Shown here: one piece after another, positions 1 through 64,000 of the stretch
How the letters are laid out: each line of letters starts with the position of its first letter
How positions within the stretch are numbered: position 1 is the stretch's first letter
The notes under the pieces: generated by a model
Database searches by the model: none
What the model was told of the DNA's origin: nothing
The model's input: only the letters and a program-made list of their open reading frames with translations
Assembly: GCA_038893355.1 (NCBI GenBank)
Contig: JAWARQ010000004.1
Coordinates: 122,577-186,576 of the forward strand
Source of the DNA: Sulfolobaceae archaeon
Lineage (GTDB): Archaea; Thermoproteota; Thermoprotei_A; Sulfolobales; Sulfolobaceae
Direction of reading: 5' to 3'
Length of the DNA: 64,000 bases
Program-made: the position numbers and the translations under genes

Positions 1-243
1 ACTTTTGTAATATATATTAAGGGTGGATGGCCAATAAATATTCTAAATGTTTTGAAGAATGTGCAAGAGGTAGTTAAGATACATGCTGCTACTGCGAATC
101 CATTACAAGTTATTGTAGCACAAACTGATCAGGGTAGAGGAGTAATTGGAGTAGTTGATGGTTATACCCCATTAGGGATTGAGAGCGAGATTGATGAAAA
201 GGAGAGGAAGGAGTTCCTCAGGAAGATCGGATATAAGAGATAG
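1..243 (+). CDS. Adenosine-specific kinase / DUF355 family protein, 5'-truncated by window edge
   Basis: Frame open from base 1 ([24 protein letters not shown]...); [22 protein letters not shown] and C-terminal FLRKIGYKR are typical of the family. Confidence 0.8.
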
Positions 244-630
244 GCTTTTTTCTAATAACATATCTGATACTTCTATTTGATTTTTAAGATATTTAATCAA
301 AGAAGCAAAAAGTAATATTAAAGCTTGTATGTATTTTCTCTCAATTTCACTTTTTGCTTTCTTCCACTTCTCTTCAAGAATTTCATGACATTCCCAAAAC
401 CTCATTTCATTTATTAGCTTCCTCAAATCTTCCCTAATTTCGCCTACTTTAACGATAAAAAGTGGATTTCCCAGATAGTTAATAACATCTACTGGATTTC
501 CCATTATATCAATTTCAATATATTTGCCTTTTCTTATATCAATTACATTTATGCCTTTTTTTCTTAATACAGACTTTAATTCAAAAATATTTTGAGATAG
601 ATTTAATGAGTAAAAGAGAAGATACCTCAT
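172..630 (-). CDS. DUF309 domain protein
   Basis: [13 protein letters not shown] motif. Confidence 0.75.
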
Positions 631-662
631 ATTTAATAGTCCAGAATTCGAGTTAAAATATA

Positions 663-1709
<1,047 letters not shown>

Positions 1710-1715
<6 letters not shown>

Positions 1716-2477
1716 TCCCTTAAATTTAGGTTTTCTCTTTTCGAAAAACGAATTGACACCTTCATTTTTATCTTGGGTCGAGAATACTAGACCCCAACTT
1801 ATACTTTCTGATCTTAATGCGGATTCCCTATTTAAATTATCCCCCATATTTACTAAATACTTAATTAGGTACAATGCTATAGGAGGCTTCTCTGCTAACA
1901 TTAACGCAACCTTTCTTACCTCATCCTCTAAAGAATTTTTAGGTAGAGCCTTATTCACTAGTCCTATTCTTTCAGCCTCTTTTCCACTAATTCTAGCACC
2001 AGTCATCATTAACTCTAACGCCTTACCCTTTCCTATCAACTTTACTAATCTTTGAGTACCACCAAAACCTGGATAAATCCCTAAATCTATTTCTGGCAAT
2101 CCTAATATAGCATCTTCCGTAGAATATCTTAAATCACATGCCATTGCTAACTCTAGTCCTCCTCCTAATGCATAGCCCTCAATCATAGCAATTGTTGGTT
2201 TAGGATAGTTTTCTATATAGTCCATGAGTTCTCTTCCTCTTTTTGCAAACTTCCATGCAGTGATTGGATTTAATTCTTTAAATAGATTAATATCGGCTCC
2301 TGCAGAAAATGTATTATTCCCCCTTAATATCACTACCCTAATATCATTATCTTCCTCAATTGACTTTAAGGCCTCATAAATTTCCTCGATCATTTCAAGA
2401 TTAATTGCATTAACTTTTGGTCTGTTTAAAATTATCCAGATAAGCGGTTGCTCTTTATTAATAATTATTGTTTTCAT
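1710..2477 (-). CDS. Enoyl-CoA hydratase, probable 3-hydroxypropionyl-CoA dehydratase (3HP/4HB cycle)
   Basis: Crotonase motifs [36 protein letters not shown]; AWKF..GRELMD and WGLVFST resemble the Metallosphaera enzyme as recalled. Confidence 0.85.
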
Positions 2478-2527
2478 ATGAACTTTTTAATATACTAACA
2501 TTTTAATATTGCGGTAAGATTGTTAGA

Positions 2528-3088
2528 ATGATGGATGAGCAGAAAAAACTTCTACTAATTTCAGCGATTCCCGTTATTGGTGGTGTAGTAAGTAATTATT
2601 ATCTATCTCTTAAAATCTCGAAGATAAATAAATTAATAAAACTTCTACTAATTTCAATTTCAGTGTCTGTCATCTCTACTCTAATTCTAGCATTATATTT
2701 CTTTAGGGAGATCATACTAGAGATTTTTGGTGCTATAATTATTGCAAATTTTGTAAGTATATTTCTAGGCAGAAAGAGAAAATTAAGTAATGATATAAAA
2801 TTAAAAATAAATGAATATTATATTGAAATATTAACTAATATAGATTTTGATGAAGGAGATATTATTAAAGATCCAAATGAAATTTATACTAAAGTTATTA
2901 ATCAAGCTCTATCTAAAATAAAATCTCCTTACTACAAACAAAAACTTTTAGAAACGTTAAAATGTAATAATTTAAAACTTTTTTTATCAGAGGATAAAAT
3001 TGTTTTAAGAAGAAAATGTGGAGATACAATCGTCGAAATAACGTTAAGGGGAATTAAGGGAGAGCTAAAAGTCAGTATATTATACTAA
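2528..3088 (+). CDS. Hypothetical membrane protein
   Basis: About three N-terminal hydrophobic segments, soluble C-terminus. Confidence 0.6.
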
Positions 3089-3941
3089 AAATTATCAATC
3101 CTATTAAGATCACTGCTAGATAAGGAGAACTAACCTTAAATGACAGCCAAGCCTCTTCCTTACTGGGATTTTTAAGGAGACGTAAATTAAAGTAAACGAG
3201 AATTACAGAAAATATTAGAGTATAAATTACGAAGTAAATATTTACGAATAATGAAAGTAGAATAGCAAAAGGTACCATGAGTATATTAGATACTAGAATA
3301 TATAGGGCCGACTTTCTTTCATTATTAATAACTACAGGTAACATAGGTATTCCTGCTCTTTCATAGTCTTCCTTATATCTTAACGCTAAAGCCCAGAAAT
3401 GGCCAGGAGTCCACATGAATATCAAAAGTCCTAATAATATTGCCGAAAGGGATAACGTTTCATGTTGCGAAGCATATCCTGCCCATGCCGCTGCGCTTCC
3501 AGCTAAACCACCTATAACAATGTTCCATACACTCCTTGGCTTTAACCATATAGTATAAATTATTATATAAATGAAAGCACCAAGGATGACGAAAAGAAAC
3601 GTCAAGAAATTAGCTAACATTAAAGATATTAGGCCCCCTGCAGCCAAAAGTAGTATTCCAAAAATTATCGCAGATCTCGGTGAGATTATTCCTCTTACAG
3701 TAGGTCTTTTTGAGGTCCTTAACATTACGGCATCTCTTGAAACCTCCAGTCCACTATTTATACTCATAGAACCTCCAGATGCAAGAGCACCACCTATTAA
3801 AACTCCGATGAGTTTAATTATATCAATTCCGCCTTTATAATCTAAAAATGCCCCTCCTAGCGCTGCTAAATCAAGTAGCCAAATAATGTTAGGTTTTGTA
3901 AGCTTTATGTAATAGTAAATTTTTGAAGTAAGAATTGACAT
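3072..3941 (-). CDS. cyoE: Protoheme IX farnesyltransferase (heme o synthase)
   Basis: [52 protein letters not shown]. Confidence 0.93.
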
Positions 3942-4103
3942 AACAGATATTTCTATCTTGTAAAAATAAATCTTATCATTAAAGCTTTAGGGCAAGGTAT
4001 TAAAATTAAAGATAACGAGAATAACAAAATATTTAGAAATTCAAACTCTTCGTTTCACTTAATTTATTATTAATCTTAAATAGGAAGTAGTTAATTTTCT
4101 ATT

Positions 4104-4436
4104 ATGAGTTGGAAGTTTAAGCAAGGTAGTATAATTGGTAGTAATGCACCGAAATCTTGTACAATTGATGTAATAGCAGAACGTCTATCTAAAGAACTAA
4201 ATATAGATTATAGTAAGGCTCATTTAATATCACAAGAAATTTTAATAAAAGTATTTAAAGAGAGAAAATATAGATTAAAAGATATTTTATCAAGCTTGAA
4301 TATTTCAGATAATGTTTTAATAAAATTATTCAGTATTTCATCAGAAGTAGATAGTGAAATAAGGGAGTTTATTATTAAAAATAAAATTAACTTACAAGAT
4401 GAAAAGTCGTTAAAGGTTCTTAAAGATTTATTATGA
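4104..4436 (+). CDS. Hypothetical protein
   Basis: 110-aa ORF with upstream TATA-like sequence; no recognisable motif. Confidence 0.55.
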   Translation: MSWKFKQGSIIGSNAPKSCTIDVIAERLSKELNIDYSKAHLISQEILIKVFKERKYRLKDILSSLNISDNVLIKLFSISSEVDSEIREFIIKNKINLQDEKSLKVLKDLL

Positions 4437-4455
4437 GAGTTTCCAAAGACTAATT

Positions 4456-4734
4456 ATGAAACTTCAAGAAAACGAAATTCTAGATAGATTAAAGAGTTTA
4501 AAAGGATGGAAATACGAAAATGGAAGAATAAGAAAAGAGCTGAGATTTAAAGATTTTAAAGAAGCCATAAATTTCTTAGTTAAATTACAGCCAGTTGCCG
4601 ACTCTCTAGATCATCACCCTGATATTTGTGTACAGTATAACAAAGTTATAATTGAAATCTTTACTCATGATGTAAATGGTATAACTGAAAAGGATTTCGA
4701 ATTGGCTAGAGAGATAGATAAGTTACTGCCTTAG
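4456..4734 (+). CDS. Pterin-4-alpha-carbinolamine dehydratase
   Basis: F.DF.EA, DHHPD, THD..GITEKDF.LA. Confidence 0.9.
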   Translation: MKLQENEILDRLKSLKGWKYENGRIRKELRFKDFKEAINFLVKLQPVADSLDHHPDICVQYNKVIIEIFTHDVNGITEKDFELAREIDKLLP

Positions 4735-6570
4735 CTTATATTTATTCCACACTTCTTTTATTTCATCTAATGACTGTGGATTCTCCAAAGCAGAAGTATC
4801 GCCAACTGGTTTGTTTAAGATTATAGCTCTAATTAATCTTCTCATAATTTTTGCGTTTCTAGTTTTTGGTAGTTCCCTCACAAAAATTATATCTTCTGGC
4901 ATGTATGCTTTACCTAGTTTCCTCTCTAAATATGTTATTAAGTCCTCTTTCTTAACTTCTCCCTTAGATACTGCAAAACAGTAAATTACCTCACCCTTTA
5001 TCTCATGCGGAATTCCTACGCATGCTGATTCTACTATTAGTGGATAGGAGTTAATACTATCCTCGATCTCAGCAGGACCAATTCTCTTACCTGCCACTTT
5101 TATGACGTCATCACTTCTTCCCACTATGTAAATATAACCTTCATTATCATAATATGCTAAATCTCCATGAACCCATACACCCTCCCATCTGGACCAATAA
5201 GTCCTTAAGTATCTTTCCTCATCCCTCCAAAATCCTCTTGTAATACCTGGCCATACACTTAGTACTACTAATTCACCTTCAGTAAATGGTTTTGCTAGCT
5301 TTCCGTCTTCATCAAAGATACTAACTTCCATACCTGGAGAAGCGCCATTAAATGATGAAGGTTTGATTTCTTTAATTACATAGTTTCCTACTATTCCACC
5401 AGAAATCTCAGTGCCTCCAGAATAGTTAATTATCGGATTCTTGCCTATTGCATTATATAGCCAATTCCAACTATCTACATCGATTGGCTCCCCAGTATTT
5501 CCACCTATCCTTACGTGAAGCTTTGGTATCTGATTAGATTCCCTTTTATAGTTTCTAACTAAAGTTGCCGATAAGCCCAATATGTCAACTTTCATATCCT
5601 CAACGAACTTAGTTAACGTGGATAAACTAACGTAACCCTCAATCATACCTATTGATGAGTTTAATAATAATCCTCCCATAACCATCCATGGCCCCATCAT
5701 CCAACCCATATCAGTTACCCACATAAGTGTCTCTTTAGGTTTTAAATCAAAATGAAAGTAGATATCTGCAATGGCCTTTATTGGAAATCCTCCGTGAACA
5801 TGAACACAACCTTTTGGCTTTCCTGTAGTACCTGAAGTATAAATTATCATTAATGGATCTTCTGTAGAGGTCTCCTCTATATAATCACCACCAGTTTTGA
5901 GCACATCCTCTTTATAGTCATAATCACCCCTATATCCACTTCTACTTAGCACAACTTTACTTATTTTAATCTCAGAAAGATTATCTAACATTCTTATCTC
6001 TTTACCCTTTCTTAATGTAGTATCTACAGTAAAGATTAATTTAGCCTCACTATCCTCAATTCGTGTTCTTATGGGTTCTGATCCAAATCCAGAAAAAAGT
6101 GGTACAAAGATCAAACCAGCCCTTATTATCCCTAACATTACTGCAATTAATTCTGGAATCATTGGCATATATACTGCAACTCTATCTCCCTTCTTTAATC
6201 CTATCTTTTTCAAGAAACTAGCTATGGATTTAGCTTGTGCTGCTATTTCGTAATAAGAAACTTTTTTAGCGTTTCCAGTTTCATCCATCCATTTTATAAA
6301 TATTTCAGAAGTTTCGGGAATATTTGCAGCTATATTTAATCTTCCATCTATAAACCATTTTGGCCAAGGTTTTCCTCTCGATAAATCTAAAACTTTCGAA
6401 TATGGTTTTTGAAATTTTAGGTTTATCGTATCTAGGAATTCTCTCCAAAAAGATTCTGGCCTTGAATAACTATACTTGATAAATTCTTCTAAATTAGTTA
6501 AATTTCTTTCTATCATGAATTTGTAAACATTACTATTTTCAATCCATTCTTTGTCAGGTTTCCAGTTCAC
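4723..6570 (-). CDS. AMP-forming acyl-CoA synthetase (acetyl-/acetoacetyl-CoA synthetase-like)
   Basis: YTSGTTGKPKG, YSGGTE, W.HGD, GRSDD, LPKTRNAKIMRR. Confidence 0.9.
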   Translation of the reverse strand: MNWKPDKEWIENSNVYKFMIERNLTNLEEFIKYSYSRPESFWREFLDTINLKFQKPYSKVLDLSRGKPWPKWFIDGRLNIAANIPETSEIFIKWMDETGNAKKVSYYEIAAQAKSIASFLKKIGLKKGDRVAVYMPMIPELIAVMLGIIRAGLIFVPLFSGFGSEPIRTRIEDSEAKLIFTVDTTLRKGKEIRMLDNLSEIKISKVVLSRSGYRGDYDYKEDVLKTGGDYIEETSTEDPLMIIYTSGTTGKPKGCVHVHGGFPIKAIADIYFHFDLKPKETLMWVTDMGWMMGPWMVMGGLLLNSSIGMIEGYVSLSTLTKFVEDMKVDILGLSATLVRNYKRESNQIPKLHVRIGGNTGEPIDVDSWNWLYNAIGKNPIINYSGGTEISGGIVGNYVIKEIKPSSFNGASPGMEVSIFDEDGKLAKPFTEGELVVLSVWPGITRGFWRDEERYLRTYWSRWEGVWVHGDLAYYDNEGYIYIVGRSDDVIKVAGKRIGPAEIEDSINSYPLIVESACVGIPHEIKGEVIYCFAVSKGEVKKEDLITYLERKLGKAYMPEDIIFVRELPKTRNAKIMRRLIRAIILNKPVGDTSALENPQSLDEIKEVWNKYKLRQ

Positions 6571-7007
6571 TTCTTTCTCACTCTCAGAGGAATTTCATAA
6601 GAGATAATCTCTACCCTCTCACCAATATCAGCTTCATCTTCTACAATAGCTAATAATCCTCCTTTATATCCTTTAAATCTTAATAAAGCTAGTTTTATTG
6701 GATTTTCTAACTTATTACCATATTTATCCTTATATATTATAGTAATGGAGTCTATAAATGCTTCAACTTGATCTAATTCTATAAAGTTCGTTTTTACGTA
6801 GCACCTCTCACAATATAATCTTGGTGGAACATAGATATCTCCACATTTTTCACATTTTGCCCCAGTAATTTTCTTTTCTTTTAATTTCTTTAGAAATATA
6901 TCACCCGCAACTCCTGCAGTGTATACATATTTTTCTAACTCTATAGCATCTTTCCATGTTAATAATTCATGATCCATTCCAGTCTTTTCTAGTGACATTT
7001 CACTCAA
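6567..7007 (-). CDS. DUF35 Zn-ribbon/OB-fold protein
   Basis: CEKCG..YVPPRLYCERC. Confidence 0.88.
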   Translation of the reverse strand: MSEMSLEKTGMDHELLTWKDAIELEKYVYTAGVAGDIFLKKLKEKKITGAKCEKCGDIYVPPRLYCERCYVKTNFIELDQVEAFIDSITIIYKDKYGNKLENPIKLALLRFKGYKGGLLAIVEDEADIGERVEIISYEIPLRVRKK

Positions 7008-7503
7008 TCACCTTAAAGCATTCTATATCATTTATACTTCCTATTCTTTCATTTTTATTTTTCCATACTGCCTTAACTTTTTTACCAAATAAGCTCATAT
7101 TTCTTACTTCATCATAACTTGCACAAATTCTATGGAAAATTCCAGGAAATATCCAATCATTTGGCCTAGATGGTTCAAGTTTTATTATACCTATTATTTC
7201 GGGTTTCTCTAATCTCTCTCTAGTCCAAGAAATAAAGCTAGCAACTACTGTTATTACTTCACCTTCATCCTTAACTTCTACCCACTCATCAGTAGGTCTG
7301 AAGCAGTCTTCACAATACATTCTCGGTGGAACATAAACTCTATTACATTTCTTACATTTCCTACCTATTATCTTTCCTTCTTTTAAAGCTAGTAAGTATT
7401 TACTGTAAGCCTGGCCTGCAGTAAAAGAGTATTTTAAATTAGGTATGTATTCAACTAATTCAAATTTAGATAACTCATCTTCTCTCAATGGAGTTCCTTT
7501 CAT
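7000..7503 (-). CDS. DUF35 Zn-ribbon/OB-fold protein
   Basis: CKKCNRVYVPPRMYCEDC followed by OB-fold. Confidence 0.88.
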   Translation of the reverse strand: MKGTPLREDELSKFELVEYIPNLKYSFTAGQAYSKYLLALKEGKIIGRKCKKCNRVYVPPRMYCEDCFRPTDEWVEVKDEGEVITVVASFISWTRERLEKPEIIGIIKLEPSRPNDWIFPGIFHRICASYDEVRNMSLFGKKVKAVWKNKNERIGSINDIECFKVIE

Positions 7504-7517
7504 CCTTAGTCACCTTT

Positions 7518-8696
7518 TTAATTTTTCATAATAATTACTGTTGAGGCTTGCATTAAATCACCCCAGGCCTGTGCTAATCCAGTAGTTACTGGTTTCTTTA
7601 CCTGCATTCTACCTGCAGTACCCTTAAGCTGCCAGTAGATGCTTATAACCTTCATTAATCCTGCAGCAGCTATTGGATTTCCTACTCCTAATAATCCTCC
7701 ACTAGGACTGCTAGGTATTTCGCCATCTCTATCAAAATAACCGTCTCGCAATAGTTTTACTGCCTCCCCCCTTTTAGCAATTAATAAACCTTCTATATGA
7801 TGTAATTCTTTATAATCAAACGGATCGTATGGCTCAATTACATCGATTTCTTTATTTGGTCTTTCAATTCCAGCAATTCTATACGCCATTCTCGCTGCAT
7901 ATTCTAAATACCTTGGATAAGCTAATTCTCTCCCAGTCCATTCTGTATTATCTAAAGCCCAACCAACTCCTTCTACCCATACTGGTATATCAGTATATCG
8001 TCTTGCAATATCTTCTGCTACAAAAACCATTGCAGCAGCTCCATCACTAACTGGGCTAATATCTAATAATTGTACAGGCCAAACTAGAATCTCACTCTTT
8101 AAAACATCCTCTACGGTAATATTTCCAGCAGCTTGAGCATAAGGATTATCAAGAGCATTTCTTTTATTTTTAACAGAAACCAGTGCAATATCCTCTTTCT
8201 TAATTCCATATACCTTCATATATCTATGCATTTCAAGTGCAAATATCCATATTAAATTTGGATTTAATGGTTTTTCAGTTATAGGATCCCAAATATATCT
8301 AAATACTGCCTGTGGATGAGGTCTAGCAGCACTCATCTTTTCCTCTGCTACTGCTAATACTTTATCACATAATCCACTTGCTACATGATAAAATGCTGTA
8401 ATTGCTGTCATAACACCCGTAGCACCTCCTACGAAGACTCTACTAACCATCTTCCTAATACCGCCTGCACCATGTGAAAGATATTCTCCCTTCATGTGTA
8501 TTCCATCAAATGCGTCCGGTGCACTACCAATTACTACACAATCTATATCCTTTAATTCTAGTCCCGCTTCATCTAATGCAGCTCTAGATGCCTCCCATGC
8601 AAGTTCTTGCGGAGTTTCTAACATCCTTCGTCTAAATAATGTCAAACCTGCGCCTATTGCAGCTACTCTTCTCTTAAAATGAATATTTGGCCTCAT
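7518..8696 (-). CDS. SCP2-type thiolase-fold protein lacking the nucleophilic Cys
   Basis: Thiolase-fold motifs SPVSDGAAA, YDPF, SGGLLGVGNP; GGATG where CASG is expected. Confidence 0.85.
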   Translation of the reverse strand: MRPNIHFKRRVAAIGAGLTLFRRRMLETPQELAWEASRAALDEAGLELKDIDCVVIGSAPDAFDGIHMKGEYLSHGAGGIRKMVSRVFVGGATGVMTAITAFYHVASGLCDKVLAVAEEKMSAARPHPQAVFRYIWDPITEKPLNPNLIWIFALEMHRYMKVYGIKKEDIALVSVKNKRNALDNPYAQAAGNITVEDVLKSEILVWPVQLLDISPVSDGAAAMVFVAEDIARRYTDIPVWVEGVGWALDNTEWTGRELAYPRYLEYAARMAYRIAGIERPNKEIDVIEPYDPFDYKELHHIEGLLIAKRGEAVKLLRDGYFDRDGEIPSSPSGGLLGVGNPIAAAGLMKVISIYWQLKGTAGRMQVKKPVTTGLAQAWGDLMQASTVIIMKN

Positions 8697-9832
8697 TTTC
8701 TACTCACCACTGCAACACTGCCAGTAAATGTTGGGACTCCTCTCCATGAAGCTACTACTGCTTTAGACTTTCCTGATCTTAAATATTCTACTGCATCTAG
8801 AAGTAGAGAAATTCCAGACGCTTCTAAAGGTACACCTTTAGCAAGATGTCCACCATAAGGATTTACTGGAATTTTACTATCTCTTTCAAATTCACCTTCT
8901 CTAAGTGCTAGTACTGAATTATCAAATATCTTTAATGCATCGACATGTTGAAGTTCTTTATAGCTATACCTATCATCTACAAATACTCCTTCTACTTCAT
9001 TTTTAGGTGTTTTAATCTTAGCCATCGAATATGCCCTTTCTGCAGAAATTCTAATGTACATTGCTTCTCCCAAATTTGATGTCTCTAAATTAGAGGAGTC
9101 TGTGGAAAAGAAAATTCCATCAATCCAGATTGGAGTATCATTAAATTTTCTTGCTACAGTTTCAGAGGCCACTACGACAACTATCGCGGCATCAACGAAA
9201 CTTGCAATATCTAAATCAGTTAATGGAAATACTACAAAGTCTCTGGATATTACATCTTCTGGAAGAATTTTTGATGCAAATGGAGCCCTATTTGAGTATA
9301 GACCATTTCTTTTATTTTTACTAACTATTAATGCTAAATCTTCTCTAGTAACTCCTTTTTTCCTCATGAATATATTCGCATCAAGTCCAGCAATGAAGTG
9401 ATAAGGAATCTTCAATTTACTAGCTATTGGTCTTAAATAAATTGGATCCATTCCAAATTCTATGACATCTTGTATAGTTATGATATCACTAGGTTTTGCG
9501 TGGGATTCTACTACTACAACATCAGCTAGACCAGCATTTATCTGCATGAATGCATGGGCTATACATTGTAAACCGTCTCCAGTAACTGTCATAGTTGGCC
9601 TCATAGCACCACCTATTGGGTCTGGTGCAAATTCATCAGCTATTGCTATTCCTTCCCAGAAATCCTCTTGGCAAGATATAAATGAATCTACGTCAGTCCT
9701 TGGATTTAAAGAGTTTGCATCTTCATAAGCCCTAATTGCTGCCTCAAACATCATCTCTCTGAATGATAAATGCTTAATATTTGGTTCAAAACCATACCAA
9801 CCTATTCCCACTATTCCGACCCTTTCTCTCAA
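8693..9832 (-). CDS. SCP2-type thiolase-fold protein, divergent paralog
   Basis: Thiolase fold (VGIVGIG, DAAIVVVVASE, PVNPYGGHLAKGVP); TTG start after GGTGAG SD. Confidence 0.85.
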   Translation of the reverse strand: MRERVGIVGIGWYGFEPNIKHLSFREMMFEAAIRAYEDANSLNPRTDVDSFISCQEDFWEGIAIADEFAPDPIGGAMRPTMTVTGDGLQCIAHAFMQINAGLADVVVVESHAKPSDIITIQDVIEFGMDPIYLRPIASKLKIPYHFIAGLDANIFMRKKGVTREDLALIVSKNKRNGLYSNRAPFASKILPEDVISRDFVVFPLTDLDIASFVDAAIVVVVASETVARKFNDTPIWIDGIFFSTDSSNLETSNLGEAMYIRISAERAYSMAKIKTPKNEVEGVFVDDRYSYKELQHVDALKIFDNSVLALREGEFERDSKIPVNPYGGHLAKGVPLEASGISLLLDAVEYLRSGKSKAVVASWRGVPTFTGSVAVVSRK

Positions 9833-9872
9833 AAACTCACCGCCATAATCTTTTCACTACAAATATAAATTT

Positions 9873-11003
9873 TTAAAGTAATATTGATATGTTAGCCGTA
9901 TCAATATATTTGGAGATTATATGTAATTGAATCTCGTCAGTACCTTCTCCTATTCTCACTAGCCTAATATCCCTATAAGCCCTTTCAGTTTTAGAACCCT
10001 TTGCGAATCCAATCCCTCCAAGGATCTGTAAAGAAGTATCTATCACTTCTTGGGCAGTTTGCGCTAAGAATAATTTAAGCATTGAAATTTTATGCGTAAT
10101 ACTATCACCATATTTGTCATATAAAATTGAAATTTCCTTAAGGTATGTATTCATAATATCTAGGTTAGTATATAATCTTGCCAAATACCATCTAATTCCT
10201 TGAAATTCAATCAATTTATTACCGAAAGATTCTCTACTTTTTGCCCACTCTAATGCTTCCGCAAATGAGCTCACTGCTAAACCATACGCAATTGCAGATA
10301 TCGCAATCCTCCCGACATTTAATACATGCTTTATAATTTTCCATCCCTTATTTACTTCTCCTAACAGATGATCTTTAGGTATTTCACAATCATTGAATCC
10401 AACTTCAGCAGTCCCAGTGCCTCTGCAGCCCATTACCTCAATTTTTCTTACCTCTACGCACTTATCTCTAGGAACTATAAATAGTGAGATGCCCTTTTCT
10501 CGATCTTCTAACTTTCCAGTTCTTGCTGCTACAACATAAAAGTCAGCAACTGTGCCTTGTGTTGTCCACATTTTCTTTCCCTTTATTATCCAGCTATCTC
10601 CCTTTTGAGTTGCCATAGTTCTTATTGCTGCTGCATCACTTCCGCAACAAGGTTCACTTAGTCCAAAACCGCCTATCCTTTTACCTTCTGCAAGAGGGAA
10701 TAAGTAATTGTCATTCAATGCTTTATTTCCTACATATCTTAATGCCTCACCTACTAATTCGCCCTGTGCATCCTGGATTAATGCTACAGAACCACTATAC
10801 TTAGCAATTTCTGCTATTATCTTAACCATCTGATAATGATTTAAACCATTTAATAGCGGTACCAAATATCCAAGTTCTCCCATCTTCCTTACTAGCTCTC
10901 TTGGATACCAATCTTCTCTATCAATTTTTTCACTTATTGGTTCTATTTCTCTTTTTGAGAATTCCTTAACACTTTCTAAAATTATATCCTCCTCGTAATT
11001 CAA
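9873..11003 (-). CDS. Acyl-CoA dehydrogenase
   Basis: FGLSEPCCGSDAA, G.KMWTTQG, R..FG..L..FQG, YRD.R..RIGEGTDEIQ. Confidence 0.92.
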   Translation of the reverse strand: MNYEEDIILESVKEFSKREIEPISEKIDREDWYPRELVRKMGELGYLVPLLNGLNHYQMVKIIAEIAKYSGSVALIQDAQGELVGEALRYVGNKALNDNYLFPLAEGKRIGGFGLSEPCCGSDAAAIRTMATQKGDSWIIKGKKMWTTQGTVADFYVVAARTGKLEDREKGISLFIVPRDKCVEVRKIEVMGCRGTGTAEVGFNDCEIPKDHLLGEVNKGWKIIKHVLNVGRIAISAIAYGLAVSSFAEALEWAKSRESFGNKLIEFQGIRWYLARLYTNLDIMNTYLKEISILYDKYGDSITHKISMLKLFLAQTAQEVIDTSLQILGGIGFAKGSKTERAYRDIRLVRIGEGTDEIQLHIISKYIDTANISILL

Positions 11004-11053
11004 GTTTTCACCTATGCTAAAAATAAATATCTCAATTTAAAATAATATCATAT

Positions 11054-12934
11054 ATGAACGTATATAACTATTCGTTAAATAAAATAAAAACATTGGCAGA
11101 TGAGGCAGTTAAAAATCCTGAAAAATTTTGGTCAGATAAAGTTAGTTATATAGATTGGTTTATAAAACCTAAGAAAATTATTGAAGGTGAATTTCCTAAT
11201 TTTAAGTGGTTTGTAGGTGGTTTTTCTAATTTATCTTATAATGCAGTAGATAGACATTTAGAAAGAAAGAGGAATAAAGTCGCATATTATTGGGTTAATG
11301 AGAGATTTGAGACAAAAACGATTTCTTATAATGATCTATTTTTCGAGGTTAATAGGGCTGCATACGTTTTAAGAGAACTTGGAGTTAAGAAGGGAGATAC
11401 TGTTTCCCTTCTTATGCCAAATATTCCAGAAAGTGTATATTTCGGTCTCGCAGTTCATAGGTTAGGTGCTATATTAGTAATACATTATATAGGTTTAAGT
11501 GAGGAGACTTTAGCTTATAGATTGCAAGATTGTGGATCAAAGGTAATAGTAGTCGTATCAAAGACTTATAGAGGTGGTAACGAGGTAAGGGTCAAGGATA
11601 TAATAGATAATGTAATCTCCAAATATAAAACTCCGATCCAAAAAGTATTAGTCGTAAAGAGAGGATTTGAAGACTTTAATATTAATGGAGAGAGAGATCT
11701 GGTATATGAGGATATTGCACCTAAAGGTAAAGTTTACATTGAGCCAGAGCCCGTTGAATCAAATGATGTAGGAACTATATACTATACTTCTGGAACTACC
11801 GGAAAACCAAAAGGGCTATATCATACTCAACTTGGATATGTAATTGGATTAAATTGGGCATTTAGAGGCCTTTTTGATCCTAAACCAGATGAAGTTTGGT
11901 GGACTCTCTCAGAGTTAGGATGGCCAGTATGGCCAATGGCTAACCTTTATACAATTCCAGTAATGGGACTTACTGGAGTTCTATTTGAGGGGTATATAGG
12001 ATATAGGCGAGAATTATTTTCTAAAATAATTGAGAGATTTTCAGTAAATATACTTTGGAGTTCAACAACTACACTTTATACCCTCAGACAACTTGGAGAA
12101 GAATCAGTAAGAGGTGGTGATACAAGCTCATTAAGAATAATACTGAATACTGGAGAACCACTTAATATAGGCGCATGGAAATGGTTAAGGGAAAATCTTC
12201 CTAGCACAATAATAGCTGATGCGTATTGGAGTACTGAACATTTAATTCCAATTGCTGCCACTCCTTTTGGGATAGGCGAGATTCCATTTAAGCCAGGTTC
12301 TGCTGGAATTGTATTCCCTGGTTCTCAGTTCTTTATTGTAGATGATGATGGAAACCTATTAAGGCCAGGGCAAAAGGGTTACATTGTATTAAAGCCTATT
12401 CATCCCGCATTTGGAAAAATGTGGAATGATCCTGATGGGAAGAGATATTATGAGTCGTATTTCTCTAGATTTCCTGGATATTTCTATACTGGTGACTTCG
12501 GTTACGTAGATGAAGACGGATATATCTTCGTATTAGGTAGGGCAGATGATGTGATAAGAGAGAAGGGCGAAAGAATAGGAACATTAGAAGTAGAAAATGT
12601 TATTGCAACACACCCGTTAGTTGCAGAAGTTGCAGTTATAGGGGTTTCTAAAGAAGGCGTGGGAAAAGTAATTGCGTTTGTAGTACCTAAGGCCGGGATT
12701 ACTGGAGGTGAAATGCTAGAGACCGATATTAAAAACTATGCTAGAAATTCTGGATTTATCGTTGATGAAGTAATTTCTGTGCAAAAATTACCTAAGACTA
12801 AGAGTGGTAAAATTATGAGAAGATTACTTAGAGCTATATTACGTGGCGAACCAATAGGTGATGTTTCCACTCTAGATGATTTAAAGAGTATAGACCTTAT
12901 AAAGGATGCTCTTTCTAGGAAGAAGGTAATATAA
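11054..12934 (+). CDS. AMP-forming acyl-CoA synthetase
   Basis: YTSGTTGKPKG, DAYWSTE, YTGD, GRADD, LPKTKSGKIMRR. Confidence 0.9.
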   Translation: MNVYNYSLNKIKTLADEAVKNPEKFWSDKVSYIDWFIKPKKIIEGEFPNFKWFVGGFSNLSYNAVDRHLERKRNKVAYYWVNERFETKTISYNDLFFEVNRAAYVLRELGVKKGDTVSLLMPNIPESVYFGLAVHRLGAILVIHYIGLSEETLAYRLQDCGSKVIVVVSKTYRGGNEVRVKDIIDNVISKYKTPIQKVLVVKRGFEDFNINGERDLVYEDIAPKGKVYIEPEPVESNDVGTIYYTSGTTGKPKGLYHTQLGYVIGLNWAFRGLFDPKPDEVWWTLSELGWPVWPMANLYTIPVMGLTGVLFEGYIGYRRELFSKIIERFSVNILWSSTTTLYTLRQLGEESVRGGDTSSLRIILNTGEPLNIGAWKWLRENLPSTIIADAYWSTEHLIPIAATPFGIGEIPFKPGSAGIVFPGSQFFIVDDDGNLLRPGQKGYIVLKPIHPAFGKMWNDPDGKRYYESYFSRFPGYFYTGDFGYVDEDGYIFVLGRADDVIREKGERIGTLEVENVIATHPLVAEVAVIGVSKEGVGKVIAFVVPKAGITGGEMLETDIKNYARNSGFIVDEVISVQKLPKTKSGKIMRRLLRAILRGEPIGDVSTLDDLKSIDLIKDALSRKKVI

Positions 12935-12975
12935 TAACTTTTTTTACTCTAAGTATTTCATGTTTTAGATATACT

Positions 12976-14250
12976 GTGTCAAAGGAGGAATTACTGGAAA
13001 TTTTAAAGACAGGTAGGGCGGATTATGTAAGAGTAGAATTTATAGACATTCTTGGAAATGTAAGGGGAAGATCATTAAGAAGGTTAGAATTTGAAAGGAT
13101 TCTAGAGGAGAGAGGAGTTGTTTTTTCAGAATCTTTGTTAATATTAGATTATAAAGAAAGACCAATAGAAAAGGAGTATTATGATATAATAGCACAACCA
13201 GATCCTTCTACTTTTACTTTTATTCCATATCTTGAAAGAACCGGAAGAGTGTACTCATATTTACTATCTTATGATGGCAATCCTCACCCTTTATGCAGTA
13301 GGACTATTTTAAGGAATGCTATTAGTAAATTAGAGGAATTAGGATTATCGTTGCAAGTAGCGTTTGAACCAACATTTTATCTCTTAGACTCGAAGACCTT
13401 AGAACCAGCGGATGAAGCTAGGGCTTTCTCACCTGAGGGTTTATTAGAGCAACAGAATTTGTTAAAGGATATAATAAAGAACATGGAAGGAATGGGAATA
13501 CAAGTTGAGATGATAAATAAGCACTATGGTTATGCACAGTATGAACTAACCTTATCACCCACGCATGCTATAAATGCATCAGATTTTCTAATAGCTTCAA
13601 GAGAGATAATTAGGGATGTTGCCAGGCTTTATGGTAAAATAGCAACATTTATGCCACGTCCATTTAGTGACAAGCCAAGCAGTAGTATGGATATTTACAT
13701 TAAACTATTAGACTTGTCTAAAGGTAAAAATTTAATGATTGACTATAACGAGCAATTAGGCATAAGTAAGATTGCACTTAGATTCATTTCTGGTATAATC
13801 CATCATATTGATTCTCTCATGGCTTTTGCTTCTCCTACAATTAACTCATATAAGAGGCAAAATGATCTATTTTATCCAAACATTGTAGGAGTTGGTAATG
13901 AAAGGCACTTCATTTTTAGGGTTCCCAGTAATTTTAGAGAAAAGGGTCTAATTGAACTAAGAGTAGCTGATCCATTAGCTAACCCTTACTTATTATTAGC
14001 AGGTATAATTTACGCTGGAATTAGAGGAATAAATGAAGGGTTAGAAATCGATGTAAATCAGAAAATAAAGTATCTTCCAACAACACTTAAGGATGCTATA
14101 GATAGTTTAGAAGAAGATGATTATCTAAAGAGAAATCTGGGAAAGGAAATTATTGAAAAGTATATTAAGATTAAGAAGAGAGAAATAGAGGACTATAATA
14201 ATGAAGTTACAGATTGGGAAAGAAAGGCTTATTTAAAATTAGGTTGGTAA
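12976..14250 (+). CDS. Glutamine synthetase-family protein with degenerate active site
   Basis: GS fold (F.DILG..RG, ATFMPRP, NSYKR, ELRVADP.ANPYL); several metal ligands substituted. Confidence 0.82.
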
Positions 14251-14251
14251 G

Positions 14252-15265
14252 ATGCTTGCAGCGCTATTAGAAAATTTTAATTCGGATTTGGTTATAAAAG
14301 ATGTAGATTTTCCAATTAGGAAAAATTCTATGGAAAGTATAATAAGGGTTGAAGCAACTGGGTTATGTCATGGTGACTTACATATTATAAAAGGTGATTG
14401 GAATTATTTTATTAAAATAAATTTACCTAAAATACTTGGACATGAGGTGATAGGAAGAATAGTAGAGTCTGATTTTTTTAGTAAGGGTGATCTAGTTGCA
14501 GTATATAATATTTTAGGATGTAACGAATGCAGATACTGTAAAGTTGGAAAACCACAGTATTGTAATACTCCAAAATTTTTAGGTATAGATTTTGATGGCG
14601 GTTTCGCTGAATACATGCTAGTACCAGATAATTCAATGTTATTTAAGGTGGAAGGCGATCCTATAGCCCTAGCTCCATTAGTAGATTCTGGAATTACTGC
14701 ATATAATGCTGTAAAGGATATAGAAGAAAATGCAAGTATATTAATAATAGGAACATCAGCAGTAGCACAAATTGCATTACAAATATTAAAGTATAAGAAC
14801 GTTGGCGAAATTATCGTAGTGGGAAGGAATATGAAAAGATTAGAAATATTTGAGAGATTTGGTGCAGATACTATTATTCCTTTAGAGAATTATGAAAGAC
14901 TTAGTGAAAATCTTTTAAAAGTGTTAGGGAACAAGAAGAAATTCGATTATATACTAGATTTTATAGGTTCTGATAATACTTTGCGCGATATTATTTGGTT
15001 TTTAGCCAAGAATGGAGAATTAAGAATAATAGGCGAATTTGGAGGTAATTTGCAAGTAAACGAGAATTTGTTAGTGTTAAGGGGTTTAAGAATTAAGGGA
15101 ATACTTTATGGAGATAAATCTGACTTTATAAAAGTTTATAAATTATATAAAAATAATATAATAAAAATAATAACTACTAAATATTCATTATATGAAATAA
15201 ATAAGGCAATTAAAGACCTCTATAATGGTAATATAATAACTCGTGCAGTAATAACTCCTCAATAA
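14252..15265 (+). CDS. Zn-dependent alcohol dehydrogenase (MDR family)
   Basis: GLCHGD, LGHE, CNECRYC...C structural Zn site. Confidence 0.9.
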   Translation: MLAALLENFNSDLVIKDVDFPIRKNSMESIIRVEATGLCHGDLHIIKGDWNYFIKINLPKILGHEVIGRIVESDFFSKGDLVAVYNILGCNECRYCKVGKPQYCNTPKFLGIDFDGGFAEYMLVPDNSMLFKVEGDPIALAPLVDSGITAYNAVKDIEENASILIIGTSAVAQIALQILKYKNVGEIIVVGRNMKRLEIFERFGADTIIPLENYERLSENLLKVLGNKKKFDYILDFIGSDNTLRDIIWFLAKNGELRIIGEFGGNLQVNENLLVLRGLRIKGILYGDKSDFIKVYKLYKNNIIKIITTKYSLYEINKAIKDLYNGNIITRAVITPQ

Positions 15266-15288
15266 TAAATATCTGTTTAAGTAAGAAT

Positions 15289-16452
15289 ATGAAAATGAAA
15301 TCATTAATAAAAGCTGGATTGGCACTTAGTAGTTCCTCAATTTTGCATAATGTATATGTGGGAATTGAAGATGGACGAATTAACGTTCTTACCAATGAAT
15401 TACCACAAGATTTTGAGGATGCAGAGTTAATAATAGGAAATTGGGATAGAGTAATTTGTCCAAGTTTTGTAATAATTCATAGTAGTATATTCTTCTTTCC
15501 TTTTAGATTTAGAATATTTAGTGGAAAATTAAATCCTTATGATATACTTTCGATAGCAACTCCTAATGATGCATACTATTTTGCAATTTTAGCTGCATAT
15601 CACCTTTTAAAAACTGGAGTTACGACAGTAGTATTTTCCGATCCTTTCCCTGAAAGCATTGCAAGGGGTATTATGGCCGTAGGAATTAGACCCGTAATTG
15701 CTGTAGGAGTCGGTTGTCCTTTCTCATCAGAAGATTGGGAGAAAGAGTTTTTGAGTTTATATAATAGATGGTCCTCTACATCTCAACCAAGTGTAATATT
15801 AAAACTATGTGATATAACACGCGCAAAAGAAGTATTTGAGTTTTCAAGAAATTATAACATTCCAGTCTTAGTTGATAGTATAGTAGATTTATCAAAGGTA
15901 CCTAGAAATCTGCTAAGTAAAAATATCATAGCACTTGGAGGATGTTCTAGAAGAGATTTAGATATAATAAGACAATTTAACATAAAGTTATCTACAAATC
16001 CTTCAATTGAAATTTGTAATTTTACATTAGGTGCGGAAAGACCATCAATATCATTAGATTTAGTACCATCATATGATGTTAGGAATTTATTAAACATAGC
16101 TACTTCGAGACTACTTTTAACACCAGAAGAGGCATTTAAGTCAGTTACGTTATGGGGCTATGAACAATTAGGGATGAAAGATTTTGGTGAAATTAAAATA
16201 GGGAATGTTGCTGACTTACTTGTATTTTCATATAATGAACCATTATCATTACCAATTGATAGAGATGCACCTTATGAAACCTTAGTTTTCTCTGCGTATA
16301 ATTTAGAGTCTGTATTGGTAAACGGAGAAGCAATACTTGATGGCGGTGTTCCGTTAAATGTGGGTATGAAGGATATAGAGAAAGCAATGGAGAGAGTGAG
16401 TGAAGTTGATAGAAAATATAAAAATTTGGAAAAAAATAGAAATATTAGGTGA
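15289..16452 (+). CDS. Amidohydrolase-family (MTA/SAH deaminase-like) protein, metal ligands apparently lost
   Basis: [21 protein letters not shown] scaffold; IHSS in place of HxH. Confidence 0.72.
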
Positions 16453-17173
16453 TATTGCAGTAATACCCATACCTTTTGAGTATGATGAAAGGATTCTTAA
16501 AAGTTATGCGGACGAGATTCTTAAAAAATACACTTACGTTAAATCTGTTTGGGGTAAGCTTAGAGATACTTCTGGAAAATATAGGCTTTCTACTCTAATT
16601 CATCTTGCAGGTGAGAAAAAGAGTGATACAATATATAAAGAACATGGCTGTAGATATTATCTTGATATAACTAAAGTCTTCTTTTCTACTAAATTATCTT
16701 ATGAGCATTTAAGAGTCGCATCCTTAGTTAGAGAAAATGAAAAAATAATTAATATGTTCGCTGGATTTGGACCTTTTTCAATACTTAGTTGTGTTAAGAA
16801 AAAACCACAAATAGTTTATTCTATAGATATAAATCCTTATGCATATTATTTTCAAAAGGTAAATGTTGAATTAAACAAGGCATACTGCGTTCTTCCAATT
16901 TATGGCGACGCTTTTAAGAGAATTTATGATTTGGAGGATGCTGATAGAATAATTTCCCCATTACCAGAGCTTGCAGATGAAGCATTAGAAGTAGCACTTC
17001 AAAAAGTTAAGAAGGGAGGCATTATACATTTATACGCAGAGATTGAAGTAAAAAAAGGTGAAAATCCTGTAAAAAAGGCTATGGAGAAATATCCTAATGG
17101 TACTTTCTATAGAATTGTTAGAAGTATAAATCCTTCTACTTATCATGTCGTTATAGATATTTTAGTTAAGTAG
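16400..17173 (+). CDS. Trm5/TYW2-family tRNA methyltransferase
   Basis: [34 protein letters not shown]. Confidence 0.88.
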
Positions 17174-17984
17174 CTTCTCTATATATTTTCCTTGCAAGTA
17201 GCACGACCAATGGTATTATTCCTATAGCAAATGCGATAGCTAATCCCCATGCAATTGTATTTATAATACTGGTTACATTACTTAATGGCTGTATTATTAT
17301 TGCAATTCCTATTAATAGAAATATTGTATATAATAGGAATCTTGCATAGCCTATTAAAAATCCGAGATCTGGGTGATTTTTCTGAAGTACAGACATAACT
17401 GTTTCAATAATGGAGAAGGTTGCGAAGAGTACTACGGAGCCAAGAATTATTCCAAAGAAGATATATGGATCAATTACCTTTATCCAGTAGAATATTGCTA
17501 AATTTGCAGCGACAGTGATTATAACGGCATATAGTCCAAATCTTAATATACTAATTATTGTATTATAAAATTCAGAGCTAATTTGTGGTACTGCTTTCTG
17601 CATAAAATCTACTAGAACATTAACTAATGTAATGCCCAATGTTAGTAACAATATTGCACCAGCAAGACTAGGTAAATATGTTGCAATTGCCTGAACATAA
17701 GTAGTAGCTGGACCTAATTGTAATACGGAAAGTGCAATTGCTAATGCTATTAATATTATAAAAGCCTTAACTGTTCCAGCTACAAGATCAATACTTACTT
17801 GCTCATGAACTCTTTGAAAAAATCTACCTAGAAATGATCTTATCGAATATGACACAACGCTTGCTATTGCATATCCTATTAATAATATTATTAAGAACAG
17901 TATTATAGAAGGTATTGCCGCAATTATTTGACTTAGAATATTTTGTAACTCTTGTATTGGACTTACTTGTAGTAAAGTTAACAT
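17166..17984 (-). CDS. Polytopic membrane protein with TM-helix repeats resembling the MscS N-terminal region
   Basis: Repeated hydrophobic units ([29 protein letters not shown]). Confidence 0.6.
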
Positions 17985-18088
17985 ACTTTCTATATTTCAA
18001 TATTCCTTATAAAATTATCTATATAGGATTAAGATAACATTAACTACTTTTATAATAGATTTTTTACTGCTCATAAAAAATATATCTC

Positions 18089-18760
18089 ATGCTAGCACTT
18101 GCAACATCTGATATACATTCACCGATATATCTAGATTTATTTATAAAATCGTATATGACGATTCCGAAGAATGATATTAACTTAGTTCTCCTAGCTGGTG
18201 ATCTTACTGATAAGGGGAAATACTGGAATTTCGATCCTATATATGGTCTATTGAAGAAATATAAAGTTGTAGCAGTTTTTGGCAACGAGGATTTTCATGA
18301 TGTAAGGAATAAATATATTCAACGCTATAAGGAGATAATTTGGTTGCAAGATGAGCTTTATGAGGATGTTATTAATGGTGTAAAAATTAGTATTGTAGGT
18401 AGTGATGGTGTTCTAGAGAGACCTACAAAATGGCAGATAGTAAATGGCTTTGATGAAAATTACTATCGTGAAAAATTAAGGAAGATTGAAGAGTTGTTAT
18501 GTAAGTCAAAAGGTGATATAAAAATACTCTTAACTCATTATTCAACAACCTTTGAAACATTAGTTGGAGAGAATAAGAGAATTTATCCAGAGTTAGGTTA
18601 TAAGCTAATAGAAAGTGTTAGTTGTAAGCCAGACATCTCTATTCATGGTCATGCTCATTACTCGAAAAGAACATATTATAAAATAGGTAAGACTAGAGTT
18701 TACAATGTAGCATTACCTGCAAATCAGAGGATTGTAATGGTAAATCTCATGCATTCTTAA
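18089..18760 (+). CDS. Calcineurin-like metallophosphoesterase
   Basis: SDIH, AGDL, GNED, THY, HGHAH. Confidence 0.9.
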   Translation: MLALATSDIHSPIYLDLFIKSYMTIPKNDINLVLLAGDLTDKGKYWNFDPIYGLLKKYKVVAVFGNEDFHDVRNKYIQRYKEIIWLQDELYEDVINGVKISIVGSDGVLERPTKWQIVNGFDENYYREKLRKIEELLCKSKGDIKILLTHYSTTFETLVGENKRIYPELGYKLIESVSCKPDISIHGHAHYSKRTYYKIGKTRVYNVALPANQRIVMVNLMHS

Positions 18761-19697
18761 TTCCTACCTCTTTTATGACTTCTAATATTCTATCACTCAC
18801 ATAATTGAGGAAAGGCCTTTTAATGTTAAGTTTATAAAGCAGTCTGTAAATTAGCGGAACTTTTAGTGGGGCACCAGCAGCCTTCATATGACCACCTCCG
18901 CCTAACTTTACAGCATAACTTCTAATATCATAATTATTACTCCTAAAGGAGACATACTTTCCATTTGCTGAAACAAATATATCAGCTCCGAATTTGCTCA
19001 TTAAGTACTGAGAAGCATAACTAATGTCCGGTCTTCCTTTCCATCTAGCAGCTACTACTATTCTAATATTCTCATATTGTAATATCTTAACGAATTTAGC
19101 TAATTTATTATAGTTTTCTAATTCTTCATCCATTATCTTCTCTAGCTTTACTTCTAGCTCTTTATCCCATAAGATTCCATTGTAAAATTTATTCAAAAGA
19201 TAATTTTTCCACCTTATATCTTTATCTAATTCAATTATTCTTCTTAATTTCTCTCCTAAAGGATCATTATGTAACCACAAATCTACAGAACAATCTGCAG
19301 AAACTAATTTTTTACTTACCATATCCTCCACATTAAATGACTTATATATAACACCAGCTCCACATGTTGTAATATCGTGATGTACTTCAACGCCATTTTC
19401 TTCTAAAACTCTTTTCCACTCTTCTTTCCATATGTGATGGTCATACCATTCAATCTTGAATTTCTTAGATAGTTTTCTTGAAGTTTTTACAATTTTCTCA
19501 AAATTACTTTCATTTATTCCTAGATCTGCAATTACAATTTTCTCAAAATTACTTTCATTTATATTCATTAAAATATTAGGCAAAAAATTCGGTTCTGTAT
19601 ATATTACTTTCTTAGGTAATTGGTTAACAAGCCTAGAGTATACTGCAGCAGACGCAGTTCCGTCAAGGTCATTGTGCACTATCATTAAATAATTCAT
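18747..19697 (-). CDS. DHH/DHHA1 phosphoesterase
   Basis: HNDLDG, ADLG, DHH, GGGH..AAG. Confidence 0.92.
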   Translation of the reverse strand: MNYLMIVHNDLDGTASAAVYSRLVNQLPKKVIYTEPNFLPNILMNINESNFEKIVIADLGINESNFEKIVKTSRKLSKKFKIEWYDHHIWKEEWKRVLEENGVEVHHDITTCGAGVIYKSFNVEDMVSKKLVSADCSVDLWLHNDPLGEKLRRIIELDKDIRWKNYLLNKFYNGILWDKELEVKLEKIMDEELENYNKLAKFVKILQYENIRIVVAARWKGRPDISYASQYLMSKFGADIFVSANGKYVSFRSNNYDIRSYAVKLGGGGHMKAAGAPLKVPLIYRLLYKLNIKRPFLNYVSDRILEVIKEVGIKNA

Positions 19698-19721
19698 AGA
19701 ATTATTTTTACTTCGAAATTA

Positions 19722-20324
19722 CTATTTAAATTTTATTCCATCTGATGTAGTTATTTTACCTCTATATAAGAAAGATACCTGTCTAAGTGTTGCATAATAA
19801 TCAAATTCAGTAATTGCAGAGATTGTATCTTTTGGTAAAACGATATCATACCACCTAATTGCAGCGCTGCCTGCAGTATGTAATACACATATATTAGCTA
19901 CCGTGCCAGTTACGACTACTTTTTGAATATTCTTTACTCTCAATAGATAATCTAAGTTAGATTCAAAGAAGGCATCATATCTATTTTTCCTAACGATATA
20001 ATAATAATCACGTTCTGGCTTTAATTCATCAATTATCTCTGCACCCCAAGTTCCCGCTAGAGCATGCTCTCCCCAAATTTTAAATTCTGGATCATCTTTC
20101 ATATGCCAATCTTGCGTATATATTACTAATGCACCTGCGTCTTTAGCCTTTTGAATTAAATTTTTAATAGGTTGTATTGTATTCTCAGCTCCTGGTACAT
20201 ATAACTTTCCTTCTTTTCTAACGAAGTCATTCTGCATGTCAACTATGATTAATGCAGTCTTATTTGGTTCTAATATAACTTCCTTTTCTTCTGGAATATT
20301 TGGGATTTTAATTAAATCTTTCAT
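19722..20324 (-). CDS. Isochorismatase/nicotinamidase-family cysteine hydrolase
   Basis: IVDMQNDF, QDWH, WGEH, K.RYDAF, TVANICV. Confidence 0.9.
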   Translation of the reverse strand: MKDLIKIPNIPEEKEVILEPNKTALIIVDMQNDFVRKEGKLYVPGAENTIQPIKNLIQKAKDAGALVIYTQDWHMKDDPEFKIWGEHALAGTWGAEIIDELKPERDYYYIVRKNRYDAFFESNLDYLLRVKNIQKVVVTGTVANICVLHTAGSAAIRWYDIVLPKDTISAITEFDYYATLRQVSFLYRGKITTSDGIKFK

Positions 20325-20485
20325 CGAATATGAATTCGTAAAATGAATATATAAATTAAATCCAATATTCTGTTCTTCAGAAGGCGATTCAGGGGTCCTT
20401 TGCGAATTGTAATATTCTTATAGAATTATAGTAATTCTATGAAGAAATAACTCAATATGTGTTAAGATTATGAGAGAAATTAGGT

Positions 20486-20921
20486 TCATAGTAATATTAT
20501 TACAATGATGAGACAATAGTTTAATAGATTATACACAACAGCAATAGCCAACGCGATTTGCAATATCCTATAGCCCGAGTGAAACTTACCAAAACGCCTC
20601 CTCTCAATAAGAGAATTAAAAGACTCCACGAGATTATTACTCCTCAACCACTTCCAAACCTCCTTAGGAGCACTAAGATAACCAAGAATACCAAACTTGT
20701 CATCAACTTGAATCCCGTGCTCAGCTGAGAAAATAATCTCACCAATCACTTTCCTCTCCTCCCTACTCATCCCACGCTTCAAATGAACAATACACATTTG
20801 CCTTATAACACGCATACCGGAAGAGAAATTGCAGAATCCAAAGCCCTAATATCATCAGTAACAACAAGCTTAACATGATATCTCCTCCACAAACGAACAA
20901 GGAACTCCAAATAACTCTAGA
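20486..20921 (-). pseudogene. IS256-family (ISC1250-like) transposase remnant, 5'-truncated and frameshifted
   Basis: Q.C.VHLKR and LRSNNLVESFNS are IS256 motifs; upstream sequence reads YLEFLVRLWRRYHVKLVVTDDIRALDSAISL in another frame, frameshift near 20818; base composition differs from flanks. Confidence 0.75.
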
Positions 20922-21000
20922 TAAAGTAGGGTAAACTCTTCAAGGCTATTACTACTTAGTACATGACTGGATGGTTAATTTTTTATATGTGGGAATATAA

Positions 21001-21264
21001 GTGGAACTTATGAAAAAAGAATATTTACTTAACGTTGACGAGAAAGGGAGGATAGTAATCCCTAAGGAAGTAAGGGAAGAGTTTAATATTACTGGGAAAG
21101 TAAAACTCGTAGTTGAAGACGATAAAGTAGAACTCTTACCTTATGTAAAAAAGAGTTATAGGGGGTTATTTAAAGCCAGCCTTAAGTCAAAGGACATAGA
21201 CGAAATATTGAAGGAGGCTTTGGAAGAGAGGAGTAAGAAGTGGTTAAGAGATATCTTGACGTAA
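21001..21264 (+). CDS. vapB: AbrB/SpoVT-type antitoxin (ATG at 21010 is an alternative start)
   Basis: VDEKGRIVIPKEVRE motif; overlaps PIN gene. Confidence 0.88.
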   Translation: MELMKKEYLLNVDEKGRIVIPKEVREEFNITGKVKLVVEDDKVELLPYVKKSYRGLFKASLKSKDIDEILKEALEERSKKWLRDILT

Positions 21265-21623
21265 ACGTGTTAGTATACTATTTACTTGACGACCCAGAAT
21301 TCGGTAATAGGGCAGAATATTGGATAAACAGTACTGACGAGATCTACACTTCAGAAATTACGTTCTTTCAACTTATCGTACTCCTCAAAAATTTAACGAA
21401 AGAAGATGAAAAGGAGATCTTGGGAAAAATATCAGAAGTATTTGAAGGACTAAACGTCAAGTTCGTACACTTGGAACCTTATGAACTAAAAGAGGTATAT
21501 GAGATAGCCAGTAAGAATAATCTAGATTTTGAAGATGCAATACACTATTATTGTTCACGAAAGATTAACGCTGAAATGATAAGTAATGATTCAGATTTAA
21601 AAAAGTTTGGAGCTAAATTTTAA
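21240..21623 (+). CDS. vapC: PIN-domain toxin
   Basis: YLDVNVLVY, LDFEDAIH, ISNDSD. Confidence 0.88.
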   Translation: MVKRYLDVNVLVYYLLDDPEFGNRAEYWINSTDEIYTSEITFFQLIVLLKNLTKEDEKEILGKISEVFEGLNVKFVHLEPYELKEVYEIASKNNLDFEDAIHYYCSRKINAEMISNDSDLKKFGAKF

Positions 21624-21662
21624 CCCTAAACGCCAGACTCATTTTTAAAGAGTAAAGCTTTA

Positions 21663-21930
21663 ATGAGACTGCAAATTATAGAATACTATTCGAGAAAAGA
21701 GGGAGGACAAAATTAAAGATTGTGATACAATAATTCCCATAATTTTAGAATTATGGCTTAATAATAGCAGTAAGGATAGGAGCACAGTTAAAATTAAGGT
21801 TAAGAAAAAGAACTATTCTGAATTACTCACTTTTGCGGAAATGTTTAAGGATAGGGGAATTAGAATTTTAGATGTTAAAAATGATGAGGAAGATCGTGAA
21901 GTATTAGTAATAACTTTACAGTTTTTATAG
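21663..21930 (+). pseudogene. Frameshifted ~88-aa ORF upstream of cobA (not in ORF track)
   Basis: ATG 21663 gives MRLQIIEYYSRKEGGQN-stop; the +1 frame is open to TAG 21930 (EDKIKDCDTIIPIILELW...DREVLVITLQFL) with normal codon usage; span is 3n+1. Confidence 0.55.
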
Positions 21931-21948
21931 AATAATGAGAGGGAGGAA

Positions 21949-22677
21949 ATGGCTGGAAAGGTTTATATTATAGGGGCCGGTCCAGGAGATCCAGAGTTAC
22001 TTACTATAAAGGCTTATAAAATACTAAATAATGCTGATATCATAATTTATGACCGTTTAGTTAATAAGGAAATAATTAAAATGTTTGATAATGGTAAAAA
22101 GGAATTAGTTTATGTAGGTAAAGAATTAGGAGAATCCTTTCTTCAAGATAAAATTAATGAATTATTATATATAAAGGCGAAAGAAAATAAAATTGTCGCT
22201 AGACTAAAGGGCGGGGATCCCTATGTCTTAGGAAGAGGTGAGGAAGAATGTATGTATCTAATTGAGAGAGGTATTGAATGTGAGGTTGTGCCAGGAGTAA
22301 GTAGTGCGATAGCGGTTCCAGCTTATGCTGGTATTCCAGTCACAAGTAGATATTATTCTTCAGGGTTTACTGTTATTACTGGAACTACTATTGATGATAA
22401 CGTAATTTCTCACGATTACATTCCAGAGAAGGGTACTATTATAATTCTAATGGGCTTACATAAAATTACTGAAGTTAAGGAGGTATTACTTAAAAAGAGA
22501 AAACCTGATGAAGATATAGCAGTAATAGAGAACGGAACTTTACCTAATCAGAGAGTTATTTTAGGGAAATTGTATGAGCTTGATAAAATTATAAAGGAAA
22601 ATAGAGTAAATCCCCCGTCAATTATAGTTATTGGATCTGTAGTTAAACTAAGGGAAAAATTATGGAAGTATAAATAA
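21949..22677 (+). CDS. cobA: Uroporphyrinogen-III C-methyltransferase
   Basis: GAGPGDPELLT.KA, YDRLV, RLKGGDP...GRG.EE, VPGVSS. Confidence 0.95.
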   Translation: MAGKVYIIGAGPGDPELLTIKAYKILNNADIIIYDRLVNKEIIKMFDNGKKELVYVGKELGESFLQDKINELLYIKAKENKIVARLKGGDPYVLGRGEEECMYLIERGIECEVVPGVSSAIAVPAYAGIPVTSRYYSSGFTVITGTTIDDNVISHDYIPEKGTIIILMGLHKITEVKEVLLKKRKPDEDIAVIENGTLPNQRVILGKLYELDKIIKENRVNPPSIIVIGSVVKLREKLWKYK

Positions 22678-22743
22678 TATAAAAATAATAATAGAAAATT
22701 AGAGTAGGAGATATAAAAGCGAATAACGTATATAGCTACTGAG

Positions 22744-23580
22744 ATGTATCCACCAAAGTTTGGATATGTAATTCCAGACAATTTAAATGAAGCTCTGGAG
22801 TTCTTAGAATCTCATCAAGATGCTAGACCATTAGCTGGCGGGCATTCCTTAATTCCTATGCTAAAGTTAAGACTTATTAGACCATCTTATTTAGTAGAAA
22901 TTAGAAGGCTAAAAGAATTAAAATACATTAAATTAGAAGGTAATGAGTATAGGATTGGTGCATTATCTACGCATTATGAAATAAGTAAGGCGAATATACC
23001 GTTACTTAGTGAGACTGCGCTTCACATTGCTGATCCTCAAGTGAGAAATATGGGGACAATAGGGGGTAGTATTTCTCATGCAGATCCTGCAGCAGATTAT
23101 CCTGCGTCATTGATAGCTTTAAATGCTAAAGTCGTAGTAAAATCTACTAAAGGTTCGCGAGTTGTAGAATTTAAAGATTTCATAAAGGATATGTATACTC
23201 CAGATCTAAATCCAGGGGAATTAGTTACGGAAATAATAGTGCCTATTCCTAGAGATTATAAATTTAGCTATAAAAAGTTAGAGAGAAGGGCTGGAGATTT
23301 TGCTATTGTTGGTGTTGGTGTACTAGTAAAAATGAAGGGTGATGTAATTGATGATATTAAAGTAGGACTTACTGCAGTGAATAGAACACCTATTAGGGCG
23401 TATAAGACTGAAGAAGAGTTAAGAGGGAAGAGAGCTACTGTTGATGCTATAGAGAAAGCTGCGCAACTTGCTATAGAGTACGCAGATCCTAAATCTGATA
23501 TAAGAGGTTCCGCTGAATATAAAAAGGCTATGGTTAAAGTTATGACTAAGAGAGCAATTTTAGATGCAATATCTAGGTGA
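22744..23580 (+). CDS. cutB: Molybdo-flavoenzyme FAD (medium) subunit, glyceraldehyde/aldehyde oxidoreductase
   Basis: [23 protein letters not shown]...ADPAAD, RRAGDFA. Confidence 0.93.
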
Positions 23581-24098
23581 GGGTTATGAAAGTATATGAA
23601 AAAGATCAAAAGGTTAAGGTAAAATTTAAGGTTAATAATGAAGAGCATGAAGTGGAAGTAGAGCCCAGAAGACTACTAGTACATGTCTTAAGAGATTTAG
23701 GATATACTAGTGTTCATATTGGCTGTGATACTACTAATTGCGGTGCTTGTACTATTATAATGAATGGGATGTCTGTTAAGTCTTGTACTGTACTAGCAGT
23801 TGAGGCTGATGGCTCTGAGATACTGACTTTAGAGGGTTTATCTAAGGACGGTAAGTTACATCCTATTCAAGAGGCTTTTTGGGAGAAGCATGCGTTACAA
23901 TGCGGTTATTGTACTCCAGGGATGATAATGCAAGCCTATTGGCTTCTTAAAGAAAAGCCGAATCCAACTGAAGATGAGATTAGATACTATTTATCTGGAA
24001 ACTTATGTAGGTGTACTGGTTATTTAAATATTATAGAGGCCGTGAAGTTAGCTTCTGAGAAACTAAGATTAAATCCTCTGGTGTATCAACGTCAATAA
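23577..24098 (+). CDS. cutC: Molybdo-flavoenzyme 2Fe-2S (small) subunit
   Basis: [28 protein letters not shown]. Confidence 0.93.
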
Positions 24099-24618
24099 CT
24101 ACTTCCTCACCACATTCAACTTTGCAAATTTCCTCTTTTTTTAAATTCTTAATTATATATCTAGCACCTATATCCCCAACTATTTTTTCAATTTCTTTAT
24201 ATAATTCCTTACCTATTAATACTGGATTACCAAAATTATCACCATATACTGGCACTACAGCTTTGCAATTATCGTAAGCATTAATTATCTTTTGAACTAT
24301 TTCTCTTGTTATTAATGGCATATCCCCTAAGGCAATTATCACACCATCATAGTTGTTAAAAAATCTTAAACCAAGCTTTAATGATGTACTCATTCCTTCC
24401 TTCCAAAAGGGATTATATATTATTATTTCAGAGGGAAAATTTTCTATTAAATCGCGGATATATTTTCCTCCAACTATTACTCTATCTAAACCTTCTAAAG
24501 CCTCTAAAACGTATTGAATTAACATCTTTCCTCCAACTTTTACAATTAGTTTGTTTCCTCCAAATCTTTTTCCCTCGCCGCCTGCAAGAACTATTGCACC
24601 AATGCGCATAAATATCAC
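24031..24618 (-). CDS. MocA-like molybdenum cofactor cytidylyltransferase
   Basis: [43 protein letters not shown]. Confidence 0.88.
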
Positions 24619-24636
24619 TAATTATTACTAAGTATT

Positions 24637-25074
24637 ATGAAGGTCGAGGGAGAATTAAAAATAAACTCAACACTTGAAGAAGTATGGAATTTTCTATCTA
24701 AACCAGAAGATGTTGCACAATGCTTCCCTGGAATAAAGAAGGTAGAGAAAATTCAAGAGAATGAATATAAAATAGAAGGCTCAACTGGAATTGGTTTTAT
24801 AAAGGGTGACTACAAAGCTAATGTTAAGTTCTTAAATATTACACCATTTAAGGGCTATACTATTCAGGCTAGAGGGACTGGATTAAACAGTAATGTAGAT
24901 ATCACTGCAAATATAGAATTACAGAATCAGACACCAATAATTTTAAAATATAATGGCGAGGTAAAAGTTGGTGGTATTTTAGCTTCAATAGGGGCTAGAT
25001 TAATGGATTCTGCTGTCCAGAAGATATTACAAGATTTATTCGATTGTATAAGAAATAGAATAGAAAGGAAGTAA
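24637..25074 (+). CDS. CoxG/SRPBCC family protein
   Basis: VWNFL..PE.V..C.PG, GG.LASIGARL; next to cutBC. Confidence 0.85.
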   Translation: MKVEGELKINSTLEEVWNFLSKPEDVAQCFPGIKKVEKIQENEYKIEGSTGIGFIKGDYKANVKFLNITPFKGYTIQARGTGLNSNVDITANIELQNQTPIILKYNGEVKVGGILASIGARLMDSAVQKILQDLFDCIRNRIERK

Positions 25075-25082
25075 ATAGTATT

Positions 25083-26651
25083 TTATTGAATAATTTCTGT
25101 CACAACTCCAATTCCTCTAGTTCTTCCCTCTCTAAATAAAAATACTTGCCCTATCTCAATATATTCTGGACTATAAAGGAACTTTAGCTCAACCTCGCTA
25201 GAGTCTCCTGTCCTCAAAACTCCTCTAGATATCTTTTCAAACCTAGCAGCCTGCCTAATTGTGTATAAATGTAATGTAGCCACATAACCTTCTCTGATAG
25301 TAGTAGGGTGATGAAGTACCAGAACTTTTGCTTTAAATCTCGAAACTGAAGTAGGCTTTCCCTTAATTATTACCATGCCTTTCCTCAGAGAGTCTTTTTG
25401 TAAGCCTTGTATTGCAAATGTAGCTATTGTTCCCTTATCAGTTTTATCCACAAATACCCTATTAACTTGAATACTCTTTATCCTAGCATTCATAAATTCT
25501 CCTGTTCTTGTAGGTCCCACAAATACATTATCGTTTACTGCTATAGTACCTCTTGTAACTATTCCTAATACAACTGTTCCTACACCAGATACATTATATA
25601 TCTCGTCTATGTAAACTAATGGTTCATTTCTTTTTTCTATTTTCTTTTTAGGCTTTAATAAATTTAAAAAATTTATTAATAAATTTAATCCTTCTCCAGT
25701 CGTATTTGATACTCTAAATATAGGAACTACGCGCTTTGTATTTATTATCATAGAAGCTGTGGATATATCATCCTCAGAATTTATTATCATTGGTATTCTA
25801 TTTATCCCGGGTATTCTTAGTACATTACGTATTGATTCTATAATTTCATTTATTCTTTCATTAGGGTATTTATCTATTTTAGTAATGACTATTATAATGG
25901 GAAATTTAAGAATAGAAGCTACTGCAAGATGTTCTTTACCCATTGTGCTTAGCCCGTCATCTGCACCTACTACTAGCATTACATAGTCAATTTCGTATCC
26001 TAATAAGCCCTTTAATGTCGTCCTCAAATACCTCTCATGGCCTCCTAAATCAATTAACCTTATTATCTTACTGCTCCTTAGCATAACTTCCGCTTCATCT
26101 AACGGATCCTTAATAGACCAGTTTACAATACTCCCCTTATCATCAAATCCTATAACTCTTACAGTTACTGACGAAGTTCTACCTGATATTACTTCATGGA
26201 GATGTCTCGCAACTTGACTTCTTAAACTCCCATTTCCGTCATCTAATTTTCCAAAAAGTAATACACCAGTTAATGTACTCTTACCAGCGTTTACATGTCC
26301 CATTACCGCAATATTAGCTTGTAGCGGTATTTTATCCCTGTGTAGTCTAATCAATACTTCTGCTATAAACCTATCTTTTTTAATTTCGCTTATCCTCTTG
26401 TATACTATCTTTGCGTCAACTAATGAGCATATTTTTTCTAAATTTGAAAGGCTCAATTCTAATTCCTCCTTACTTATACCAACTGCTTCTCCGTCATTAC
26501 TAACACCAATAATATAGAATGCTTCTCCACCGCCCTCTTCTATCCTATACTTTAATTGAGTAGCTAATTCTTGCAGTCTATCTTCTGAGGATCCAGATAT
26601 TAATAGCTTATACTCAATATTCCCTTGATCTTCCTCTTTGGGATATTTCAT
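25083..26651 (-). CDS. GTPBP1-family translational GTPase
   Basis: EEDQGNIEYK, GHVNAGKST, RHLHE..SGRTSS, DLGGHERY, TKID, LHHPTTI, FREGRTRG. Confidence 0.93.
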   Translation of the reverse strand: MKYPKEEDQGNIEYKLLISGSSEDRLQELATQLKYRIEEGGGEAFYIIGVSNDGEAVGISKEELELSLSNLEKICSLVDAKIVYKRISEIKKDRFIAEVLIRLHRDKIPLQANIAVMGHVNAGKSTLTGVLLFGKLDDGNGSLRSQVARHLHEVISGRTSSVTVRVIGFDDKGSIVNWSIKDPLDEAEVMLRSSKIIRLIDLGGHERYLRTTLKGLLGYEIDYVMLVVGADDGLSTMGKEHLAVASILKFPIIIVITKIDKYPNERINEIIESIRNVLRIPGINRIPMIINSEDDISTASMIINTKRVVPIFRVSNTTGEGLNLLINFLNLLKPKKKIEKRNEPLVYIDEIYNVSGVGTVVLGIVTRGTIAVNDNVFVGPTRTGEFMNARIKSIQVNRVFVDKTDKGTIATFAIQGLQKDSLRKGMVIIKGKPTSVSRFKAKVLVLHHPTTIREGYVATLHLYTIRQAARFEKISRGVLRTGDSSEVELKFLYSPEYIEIGQVFLFREGRTRGIGVVTEIIQ

Positions 26652-26698
26652 TCCATTTGTGTAAAACTCTAAAGTTTAGGCATATAAAATATTCTTTT

Positions 26699-27163
26699 GT
26701 GGAACCAATATTACTATCTGAGGAAATTTTAAGATGTCCTTTATGTAATAGTGAACTTTCCCATAAATCATATGTATATGATTCTGGAATAACTGGATTA
26801 TTACTAATAGAGATTTTTGAATGTAAGGTTTGCGGTTTCAGAATTAGGGATGTAAAACCATTCGAGGTAAAAGGTAAAGTGAGGATTGAATATAAAGTTA
26901 AGAGCCCTGAAGATATTAACTTAATAGTTTATAGATCAGCTTATGCTAAAATTTCTATTCCAGAACTTGGTATTGAGATTGAGTCAATAGATTCTAAGGG
27001 AGTAATAACTACTATAGAGGGAATTTTTGAAGAGATATTGGAGAGGATAGGTAATGAAATTGGTGAAAAGAAGGTTGAAATTGAAAAGGCTATGAAGGGT
27101 GAAATAGAGTATACTATAATTATAGAAGACCCAATGGGTCAAAGTTTTATTAGAAAAATTTAG
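26699..27163 (+). CDS. ZPR1 zinc-finger protein (GTG at 26699 is a more plausible start than 26657)
   Basis: CPLC...CKVCGFR, IPELGIEI, G.ITTIEG, IEDPMGQS. Confidence 0.88.
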   Translation: MEPILLSEEILRCPLCNSELSHKSYVYDSGITGLLLIEIFECKVCGFRIRDVKPFEVKGKVRIEYKVKSPEDINLIVYRSAYAKISIPELGIEIESIDSKGVITTIEGIFEEILERIGNEIGEKKVEIEKAMKGEIEYTIIIEDPMGQSFIRKI

Positions 27164-27185
27164 CATATAAAATAATATTTAAAAA

Positions 27186-27698
27186 TTATTCAATTTTTAT
27201 TTCAGTACCCTTCTCAGAAACACTCTTCTTCTTTAGTACAACATCTAAAACTCCATTTTTATACGTAGCTTTTGCTAACTTCTCATCAACTTCAGCAGGT
27301 AATTCAATCTCCTTATAATACTTTCTTTCCTCAGATTGTGCTTGTATTATGAGCTTATTACCGTTAACAACTCTTAGCTTAATATTATTCTTATCAACTC
27401 CAGGAAGTTCGGCTACAACTCTTATCTCATCTTCACGTTCTATAACGTCAACTAGAGGTTCTCTTTCTTCAGAAATTATTGGCCTTCCTCTACTTCTCTT
27501 TACATTTCCAAATTCCTCCACTACTGGCTTTCCATCTGGACCTACTGTTATCCTAAAACCATATACGTATGGCCCAAATTGTTTTCCTTCTTTAAACATC
27601 TTTTCAAATTCCTTCTCCATTTCTCTAAACTCTTCCTCAAATTGTCTCATCATATCTTCCATAAAGTCAAATATGTCTCTAAATCTTCTAGTTGGCAT
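27186..27698 (-). CDS. hsp20: Small heat shock protein
   Basis: GPYVYGFRITVGPDGKP..EEFGN, EPLVDV, AELPGV, YKNGVL. Confidence 0.93.
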   Translation of the reverse strand: MPTRRFRDIFDFMEDMMRQFEEEFREMEKEFEKMFKEGKQFGPYVYGFRITVGPDGKPVVEEFGNVKRSRGRPIISEEREPLVDVIEREDEIRVVAELPGVDKNNIKLRVVNGNKLIIQAQSEERKYYKEIELPAEVDEKLAKATYKNGVLDVVLKKKSVSEKGTEIKIE

Positions 27699-27733
27699 AG
27701 TATATTTTTTAAAAATCAGAATTAAAAAGCTAT

Positions 27734-28150
27734 CTAACTAGCTTCTACTAACTCTATCAATACTCCGAAGAAACTTTTAGGATGAATGAAAGAAACTAAA
27801 TACCCTCTAGCACCTTTTCTAGGCTCTTTATCAATCACCTCAAATCCGTGCTTTACTAATTCGTCTATAATCTTTTTTATGTTGGATACCCTTACTGCAA
27901 CATGATGAAGACCTTGACCTCTATTCTTAAGGAACCTTACTACGGGGTTAGTTAAATCATTCTTATCTATTGGCTCAATTAATTCAATTAGTGTAGAATT
28001 TCCTCTATTTATGGATAGAAAGGCTACTTTAATTCCTCTCTCACTTAGAATTTCTTCGTGAATTATATTAAATCCAAGTTTAGTATAGACTTTAATTGCC
28101 TCTTTAATGTCTTCTACTACTATCCCTATATGATCTATTTCTTGTAGCAT
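27734..28150 (-). CDS. mce: Methylmalonyl-CoA epimerase
   Basis: IDHIGI, IELIEP, GLHHVA, FIHPK..GVLIELVE; divergent from mutase. Confidence 0.92.
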   Translation of the reverse strand: MLQEIDHIGIVVEDIKEAIKVYTKLGFNIIHEEILSERGIKVAFLSINRGNSTLIELIEPIDKNDLTNPVVRFLKNRGQGLHHVAVRVSNIKKIIDELVKHGFEVIDKEPRKGARGYLVSFIHPKSFFGVLIELVEAS

Positions 28151-28239
28151 ATAGGAAACTAAAAGTTCATAAATAAATAGTTTAGATAAAATCTATTGTT
28201 CTGAAAGTATTTATTATACGACTTAAACTATTTATATCA

Positions 28240-29913
28240 ATGGAAAGAGAAGAAAAGATAAAGGAAAAGCTTAAAGAATGGGAAGAAAGTACATTAAAGG
28301 AATATCTATCGAGGAGAAAGGAGAGAAAAGAGAGATTTCTCACCTATTCTGGAATTGAGGTAAAGAGAATATATACACCATTAGACTGGAATAAAGATTA
28401 TATTGAAAAGTTAGGCTTCCCTGGAGAATATCCATTTACAAGGGGTATATATCCGACGATGTATAGGGGGAGATTATGGACAATTAGGCAATATGCTGGT
28501 TACGGTTCTGCAGAAGATACTAATACTAGGTTTAAGAAATTACTAATGGCAGGACAAACTGGTTTAAGCATGGCATTTGATCTCCCTACACAATTAGGCT
28601 TAGATCCTGACAACGAGATCGCATATCCAGAAGTTGGAGCGGTAGGTGTTTCAATGTTTCATTGGAAAGAAATGGATTTAGTAATGGATGGTATACCTAT
28701 AGATAAAGTTACAACATCTATGACGATTAATGCTACTGCAATTGAAGTTCTCTCTATGTATATTGCTACTGCAGAGAATAGAGGCATAGATATTAAACAA
28801 TTAGACGGAACGGTGCAAAATGATATTTTGAAGGAGTACATAGCTAGGAAGAATTATATATATCCACCGGAACCCGCATTACGGTATGCAATTGATCTGA
28901 TAGCATTCTCTTCAAAGAATATACCTAAGTGGCATCCTATTAGCATAAGTGGCTATCATATAAGGGAAGCTGGTGGTGATGCTATATTAGAAGTTGCACT
29001 AACCCTTGCTGATGGTATTGAATATGTAAGGAAAACGATAGAGAGGGGCATTAGTGTCGATGAGTTCGCGCCTAAATTATCTTTCTTCTTTGCAGCGTAT
29101 ACTAATTTATTTGAAGAAGTAGCAAAATTTAGGGCTGCTAGGAGAATGTGGGCAAAGATAATGAAGGATTGGTTTAATGCAAAGTCTAAAGAATCTATGA
29201 TGTTAAGATTTCATACCCAAACTGGTGGTGCGGAGCTAACTGCGCAACAACCAGAAATTAATATCATAAGAACTACTTTACAAGCCCTTGCTGCAGTATT
29301 AGGTGGTACTCAAAGTCTCCACGTTAATTCATTTGACGAAGCATTAGCTTTGCCTACTGAAAAATCAGCTAAAATTGCTATAAGGGTTCAGCAAATTCTT
29401 GCTTATGAAAGTGGAGTTGCAGATGTAATAGACCCCCTTGCAGGTTCTTATTATGTTGAATGGTTAACGGATGAAATCGAGGAAAGGGCATGGAGGATAA
29501 TATATGATATTGAAAAACTTGGTGGAATGTTAAAGGCGATAGAGAAGGGTTATCCTCAGTCGTTAATAGCTGAAAGCGCATATAAGATCCAGAAGAGGAT
29601 TGAAGAGGGTGATATAGTAAAGGTTGGTGTAAATATGTTCTATGAGCCAGATTGGGTAGGCAATGTTGAAATTTTTAGATTAGATCCTAAATCTAAGGAG
29701 AGAATACTGGAAAGGCTTAAGAAATATAAGAGTGAGAGGGATGAAATTAAAGTAAGAGATTCTCTAAATGAATTAAGAAAAGTTGCGGAAAAGGAAGATG
29801 TAAATATATTTCCCTACATACTTGAAAGTATAAAAAGAGGGTGCACAATTGGTGAAATTAGTGGTGTATTAAGAGAAGTATGGGGTGTATATAATGAACC
29901 TATTGTTTTTTAA
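28240..29913 (+). CDS. Methylmalonyl-CoA mutase, large (catalytic) subunit
   Basis: PGEYPFTRG, WTIRQYAG, GTVQNDILKEY, SISGYHIREAG, RFHTQT, GGTQSLH; no B12-binding domain. Confidence 0.95.
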   Translation: MEREEKIKEKLKEWEESTLKEYLSRRKERKERFLTYSGIEVKRIYTPLDWNKDYIEKLGFPGEYPFTRGIYPTMYRGRLWTIRQYAGYGSAEDTNTRFKKLLMAGQTGLSMAFDLPTQLGLDPDNEIAYPEVGAVGVSMFHWKEMDLVMDGIPIDKVTTSMTINATAIEVLSMYIATAENRGIDIKQLDGTVQNDILKEYIARKNYIYPPEPALRYAIDLIAFSSKNIPKWHPISISGYHIREAGGDAILEVALTLADGIEYVRKTIERGISVDEFAPKLSFFFAAYTNLFEEVAKFRAARRMWAKIMKDWFNAKSKESMMLRFHTQTGGAELTAQQPEINIIRTTLQALAAVLGGTQSLHVNSFDEALALPTEKSAKIAIRVQQILAYESGVADVIDPLAGSYYVEWLTDEIEERAWRIIYDIEKLGGMLKAIEKGYPQSLIAESAYKIQKRIEEGDIVKVGVNMFYEPDWVGNVEIFRLDPKSKERILERLKKYKSERDEIKVRDSLNELRKVAEKEDVNIFPYILESIKRGCTIGEISGVLREVWGVYNEPIVF

Positions 29914-30436
29914 TTTTCTTCATTAGTTCAAAGAATTTCTCTTTCTTCTCTACTGGAGCTTCCGGTCTTTCCCTTACTACCTCCCACTTATCCCAAGGAA
30001 ATATTATCCATTTATCGATTATAATATTATAATAATTTGGATATTTTTTAGACCATGGTTTTACATACAGTGTTGCAGTCCTCACGTCAGAAGGGTTAAA
30101 GAATCTTACTAATTGTTCCACTACCTCAAGTGTCGTACCAGTATCTGCAACGTCATCTACTATTAATACCTTCTTCTTTTCTAAGTTATCTATATATATA
30201 CCCTTAAGTAATGGTTTTGTGTCAGTACTTCTAATGCCCTTATAAAATTTAATTTCAATGTATCTAATATTCTTTACGTCTAGAAGATCAGACAATAGTT
30301 TAGCTGGTATTAACCCCCCAGTTAATATTGCGACTATAGTATCTGGTAAATAATCTTCTTCTATCATTTTACTAGCTATTTCGAATATACTCTCTTCAAT
30401 TTCCTCCCATGTTGCAATATGGAACTCAACCATCAA
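29900..30436 (-). CDS. Purine phosphoribosyltransferase (type I PRT)
   Basis: VLIVDDVADTGTTL, WIIFPW. Confidence 0.9.
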   Translation of the reverse strand: MMVEFHIATWEEIEESIFEIASKMIEEDYLPDTIVAILTGGLIPAKLLSDLLDVKNIRYIEIKFYKGIRSTDTKPLLKGIYIDNLEKKKVLIVDDVADTGTTLEVVEQLVRFFNPSDVRTATLYVKPWSKKYPNYYNIIIDKWIIFPWDKWEVVRERPEAPVEKKEKFFELMKKIKKQ

Positions 30437-31538
30437 TTACCACCAATGGTATTTCTATTTCGTCTTTAGTTAGACCACTATGATGCCCTTTAAGTTTAAC
30501 TACTTCTTCTTTCTCTTTATAAATATAAATATAGATTTGATTATCAATAGGAGTAGCAATAAAGTCTGGAAGACTATCAATAATTTTTTCGTTAATTTTC
30601 CCTAATAATCCATTATTTATATATTCGATCTTAGATAAAATATAAAGATTATCATATTTTCTTTGAATATAGGTCTTTATATCATATCTTGTTCTAAAAA
30701 ATATTGCTCTAGAGTCACCATAAGGTGGAATTTCTAATAAGGACAATAGTTCAGTATCATCATTGAACAAATTCAACTTACTAGACTCAATATGACCGTG
30801 GTCTGCTGTGATTATGAATGTATACTTATCCTTATATTTATTTGATTTAGTATATACTATATTAAAAATATCCCTAATTGCCTCAATTACTGGTTCAGAA
30901 CTTGGCCCATATATATGGGCTAATGTATCAACGTCTGGTATATAGAGATATAATAAATCAAAATTACCTGATGCTAATAGTTGGATAAATTGATACATGC
31001 AGTCCCACAAATTTACATAAACTTTCGTTTCATGAGTCTTATGAACCATGTTAGTGAATTCAGTATTTTCTATACCCTTAGGCAAAATCGATACTAGCTT
31101 CTTATCCTTTACTTCGAGAAAATAACTCTTAACTTCAGTGAATACTTTAGTTAATGGTAAGCCATCTTTTAACGTATCTCTACCATGTTCTGCTGGATGT
31201 GTATATCTTAAAGTATTAACTATACTACCTAACCTTTTAGAGTATGTTACATAACCTAATAATCCATGCTCCCCTGGGGTCATTGCAGTAAATAATGTCG
31301 TAAGTGCGGTAGATGTAGTAGATGGAAAGACCGAATTTATTTTAATTGCATTATTTAGTAATACCCCTGCATTTTCCATCATTTTCCATCCTAATCCATC
31401 AATGAGAATCAATACAAGTTTATTTTTAGATATTTGAACGAGATCGTTATATAAGCACTTCCTATCTACCCCAAGAAATTTTGCTATAGCACAGCCTAAA
31501 GTATATAGAGAATTTTGATAATTTGGCACATTATCCAT
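30426..31538 (-). CDS. Alkaline phosphatase superfamily nucleotide pyrophosphatase/phosphodiesterase
   Basis: LIDGLG, FPSTT, D..AH..GP, TADHG, GHHSG. Confidence 0.88.
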   Translation of the reverse strand: MDNVPNYQNSLYTLGCAIAKFLGVDRKCLYNDLVQISKNKLVLILIDGLGWKMMENAGVLLNNAIKINSVFPSTTSTALTTLFTAMTPGEHGLLGYVTYSKRLGSIVNTLRYTHPAEHGRDTLKDGLPLTKVFTEVKSYFLEVKDKKLVSILPKGIENTEFTNMVHKTHETKVYVNLWDCMYQFIQLLASGNFDLLYLYIPDVDTLAHIYGPSSEPVIEAIRDIFNIVYTKSNKYKDKYTFIITADHGHIESSKLNLFNDDTELLSLLEIPPYGDSRAIFFRTRYDIKTYIQRKYDNLYILSKIEYINNGLLGKINEKIIDSLPDFIATPIDNQIYIYIYKEKEEVVKLKGHHSGLTKDEIEIPLVVIDG

Positions 31539-31577
31539 TTCGATAATTCTTATTTACTAGACATTAAATTTAACTCT

Positions 31578-31694
31578 ATGAGCTCTCAAGAACTACTTAT
31601 ACTATTCTCTTATATTGCAATGGGCTTAGCGGGGATAGGATTAGTTATTTCGATAATTATTTATTTATTATCCTCAAGGCGAAAGAAGAAATAA
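31578..31694 (+). CDS. 38-aa single-pass membrane protein (not in ORF track)
   Basis: MSSQELLILFSYIAMGLAGIGLVISIIIYLLSSRRKKK; TAA overlaps next ATG (TAATG). Confidence 0.7.
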   Translation: MSSQELLILFSYIAMGLAGIGLVISIIIYLLSSRRKKK

Positions 31695-33244
31695 TGTATG
31701 ATGTAGTCATAATAGGCGCTGGTCATAACGGTTTGGTAGCTGCATCTTATTTGGCGATGAATGGATTAAAGGTAGGAGTATTTGAACGACGAGAAATTGT
31801 TGGAGGAGCTTGTGTAACAGAAGAGCTATGGCCAGGGATAAAAGTTTCCACTGGAGCTTATGTACTAAGTTTACTTAGACCAAAAATAATAAAGGATCTA
31901 CAGTTGGAAAAATATGGATTAAAAGTTTATATAAAAGATCCTGCATTATTTGTGCCTTTTAATAATAATAAAAAGTTATATATATGGATTAGTACAGAAA
32001 AGACGAAGAAAGAAATAGAGAAATTTTCAAAAAAGGATGCAGTAGCTTATGATAAGTGGGTTAAATTTTGGGATAAATTTTCCGAGATAATAGATTTTTT
32101 AATCTTAAGTAAACCAATAAATGTATCAGAAGCTGAGGATTTACTGAAGTTCTTCAAGGGTTTTAACGTTGATGAAGAATTAGCATTAAGGATGATAAGA
32201 GTTTTCTTTCAAGATGGTAAATCGTTACTAGATGAGTATTTTGAGAGTGATGAAGTAAAATCAGCATTAATAGAGGATGCCGTAGTAGGTACATTTGCAT
32301 CTCCATCGACACCAGGGACTGCCTATGTATTAGCTCACCACGTTATAGGAGAGGTCAATGGTATAAAAGGTGCATGGGGTTATGTTGAGGGTGGTATGGG
32401 TGGAGTTACACAAGCTATGTTAAGGGCTGCTATGAATTTAGGAGTAAAAATTTTTACAAACTCTGAAGTTTTAGAGATAGTAACTGAAGGGAACAAAGTA
32501 GCGGGTATTAAACTTAGTAATGGTAAATTTATAAAAAGTAAAATTGTTATATCTAATGCAGATCCTAAAACAACTTTTCTTAAATTGCTAAAGAATGCAG
32601 AAATTGACGAAGAATTTTTAAGGAGAATAAGGGCTTTAAAGACTAAGGGAGTTTCTTTTAAGATAGTAGGTTATTTAGAAGAGTTACCAGATTTTGGAAA
32701 TGGGAAGTATCTCTCTCCAGAACATATTGCTTCTGAACTTATAATGCCTTCAGTTGAATATATTGAGAAAGCTTATCTGGATGCAAAAGTTTACGGATAT
32801 TCAAAAGAGCCATGGTTATCTATAAATATACAATCTACTGTTGATCCTACTGTAGCCCCTGAAGGAAAGTTCGTATTCTCGATCTTCGGTCAATATTTAC
32901 CTTATAGTAATAAACTTGACGATTTAAAGGAAAAAATTGCAGAAATAACTTTTGAGAAAATTAGGGAATATGCACCTAATTTTAAGCCTATAAAGTATGA
33001 AGTATTAACGCCTTTAGATATAGAAAGAAGGTTCGGAATATGGGAGGGAAATATCTTTCACCTAGATATGACCCCAGACCAACTCTACTTCTTTAGGCCA
33101 TTAGTAGGTTATAGTGATTATAGAACTCCTATTAAGGGATTATATCTCTGTGGTTCTGGTACTCATCCAGGCGGAGGGGTTACTGGAGCCCCTGGCTATA
33201 ATGCTGCAATGCAAGTAATTAGAGACCTTAAAAAACAAGCTTAA
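31694..33244 (+). CDS. Phytoene desaturase-family FAD oxidoreductase (PYROXD2-like)
   Basis: IIGAGHNGLVAA, WGYVEGGMG, GNIFH, YLCGSGTHPGGGVTGAPG.NAA. Confidence 0.88.
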   Translation: MYDVVIIGAGHNGLVAASYLAMNGLKVGVFERREIVGGACVTEELWPGIKVSTGAYVLSLLRPKIIKDLQLEKYGLKVYIKDPALFVPFNNNKKLYIWISTEKTKKEIEKFSKKDAVAYDKWVKFWDKFSEIIDFLILSKPINVSEAEDLLKFFKGFNVDEELALRMIRVFFQDGKSLLDEYFESDEVKSALIEDAVVGTFASPSTPGTAYVLAHHVIGEVNGIKGAWGYVEGGMGGVTQAMLRAAMNLGVKIFTNSEVLEIVTEGNKVAGIKLSNGKFIKSKIVISNADPKTTFLKLLKNAEIDEEFLRRIRALKTKGVSFKIVGYLEELPDFGNGKYLSPEHIASELIMPSVEYIEKAYLDAKVYGYSKEPWLSINIQSTVDPTVAPEGKFVFSIFGQYLPYSNKLDDLKEKIAEITFEKIREYAPNFKPIKYEVLTPLDIERRFGIWEGNIFHLDMTPDQLYFFRPLVGYSDYRTPIKGLYLCGSGTHPGGGVTGAPGYNAAMQVIRDLKKQA

Positions 33245-33270
33245 ATATATTGAAATTGAGATAAAAATTA

Positions 33271-35064
33271 ATGGATTATGTGAATTTAGCACTTCTTATA
33301 TTTGCATTGACAGCTTTAGTATTTGTACTAATGTATTTATTTCGAAGATATACTTCAAAATACTTATCTACTGATAAGACTACTACCGTAGCGCCAGCAG
33401 TTTCGTCTAAGAAGAAGGATAGTGAAAATAAAATAACATGGGATTCCATAGGAGGCTATGAGGATATAAAAAGGGAGATCAGAGAATATATAGAATTTCC
33501 ATTAAAGCATAGGGATTTAGCTAGGAAGTACGGTATAAGGTTACCCAAGGGTATTCTACTATTCGGACCACCAGGCTGTGGTAAAACCTTAATGATGAAG
33601 GCACTAGCTAATGAGGCGAAGATAAATTTCATTTATGTTAACATTAGTGATATAATGAGTAAGTGGTATGGTGAAAGCGAAGCTAGATTAAGAGAATTAT
33701 TTAATAATGCAAGAAAGAATGCACCATGTATACTATTCTTTGATGAAATTGATACTATAGGTGTAAAGAGGGAGAGTCATACTGGAGATTCGGTAACTCC
33801 TAGATTACTTTCCTTAATGTTATCCGAAATGGATGGTTTAACTTCTGAGGATGGTGTAATAATTGTAGGCTCAACCAATGTACCTCACTTATTAGATAAG
33901 GCACTATTAAGGGCTGGAAGACTAGATAAACTGATTTACGTACCACCTCCAGATAAAAAGGCTCGTTTTGAAATTCTGAAAGTTCATTGTAAGGATAAAC
34001 CGTTAGGCGAAGATGTAGATTTAGAAAAGATTGCAGAAATGACTGAAAGATACAGCGGTGCTGATTTAGCAAATATTTGCCAAGAAGTTGCCAGAAAAGT
34101 TGCAATAGAAGCATTGGAGAGTAAGAAAGAAAGAAAAATTACGATGAATGATTTTATGGAGGTAATAAAGAAGTATAAACCAAGTATTAGCCTGCAAATG
34201 CTAGAGGAATTTGAAAAATTTAGACTGGATTATGAAAGAAGATTGAAGGGTAAAGAAGAGGTAAGTGAATTTGAAGATAATATAACTATTTCAGATGTTG
34301 GTGGTTACGACGAAATTAAAAAGGAGTTATTAGAATTACTTGAGGTTCAATTAAAATATTATAAACTAATGGAGAAATTAAAGATCCCACCAATAAAGGG
34401 AATCTTATTATATGGTCCTCCAGGAGTAGGAAAGACTATGCTAGCTAAGGCATTAGCGAGGACGCTAAATGTTAAATTAATTCCGCTAAGTGGTGCTGAG
34501 ATAATGTATAAGGGTTATGAAGGTGCAATAGCTGCGATAAAGGAGGTATTTAATAGGGCAAGAGAAAATAAACCATCAATTATCCTACTGGATGAAATTG
34601 ATGCAATAGCTTCAAAGAGGTCAAATAGGACTGATGCTTCTAAGATCGTAAATCAGTTATTGACAGAAATGGATGGTATTAGAACTTTGAAGGAAGTAGT
34701 TGTTATAGCAACTACTAATAGATTGGAAGCAGTAGATAGGGCATTATTAAGGCCTGGAAGGTTTGATAGAATTATTTACATGCCATTACCAAATAAGGAG
34801 GAAAGAAGGGATATATTTGAAAAGTATCTTGGGAAAGATGTTTGTGAAAGGGTAAATTGCGATAAACTTGCAGAATTAACTGAAGGTTATTCTGGAGCTG
34901 ATATTGCAGCAATTTGCAGGGAAGCAAAAATGATTGTATTAAAGGATATGATAAAGGGTAATAAGGATAGAGAACTAACTGAAGAAGATCTCATGACTGC
35001 ATATAATAAAGTTAGACCATCTGTTAATAAGAAGAAATTAGGGAAAGATCTCTACTTACAATGA
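33271..35064 (+). CDS. Membrane-anchored CDC48-like AAA+ ATPase with two AAA modules
   Basis: N-terminal TM helix; [13 protein letters not shown] and [13 protein letters not shown]; SRH ALLRAGR and ALLRPGRFD. Confidence 0.92.
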
Positions 35065-35812
35065 TTTCTTTTATGTTCTCTACATTGTTAATACTTGATT
35101 TAATCAAGTTCCCTTTAAGATCTAATGCATTTATACCTAACCTTTTGCAGAAATTAACTGCAGCTGCAACGTCTAGGTTTCTTATTCTATTCCTAATATC
35201 TATATAAGCTATAGCGTTTCCTAGACATACATTTATTATATCAAGTGACGCACATCCTAAACTTCTAATCTTTATCCCTCTCCTTCCTTTCAGAATCTTA
35301 CTAATTAATTCTATTTGATCTATATCATAATATACTAAATATAATTTTATATCTTTATCTTTGATTATTCTTTTAGTTAAAATTTTTCCATTTACAAATA
35401 TCTGATCCCGTTCATAAGAATATATAATATCTCTATGAACTTCAGCGACTATTCCAACTTTGCTATTTAAAAAATCTTCAGTTGGATCATATATTGCAAT
35501 TGAAATTGAAGACCATGGTATATTCATAAGAAAATTATTACTTCCATCTAATGGGTCTATAAGGGCTATATAATCATAATTTTCAGTATACTTAACCACT
35601 CCAGATTCTTCTGAGACAAATAAAAATGAATATCCGAGCTCCTTAAGAGAATTTATTATATAATTTTCTGACAATTTATCAATTACTCTTGAAACATCAC
35701 TTCCATGCTTGCCTATAACTTTATATAGCCCCTCTTCTTCAATCCTTTCACTTAATTCCCTTAAATACTTTACAGAATCCCTTGCAACCCTTTCTAACTC
35801 TTTAACCTCCAA
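35024..35812 (-). CDS. Inositol monophosphatase/FBPase family protein
   Basis: [28 protein letters not shown]. Confidence 0.88.
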
Positions 35813-35815
35813 TCC

Positions 35816-36784
35816 TTACACCTTGTGTTCAGTAACGAACTTATATGCACTATAAGCTGCAATCGCACCTTGCGCCGCTGCTGTAATTATTTGCCTAAAT
35901 CCTTTATTCATATTTGTACAATCCCCAGCAGCAAATAGTCCAGGGATGTTCGTTCTCATCCATTCATCGACTTTAATGTATCCTTGTTCATCCACTTCAA
36001 CTCCAATCTTTTTTGCAAATTCTACATTAGGTTCGAAACCGATTTCTATAAATATTCCATCCACATCTAATTCCTTAATTTCATTAGTTTTAAGATTCTT
36101 TATGACAACTTTCTCCACTTTTTTACTCCCCTTAATCTCAGTGACTACAGAATTTAGTATAATCTCTACATTTGGTTTCTCTTTAACAATTTTCACATAT
36201 ATTGGCTGGGCTCTAAATTGATCTCTTCTATGGATTAAATAAACTTTATTAACATATCTTGATAAGAGCTCTGTACCTTCTAATGCTGAATCTCCTCCAC
36301 CTACAACTGCTACAGCCCTTTTACCCTTAAATAGTGGAGCATCACATATCGAACAATAAGAAACACCCCTTCCTGCAAACTCTGTCTCCCCTGGAACTCC
36401 TAATTTTCTTCTCTTTACACCAATAGTTAGAATTACACTATCAGCATAAAATTCTCCTTTCCTCTTTGTAATAACTTTGAATAAGTTTCCGTCCTTAATT
36501 ATATCAGTTACTGTATCAATAATAATTGGGACATTGTATTTTTCTATATGCTTATTAAATATCCTTATCATATCAACTGCCTGAATTCCAATTAAACCTA
36601 GGTAATCATCGACTTCTCCTGCCTCAGTTAATTGACCTCCTGGAGTTTCTCCGATTACTAAGGTTTTCATCAAGTATCTAGCACTATATAATGCTGCACT
36701 ATACCCTGCTGGACCCAATCCTACGATAATTACATTAAATTTCTCACCCTTCTGTATCTGAGCAGACTTTGGCAGCAGGCTCAT
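35816..36784 (-). CDS. trxB: Thioredoxin reductase
   Basis: [36 protein letters not shown]. Confidence 0.95.
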
Positions 36785-36862
36785 AAGTAATAATAATTTG
36801 TCTAAAACTTAAATAATCTTTTCAGTATCAAGTTTAATTTCTATCATAACATTAATACCCAT

Positions 36863-38383
36863 GTGAAAGTATTATTAGTAACTGGTAAGCTCGCAGCTCC
36901 AATACTTCATAGAGTAGTTAAGGAACTACCACCGACTGTAAAGAGTGATATACTAGTATTAGATTATCCAATTGCAGCGTTAATGAGTGTTAGATATATT
37001 TTAGAGAAATTGAAAAATAAAGAAAATATTAAGGAATATGATTACATCATATTACCTGGCCTAGTTTATGGTGATGCTACTGAAATAGAAGAGAAGTTAA
37101 AAGTTAAGGTAGTGAAAGGGACTGAAGAGGCATATGATTTACCCTTAGTAATAGATGCATTAATTAAGGGAGTTGAATTATCAAAGACAGATCCTGCAGA
37201 TAAGATACTAGGTAAATTAAAGAGTATGAAGATTTCGGAAAAGTTATTAAGGATAGAAAGGAGTGCAAAATATGCATTTGAAGTAAATGGCTTAAAGATT
37301 CCCTTAGTTCCTCCTCCTTTTAGAATCTTTCTAGAGCTTGATTATAAATGGGATCAAGATAGAATTATTGAAGAGGCTAAAAGAGTTAAGAAATATGTCG
37401 ATGTAATAGTGGCAAGCTTTCCTGTTGGTCATAATGATGTTGACGAAGTTAAGAGGAAAATAAAGATTCTTATAGATCAAGGATTTAACGTAGGGATAGA
37501 TTCAGAATCAAGTAAAGAGATAATTGAAGGTGTGAGGAGTGGTGCAAGTTTTGTTTTTAATCTAAATGAGGAGAACATAGAGAAATTATTAGAAATAAAG
37601 AATGATGCGGCATTCATTTTAGCACCTTATAATCCAGAGAAGTCTGATGAGTTAATTCAAAAGATTTATGAAAGAGCAAGAGGTTTAGGATATGAAAAGA
37701 TAATAGTTGACCCTATACTTTCCCCTCCGCTAAAGGGACTTACTAATAGTATTCTACAGTACTTACGATTAAGAAAGATTATAAGAGATGCGCCATTTAT
37801 GATGGGTGCTTTAAATGTTACTGAGCTTATTGATGCAGATAGTATAGGAATAAACTCGTTAATTGTAACAATTGCAGGAGAAATTGGAGTTTCAAACATT
37901 CTTACAATGGAAAAAGGGAAAACAAGATGGAGTTCGTGGGAAATTAAAAAGGCTGCGGAAATGATAAGTATTGCAATATTTGAAAATAAATTTCCAAAGG
38001 ATTTGGGAGTAGACTTACTCTACTTGAAGGATAAGGGTAAGAGAATGAAAGAGTCTGAAATTGATATTAATGGTAATGTGGAGTATGTTAATAACTATGT
38101 TCCGCCAAGCATGGATAAGGGCTTTGTAAAAATATTTCTAAAAGATAAAAAGATTTGTATAAAGTGGTTTGGTAAGGACGAATTGACAGTAATAGGAAAC
38201 GATGCATTAAGTGTTGGCAGAACGCTAATAAGAAGGGTTGGAGATATTTCTAGGGAGCATGCATTATATATAGGCTATGAATTAGCAAAGGCAGAGATTG
38301 CACTTAAGTTAGATAAAGAATACGTGCAAGATAGACCTTTATTTAAGAGTAGGGAAGAATTTGATGAGAGTAGCAATACCTAG
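36863..38383 (+). CDS. Dihydropteroate synthase-like protein (archaeal)
   Basis: MKVLLVTGKLA, DPILSP, NVTELIDADS.G, HALYIG.EL.KAE.AL...K.YVQD. Confidence 0.85.
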   Translation: MKVLLVTGKLAAPILHRVVKELPPTVKSDILVLDYPIAALMSVRYILEKLKNKENIKEYDYIILPGLVYGDATEIEEKLKVKVVKGTEEAYDLPLVIDALIKGVELSKTDPADKILGKLKSMKISEKLLRIERSAKYAFEVNGLKIPLVPPPFRIFLELDYKWDQDRIIEEAKRVKKYVDVIVASFPVGHNDVDEVKRKIKILIDQGFNVGIDSESSKEIIEGVRSGASFVFNLNEENIEKLLEIKNDAAFILAPYNPEKSDELIQKIYERARGLGYEKIIVDPILSPPLKGLTNSILQYLRLRKIIRDAPFMMGALNVTELIDADSIGINSLIVTIAGEIGVSNILTMEKGKTRWSSWEIKKAAEMISIAIFENKFPKDLGVDLLYLKDKGKRMKESEIDINGNVEYVNNYVPPSMDKGFVKIFLKDKKICIKWFGKDELTVIGNDALSVGRTLIRRVGDISREHALYIGYELAKAEIALKLDKEYVQDRPLFKSREEFDESSNT

Positions 38384-38813
38384 TCTTTTAATAGATTCGG
38401 TAGATAACGAATATAAGATTTCAATAGCTTATATTCCACCAATACTTACTTTAGAAAATTCTTCTGGAATTTATAGAGAATTGTTAGAGAAGATATTGAG
38501 CAGGGAGGGAGATGTTAATTTCGAATTCAAGGATAGAATAGTTTACTATTCTTGCATTCTAGGCGGTATAATGATTTACTTAGGTGAAATACCAATTACA
38601 AGATTTGAATATTATGGCTATTTTTACTTAAGTAATGATGGTAAGAACGTGTCTTTAAAGGAATTAATTAAGAGTCTAAAATCTTCAGAAGAAGGTTGTT
38701 ATAAATTTAAGAATAATAGCATATGTTTTACTAGATATAAGTGTAAAGGATGTAGATGGATCGATAATATCGGTGCTAGGATAATTTATTATGGATACTC
38801 TATGAATACGTAA
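38361..38813 (+). CDS. Hypothetical protein
   Basis: Overlaps upstream gene; Cys-containing C-terminus; no family recognised. Confidence 0.6.
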
Positions 38814-39205
38814 GAATCCTTTCCTTCATATAATTTAGCATAAACCTTAAATTTTCCATTAAACGCATTATAAATTTCCTTAACTAATTCCAAAATTATA
38901 TACTCTGCAGTAGGATATGGCGCCTCTATTATTTTAAGCTCTAATGAAAATGGACCCTCAATTTTAGTGTTTTTATAATCTTTTGCTGGTATAATTAATT
39001 TATGATCCCATTTTTTAACTATTTCATTAATAATAACTTTCATTTGCTCAAAGTCAATAATAAATCCATCCTCAGGATTTACATTTCCTTCTAACTCAAC
39101 ACTTAATGAATAAGTGTGCCCATGAATTTGGGCATTATGTGGTGATGAGAGTGTATAATGTGCAGAGTCAAATGTTATCCCTTCTATTCCTACTCTCATT
39201 TTCAT
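38789..39205 (-). CDS. 6-pyruvoyl tetrahydropterin synthase / QueD family protein
   Basis: FDSAH, HGHTY, G.IIDF, WDHKL, PTAE. Confidence 0.88.
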
Positions 39206-39698
39206 TAATTAAAACTCTTGTTATATTCTTATTAAAATGTTCCCATAATGCTTCGGTTAGATACTTAATTTCATTACATAACATTACGAATTCCCTATCT
39301 CTCTTTAATTTCTCTACTTTTTCTAAAATTTTTTTGTAAATAGTAATATCACCCCTCTCGTATATAACCTTATCCTTATAACTTATCTTATCACCTAAAA
39401 TAATTTCCCCCTCACCGTTCTTAATTATATGATAAATTGCATATGATAAAGAATTCATGTTAATTCCACTAATATCGTGAAATCTATCACTTACTTCTCT
39501 AACTAGTACTGAAATATGATAATTTATAAGGTCATAGAGGCTATCTATAACTTCAATTTGCTCCCTTAATCTTTCAATTTGCAGTAATGGTCTAAATTCG
39601 CTATTCTCTAGACAAGTAGTAATACAAGGTATCTCATCCTCTATTACGTCTAACTTAATTCTCGGTTTTACTTCTAAGTACTTTTGAATTAGTTCCAC
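39168..39698 (-). CDS. Hypothetical protein
   Basis: 176-aa ORF overlapping the queD-like gene. Confidence 0.6.
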
Positions 39699-39748
39699 AT
39701 GGATTTTTATGAATGTTATTATTTTATTATTTTTCTTACTAATACACC

Positions 39749-40483
39749 TTGATGGAAGTAATGGTAAGAGATTTAAGAAAGAAATTCGGCCAGAAAGAGG
39801 TAATTAGGGGTATGTCATTTGATGTTAATGAGGGTATAGTTTTTGGAATAATCGGACCTAATGGTGCTGGAAAGACTACAATTTTAAGAATTCTTGCAGG
39901 TATCATAACTAGATATGAAGGTCTGGTAAAGATACATGATTTACCACCAGTAAAGGCTAGGATTAAGGGCTTAATATCTTATATGCCAGAAGATGCTTTC
40001 CCTTATGAAAAGCTCACTGGATTAGAAAACCTAAAATTTTTTGCATCACTTTATGCAAGGGGTGATAAAAAACTAGAGGAAGAGTATTTGGAAAATGGTA
40101 TAAAAATTGCAGACTTAGGAGATAAGTTATATGAGAAGACTTCTACTTATAGCAGAGGAATGAAAAGAAGGTTAATGATAGCTCGTACTTTGATGGTTAT
40201 GCCTAAAATAGCGATATTAGATGAACCAACGTCTGCACTTGATGTCGAGGCGTCAGTTAAAGTAAGGGAGATAATTTCTAGAATTCCTAAAACTCTAGGA
40301 AGTACTGTAATAATTTCTTCACATAATATGCTTGAAGTAGAGTATATATGTGATGAGATTATACTAATTAATAATGGGAAGATTGTAGCCAATGGAAGGC
40401 CTAAGGATATTATTAGGAACTTTAATGCTAATAATTTAGAGGAAGTTTTTATAAGAGTTTTATCGAGGGACAAGGTTGCTTAG
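39749..40483 (+). CDS. ABC transporter ATP-binding protein (NatA-like)
   Basis: [27 protein letters not shown]. Confidence 0.92.
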
Positions 40484-41663
40484 GAGCATTCTTATAAAGG
40501 AATTACTGGAAATAATAAGGGATAAGAAATTACTAATTGGAACAATAATATTACCATTCTTAATGCTTCCATTAATAGGCGGAATTTTATTTGCATCAAT
40601 ATCTGTGCAAAAGCCCATTATAGAAATTATAAATAATAATCCTAATAATCTACCTTATGTAAATTTTCTTAAGAATTATATAATAAATAACGGCGGTTAT
40701 GTTATAGAGAATGATGATAATAATACCAATCAAACGCCTAGTATAGTAATAATATTTCCAAATGATTTCTATATAAATGCATCAAGCTTAAATAAGCAGA
40801 CTTATATCCTATTAAGGATAGTAATATCTACTAACGAAATAGCCCGCAATATAGTATTTAATGCATTATATTATTTATCCTATAATATTTCTCTCCAAAG
40901 GATTAGTGAAATATCAAAAATGGCTAACTTAAATATTTCTCCCTCATATGTAAGGGATCCATTAGTAGTAGTTTACAATTATTTAACTGCCTCAAATGAA
41001 CCAACTACACAGGCCCAGAATAACTTAGCTAGCTTAGCTAGGGTGATTGCTTTAATATTATTCCCTAGTGCAACACCTGTAGTTTTCTTTACTATAGAAG
41101 GAATTGTGGGTGAAAGAGAGAGAAAGACACTAGAATCCTTACTTTCATCACCAATTTCTCCAATTACTTTCATAACTGCGAAAGTGATTGTTGGAGTTAT
41201 ACTCGGAATAATTTCATCAATAGGTGATTTACTTGGGATATTAATATTTTCATCAATATCGAGTTTGGTTTTAAATTTACAAATTTCACTAACACTATCA
41301 TTTCTAACCCTTGTAGTATTAATATATGTTTCAACAATAATTCTCACTGCATCATTAAGCTTATTACTCTTGTTAATGTTAGGCGGTTCACTTAGAAACA
41401 TTCAATTAATTACGATAATGGTTACAGGGTTTGGAGTTGTTGCGTCTTTTACTGCACTATTTTTAGATTTTAGTAAATTAACATTTCCTGCTAATTTATT
41501 GTTAATTTTACCTTATATGCAGTTAAGTGGAAGTCTGATGTTATATGTATTTGGGTTGCAACAAGAATCCATATTCTATATATCAGTAACATTATTATTT
41601 TCTATACTTCTAATCTATTTAGTATCTAGAAGGTTCGATTCAGAAAGAATTCTTTTAAGATAA
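40476..41663 (+). CDS. ABC-2 permease (NatB-like)
   Basis: [23 protein letters not shown], multiple TM helices. Confidence 0.88.
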
Positions 41664-41694
41664 GACTTATTTTCCACCTTCCCATTTAATAACT

Positions 41695-41922
41695 ATGCCA
41701 GTAAAGGCGTATGTGTTATTGGTAACCGCAATAGGTAGAGAAAGTGAAGTAACTAATGAAATGAAGAAAATACAAGGAGTTAAAGATGCAAATCCAGTTT
41801 ATGGTGAGTATGATGCGGTTGTAGAGGTGGAAGTGAATAGCTTAGATGAGTTAAATAAGGTAGTATCAATTATAAGGAAGAACCCTAATATAATAAGAAC
41901 TGTTACCCTAATAGTTATGTAA
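41695..41922 (+). CDS. Stand-alone Lrp/AsnC ligand-binding (RAM) domain protein
   Basis: AYVLL, VYGEYD, IRTVTLI; no HTH. Confidence 0.88.
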
Positions 41923-41936
41923 TTTTTCCTCTAACA

Positions 41937-41995
41937 TTTTCAGATCGCTCCACTTTTCTTCATTATTTTTCAGCTCGTCCCTACCACATCATCCA
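41937..41995 (-). ncRNA. Box C/D guide sRNA
   Basis: Minus strand: C ATGATGT, guide GGTAGGGACGAG, D' CTGA, C' ATGAAGA, guide AAAGTGGAGCGAT, D CTGA; canonical spacing, intergenic. Confidence 0.8.
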
Positions 41996-42077
41996 TTAGT
42001 ACTTTTTTACTATTAATAATTTAAATTCTAATTACTAAATAAGAGAAGAATAGATAAATATCCCGTCACTTTTATTT

Positions 42078-42152
42078 ATCAGAAGGGCACGGGGGACCCA
42101 CCTATGCTCATCTTACCCGGGGACTCCGGGACATTGATCACATAGGCCTAGT
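42078..42152. ncRNA. GC-rich structured element (candidate ncRNA or 3'-UTR hairpin)
   Basis: CCTATG/CATAGG outer stem and CCCGG/CCGGG inner stem in AT-rich intergenic DNA, just 3' of the stop at 42157. Confidence 0.45.
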
Positions 42153-42156
42153 AAAT

Positions 42157-42495
42157 TTATTCCCTCTCCTCTGATTTAAGTATTTCTACCTCTTCTTCCT
42201 CATCTTCCATATTAAGATCTAATCTCTTCAAAATTTCATATAAATAACTTTCAATTCTAGCAACCTTAATATTCAGATACTCAACATCTTCTTCTATTCT
42301 AGCAAATCCCTCTTCTAAATTCCTTACCCTCTCATTAATTTTTTCATTTTCCCCTAATTTATCTTCTAATTCCCCCTCTAATCCCTTCTTTATAAACATC
42401 TTAACTAGGTCAGTTATCTGCATACCCCATTCTTCAGCCTTCCTCCTAAGTTCCTCATACATCTTTTCCGGTAGTGATAAATGTATCGTTGGCAA
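42157..42495 (-). CDS. RHH/CopG-type DNA-binding protein with coiled coil and acidic tail
   Basis: PTIHLSLPEKMYEELRRKAEEWGMQITDLVKMFI RHH pattern; heptad repeats. Confidence 0.8.
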   Translation of the reverse strand: MPTIHLSLPEKMYEELRRKAEEWGMQITDLVKMFIKKGLEGELEDKLGENEKINERVRNLEEGFARIEEDVEYLNIKVARIESYLYEILKRLDLNMEDEEEEVEILKSEERE

Positions 42496-42590
42496 TCTGT
42501 ACAGTCCTCAATAAAAAAATATTGAAATACGTATATTTTAGTCTTTTCATTATGATATTTCTCTTAGAATATTCGTATTGAACTATTAAT

Positions 42591-42620
42591 AGTATTACCA
42601 ATACACATAACATTTAAACG
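42591..42620 (+). promoter_or_regulatory. Putative aCcr1 box (AGTATTAC) next to the TATA box of the aCcr1-like gene
   Basis: AGTATTAC at 42591-42598, TTTAAA at 42613-42618, ATG at 42654. Confidence 0.5.
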
Positions 42621-42653
42621 TATAGTGAGAGATATATTCATTGGGAAATACAG

Positions 42654-42830
42654 ATGAGAGTGGTAACATTTAAGTTGGAAGAAGACCTACTGGAGCTATT
42701 AGATAGATATGCTATTAGATATGGATTAAATAGGTCAGAAGCAATAAGAAAGGCAATAGAAACTCTGGTTAAATCGGAGATGGAGAAGGAGAGAGTTCCA
42801 TTAGCTAAGGTTGAAAAGCTCAGATTATAA
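42654..42830 (+). CDS. aCcr1: RHH cell-cycle regulator, aCcr1 family (58 aa, not in ORF track)
   Basis: [58 protein letters not shown] matches the Sulfolobales aCcr1 pattern as recalled. Confidence 0.85.
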
Positions 42831-43443
42831 GAATAGTTTTATTTTCCAAACTATCTTCTTCTATAGTTTTATTTTCTGCTATCTTTATTATTTTCCAACC
42901 TTTCATGACATTTAGAAAATCTTCTATAGTATCTAATGGCATGTAATGCCCATTTATCCAATAATGAATTGGTAAGACGATCTTAGGGTTTAACTCATCT
43001 ATAATTTCCCTAGCTTCTATATAATTAATTGTAATTACTCCCCCTACTGGTATTGCGAGTAAATCTGGATTCCTTAACCTTTCCCTAAGCTCGTCACTAA
43101 GCTTATGCCCCAAATCGCCTAAATGTACTAACTTTTTACCTTTAGGAGTTATTATTTTATATATAACATTATCTCCTCTTCTCCTACCCTTTTCCTTATC
43201 ATGATAAGTCTTAAACCCAAATATTGTATAGTTATTTATCGAGAAGTTTTCCATAGCTTTAATTTTTACTAATGGCGAACCCTTCGCTATTTGATACGCG
43301 TCATGGTCGTAATGATTATGAGTTATTAGAATAACTTTTGGAGATATTTGTGGTACAGTAAGTCCAATACTTTTACCATCATGAGGATCTATACAAATTA
43401 CTTCATCTATACAAACTAGTGAATGTAAAAAATATTTTATCAT
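42820..43443 (-). CDS. MBL-fold metallohydrolase
   Basis: [30 protein letters not shown]. Confidence 0.9.
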
Positions 43444-44611
43444 CTAGTAGTAGTTTGAGATTGTTCTAAAATATATAACGCTATCCTTTTAGCATCTTCA
43501 ACACTAATTTTCTTACCACTATCAGCCAATTTCTTTATTTCATTCAATACATACCTTAATTGATTTTCATTCAAATATATACCCTGCTCTTCTAATAATT
43601 TCTTTAATCCATGAATTCCACTATGTTTACCTAGTGCAATTCTTCTAAAATTCCCTACTTCTTCTGGTGACATTGGCTCATATGTTAACGGATTCTCTAT
43701 GACACCGTGTACATGAATCCCCGATTCATGACCAAATGCGTTATCACCTACTATTGCCTTAAAGTAAGGTACTGGTACCCCCGTTAATTCTGAAACTAGC
43801 CTACTAGTTTCATATAATAAATAAGATTTTACACCAACTTCAAATCCTAATAACTTCTTTAAAGCCATAACAACCTCCTCCAGTGAAGCATTCCCTGCCC
43901 TCTCACCTATTCCATTAACAGTAACATGAACTTGTCGAGCTCCTGCTAATACTCCTGCAATTGAGTTTGCAGTTGCTAAGCCAAAATCGTTATGGCAATG
44001 AACACTTACTATCTTATCTGGACCTACAGTTTCAACAACCTTCTTAATTAAATTATGAAAAGCAAAAGGATGCATAACCCCTACAGTATCTGGAATATTT
44101 ATCCTATCAGCACCAGCCTCTAATGCAGTTTTAATAGCCCTCAATAAGAATGTCTCTTCAGATCTAGTAGCATCTTCTGGACTAAATTCTACTACTAAGC
44201 CATGAGCTTTAGCGTACTTTATTCCTTCATATATTCTCTCAAGCACCTGTTCTCTCGTCATCTTTAATTTATACTTCATATGAATATCAGATGTTGCTAT
44301 AAATAAGTGAATACTAGGTATACCAGTTTCTATGGTCTTGTCAATATCAGACTTTACAAGTCTCGATAGAGCTATCACCTCTACCTCGTCACCCACTTCC
44401 TCTAAAATCTTTCTCGTAGCTTCGAATTCACCTTCAGAGGAGGCAGGAAATCCAGCCTCTATTACATCTACTCCCAACTTTGCTAATTGCCTTGCTATTC
44501 TAACTTTTTGATCAACCGTTAAATCTATTTGTGGTGCTTGTTCACCATCCCTTAACGTTGTATCAAAAATTCTAACTCTTTTTGGGTTAGAGAATACTCA
44601 TCCCTGCTCAT
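43440..44611 (-). CDS. leuA: 2-isopropylmalate synthase, short form without regulatory domain; needs a -1 frameshift near 44580 from the ATG at 44611
   Basis: [14 protein letters not shown] lies upstream of the track's TTG start; [34 protein letters not shown]; frame bounded by TGA at 44600-44598 with no ATG/GTG/TTG before the motif. Confidence 0.88.
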
Positions 44612-45363
44612 GTTATTTGTAAGCCTCTAACTATTAAATATTTCGGTTATTAGTTCGTACATTTTATTTTTTCAAATTTTAATTATTATAATATTTTTAA
44701 ATAATAAGATAAAAAAATTATAATTCCTATATTAATAACCAAAATTATTTATCATAGAGTTATCGTATTTAAAATGTGAAATTCTTCTTTGTGTTTACCC
44801 ATGGCGTAACTTATGCTTACTTTTAATTACTTCTAATTCCGCCACGGGCACACCTCTTAGGGGATTATATACAGTCACCCCTAACTCATTGGGGCTAGTC
44901 GAGGGAAACGTCTATATAATAAACATGTCCATAATAAAGATACTAATTATTAGAAGTGATTAAAAGTAGTTAAAAGTTACGTAAATCTTTCACAGTATTA
45001 TCGCTTATCAGAAAGAAGTTTTCAGTTAGTAAAACAATCTTTCTTATATACTTCTAACTAACGTAAAAATGTAACGATTTTCCTATAAATGCTATTAATA
45101 AATATGTTGAGAAATGTGTGTAAGCTTCTACTATTTATGCGTCAAAGTCGTTCTCTTATATAAAACTTCACCTTATCTATCTATTATATTGTTTGAAATG
45201 GAAGAGAGGACCAATTCGGAAATAATTATTAATATAAAAATTAGAAATAACACCTAAGAGATTTAAAATTCCTAAAGTAAAAAAGATATATAATAATACT
45301 TAATTTCATCTAGCAATAAATAAAAAGTAATATTTTTATTATTCTTCTTTTTAGTGGCAAACT

Positions 45364-45774
45364 TCACTTTACTATAAGCACTGGAACTTTAGATTTGCTA
45401 AGAATTTCCGATGAGACACTACCTAAAATTACCTTCTTAAGTGCCGAAAGACCTCTACTTCCAGTTACAATTAGATTACAATTCTCTTTTTCACAAAATT
45501 CAACTATTGCGCTTGCAACATCATTTGATTCCAAAATTATTCCGTAACAATCAAAACCCTCTAAAAGCTGCATCGCTTCCCTCTGTATTTCCTTAGCCTT
45601 TCTCTCGCTTTCAATTATAACATGATCAGGGGATCTCTGTATTTCCTTAACTATTGTTAATATATAAATTTTATCTCCTTTTCTTATTATATTTTTAAGA
45701 AATTCTAATGCTTTTTTAGAACTTGGTGAACCATCATATGCTAATACTATTTTCATATAAGAGGGAGAAATCAT
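45364..45774 (-). CDS. Universal stress protein
   Basis: IVLAYDGSPSS.KAL, IVTGSRG.S......LGSVS, PVLIVK. Confidence 0.92.
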   Translation of the reverse strand: MISPSYMKIVLAYDGSPSSKKALEFLKNIIRKGDKIYILTIVKEIQRSPDHVIIESERKAKEIQREAMQLLEGFDCYGIILESNDVASAIVEFCEKENCNLIVTGSRGLSALKKVILGSVSSEILSKSKVPVLIVK

Positions 45775-45956
45775 TGTACAAATTTATAAAATTTACTATA
45801 ACTTACTCTAAAAAGTATTATTCTAGTATAGATAGAATTTTAAATAGATATAATAATAATAATTTGAAAAGACAAAATATAACCAACTAAGAAATGTAAC
45901 CCTCATTTTCATATAGATTTATATATTAGATTTTAGTAAAATAAACTCACGAATAT

Positions 45957-46460
45957 GTGAGTCGAGACGTAATGGGAGAGCAGTCTGGAATAAATAAAAT
46001 CCAAGATTTAAAACCCGGAATGGAGCAAATAAATGTGCTTGTTAGGGTTCTTCAAGTTAATGAACCAAGAGTTGTTCAAACGAGGAATGGTACTAGGAGA
46101 TTAAGCGAGGCAATTGTAGGAGATGAAAGTGGAAGGACTAAGTTAACTTTATGGGGTAAACATGCAGGAACACTTAAAGACGGTCAAGTTGTTATGATAA
46201 AGGGTGCATGGACTAGTGTATATAAAGGGCAAGTTCAGTTAAATGCAGGAAGTAAAACAGTGATTGAGGAGGCAAGCCCAGAAAGTGTACCAGAAGCTAG
46301 TGAAATACCAGAGACTTCACCAACTGCACCAGAAATGCCAAGAAGAGGAGGATTTAGAGGCGGAAGAGGCGGTGGAAGAGGTTTTAAGGGCGGTAGAGGA
46401 GGTTATCAAGGTAGAAGAAGATCAAGTCAAGAGAGTGAGAGTGAGGAGGATGAAGAATGA
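45957..46460 (+). CDS. ssb: Crenarchaeal single-stranded DNA-binding protein (ATG at 45972 is an alternative start)
   Basis: Single OB fold (VGDESGR.KLTLWG, AWT..YKGQVQLNAG), Gly/Arg-rich then acidic tail. Confidence 0.95.
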   Translation: MSRDVMGEQSGINKIQDLKPGMEQINVLVRVLQVNEPRVVQTRNGTRRLSEAIVGDESGRTKLTLWGKHAGTLKDGQVVMIKGAWTSVYKGQVQLNAGSKTVIEEASPESVPEASEIPETSPTAPEMPRRGGFRGGRGGGRGFKGGRGGYQGRRRSSQESESEEDEE

Positions 46461-46741
46461 CAAGTTATGAGGATATCAAATCTAAATTACCAAAGAAAAT
46501 AGGCGAGGTAATTGCAAAGAGTGAAGATAACGAGAACTTCATTATTAAAGTTTCTGATGATAAGATATATGAAGTCGTACCAGTAGCATACTATATCTGG
46601 GAAATGTGTGACGGTTCTCACACTGTAGAGCAAATAGTAGATGAAATAAGTAGAGAGGCAGGTATCCCTGCAGAACAATTAAGAGAAACAGTAGCACTTA
46701 TAATTTCTGAGCTAGAAAAAGCATCTCTAATCTCTATTTAG
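46457..46741 (+). CDS. PqqD/RRE-family protein
   Basis: AYYIWEMCDG.HTVEQIV..I, ELEKASLI pattern. Confidence 0.78.
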   Translation: MTSYEDIKSKLPKKIGEVIAKSEDNENFIIKVSDDKIYEVVPVAYYIWEMCDGSHTVEQIVDEISREAGIPAEQLRETVALIISELEKASLISI

Positions 46742-46780
46742 GTAAAGTTATTTATATTTTATTTTCCATTATTTTAATTT

Positions 46781-48424
46781 ATGAGAGTTATACTTAAGGA
46801 TGAAGAATTATTATTACCGATTGAAGCTTTAAATAAGTTTAAGGAAAGATTACCTCCTAAACTCCTAGAAATTGAAGAAGTAAATTTAGAGGATGCATTA
46901 GGAAGAGTTCTAGCAGAAGACATAGAGTCACCAATACATTCTCCACCATTTTCTAGATCCACTGTTGACGGATTTGCAATACGTTCAGTAGATACCCCTG
47001 GTAGATTGAGGATTATTGGTAAAATTGAAATTGGTGAATATTCCAATTTGAAGATCTCAAAGGGAGAGGCTGTAGAAGTTGATACTGGCTCAATGATTCC
47101 AGAAGGTGCTGATGCAGTTGTGAAGGTTGAAGATGTAGTTAGAGAAGGTGATTATATAGTTATAAATAAAAAAGTTAATTTGGGTTCTAACATAGCCTGG
47201 ATTGGAAGTGATATACCTAAGGGTTTTATAGTAGCATTTAAGGGAACTATCCTAAATCCTCAAATAATTTCTAGTCTAGCTTCACTAGGAATAAGAAGAG
47301 TGAAGGTTTTTAGAAAACCTAAGGTTGCAGTAATAATAACTGGTAATGAATTAATCGAGCCTGGTTCTAATTTAATACCGGGCAAGGTTTATGAAACTAA
47401 TTCGTTCTATTTAATATCTAAGTTGAAGGAAATGGGTGCTGAGGTAGTAAGGAGAAAAGTTGTGAGGGATAATTTAGAGGAAATTAAGAGGGAACTACTT
47501 GATGCATTAAGAGATGCAGATATCGTAATTGCAACCGGAGGAAGTAGCGCAGGAGAGAGAGATTTCTTACATCATGCAATAAGGGAATTAGGGAATATAA
47601 TAGTTCACGGTTTGAAGTTTAAGCCGGGAAAGCCTACAATATTGGCTGAGATAAATAATAAACCAGTTTTTGGCTTACCAGGAAATCCAGTTTCTACTTT
47701 AATGATATTTGAGGAACTAATTAGTAAGTATTTAAAGGAAATGATGGGAATTAGAGAGGAGAAAGGTCATGTTATAAAGGCTAAGCTAGTATTAAATGCA
47801 AGGGCAGACCCTAAAAGGGTAACATATCAACCAGTTTATGTGATTAAAGGTGATGATGGATCGTTTTATGCAATACCAATTCCATTCGATAGTTATATGA
47901 TTAATACTTTTTCACTTTCAGACGGATTCATAGTAATGAATCCTAATGAAGAATATAAAGAGGGTCAAGAAGTTAATGTAGTTCTAAAGAAACCAATTGA
48001 GGACAGGCCAGTTGTAGTCGGCGAGGAATCTTCGATTATGAAAATGCTAGAGGATAACTTTAAGTTTAGGATATTACCAATTGGATCATTACCTGCATAT
48101 AAATTGCTAAAAAATAATGCTGGAGACGTCTTTATAATAAGTTCATTAATGTATAATTTACAGGAGGAGTATAGCCCAACTAAAATAATAAAGAGAAAAA
48201 TTTTAGTAAATGGTGAAGGTGCTGAAATAGGATATTTTGAATGGATAGGATTAAGTAAGCTAGTTAAGAACCCTACCGTAAGGCTAAGATATGTAAGTCT
48301 TGCGAGAAACTTTATAGGGAAGGCTAAAGTTGTTATACCGGAAGATCTCGGAGTTCAAGGGGAGTATTTGTTAGATGAGGAATTATATATCATAGTAAGG
48401 AATAAGGGACTGAGAATATTCTAG
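46781..48424 (+). CDS. moeA: Molybdopterin molybdotransferase MoeA with C-terminal extension
   Basis: GRVLAED, PPFSRSTVDGFA, TGNEL, TGGSSAG..D, KPGKP, GLPGNP. Confidence 0.92.
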   Translation: MRVILKDEELLLPIEALNKFKERLPPKLLEIEEVNLEDALGRVLAEDIESPIHSPPFSRSTVDGFAIRSVDTPGRLRIIGKIEIGEYSNLKISKGEAVEVDTGSMIPEGADAVVKVEDVVREGDYIVINKKVNLGSNIAWIGSDIPKGFIVAFKGTILNPQIISSLASLGIRRVKVFRKPKVAVIITGNELIEPGSNLIPGKVYETNSFYLISKLKEMGAEVVRRKVVRDNLEEIKRELLDALRDADIVIATGGSSAGERDFLHHAIRELGNIIVHGLKFKPGKPTILAEINNKPVFGLPGNPVSTLMIFEELISKYLKEMMGIREEKGHVIKAKLVLNARADPKRVTYQPVYVIKGDDGSFYAIPIPFDSYMINTFSLSDGFIVMNPNEEYKEGQEVNVVLKKPIEDRPVVVGEESSIMKMLEDNFKFRILPIGSLPAYKLLKNNAGDVFIISSLMYNLQEEYSPTKIIKRKILVNGEGAEIGYFEWIGLSKLVKNPTVRLRYVSLARNFIGKAKVVIPEDLGVQGEYLLDEELYIIVRNKGLRIF

Positions 48425-48491
48425 AAAGGAATTTTTTCTAAAGCTCTTAAGAAGATCGAATTAATATTCTATAGTTCAGCATTTTGTCCAA

Positions 48492-49421
48492 ATGGAACTC
48501 ATTAGAGCTTATGCATATTCTTCATCAGCAAATTTAGGTGCAGGGTTTGACGTACTTGCTGTGGCCCACAATGCCTATAGGGACAATGTTGAGGCTTCTG
48601 CCGAAATATCTTCAACTTTAAGAGTAAGGATAGAGGCTAAAGGGGTTCCAATAGACCCTTACTCAAATTCTGCAGGATATGCTGTATTAAGGTTATTAGA
48701 AGATCTAGGCAAAAAGTATAGTATTACTATAAAGATAGATAAGGGTATTCCAGTGGGGCTTGGGCTAGGGAGTAGTGGTGCTTCTGCTACTGCAGCTGTC
48801 CTGGCTATTAATGAACTATTAAATTTAGGGTTAAGCAGAGAGGAGCTTATATATTATGCAATGTTAGGGGAAGGTGCAGTAGCAGGCTCTCCACATCCTG
48901 ACAATGTTGCAGCAAGTATGATTGGAGGCTTTGTGGCTGTAGTATCAACCAATCCGATAAAAGTTATAAAAATACCAAATAAAATAGATTTAGATTTATT
49001 AATATTCATTCCTAAAGTAGAAATAGATAACAAAACTAAGAAAGCAAGAGAAATGGTTCCAAAGAGTATAGAGTTAAAGAGCTATGTCAATAACTCCAGA
49101 AGCATTGCATCTCTCTTAATTGGGATAATAGAGGGAAATAGGGAGTTAATAAGGATTGGCCTAAATGATGAGATAGTAGAAAAATCAAGACTACCGCTAT
49201 TTCCTTACTACCCTAAGATTAAAGAAATAGCATTAAAATATGACGCAATAGGATCCTGCGTTAGTGGTGCTGGGCCCTCAATATTAGTATTTATAGATAA
49301 GGGAGCAAAAAAGGAGAAAATAATTGAGGAAGGTAAAAGGGTATTTCAAGAATACTCATTACCAGTTGAAATAAAATTGGCTAAAGTAGCAGGAGGTGCA
49401 GAGATTGAGAGAAGGGACTAA
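48492..49421 (+). CDS. thrB: Homoserine kinase
   Basis: SSANLGAGFD, IPVGLGLGSSGA, HPDNVA, SGAGPS. Confidence 0.95.
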   Translation: MELIRAYAYSSSANLGAGFDVLAVAHNAYRDNVEASAEISSTLRVRIEAKGVPIDPYSNSAGYAVLRLLEDLGKKYSITIKIDKGIPVGLGLGSSGASATAAVLAINELLNLGLSREELIYYAMLGEGAVAGSPHPDNVAASMIGGFVAVVSTNPIKVIKIPNKIDLDLLIFIPKVEIDNKTKKAREMVPKSIELKSYVNNSRSIASLLIGIIEGNRELIRIGLNDEIVEKSRLPLFPYYPKIKEIALKYDAIGSCVSGAGPSILVFIDKGAKKEKIIEEGKRVFQEYSLPVEIKLAKVAGGAEIERRD

Positions 49422-50535
49422 AATAGTCTTTGAGGAAATAGATCAACAAACTGGCTCTGTTACAACACCGATCTACCAAACTACTGCATTTGCATTTCCT
49501 GTTGGCGAGAAATATAGGTATAGTAGGGAATCGAACCCTACAGTACTTTCATTATCTAAAAAGATAGCGGAGCTGGAGGGAACGGAATCTGCCACAGTAT
49601 TTTCATCAGGAATGGGTGCGATAACTACATCAATACTAAGTATGCTAAGACCAGGCGGAAAAGTTTTAATACATTTAGACATATTCGGAAGAACTTACAA
49701 GTTTTTTACGGAATTCCTAAGACAATGGAATGTAAATGTAGATATTGCAGATCCAGGCACTGAGAACTATTTAAAGAAACTAAGTGAAAATAGATATGAT
49801 ATTGCGTATCTAGAGATAATTTCCAATCCCTTATTGAGAGTTTTAGATGTCGAAAGAATTTGTAAGATAGCAAAAGAGAAATCAACTATTGTAGTCGTAG
49901 ACTCTACATTCGCAACTCCAGTAAACATAAGACCAGCTGAATACGGTGCTGATGTTATTATTCACAGTGCTTCAAAATTCTTAGCAGGTCATAATGATGT
50001 GATTGCAGGTGCAGCTGCAGGAAGTAATCAGTTAATATCCAAAATAGATACGTTACGGAGAACATTGGGAACATCACTGGATCCTCATGCTGCATATTTA
50101 GTTCTTAGGGGGATAAAGACGTTAAAGATTAGGATGGACGTTATCAATAGGAATGCTATAGCTATAGCCGAATTCTTAGAAGAGCACCCTAAAGTTTTAA
50201 AGGTATACTATCCTGGATTACCTTCCCATCCGGATTATAAGATAGCATCAAGAATTTTAAGGGGATTTGGCGGTGTTGTAAGCTTTGAAATAAGAGGTTC
50301 AAAGGATGATGCCTTAAAAGTCATGTCAAGGACTAAGATCATACTGCCTGCACAAACTTTAGGAGGGGTTAACTCGATAATCTCTCACCCAGTTACAATG
50401 ACGCATAGAAACTTGACCAAAGAAGAGCTAAGCAGGGTAGGAATAAACGAGAATTTACTTAGACTTTCTGTAGGTATAGAGGATGTAAATGATTTGATAG
50501 AAGATCTTGATAATGCATTAAATTCAATAGGTTAA
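49396..50535 (+). CDS. metB: Cystathionine gamma-synthase family PLP enzyme
   Basis: YSRESNPT, FSSGMGA, DSTFATP, HSASKFLAGH.D, RLSVGIED; coupled to thrB. Confidence 0.88.
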   Translation: MQRLREGTKIVFEEIDQQTGSVTTPIYQTTAFAFPVGEKYRYSRESNPTVLSLSKKIAELEGTESATVFSSGMGAITTSILSMLRPGGKVLIHLDIFGRTYKFFTEFLRQWNVNVDIADPGTENYLKKLSENRYDIAYLEIISNPLLRVLDVERICKIAKEKSTIVVVDSTFATPVNIRPAEYGADVIIHSASKFLAGHNDVIAGAAAGSNQLISKIDTLRRTLGTSLDPHAAYLVLRGIKTLKIRMDVINRNAIAIAEFLEEHPKVLKVYYPGLPSHPDYKIASRILRGFGGVVSFEIRGSKDDALKVMSRTKIILPAQTLGGVNSIISHPVTMTHRNLTKEELSRVGINENLLRLSVGIEDVNDLIEDLDNALNSIG

Positions 50536-50841
50536 TTTCTTTATCTGTATTTTTAACTCATCTTCTATTATTGCCCTAATCTCATCCCTGTGAACCCTAG
50601 ATAGATGTAAGTATAGCCCCTTTTTAGTAAATGGTCCTTTGTTGCATAGTTTACAATAAAGTAAATTATTATTCTCTTGGACTAGCCAAAATGAAACCCT
50701 TTCAATTACTACTTTTGCTATCTTACTCATGGAAACTCCAACTTGTTTTATAATATCCTCATCCTCTACTTCCATCTTTGACGCAAATTTTGCTGTGATA
50801 TCAACGAGCTTACTAGCAGTTATTGATATCCCGCTATCCAT
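50524..50841 (-). CDS. C2H2 zinc-finger protein
   Basis: CKLCNKGPFTKKGLYLHLSRVH. Confidence 0.8.
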   Translation of the reverse strand: MDSGISITASKLVDITAKFASKMEVEDEDIIKQVGVSMSKIAKVVIERVSFWLVQENNNLLYCKLCNKGPFTKKGLYLHLSRVHRDEIRAIIEDELKIQIKKLTY

Positions 50842-51368
50842 TTCTCATCCCAAATACTTGCTATTCCAATTGCTATTACGAAAATGGAAATTAATCTATA
50901 TGCCCTCTTTAAACTATCACTCACATTAATGAAACTATTTACTTCATTCAAATCGACTCCTAGGCACCTTAATATCCTCATTATCTTGACTTCCAGGCTA
51001 GTCCAATTTTCGATTAGGGTCTTTTCCTCTAAGCCCCTTTTTGCTCTAACAACCTCTGAAAAAACTTCTCCTAAATCGTCTTCAGAAATCTCACCAATTA
51101 CTTTACTTAACCTCTTATTAATTTTACTAGCTATGACCTCTATCATACCGGGAACGTATTCTATTGGTGAGATTAACGATATCCACTTAGTTAAATAACC
51201 TTTAATCAGTTCCTCTAAATCTTCATCCCTCTTACCCTCTATGCCTTCTACTATCGATTCTATAGAGATTAACCTAGCTAGCTCATATCCAATGCTACTA
51301 TCATCTATTTTCTCAATATCAAATGGCGTAACTATACTATTATTACTTATATCAACGCTACTACTCAT
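50820..51368 (-). CDS. Hypothetical protein
   Basis: 182-aa ORF overlapping the C2H2 gene. Confidence 0.6.
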   Translation of the reverse strand: MSSSVDISNNSIVTPFDIEKIDDSSIGYELARLISIESIVEGIEGKRDEDLEELIKGYLTKWISLISPIEYVPGMIEVIASKINKRLSKVIGEISEDDLGEVFSEVVRAKRGLEEKTLIENWTSLEVKIMRILRCLGVDLNEVNSFINVSDSLKRAYRLISIFVIAIGIASIWDEKWIAGYQ

Positions 51369-51527
51369 ACAACATTCACGAATTGAGGCTTTCTCAAAAA
51401 CTACTTTAAGGAAGAGAAGCTAATAATACTCTTATAACTCATGAATAGGTAAAATAGAATTTGGATATTTTAGAACAGGATAATAAAAGCCGAACATTTT
51501 TTAAAACTAGCTTTACTACAAATAATC

Positions 51528-51579
51528 CTGACCACCTCCTTCCCGCCCTGAAGAGCAAGGCTTGTCGTTCGTTTTGTCA
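51528..51579 (-). mobile_element. ~50-bp palindromic IS200/IS605-end-like mini-element, copy 1
   Basis: Reverse complement TGACAAAACGAACGACAAGCCTTGCTCTTCAGGGCGGGAAGGAGGTGGTCAG. Confidence 0.75.
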
Positions 51580-51708
51580 GTAGTACTTTATCTTAACGAA
51601 TACGCTAAATTTTGATAAAAGATTATTTTATTTGAATTTATATTAAATAATTTTATTATAAAAGAAAGTATTGTAATTATATAATATATATGTCCATTTT
51701 TCTTAACT

Positions 51709-52719
51709 TTATATACTAATCTTGGCTCTAATTCTAAGCCTTTCCCTCCCTCTCATCCTAATATCTCTTATAACTTCTTGACTAACCGAATTAGAATTCT
51801 TCCATAACTTTGAAAATAGGTCAAGCTCGAAATTATATTCTGTATAAATCCCTAAATCGTTAAATACTTTCATAACCTCTTCTAAACTCCTAGTTTCCTT
51901 TACAGCATTAAAGGTAATATTATCTTGTGCAATGATTACTGGATCTAAGAAGAACATTACGGCACTTATCGGTGATACTTTCACCTCTCTTGATCCCCCT
52001 CTTATCTTCATAATACCATAATATCCTTTAAAGGCCTCAAATGGAATCCTAGAGGCCTCAGTATTTACGTATCGTAAAATCACAGAAATTAGTTCTGCAG
52101 ACTCCTTATCTATACCCTTTATGTCAATTAAACCACCTCTTTTAGCAACCTCTGAAATCCTTTGAAGTATGTAATCTTGATCCAATTCGCCATCACTGCC
52201 TGCCCCTATTGTCGCAATAACCGCATTATAATTATAACTTCTGAGAAGAGCTAACGTAGAGAGCATTATTGTATCTATTAGAGGGCTTAATAGATTTTCC
52301 TCATTACCCTTAGCCAACACATCTCCTCCTGCATCAACTCCTACAATTAAATCGTACTTCTTAACCCTCTGAATAAAATCAAGAAGACCATAAAACGTTC
52401 CCTTAACTCCATACTTTACACAAATTGAGTAACCATTAGTATTAAGGATTCTTAATATCCTAACAAGCTGCGGTATTACTACTGACCCACCTCTTATTGA
52501 ATAAGAGCTCTTATTGACCTCAACTATAACGTCATTTATTACTTTCACATTCATAAAGTCATCCTTACAAATAGGTCCTGGAATAGGATCCTCCACATAC
52601 CTCTCCCAGGTTACCGCACCTAAATCTACATGATATCCCAGCTTACTTAGATAATTATAAGCTATCAATGCAGAAACTGCATCACCTCCTCCACCTAGGC
52701 CAAATACTAAAGCCCTCAT
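51709..52719 (-). CDS. DUF1152 family protein
   Basis: GLGGGGD, WER...DP.PGP, GVDAGGD.LA.G.E..L.SPL.D, G.DGEL, TEAS. Confidence 0.85.
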   Translation of the reverse strand: MRALVFGLGGGGDAVSALIAYNYLSKLGYHVDLGAVTWERYVEDPIPGPICKDDFMNVKVINDVIVEVNKSSYSIRGGSVVIPQLVRILRILNTNGYSICVKYGVKGTFYGLLDFIQRVKKYDLIVGVDAGGDVLAKGNEENLLSPLIDTIMLSTLALLRSYNYNAVIATIGAGSDGELDQDYILQRISEVAKRGGLIDIKGIDKESAELISVILRYVNTEASRIPFEAFKGYYGIMKIRGGSREVKVSPISAVMFFLDPVIIAQDNITFNAVKETRSLEEVMKVFNDLGIYTEYNFELDLFSKLWKNSNSVSQEVIRDIRMRGRERLRIRAKISI

Positions 52720-52769
52720 GACTAATAGTAATAGTTAATTTGAAGGATAAATATACATCACTTTTTAAT

Positions 52770-52816
52770 TGACAAAACGAACGATAAACTCGCCCTTCAG
52801 GGCGGAGAGGAGCCAG
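52770..52816 (+). mobile_element. ~50-bp palindromic IS200/IS605-end-like mini-element, copy 2
   Basis: TGACAAAACGAACGATAAACTCGCCCTTCAGGGCGGAGAGGAGCCAG; CGCCCT/AGGGCG hairpin. Confidence 0.75.
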
Positions 52817-53548
52817 AGAACAACTTTTTAACTCGAACTCCTTATTGGAAAAATAATTATATGTTAATATATTAAATTAAATAATTATTTAAAATACATA
52901 TTAAAAATAGAGATGTAATAAATCTATAAATATTGCATTTATCTGTAATCTCTTATCGATTTTTTTACACTTAAATTATGAATATGATCCGATTTTTTAC
53001 AGATAATATACGGTAAGTTATACATTTAAGATCATGATTAGGACTACGAGAAAATTACAATTCTCCTAATTCAATCAAAATACAGAACTTTATATACCAG
53101 TTTTAGATAAAGGAACTAGAGCTTATTAGAAAAGAAATTTAAAACGTTTTCTTTTAGTCTTAAATCCCAATATTTTTATCTTGTAACCTATCTTTATGAG
53201 TTTCATAAATCTTCAACAATTTCAGTTCCTATCCTATAAATTATTCATCTTTTCTAAAAAGAGAACGAAATCCCAAGTACTTATCACTCCTCTTCAAAAT
53301 CCCCTTACTTATCATAGCTCTATTACTCCTATAACTCAGTATATTAGAAATATTTGATATAATTTTACTAAAAATTATAATTTTTATTACTATATGGGAA
53401 CAGTCCCGTTTAATTTACAATCTTTTCTCCTATATGATAAGCTGTTATTATTAATATTTAAAATCTAATTTATAAATTATCTTTATAAAACAAATAATAA
53501 TTTTTATCATCAATTTTATATAATTGATATACTTAATAATTTATGAAG

Positions 53549-54379
53549 CTATGCTAAAAGAGAAGGTTCGAATCTAACTTTATATCTAATCTCTGTATAA
53601 GAATTGATATCATCGAATGTAAAGTAATAATTCTTACCCTCAAATTCGTATTTCACTAGCACACCGCCTACAGTATCTATATCTTCTCTGGGGAATAGTA
53701 CTCTTATTAACTTCTTCTTTAGGGGTACTTGCTTCTTAGCCTGCTCCTCCGTCTTGTACTTGCCCCTAAATATTAGGCTTGAGAATAACTCCCTCACTGA
53801 TATGCCATCCACTAGGAATATGATATTAGATATTTGGAATATTGAGGGGAATGAAGGTTCTATTAGAACCTTCAGTGGGGACTTCAGCCTCTGAAGGAAC
53901 TTTGTTAATAGTTCATTATGCTTCAAGAATGCTAGTAGGTAAACAGCTTGAGAGTAATTTAGCTCTACCTTATCATCACTCCTAATATAGCTTAGTAGAC
54001 CCTTCAACAAATCATTAGCGCTAAAAAGCTTCGAGTAGTATTCAAGATTCTCCCTCCTCATATAACTTAACTCCGAAGAGAATGCAAAAACATGAGGAAA
54101 GGTCCTAGATAAATAGCTGGCAATAGAGAAGGACTTAAGACCCCTCAACTCCTCCATGCTAAACTTCTCCGAATTATTAAGAAGAAACTCTAAACTTATC
54201 ACATTCACAACATCAATCCTATAAACATCCTTCCCTAACCTCTCACTCAAATACTTCAGCAACGGCTTAGAATAACTTTCCATAACCTCAGCATTAAGCA
54301 AAGTGAAAAACTCACTCCTAGAAACCTCCACCAGACCCTTCCACTCCCTCTCCAACTCCAACCTCTCTAAACCTTCCAA
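53549..54379 (-). CDS. Hypothetical protein, likely horizontally acquired; start uncertain
   Basis: 276-aa ORF with distinct codon usage; frame stays open upstream through ATA ATA CTT AAG. Confidence 0.6.
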   Translation of the reverse strand: MEGLERLELEREWKGLVEVSRSEFFTLLNAEVMESYSKPLLKYLSERLGKDVYRIDVVNVISLEFLLNNSEKFSMEELRGLKSFSIASYLSRTFPHVFAFSSELSYMRRENLEYYSKLFSANDLLKGLLSYIRSDDKVELNYSQAVYLLAFLKHNELLTKFLQRLKSPLKVLIEPSFPSIFQISNIIFLVDGISVRELFSSLIFRGKYKTEEQAKKQVPLKKKLIRVLFPREDIDTVGGVLVKYEFEGKNYYFTFDDINSYTEIRYKVRFEPSLLA

Positions 54380-54682
54380 CTCAACAAGCTTAAGTATTAT
54401 TAGTATATTATGAAATACAGATTAAAAACTTACATCCGAATTATTCAAAAATTAAATTACACTTTTAACCTCAATAAAATTCTCTTACAAATTTCACATT
54501 TTATTTATAATACTCTTTAACAAGAATAATAGTTTTGAGATTTTATAAAAAATCGGAAAGCTGTTTCCTTTAGATAAGGATTATAAAGTTTTTAGTTATA
54601 AACCTTGATTTTCTAGTAAGTGGAAAACGAGTAGAGTTATTATTCTTATGAAGATTTATATATCAGAGCTCAGCTTTCATTG

Positions 54683-54724
54683 TGATAAAACGAACGATAA
54701 GCCTCGCCTTTTGAGGCAGAAGTA
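54683..54724 (+). mobile_element. Degenerate copy 3 of the ~50-bp mini-element
   Basis: TGATAAAACGAACGATAAGCCTCGCCTTTTGAGGCAGAAGT. Confidence 0.65.
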
Positions 54725-54942
54725 AAGTTTTTTAATTTAACTTAATAAACTGAAGTATATACTATTAATGAAGTGTGGGTTTGATAAGTGCCCTGCATCA
54801 GTTTACCTAATAGTATTGAAGAGATTAGAAGTGATTTGAAATTGTTTACAATTATGCAGGAGTGTTAAAAGCAAAATTTATAACAGTCTCATGAGTTATC
54901 TTTTTTATATAACATAAAATATTAAAGATAAAAATACTAATG

Positions 54943-57036
54943 TTATCTTCTCCCTATTTTTCTGCTAATAAAGATACCTATTACTAAAATAGAGAATATT
55001 AAGGTAAGAAGATAAATTAGACTATAGTCATCTTGAGTATTTATTATGAAAGTGTATCTTGATGATATCCCATAATAATCTCTCACTATAACTGTTAAAT
55101 TATTTTTACCATTAGGTAGTTCTAACGACTTGCTTAGGCTAGTATTGTTAAAGTATCCAGAAATTATATTCTCATTATTAAGATAGATAAAGTATTGATA
55201 AGGTGGTGTGCCGTTATTAGTGTTTATTAAGATATTAACTGAGGAATTTATTCTTAACAAACTATTAGAGGTGCTAATAAGTATTTTAAAATTAGGTTTT
55301 TGATTTACGGCTATATTTAAACTTTTCTGGGTAGTATATCCTGCATTATCCTTGATAATTACGGTAATCATGTAATAGCCGGGCTGAGTTGTATTAAAAA
55401 TTCTTTTTATTTTAGTTATCAGTCCAGTGTAACTTACATTACTCTTCCCATTAATTATCCATGTAATATTAAAAGGTGGTGTTCCTCCCGATATTTCTAT
55501 ATTTATGAGTATCGGAATCCCTACGTCAGTAACTGTTGTATTTGACCTTAGCTCTATGTTAGGGTTCGGGTTTACTTTTAACGAGTATGAAAATTTCTTA
55601 TAACTATCATTAAAGTCTTTTATTGTTATCTCAACAATATAGTTTCCAGGCTGTAGTGTGAAGTTTTTGTATAAGTATCCAATTAGTCCAATCGTTAATT
55701 TTTGTGTCTGAATAACTTTTCCAGAATTTGCGTCAACTATACTAAAGTTGATTATATATGGTGGTGTCCCACCTTCAAATGAAATATTAAAGTGGGCTGG
55801 TATCCCAGTATCTGTAACTGTAGTGTAACTTACTATCGACGAATTAAATTCTGTAAAATTCTTTTTAATTTCATGATAATAACTATTTCCTATCGTTACC
55901 CTGTAAACACCTTTATAACTATAAGTATAAATATTGTATGCTTTCTCTGCAGTATTTGAACTGAATGAAAACAATGTTTTAGGTAATATTACCGTGTTAT
56001 TGTTCATGTAATACATGTATAATAGGGAGTCCATTTGATAAAATGTTGTTGCCTCATAGTTTCCAGCACCTGCAAATACGAATTCAGCATCATACGGTAA
56101 CCCTCTCCCTGTAACATCCCTTCCGCTCACCAACATATAGGCTGATACAACTCTAGAAATTAAGATCGTGACATTATCATACCAATATAATTTATCATAA
56201 TTATAGTAGCCAAAACTAACTACTACGCTAGAATGGTTATAACTCACTTTTACTACTAAGGTTAAGTCTAATGGTAATGAGTACTTCTTTGCAGGTAGCC
56301 AATACATATAGTAATTCTCACTATTAGAAAAGGTAAATACTCGGCCGAATCCGTATATCTTTTCGCTATCAAGTATACTTATCCGACCAGTGAAATTCCA
56401 GATAGAATCTAGATAGTAATAAGTATTACTTTGGGTATCGAATCCAACTACATTTTGTAGCCAATATTGTTGAGTATTAAAACCTGTATTTACTTGTAGT
56501 ATAACGTTAAGTTGTAAGCTTGCACCGTAAGGTGGAACACCACTAGGCGGGTTTGGGTTATAGGCTAAGATGGAATAAATTCTTGCGTATGCAAATACAG
56601 TGTCGTACTTTATATCATAAGGAATCCTACTGCCATTATCTGATACTTCTATTCCATAATCGACAATTCCAATTGCGGAAGGTCTACTAAAGGTTAAGTA
56701 GTATGAATTCATTATCGTACCATACGGGTTAAGATTTGTTGGTGCATAGTATCCATTACCTAAATTAGTAGTATCATAGAAATTATCCGTGCCTATTTCA
56801 GATTTAATGAAATAATGAGGTTTATTTCTAAGGTCTGCGAGATCTTTCGAAGAAAGTATCATGAAGTTCATTTTTCCAGGCAATTGAAAGTCTATGAAGC
56901 TACTATTAACGTATAAGGCTTGAGTATAGAAGGAGAATTCTGGCTTCATAATGTTTATCTCGGATTCATTATTGATACTAATAACAAGTATTGATAATAA
57001 ATATATTGATAATAATAAAAAATTTTTTAAAATCAT
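54943..57036 (-). CDS. Thermopsin-family (A5) protease with PKD/Ig-like repeats and C-terminal membrane anchor
   Basis: Signal peptide, IGIVDYG, ASLQLN, YWLQNV, DAEFVFAG, three GGTPPY-type repeats, TM plus basic tail. Confidence 0.9.
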   Translation of the reverse strand: MILKNFLLLSIYLLSILVISINNESEINIMKPEFSFYTQALYVNSSFIDFQLPGKMNFMILSSKDLADLRNKPHYFIKSEIGTDNFYDTTNLGNGYYAPTNLNPYGTIMNSYYLTFSRPSAIGIVDYGIEVSDNGSRIPYDIKYDTVFAYARIYSILAYNPNPPSGVPPYGASLQLNVILQVNTGFNTQQYWLQNVVGFDTQSNTYYYLDSIWNFTGRISILDSEKIYGFGRVFTFSNSENYYMYWLPAKKYSLPLDLTLVVKVSYNHSSVVVSFGYYNYDKLYWYDNVTILISRVVSAYMLVSGRDVTGRGLPYDAEFVFAGAGNYEATTFYQMDSLLYMYYMNNNTVILPKTLFSFSSNTAEKAYNIYTYSYKGVYRVTIGNSYYHEIKKNFTEFNSSIVSYTTVTDTGIPAHFNISFEGGTPPYIINFSIVDANSGKVIQTQKLTIGLIGYLYKNFTLQPGNYIVEITIKDFNDSYKKFSYSLKVNPNPNIELRSNTTVTDVGIPILINIEISGGTPPFNITWIINGKSNVSYTGLITKIKRIFNTTQPGYYMITVIIKDNAGYTTQKSLNIAVNQKPNFKILISTSNSLLRINSSVNILINTNNGTPPYQYFIYLNNENIISGYFNNTSLSKSLELPNGKNNLTVIVRDYYGISSRYTFIINTQDDYSLIYLLTLIFSILVIGIFISRKIGRR

Positions 57037-57045
57037 TTTTATCTC

Positions 57046-57984
57046 CTATATAAGATTTTTGGAAATAACTCTATAAGCGTTTTCCCATAATACTTTATCT
57101 TTATACTCTTCGATATATTTTATGAGATCCTTGATTTTAAGTATATTCTCAAATCCTAATGGAACTTCATCTATTCCTAAAAAATCTGTTCCTAAGGCTA
57201 CATAATCCCATCCAAAACTTTCCCCAATATACTTTATATTCTCGACGATACCTTCAATATTAGGCCTTCTTAATGTGGAAACTATTGCTGTAACACCTAT
57301 TATTCCACCGGTCTTGATAATTGCTTCTATTGCCTCATCATCTAAATTCCTCTTATGTAATTTTAGTCTCTGAGAATTTGCATGAGATGCTATTATTGGT
57401 TTTTTGGATATTGATGCTACATCTAATATCGTCCTCTTTCCTGCATGGGCTATATCTATTATTATCCCTAGCGAATTCGCTAATTTTACTAATTCCTCAC
57501 CTTCATTTGTAATTCCATAATCCTTTTTTGAGGTACATGAGGAGGCAAATTTGTTATCGTAATTCCATGTTAAACCTACACAGAGTACATTCAATTCCTT
57601 TAGAACATACAAATCTGTATAATCCCTCAATATATCAGCACCTTCTAAGGAAAGTAGAATTTTAGTCTTGTTTGAGTTAAGGTCTTCTCTTGATTTGACT
57701 ATTTTTACATAACCTTTTCTCTCCAGATAATAATAGAACTTTAATTGATCAATAAAGACCTCTAAAGAGAAACTAGTAGAAAGTGTAGGTTTGCTATAGA
57801 GGTTTGTTAGACCTTCAGTCCTTTCATCTAAAGTATACACATGTGGAAAGATGGAGGCAAAAATTGTAGAGTCGAATTCATTAAGCATTTTGATGCTAGA
57901 CTGATAATCTCCGTTTATTACATCTATACCCCTCTGATTTGAAAACGCAAGATCTTGGTGTAAATCAACTAGTTTAATTTTCAT
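57046..57984 (-). CDS. Membrane dipeptidase (M19) family protein
   Basis: DLHQD, SLEG, LTWN, IDIAH, ASHAN...RNL.D, LGTDF. Confidence 0.9.
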   Translation of the reverse strand: MKIKLVDLHQDLAFSNQRGIDVINGDYQSSIKMLNEFDSTIFASIFPHVYTLDERTEGLTNLYSKPTLSTSFSLEVFIDQLKFYYYLERKGYVKIVKSREDLNSNKTKILLSLEGADILRDYTDLYVLKELNVLCVGLTWNYDNKFASSCTSKKDYGITNEGEELVKLANSLGIIIDIAHAGKRTILDVASISKKPIIASHANSQRLKLHKRNLDDEAIEAIIKTGGIIGVTAIVSTLRRPNIEGIVENIKYIGESFGWDYVALGTDFLGIDEVPLGFENILKIKDLIKYIEEYKDKVLWENAYRVISKNLI

Positions 57985-58092
57985 AAGATCTCTTACGATG
58001 CCTTATTAAAATATATTCATTTAATTAGCAAGATCTATTCGGCTTTTTACAGAAAATGGGGAAGAGTCAGAGTCTAAAGGGGAACTCCTACT

Positions 58093-58130
58093 GTTGCAAA
58101 CTCAAGCTTGTTAGGAGCGGAGCTTGTAAC
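58093..58130. repeat. Imperfect palindrome, probable IS200/IS605 end scar
   Basis: GTTGCAAACTC...GAGCTTGTAAC inverted repeat around TTAGGAGCGG. Confidence 0.4.
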
Positions 58131-58326
58131 GCCTCTTAAGCTTGTTATAAATTAATGCAAAGATTTTTAATTAATAATAAACTAAACTGCTATTAATAAT
58201 ACTAATAGGCATTGAATAGATTATGCATTTATTTAATAGCATTAAAGAAATCTAGGCTGGTATATCTTATTTTACTTAATCTATCCTTTTACCATTTTTA
58301 AGAAAAATCATGCTTAACATAATATA

Positions 58327-58764
58327 TTATGAACTCTTTAACTTCTCCTCTTCTTTAATTTCCCTTAAAGCTTCTTGTGCTATTCTAAATGAATCCATAG
58401 CAGCTGGAAGGCCACAATATATGGCTACTTGTAGTAATACTTCCTTTATCTCTTCCTCAGTACAACCATTCCTTATGGCACCTTTAATATGTAATTTCAA
58501 TTCGTTATGTCTATTTAGCGCACTTAGTATTCCAATGTTTATTAAACTCCTTATCTTTCTAGGAATAACTTCATCTCTCGTCCATAATAGGCCCCAGGCA
58601 AAAATCGTAACAATTTCTTGGAGTTCCCTATTAAAATCAGTTGCTTCCCTTAATGCCTTTTCAACATATTCTTTACCCATTACTTGTTTTCTTACTTCAA
58701 GACCTTTTTCATATAGTTTTTTCAACTCAGGATTTTTAACAAATAAACTACTCATACTTACCAC
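58327..58764 (-). CDS. Carboxymuconolactone decarboxylase (PcaC-like) family protein
   Basis: GLEVRKQVMG.EYV, AWG..W.R, RSLI, ELKLH..GAIRNG, Q.AIYCGLPA. Confidence 0.9.
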   Translation of the reverse strand: MVSMSSLFVKNPELKKLYEKGLEVRKQVMGKEYVEKALREATDFNRELQEIVTIFAWGLLWTRDEVIPRKIRSLINIGILSALNRHNELKLHIKGAIRNGCTEEEIKEVLLQVAIYCGLPAAMDSFRIAQEALREIKEEEKLKSS

Positions 58765-58803
58765 TCTAATCTGAAGTTAATAAACAATTTTACAGAGTAG
58801 GTT

Positions 58804-58852
58804 AGGGGAGCGTAAAGCCTCTGCCTCTTTAAGGCGGAGATGGATAGCCCCT
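58804..58852 (+). mobile_element. Orphan IS200/IS605-family left-end hairpin
   Basis: AGGGGAGCGTAAAGCCTCTGCCTCTTTAAGGCGGAGATGGATAGCCCCT nested stems followed by a TATA-like tract; no transposase downstream. Confidence 0.65.
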
Positions 58853-59229
58853 TATATTTAAATATTTCTTTTGAGTGTGATACTAATAATTTCATTTATT
58901 TGAAATTTATTCAAAATTACCTTAAGCCCTCATTTCCTAAGAAGTTTAGTTGTATAGTAAAAATCTTATAGAAATTAAAATTGTTATAATCTTATTACTT
59001 TATTAATGTGTAAGTTTTCTAACAAATTGAAACGAAATTTACACTTTATATAATTTATACTGAATTAACAAAATTATTGTCACACTGATCTGATGGTATC
59101 GCCATTAAGCTACAAATTATTGTATGAAAAGTTCTCCTTATAGAGTAGAAGTGTAAAATATAATTTTTCATGACATGTTATAGGGCAAAAAGAAATTTTG
59201 TAGTTCAGTAGCTATACCATCTCCTATAT

Positions 59230-59297
59230 AGGCCCCATGGCTTACACTATGCTTGAAGTTCGACCGAAAGACTACACTGAAGGCTGGAGAGGTTCAA
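59230..59297 (+). mobile_element. Possible degenerate tnpB right-end/omega-RNA remnant
   Basis: GC-richer tract AGGCCCCATGG...GAAGGCTGGAGAGGTTCA resembling Sulfolobales tnpB element 3' ends. Confidence 0.35.
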
Positions 59298-59306
59298 TCT
59301 AAAAAG

Positions 59307-59717
59307 TTACTCACACCATTTCTCCTTCCAAGCTTGTTTGATAAAGGGGATTAAGTAATTAGATACGAAATCCAAACAATCCTTTGCTGTATCTTCATCT
59401 ATTTCGAATGGGGAATATTGTCCCTCAATCCTATTACTCTCAATGTCTTTAAGCTCCTTTCTGAATTTCCTTACAAAATCCTTAGCGTTAAGTTCGGGCA
59501 TAATAAAATCTATGATTCTTAATAACTCCCTTAAGTTGTGGGTCTCTGGGTAACTCATACCTAGGAAAAGGATCGTGGACTTTAAGAGTAGTTGTGCTGA
59601 TATTTCACAAGTCGTTGCGGAAACATCGTAAAAACCCTTAGTTAAGCTGTCTTTTGCACTTTCCAAGTACCTTAAAGCTCTTTTGCAGAGCCTTAATGCT
59701 TCATCATACCTAGACAT
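59307..59717 (-). CDS. HEPN domain protein
   Basis: A.RYLESA...L.KGFYDVS...E.SAQLLLKS, P.THNL.ELL, R-X4-Y (RIEGQY). Confidence 0.88.
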   Translation of the reverse strand: MSRYDEALRLCKRALRYLESAKDSLTKGFYDVSATTCEISAQLLLKSTILFLGMSYPETHNLRELLRIIDFIMPELNAKDFVRKFRKELKDIESNRIEGQYSPFEIDEDTAKDCLDFVSNYLIPFIKQAWKEKWCE

Positions 59718-59749
59718 AGTTTTATTATCTACCGAGTGATTTTAAATAT

Positions 59750-60079
59750 GTGCTATTAGGTTGGAAGAGGATAGAGTTTTTAGAGAAGAATTGGAGGAAG
59801 ATTGCAGAAGAGGTTAAGGAGATAGCTAAAAAGTATGGGAATGTGTATAAGGTTATAGTTTTCGGATCGGTAATTAAAGATAAGACTTGTGGAAGTAGTG
59901 ATCTAGATATAGCTGTAATTTATAATGAGAATTTAAGTTTTAAGGAGAGGAGAAGGAGGGAGATTGGGATAACTCTGGAGTTGCCCGAAGAGGAATCCTT
60001 ACTTATTGACATTAAGGTTTTGGGCATTAATGAGGCTGATTTCTTTTTAAACTTCATAGGTACTTACGTTGAGGTATAA
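59750..60079 (+). CDS. Minimal nucleotidyltransferase (MNT)
   Basis: VFGSVIKDKTCGSSDLDIAV (GS-X10-DXD). Confidence 0.88.
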   Translation: MLLGWKRIEFLEKNWRKIAEEVKEIAKKYGNVYKVIVFGSVIKDKTCGSSDLDIAVIYNENLSFKERRRREIGITLELPEEESLLIDIKVLGINEADFFLNFIGTYVEV

Positions 60080-60288
60080 GCTCTATATTAAACTTAAGGT
60101 AGGGTTTTTACAGTTTAACTTTTTCTTGAGGTATAACTACCCTTATAATGAGGAATGTTATAGGAAGTCAGTTTTCTTCAAATAAACTAATAATATTAAG
60201 TGCTATTATTACTTAAAAATTATACAAGATAGGAAAAACTTTAATATTTGAAATTGATGACAATGATTCCATTATAACTGTTCTTAAT

Positions 60289-60981
60289 TTATTCAAATTC
60301 ATATACCTTTCCAAATTCAACTTCTTCACCATTAGCTCCGTAATCTATAAGAGTTGATGAGAATATCGAGATTGCGGAATCTTCCTTATTTATATATAAA
60401 TGATACACACCTTTTGTCTCTTTCTTTGTATAGTATGATAATGCATATAGCCTTACTTTTGATTCCATCCTCTCTATCTCTAAGATAAAGACATCTAGTG
60501 CACTCTTCGTATATTCCTTCAAAGTTTCTAAACCCTTTCTGACACCTAAATCCTTTACGACTTCTAAAATAATTTCTGAATCAACGGTTAATTTAGGATC
60601 CCTATTTAAATTAAATTCCCTTATAACTTTAGCATGGTCTATCTCGCCATTATGGGCCAAAAACATGAATGACGTAGCGTTTTGTGTAAAGAAGGGATGA
60701 GAGTATATTGCTCCTTTTAGCTGGCTGGAAGATTTTCTGGCATGAAATATGCTATATGCTTTCTTAAAGCTAGGTAAGATTACAGATTCTTCATATATAG
60801 CACTTCCTGACTTATAAAAGTGGATTCTATTGCCTATTTTATCAAAAATCACATAGCCCCAACCGTCTCCATGTTGGATACAATTTCTTCTAGTATCACA
60901 ATTTGCGGAACTTTTTAATTTTTCATACAACTCGATTAACTTTTCCCTAGATTCCCCTATATAAGCAAACATTCTGCACAT
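60289..60981 (-). CDS. Class II glutamine amidotransferase (YafJ/EgtC/Dug3-like Ntn hydrolase)
   Basis: MCR N-terminal nucleophile, HGDGWG, HARKSS, HPF, AHNG, DSE. Confidence 0.9.
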   Translation of the reverse strand: MCRMFAYIGESREKLIELYEKLKSSANCDTRRNCIQHGDGWGYVIFDKIGNRIHFYKSGSAIYEESVILPSFKKAYSIFHARKSSSQLKGAIYSHPFFTQNATSFMFLAHNGEIDHAKVIREFNLNRDPKLTVDSEIILEVVKDLGVRKGLETLKEYTKSALDVFILEIERMESKVRLYALSYYTKKETKGVYHLYINKEDSAISIFSSTLIDYGANGEEVEFGKVYEFE

Positions 60982-61030
60982 TAAATAAAAAAATGTTAGT
61001 TAAGTTTTTAAATATACATGAAAGTAAATC

Positions 61031-62323
61031 TTGATGGATGTAGAAAAGTTATTGAGGGATAACGGCGTAAGTATATTAAGATTTACTTGGATGGGGCTAG
61101 ATGGTATAATAAGATCGAAGGGCGCTTATATAGACTACGTAAACGAGTTAATAAAGACTGGTATAGGCTTAACTATGGCAATGATGAGCTTTACTCCAAT
61201 GGATTATCTTTCACCTTATGGCACATTTGGCCCGCAAGATGAAGATGTTTTTCTTACCCCAGACTTAAATACTCTTTCAATATTTCCACCTTCTGCAGTA
61301 GTAATATGTGACTTACTTAAAAGAGGTAAGCCTTGGGAGTACGATCCTAGAAGCACCTTAAAGAAAACATTAGCGAGGATAAGAGAGCAGTATGGTTATG
61401 AAATTAGATCTTCTTTTGAGATAGAATTCTATTTGATCAAAGACAAAAAGCCGTTTGATGATGCAAGATGTTTTGACTCTTCAGCATATTATAATAATCC
61501 AATAATTGAGGAGATAGCAAGGACTGCTAAGCAAGTGGGAATAAAACCAATAAGGGTAATAAAGGAATATGGGCCAGGGCAGTACGAATTTGATATAATG
61601 CATAAAGACGCTTTAAGGAGTGCTGATGAAATTATTTTATTTAAAGAAATAGCTAAACAAGTAAGTAGAAAATACGGTGTTGATGCAAACTTTATGCCAA
61701 AGCCTTTTAATAAGATGGCGGGCTCTGGACTCCATTTAAACCTAAGTTTATGGAAGAATGGAAAGAACCTATTTTACTCTAAAGACGACATATTTGGACT
61801 AAGCGAGTTAGGATATAGCTTTCTAGCGGGAATAATAGAGCATGCAAAAGCGTTAACTGCAATAGCTGCATCTACTGTAAACTCTTATAAGAGATTAGTC
61901 CCTGGATCATGGGCTCCAACTAAAATAACTTACGGTTATAATAATAAATCTGCAATGCTTAGAATACCTACACCTTATCCTAACATGGCAGAAGAGGATA
62001 GGAGGATAGAGTATAGAGTTCCAGATCCGTTAACAAACCCTTACCTACTCCTAACAGCAGTTATTGAAGCAGGCTTTGATGGAATAGAAAGGGGATTAAA
62101 ACCACCTCCACCAGTAAACGAGAATGCATACTATAGGAAGGATATAGAAGATATACCGCGAAACTTAAGGGAGGCTTTAAATGAATTAAAGAAAGATACG
62201 AAATTGATAGAGAGGATAGGTAAGCCAATAATTGAAGAATTTATAAAGGTAAAAACTGCGGAAGTTGAGGAATATGAATCTCTAGTAACAGACTGGGAAT
62301 TTGAGGTGTATAGGCATTTATGA
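61031..62323 (+). CDS. Glutamine synthetase-family gamma-glutamyl ligase
   Basis: FEIEFY, EYGPGQYE, FMPKPF, GSGLH, NSYKRL, RIEYRVPD all intact. Confidence 0.9.
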   Translation: MMDVEKLLRDNGVSILRFTWMGLDGIIRSKGAYIDYVNELIKTGIGLTMAMMSFTPMDYLSPYGTFGPQDEDVFLTPDLNTLSIFPPSAVVICDLLKRGKPWEYDPRSTLKKTLARIREQYGYEIRSSFEIEFYLIKDKKPFDDARCFDSSAYYNNPIIEEIARTAKQVGIKPIRVIKEYGPGQYEFDIMHKDALRSADEIILFKEIAKQVSRKYGVDANFMPKPFNKMAGSGLHLNLSLWKNGKNLFYSKDDIFGLSELGYSFLAGIIEHAKALTAIAASTVNSYKRLVPGSWAPTKITYGYNNKSAMLRIPTPYPNMAEEDRRIEYRVPDPLTNPYLLLTAVIEAGFDGIERGLKPPPPVNENAYYRKDIEDIPRNLREALNELKKDTKLIERIGKPIIEEFIKVKTAEVEEYESLVTDWEFEVYRHL

Positions 62324-63396
62324 TTATTGATACCCATGCACACTGGTTTTCTGCAAAGATAATGAGCGAGAAGGAGTTTATTCTCGCTTCGGCAGAATCT
62401 TGGCTGCCAGGGGAGATTAATAATAGTAGGCTTGATGAAGAAATATTAAAGATGAATGAATTAAGACCATTTTATTTATTATTAAAGAAGGAGATGAAAA
62501 AGTTCCTTGGAGAAAACTTCATAGAGGAAAGAAATAGACTGATTAAGGAGGATCCAGTTAACTATATAAAGATTCTTTTCGAAGACGCAAAAATAAGTGC
62601 AATGGTGATAGATGAAGGGTTTGGTAAAAAGGAAATGGAATTACCTATTCCTTATAAGCTATTGTTTAGGATAGAAAAGATAATTAATGATGAATTGTTC
62701 TCTAAATCATTTGATAAAGCAATTGAATATTTTATAGAGATCTTAAATAAAAAAATTAAAGAGGAAAAGTATGCAGGGTTTAAAAGTATAATTGCCTATA
62801 GGACTGGATTAAAAGTAGTATGTGATGAAGACAGAGCAAAACGAGATTTTCTCTCAACACAGACCGAATGGTATGGAAGGGTTTCAAAGGGGTTTAGAGA
62901 TTATTTACTCTGCATCACCCTAGAGATTGCGAAGAAGCTAAAAGTCCCAGTACAGATCCATACCGGGGCTGGTGATAGGGACATAAAGCTGGAGGATTCT
63001 AGGCCAGCTTACTTAACTAATTTAGTCAGAAAGTATGAAGGAAAGGTTATATTAGTACATGCAGGTTATCCATATCATAGGGAGAGTGCGTGGATGTCAT
63101 ATATATTCCCCTCAGTTTATTTAGATGTTTCACAAGTAGTACCTTTTGCACCTTTAGCGTCTTACTCCATCCTAAAGGAAATATATGAAGTAGCTCCACT
63201 TAATAAAGTAATGTATGGTTCCGATGCCTTTAATATACCAGAAATAGCATGGTTAGGTGCAAAATTAGCTAAAAATGCTATAGAAAATTTAAAAAATGAA
63301 TTGATTAATAAAAACATATTAGACGAAAAAGAGGTCAATGAGCTAGAGGATAGGTTCTTTCATATAAATGCTAAAGAAGTTTATGGAGATTTTTAA
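62320..63396 (+). CDS. Amidohydrolase_2 family protein (FluG N-terminal-like)
   Basis: IDTHAH, FKSIIAYRTGL, QIHTGAGD.D, LVHAGYP, YGSDA..IPE. Confidence 0.9.
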   Translation: MIIDTHAHWFSAKIMSEKEFILASAESWLPGEINNSRLDEEILKMNELRPFYLLLKKEMKKFLGENFIEERNRLIKEDPVNYIKILFEDAKISAMVIDEGFGKKEMELPIPYKLLFRIEKIINDELFSKSFDKAIEYFIEILNKKIKEEKYAGFKSIIAYRTGLKVVCDEDRAKRDFLSTQTEWYGRVSKGFRDYLLCITLEIAKKLKVPVQIHTGAGDRDIKLEDSRPAYLTNLVRKYEGKVILVHAGYPYHRESAWMSYIFPSVYLDVSQVVPFAPLASYSILKEIYEVAPLNKVMYGSDAFNIPEIAWLGAKLAKNAIENLKNELINKNILDEKEVNELEDRFFHINAKEVYGDF

Positions 63397-63488
63397 ATTA
63401 AGTGTATAGAAGAGTGTGTAGCAATGGATTATACTAAACTTATTGCCTAATTAAAATAATTAGTAAATTATTTCTACCTTAAAAGCTT

Positions 63489-63701
63489 ATGAAAAAAGGA
63501 ATAGCATATGTGAAAGCCTTATTATTACCTAATTCTAATTTGAATATTGTGAAGAAGAGGAGGTCAATAATCTTAGTACCAGAGTCTCAACTTGAAAAGA
63601 TGACTAAGGTCAAAAGGGGGGAGATAATAACATTTGGAAGATTTAAGGTGCTAAGCGTTGGGAGTGAGAGTAAGAGTAAGGTTAGAAGCGATAACGGGTA
63701 G
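63489..63701 (+). CDS. Small basic hypothetical protein
   Basis: 70-aa ORF overlapping the next gene. Confidence 0.45.
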   Translation: MKKGIAYVKALLLPNSNLNIVKKRRSIILVPESQLEKMTKVKRGEIITFGRFKVLSVGSESKSKVRSDNG

Positions 63702-63831
63702 GAGTGCAGAAATAGTAGCCCTTTTAAATAGTGGAGCTGAAAGTCCAGAGCCTAGTATAGCATTACCTACTGAAATTGCTGAAGAGTTGAAATTAAACGA
63801 ACTTAAAGCTGAAACTGCTTACTCAGAAGAG
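63658..63831 (+). pseudogene. Clan AA aspartyl-protease-like gene interrupted by IS insertion
   Basis: VRVRL...ALLNSGAE.....LP..IAE.L pattern; after YSEE the frame runs into the IS right end (GFRLHRIS-stop). Confidence 0.65.
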
Positions 63832-64000
63832 GGGTTTAGGCTTCATAGGATTTCATAATATTTAATATCAACCCTCAGCCCTTGGGCTTCACCAGAGTAA
63901 CGGGGCAGTGCCCCACTCATCCCCCTCCGCCCCTTTAGCGGGATAACCCCAACCCACACCCGTGGAATATCACGGATATGGGGGAACCCGCACATCTTGA
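63831..64000 (-). mobile_element. IS607-type (ISC1904/ISC1913-like) element, right end
   Basis: Abrupt GC shift; minus-strand terminus ...CCTATGAAGCCTAAACCCC; contains tnpB 3' end. Confidence 0.75.
63843..64000 (-). CDS. tnpB: TnpB C-terminus (partial, window edge)
   Basis: Minus frame KMCGFPHIRDIPRVWVGVIPLKGRRG...EAQGLRVDIKYYEIL-stop, typical of Sulfolobales TnpB tails. Confidence 0.72.
   Translation of the reverse strand, partial: KMCGFPHIRDIPRVWVGVIPLKGRRGMSGALPRYSGEAQGLRVDIKYYEIL

What the first reader, a model, noticed from the sequence alone, without database searches (positions are those of the whole stretch)
44477..44640. leuA needs a -1 frameshift out of a Leu-containing 19-codon ORF: candidate leucine-sensing programmed frameshift
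Seen: on the minus strand a TATA-like TTTAATA lies about 25 nt before ATG 44611, the geometry of a leaderless archaeal mRNA. That ATG reads [19 protein letters not shown]-stop (TAA 44554-44552) with Leu codons CTA, TTA and TTG. The LeuA frame ([20 protein letters not shown]...) is -1 relative to it, is closed upstream by TGA (44600-44598), and has no ATG/GTG/TTG until TTG 44477, which lies after the essential DTTLRDGEQ motif. The overlap holds two shift-prone runs close to Leu codons, C-CAA-AAA-GAG-TTA and GAA-TTT-TTG; a shift at either keeps DTTLRDG. Known: -1 frameshifting is documented in Sulfolobales (fucA1), and this short LeuA lacks the C-terminal Leu-feedback domain. Inference: stalling at hungry Leu codons could promote the shift, giving translational feedback control of Leu synthesis. 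A one-base loss in the A5 run (assembly error or recent mutation) would explain the sequence equally well.
Basis: partly seen in the sequence, partly recalled or inferred. Interest (0 to 1): 0.85.

Follow-up and report, generated by a model that had tools for sequence, protein, structure and literature searches.

The report
Conserved out-of-frame start of archaeal leuA
In this hot-spring archaeon and in all 43 related species examined, the leucine-pathway gene leuA lies one base out of frame behind a tiny Met-Ser-Ile-Leu mini-gene, so ribosomes probably have to slip forward one base, perhaps when leucine is scarce, to make the enzyme.

Summary
The 385-codon Sulfolobaceae-type isopropylmalate synthase frame is closed upstream by TGA 44600-44598. 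It has no ATG/GTG/TTG before TTG 44477, which lies past the DTTLRDGEQ motif. Two separate metagenome assemblies give the same sequence, so it is not an assembly error.

A start in the frame of ATG 44611 (the frame needing -1) lies within 35 nt in only 19 of 44 family orthologs, and it is an ATG in 6.

What is conserved in 44 of 44 is a different ATG (44601-44599), one base upstream of the LeuA frame. It opens a 4-7 codon mini-ORF, M-(S/R)-(I/V/F)-L...stop (here ATG AGT ATT CTC TAA). The block NTT-CTY has TTCT invariant, while synonymous sites elsewhere in the gene are saturated. 25 of 44 orthologs have no canonical in-frame start. All 30 outgroup loci continue in frame at this point; 8 begin with the ATG.

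Best reading (about 0.5): a family-wide +1 ribosomal frameshift at NUU_CUY, with the rare Leu codon in the A site. Leucine sensing is plausible (about 0.3) but untested. The main rival is non-canonical in-frame initiation with a regulatory mini-ORF. If the shift is confirmed, I know of no earlier +1 frameshift in a cellular archaeal gene; my searches found none.

The parts
44632..44638 (-). TATA-like box TTTAATA. Its 5' end is 37 nt upstream of the conserved ATG 44601.
   Evidence: Orthologs carry a TATA-like box 32-44 nt upstream of their conserved ATG (read by eye). Placing the transcript start at about 44608 is an inference from recalled Sulfolobus promoter geometry.
44552..44611 (-). TAA 44554-44552), in the frame that would need a -1 shift. 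It is not conserved as an ORF.
   Evidence: A start in this frame lies within 35 nt in 19 of 44 orthologs, and an ATG in 6 of 44.
44602..44604 (-). GGG directly 5' of the conserved ATG. The two bases at -3 and -2 are G in 44 of 44, and -1 is G in 30 and T in 14. This may be a weak SD-like element or an initiator element.
   Evidence: The 16S rRNA 3' end of this genome is.
44587..44601 (-). Conserved mini-ORF ATG AGT ATT CTC TAA (M-S-I-L-stop). Its codons start one base upstream of the LeuA codons.
   Evidence: An ATG in this frame is present in 44 of 44 orthologs. Mini-ORF peptides are 4-7 residues long and contain (I/V/F)-L followed by 0-3 further residues before the stop.
44589..44595 (-). 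Proposed +1 shift site A-UUC-UCU. The 0-frame reads AUU CUC; the +1 frame reads UUC UCU.
   Evidence: TTCT is invariant in 44 of 44. The base before it is A in 32, G in 6 and T in 6. The base after it is C in 37 and T in 7. CTC is 4.0% of Leu codons; tRNA-Ile(GAT), tRNA-Leu(GAG) and tRNA-Ser(GGA) genes are present.
44598..44600 (-). TGA that closes the LeuA frame and overlaps the conserved ATG (ATGA).
   Evidence: The same overlapping TGA occurs in 21 of 44 orthologs.
43440..44597 (-). LeuA (isopropylmalate synthase) reading frame: 385 codons plus the stop TGA 43442-43440. The DTTLRDGEQ motif begins at GAT 44564-44562.
   Evidence: NF041069 IPMS_Sufob, 715 bits against a cutoff of 600; dN 0.14-0.25 with dS saturated.
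44579..44583 (-).
   Evidence: identical in contigs of two runs; the tract is not conserved among orthologs, and the frame problem lies upstream of it.
42820..43443 (-). Downstream MBL-fold gene (207 aa). Its ATG overlaps the leuA stop (ATGA), so the two genes are probably co-transcribed.
   Evidence: (PF13483). A homologous ORF follows leuA within 19 nt, or overlapping it, in 21 of 22 family loci.

Best explanation
leuA of this archaeon, and of every Sulfolobaceae-type ortholog examined, is translated from the conserved AUG at 44601. This AUG sits at or a few bases behind the 5' end of the mRNA and is one base out of frame with the enzyme. After Met-Ser-Ile, the ribosome holds tRNA-Ile(GAU) on AUU in the P site. 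The rare Leu codon CUC, read by the single tRNA-Leu(GAG), is in the A site.

If CUC is decoded at once, translation ends at the next codon (UAA) and only the peptide MSIL is made. If the A site stays empty, the P-site tRNA slips +1 from AUU to UUC. This keeps the A35-U pair and turns the G34-U wobble into a G34-C pair. UCU (Ser) is then read and translation continues in the LeuA frame, giving a 386-residue enzyme that begins [15 protein letters not shown].

Because the outcome depends on how fast Leu-tRNA(GAG) arrives, the site could raise IPMS synthesis when leucine is short. That would stand in for the allosteric Leu-binding domain this short enzyme lacks.

What is shown: the conserved out-of-frame AUG, the invariant block, the absence of in-frame starts, and that the gene is functional. 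What is inferred: that a +1 shift occurs, and that it occurs at NUU_CUY. What is speculative, and in my estimate about 0.3 overall: that leucine supply modulates it.
For: (1) Of the 47 family genomes held, 44 have the ortholog. All 44 carry an ATG one base upstream of the LeuA frame: 42 as ATG-NNN-NTT-CTY, and 2 (genus g11) as ATG GGT AAT CGT ATT CTC TAG. Three further metagenome contigs show the same break; two carry the ATG and one a GTG.

(2) 25 of 44 have no ATG/GTG/TTG in the LeuA frame between the upstream stop and DTTLRDG. In 21 of 44 a TGA overlaps the ATG.

(3) TTCT is invariant in 44 of 44. This includes the third base of the LeuA-frame Phe codon TTC, although TTT makes up 73% of Phe codons genome-wide and the nearby RIF Phe codon is TTT in 25 and TTC in 8 orthologs. 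As a control, 0 of 21 amino-acid-invariant degenerate codons in the next 35 codons keep an invariant third base, and dS between genera is saturated.

(4) The changes fit a dual reading. CTC to CTT is synonymous for Leu in the ATG frame but turns Ser into Phe or Leu in the LeuA frame. Codon 2 switches between AGT and TCA/TCT, which is Ser in the ATG frame. From the next base on, variation is synonymous in the LeuA frame (TCT/TCC/TCG).

(5) In all 30 distinct outgroup loci, the homologous first three codons (ATG, GTG or ATC, then x, then ATT) continue in frame with GCT or GTT, for example ATG AGT ATT GCT CCA. So the Sulfolobaceae ATG is the ancestral start, and the predicted product M-S-I-S keeps the ancestral pattern of M-x-I followed by a small residue.

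(6) The block stays the same even where the ATG lies two codons further upstream (g11, L134-L136). This points to the block, not the ATG-N junction, as the functional site.

(7) The motif followed by a long +1 ORF occurs once in this genome, at leuA. The homocitrate synthase paralog has an ordinary in-frame ATG.

(8) CTC is a rare codon (4.0% of Leu). The tRNA set is ordinary, with no four-base decoder.

(9) Assembly error is excluded.
Against: No experimental data bear on this. No RNA run was available, and I saw no proteomic or Ribo-seq data.

The in-frame codon pair ATT-CTC is not avoided in this genome (63 observed against 44 expected). The heptamer is therefore not intrinsically very shifty and would need its context: early elongation, the GGG/GAGG just upstream, or tRNA shortage.

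No conserved RNA structure accompanies it (alifold -0.14). The SD-like G-run lies 6 nt from the P-site codon and is only 3-5 nt long, which does not match the spacing I recall for bacterial RF2.

19 of 44 orthologs do have a canonical in-frame start (TTG/GTG 5 nt before the ATG in 12, GTG 4 nt after it in 6, a distant ATG in 1). Databases annotate those orthologs from these codons.

11 of 30 outgroup loci have ATC where the others have ATG or GTG. This gene lineage may therefore tolerate non-canonical initiation.

The mini-ORF has a single Leu codon, not a run of them.
Confidence: 0.5

Rival explanations
1. There is no frameshift. LeuA starts at an in-frame codon that differs between lineages: TTG or GTG where one is present, and a near-cognate such as ATT, ATA or ATC just before DTTLRDG elsewhere, as NCBI's pipeline annotates. 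The conserved AUG mini-ORF is then a competing or regulatory upstream ORF, possibly still leucine-responsive, or part of a protein- or RNA-binding site.
For: 19 of 44 orthologs have a canonical in-frame start. Database records begin at MRIFDTT, MLDTT, MKGCVFS or MVFSRR, that is at ATT, ATA or ATC codons read as Met. 11 of 30 outgroup loci have ATC at the start position, and 8 of those lack any canonical in-frame start. ATT-CTC is not an avoided codon pair.
Against: No near-cognate codon is conserved in position. In the window the only in-frame near-cognate is ATT 44570-44568, directly before the Phe-Asp of FDTT, and L012, L128 and L132 have GTC, GTA or GTT there. The commonest first codon after the TGA is GTA, which differs from ATG at two bases. 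No start codon lies near the mini-ORF stop in 25 of 44, so termination-reinitiation does not fit. This model does not explain why the ATG is never GTG or ATC in 44 of 44 when outgroups vary at that position. It also does not explain the invariant third base of TTC, or why the product predicted by the shift restores the ancestral M-x-I N-terminus.
Confidence: 0.28
2. One reading: translation starts at ATG 44611 on a leaderless mRNA and shifts -1 at CCAAAAAG or GAATTTTTG, stimulated by hungry Leu codons.
For: The ORF exists in the window. A TATA-like box lies upstream of it. -1 frameshifting is documented in Saccharolobus solfataricus fucA1 (PMC8211752 and PMC1616953; I read passages of the first and the abstract of the second in the listing).
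Against: A start in that frame lies within 35 nt in 19 of 44 orthologs, and an ATG in 6 of 44. 23 of 44 have no start in that frame at all. The homologous upstream start falls in different frames in different genera. The proposed slippery tracts are not conserved, and neither is an X XXY YYZ heptamer. No downstream structure was found. The predicted transcript start is at or after this ATG (inference).
Confidence: 0.03
3. The feature is an artefact or decay: a one-base assembly error, or a recently inactivated pseudogene.
For: The genome is a metagenome-assembled genome (17 contigs, 84% complete).
Against: Contigs of two runs from different studies are identical across the site. The same frame relation holds in 44 of 44 species, several of them single-contig genomes. 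dN is 0.14-0.25 with saturated dS, which shows purifying selection. The protein scores 715 bits on the curated IPMS model and keeps an intact catalytic motif.
Confidence: 0.01

Closest known systems
Autoregulatory +1 frameshift of bacterial release factor 2 (prfB)
   Same: A short 0-frame ORF near the start of the gene ends early unless the ribosome slips +1. The P-site tRNA re-pairs on an overlapping U-rich codon. A slow-to-decode A-site codon reports the supply of the pathway's own product. A G-rich SD-like element lies upstream. The prfB features are recalled; the general principle is described in PMC5009743 (passages).
   Different: Here the slow codon is a sense Leu codon and not a stop (a stop follows directly only in the window and in genus g11). 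The shift is at codons 3-4 of a nearly leaderless archaeal mRNA. The G-run is 6 nt, not 3 nt (recalled), from the shift codon. The sensed molecule would be Leu-tRNA, not a release factor.
Hungry-codon +1 frameshifting (yeast Ty1 shift site; amino-acid-starvation frameshifts in E. coli)
   Same: P-site slippage onto an overlapping codon while a rare or starved A-site codon waits. PMC5009743 (passage) describes 'hungry' codons and says that a slow A site matters more for +1 than for -1 shifts.
   Different: Ty1 uses a fixed shortage of a rare tRNA to set a ratio of two proteins. The starvation shifts seen in E. coli are errors. Here the shift would be the only route to an amino-acid biosynthetic enzyme, and the hungry codon specifies that pathway's end product.
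Antizyme +1 frameshift (polyamine sensor)
   Same: A +1 frameshift serves as both sensor and effector of a metabolic feedback loop (PMC8211752, passage).
   Different: Antizyme is eukaryotic and senses a small molecule directly at a stop-codon site with flanking stimulators. Its feedback sign is the opposite: the product induces the shift.
Saccharolobus solfataricus fucA1 -1 frameshift
   Same: Same family of organisms. According to the 2021 review it is the only accepted ribosomal frameshift in a cellular archaeal gene (PMC8211752, abstract and passages).
   Different: It is a -1 shift on an A-AAA-AAT heptamer with rare codons and a stem-loop, in mid-gene. The review says it is not known why its translation is regulated by recoding. 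The leuA case is +1, at the very start of the gene, and conserved in 44 of 44 orthologs across 12 genera.
Bacterial leu-operon leader-peptide attenuation
   Same: A tiny ORF containing Leu codon(s) lies ahead of leuA, and its translation rate could report Leu-tRNA charging (recalled textbook knowledge).
   Different: There is a single Leu codon, not a run. No terminator/antiterminator structure was found. The mini-ORF overlaps the enzyme's own coding frame, and control would act on the reading frame, not on transcription.

Membership tests
Sulfolobaceae-type isopropylmalate synthase (NCBIfam NF041069, IPMS_Sufob) | Whole-protein score above the curated cutoff | tested here: met
   715 bits against a cutoff of 600; residues 8-378 align to profile positions 1-370 of 371.
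Sulfolobaceae-type isopropylmalate synthase (NCBIfam NF041069, IPMS_Sufob) | HMGL-like catalytic barrel with the DTTLRDGEQ motif, an HCS_D2 accessory domain, and no LeuA_dimer regulatory domain | tested here: met
   PF00682 and PF22617 only; more distant relatives of about 500 aa carry PF08502; motif present.
Sulfolobaceae-type isopropylmalate synthase (NCBIfam NF041069, IPMS_Sufob) | Enzyme activity on 2-oxoisovalerate | not testable with these tools
   This rests on NCBI's 'equivalog' label. I did not see the underlying experiment.
Programmed +1 ribosomal frameshift | A start codon in the 0 frame, an early 0-frame stop, and the main ORF in the +1 frame with no start of its own | tested here: met
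   the ATG is present in 44 of 44; the mini-ORF peptide is 4-7 residues; there is no canonical LeuA-frame start in 25 of 44.
Programmed +1 ribosomal frameshift | A phylogenetically conserved shift site that allows the P-site tRNA to re-pair in the +1 frame | tested here: met
   N-TTC-TY with TTCT in 44 of 44. The re-pairing (A35-U, G34-C) is inferred from the anticodons GAT, GAC and GAA found.
Programmed +1 ribosomal frameshift | A slow-to-decode 0-frame A-site codon | tested here: inconclusive
   CTC is 4.0% of Leu codons; there is one tRNA-Leu(GAG) gene. But 7 of 44 orthologs use the commoner CTT, and tRNA abundance is unknown.
Programmed +1 ribosomal frameshift | The shift-prone sequence is avoided elsewhere in coding regions | tested here: not met
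   ATT-CTC is seen 63 times against 44 expected.
Programmed +1 ribosomal frameshift | A trans-frame protein product is detected | not testable with these tools
   This needs N-terminal mass spectrometry or a reporter.
   a start in that frame within 35 nt in 19 of 44; the tracts are not conserved, there is no heptamer, and no consensus structure.
Leader-peptide transcription attenuation | Tandem regulatory codons plus alternative terminator/antiterminator hairpins | tested here: not met
   one Leu codon; no conserved structure. The mini-ORF also overlaps the enzyme frame.
Termination-reinitiation coupling | A start codon of the downstream frame overlapping or next to the upstream stop | tested here: not met
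   no ATG/GTG/TTG in the LeuA frame between the block and DTTLRDG in any of the 44 ('down '), and none at all in 25 of 44.

The most novel reading that the evidence does not exclude
Across at least 12 genera of Sulfolobaceae, isopropylmalate synthase can be made only by a +1 ribosomal frameshift at codons 3-4 of its mRNA. The frequency of that shift is set by the supply of charged tRNA-Leu(GAG) at a rare CUC/CUU codon. This would be a translational feedback sensor for leucine built into the reading frame itself. It would replace the allosteric domain that the enzyme has lost, and my searches found no earlier +1 programmed frameshift in a cellular archaeal gene.
Probability: 0.3. Interest if true: 0.92.

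Novelty: new variant of a known kind. Interest (0 to 1): 0.8.

Why it matters
If the +1 shift is real, it is only the second ribosomal frameshift known in a cellular archaeal gene and the first in the +1 direction. The 2021 review, PMC8211752, lists only fucA1 (-1) for cellular genes. It would also be conserved over a whole family, which gives recoding research a tractable archaeal model in genetically accessible Sulfolobus and Saccharolobus strains.

If the Leu codon acts as a sensor, this would be a natural case of 'hungry-codon' frameshifting used as end-product feedback for an amino-acid pathway. That principle is so far known from release factor 2 and antizyme, but I know of no case for an amino acid.

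There is a practical side too. Annotation pipelines currently give this essential enzyme at least eight different N-termini, many of them truncated past the catalytic motif. A correct model would fix these.

Tried and rejected
- A tRNA with a four-base anticodon. ARAGORN without intron mode reported 'ctaa', but intron mode shows this is tRNA-Arg(CCT) with an intron. Rejected.
- A conserved RNA structure around the site. RNAalifold on 43 distinct sequences gave -0.14 and essentially no pairs.
- Avoidance of the ATT-CTC codon pair as a sign of shiftiness. It is not avoided. I report this as evidence against.
- A parallel device at the homocitrate synthase paralog. It has an ordinary ATG.
- Other genes in this genome with the same motif followed by a long +1 ORF. 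Only leuA was found; the genome is 84% complete.
- RNA evidence. No RNA holder was listed for the window. All four runs laid were contigs. X3 and X5 do not cover the site.
- DNA for the in-frame-looking relatives 'MVVFYPGRVRIF' (P0073-P0082) and 'MVVLLGAYEVWVFS' (P0042-48). It was not found among 301 order-level genomes or in the two collection scans, so I could not see how their 5' ends look. They are gene-caller products and may or may not keep the mini-ORF.
- Solved structures. None exists for this clade; the closest is 3rmj.
- Literature. Nothing links isopropylmalate synthase or leuA to frameshifting in archaea. Searches returned 0 papers. One search returned 2 unrelated papers. Searches gave listings only. 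Passages read in PMC8211752, PMC5009743 (first 300,000 characters) and PMC3711429 contain no mention. Supplementary tables are closed. Those of published Sulfolobus transcription-start maps, of the GeneTack clusters and of proteomes could bear on the claim, and I could not see them.
Full report
**What is in the window.** On the minus strand, ATG 44611 opens [19 protein letters not shown] and stops at TAA 44554-44552. The enzyme frame reads [20 protein letters not shown].... It is closed by TGA 44600-44598, runs 385 codons to TGA 43442-43440, and has no ATG/GTG/TTG before TTG 44477. The protein scores 715 bits on NCBIfam NF041069 (IPMS_Sufob, cutoff 600). It has the HMGL-like and HCS_D2 domains but no LeuA_dimer regulatory domain.

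**Not an artefact, not a pseudogene.** The window lies in a metagenome-assembled genome of 1.40 Mb in 17 contigs, 84% complete. A contig of run X1 (possibly the source, depth 14) covers 44350-44750. A contig of run X2 (a different study, depth 5.6) covers 44350-44660. Both show no difference and no gap. X3 and X5 do not reach the site. Against orthologs from other genera, dN is 0.14-0.25 while dS is saturated. The gene is under purifying selection.

**Comparison within the family.** The collection holds 47 species genomes of the family, including this one. 44 have the ortholog at E <= 1e-140. The misses are a 56%-complete genome, genus g9, and genus g2, which has only a 53%-identical homolog. 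I read all 44 5' ends: 23 loci and 21.
- All 44 carry an ATG whose codons start one base upstream of the LeuA codons. In 42 the form is ATG-NNN-NTT-CTY. In the two g11 loci it is ATG GGT AAT CGT ATT CTC TAG.
- The mini-ORF peptides are MSIL, MSILQA, MRILHG, MRILE, MSILG, MSILY(A/V/D), MSILWS, MSILHS, MSILCTE, MSILSW, MSFLC, MSVLH, MRFLR and MGNRIL.
- In the LeuA frame, 25 of 44 have no canonical start between the upstream stop and DTTLRDG. 12 have TTG or GTG 5 nt before the ATG. 6 have GTG 4 nt after it. 1 has a distant ATG.
- In 21 of 44 a TGA overlaps the ATG.
- Three more metagenome contigs show the same break; two carry the ATG, and one (L136) has GTG as the mini-ORF start.
- Named database proteins of this clade come from Sulfurisphaera, Stygiolobus, Sulfolobus acidocaldarius, Metallosphaera, Acidianus, Saccharolobus, Sulfuracidifex and Sulfodiicoccus. 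Their annotated N-termini disagree widely. They include ATT, ATA and ATC codons read as Met, and many truncations that remove DTTLRDG.

**Constraint at the nucleotide level.**
- In the block, GG at -3 and -2 of the ATG is invariant.
- TTCT is invariant in 44 of 44. The base before it is A in 32, G in 6 and T in 6. The base after it is C in 37 and T in 7.
- TTC is the LeuA-frame Phe codon, and its third base never varies. Yet TTT makes up 73% of Phe codons in this genome, and the Phe of R-I-F ten codons downstream is TTT in 25 and TTC in 8 orthologs.
- As a control, none of the 21 amino-acid-invariant degenerate codons in the following 35 codons has an invariant third base.
- The substitutions fit two frames being read. 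CTC to CTT is silent for Leu in the ATG frame but changes Ser to Phe or Leu in the LeuA frame. Codon 2 alternates between AGT and TCA/TCT, both Ser in the ATG frame. From the next base on, variation is silent in the LeuA frame (TCT/TCC/TCG).

**Outgroups.** I examined 30 distinct loci from other families of the order (33 listed, of which 3 are duplicates). In all of them the homologous GGG-AT(G/C)-NNN-ATT is followed in frame by GCT or GTT, for example ATG AGT ATT GCT CCA. None has the frame break. So the Sulfolobaceae ATG is the ancestral start, and the break is a shared derived trait of the family. A shift at ATT/CTC would give M-S-I-S..., which keeps the ancestral pattern of M-x-I followed by a small residue.

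In the frame of ATG 44611, a start codon lies within 35 nt in 19 of 44 orthologs, and an ATG in 6. The homologous upstream (A/T/G)TG, part of a conserved GGTGC-like element, falls in all three frames in different genera. The proposed slippery tracts lie in the variable, indel-rich linker. TATA-like boxes begin 32-44 nt upstream of the conserved ATG (by eye). With the recalled Sulfolobus promoter geometry, this puts the transcript start 2-17 nt before that ATG, at about 44608 in the window. ATG 44611 would then lie at or beyond the mRNA end. This last step is inference. I rate the -1 model at about 0.03.

**Mechanism proposed.** The mRNA is leaderless or has a short leader. In S. solfataricus 73% of mRNAs have a 5'UTR of 5 nt or less (PMC11698992, passages). 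Translation starts at the conserved AUG. With tRNA-Ile(GAU) on AUU (tRNA-Val(GAC) on GUU or tRNA-Phe(GAA) on UUU in other genera) in the P site, the A-site codon is CUC or CUU. Both are read by the single tRNA-Leu(GAG) gene, and CUC is only 4.0% of Leu codons. A +1 slip to UUC keeps the middle base pair and changes G34-U into G34-C. UCN is then decoded, and the enzyme frame follows. If Leu-tRNA arrives first, the ribosome terminates 0-3 codons later. This logic would raise IPMS output when leucine is scarce, and this enzyme has no allosteric domain. The re-pairing and the sensing are inferences; nothing here measures them.

**Evidence against, and the main rival.**
- The ATT-CTC pair is not avoided in this genome's ORFs (63 observed, 44 expected). 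The site would therefore need its context.
- No conserved structure accompanies it.
- The upstream G-run is short and lies 6 nt from the P-site codon.
- 19 of 44 orthologs have a usable in-frame start.
- 11 of 30 outgroup loci have ATC where others have ATG or GTG, and 8 of those lack any canonical in-frame start. Non-canonical initiation may thus be a habit of this gene lineage.
- The rival is lineage-specific in-frame initiation with the AUG mini-ORF acting as a regulatory upstream ORF. It remains at about 0.28. Its weak points are these. It offers no positionally conserved near-cognate codon. GTA differs from ATG at two bases. No start lies near the mini-ORF stop. It gives no reason for the ATG to be invariant in 44 of 44 or for the fixed third base of TTC.

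**Specificity.** A scan of this genome for the motif with a short 0 frame and a +1 frame of at least 150 codons finds only leuA. The homocitrate synthase paralog begins with an ordinary in-frame ATG behind a TATA box.

**Novelty.** The 2021 review of archaeal recoding states that only one programmed frameshift (-1, fucA1) has been reported in a cellular archaeal gene. It mentions +1 only for a haloarchaeal virus (PMC8211752, abstract and passages). Neither that review, nor the held first 300,000 characters of PMC5009743, nor PMC3711429 mentions isopropylmalate synthase or leuA. Three searches that paired isopropylmalate synthase, or a recalled locus tag for it, with frameshifting gave nothing relevant. 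Supplements were closed.

**Verdict.** My estimates are about 0.5 for a conserved +1 frameshift, about 0.3 for leucine sensing by it, and 0.8 for interest.

Noticed in passing
L237, L239, L240, L241, L242-L245, L247, L225, L226 (outgroup leuA loci, 5' ends): In 11 of 30 distinct outgroup loci, the codon homologous to the leuA start is ATC (GGG ATC YNT ATT GCT/GTT), about 31-36 nt behind a TATA-like box. 8 of these have no ATG/GTG/TTG in frame at all. This suggests AUC initiation on a leaderless mRNA, or another unrecognised device. In some of them (L241, L243, L244) a +1-offset frame reads (A/T)TG GGA TCY GTA TTG YTN, that is M-G-S-V-L-L...stop.
   Followed up: partly
window 42820-43443 (-), and the stretch downstream of leuA in L003-L022: A 200-215 aa MBL-fold protein (PF13483) follows leuA in 21 of 22 family loci. 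It either overlaps the leuA stop as ATGA (8 loci, including the window) or starts within 19 nt. This is a conserved two-gene unit whose link to leucine synthesis is unknown.
   Followed up: partly
Orthologs of genera g3, g4, g5, g8, g13, 10-17 nt upstream of the conserved ATG (window equivalent 44611-44605): A conserved (A/T)TGGTGC-like element sits where the transcript start is predicted. It may be an initiator element or the 5' end of the short leader. Its ATG, GTG or TTG falls in different frames in different genera.
   Followed up: partly
L005, L007, L009, L011, L006, L008 and relatives, between the shift block and VRIFDTT: Genera g6, g7, g10 and g12 carry a run of 6-7 A (TC[A/C/G]AAAAAAGT) in the linker, where the window has A5. 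Runs of this length are prone to slippage. No role is evident, because these genera already have the same +1 arrangement upstream.
   Followed up: no
window 42654-42830 (+) and 45364-45774 (-): The neighbours are a 58-aa ribbon-helix-helix (CopG-type) protein, convergent with the MBL gene, and a universal stress protein upstream of leuA.
   Followed up: no
Database proteins P0042, P0043, P0046, P0048: Metagenomic relatives (76-77% identical) are called with an in-frame N-terminal extension, MV(V/F)LLGAYEVWVFSTT..., rich in Val and Leu. A TGG would stand where others have the TGA. I could not obtain their DNA, so I do not know whether the mini-ORF persists there.
   Followed up: partly
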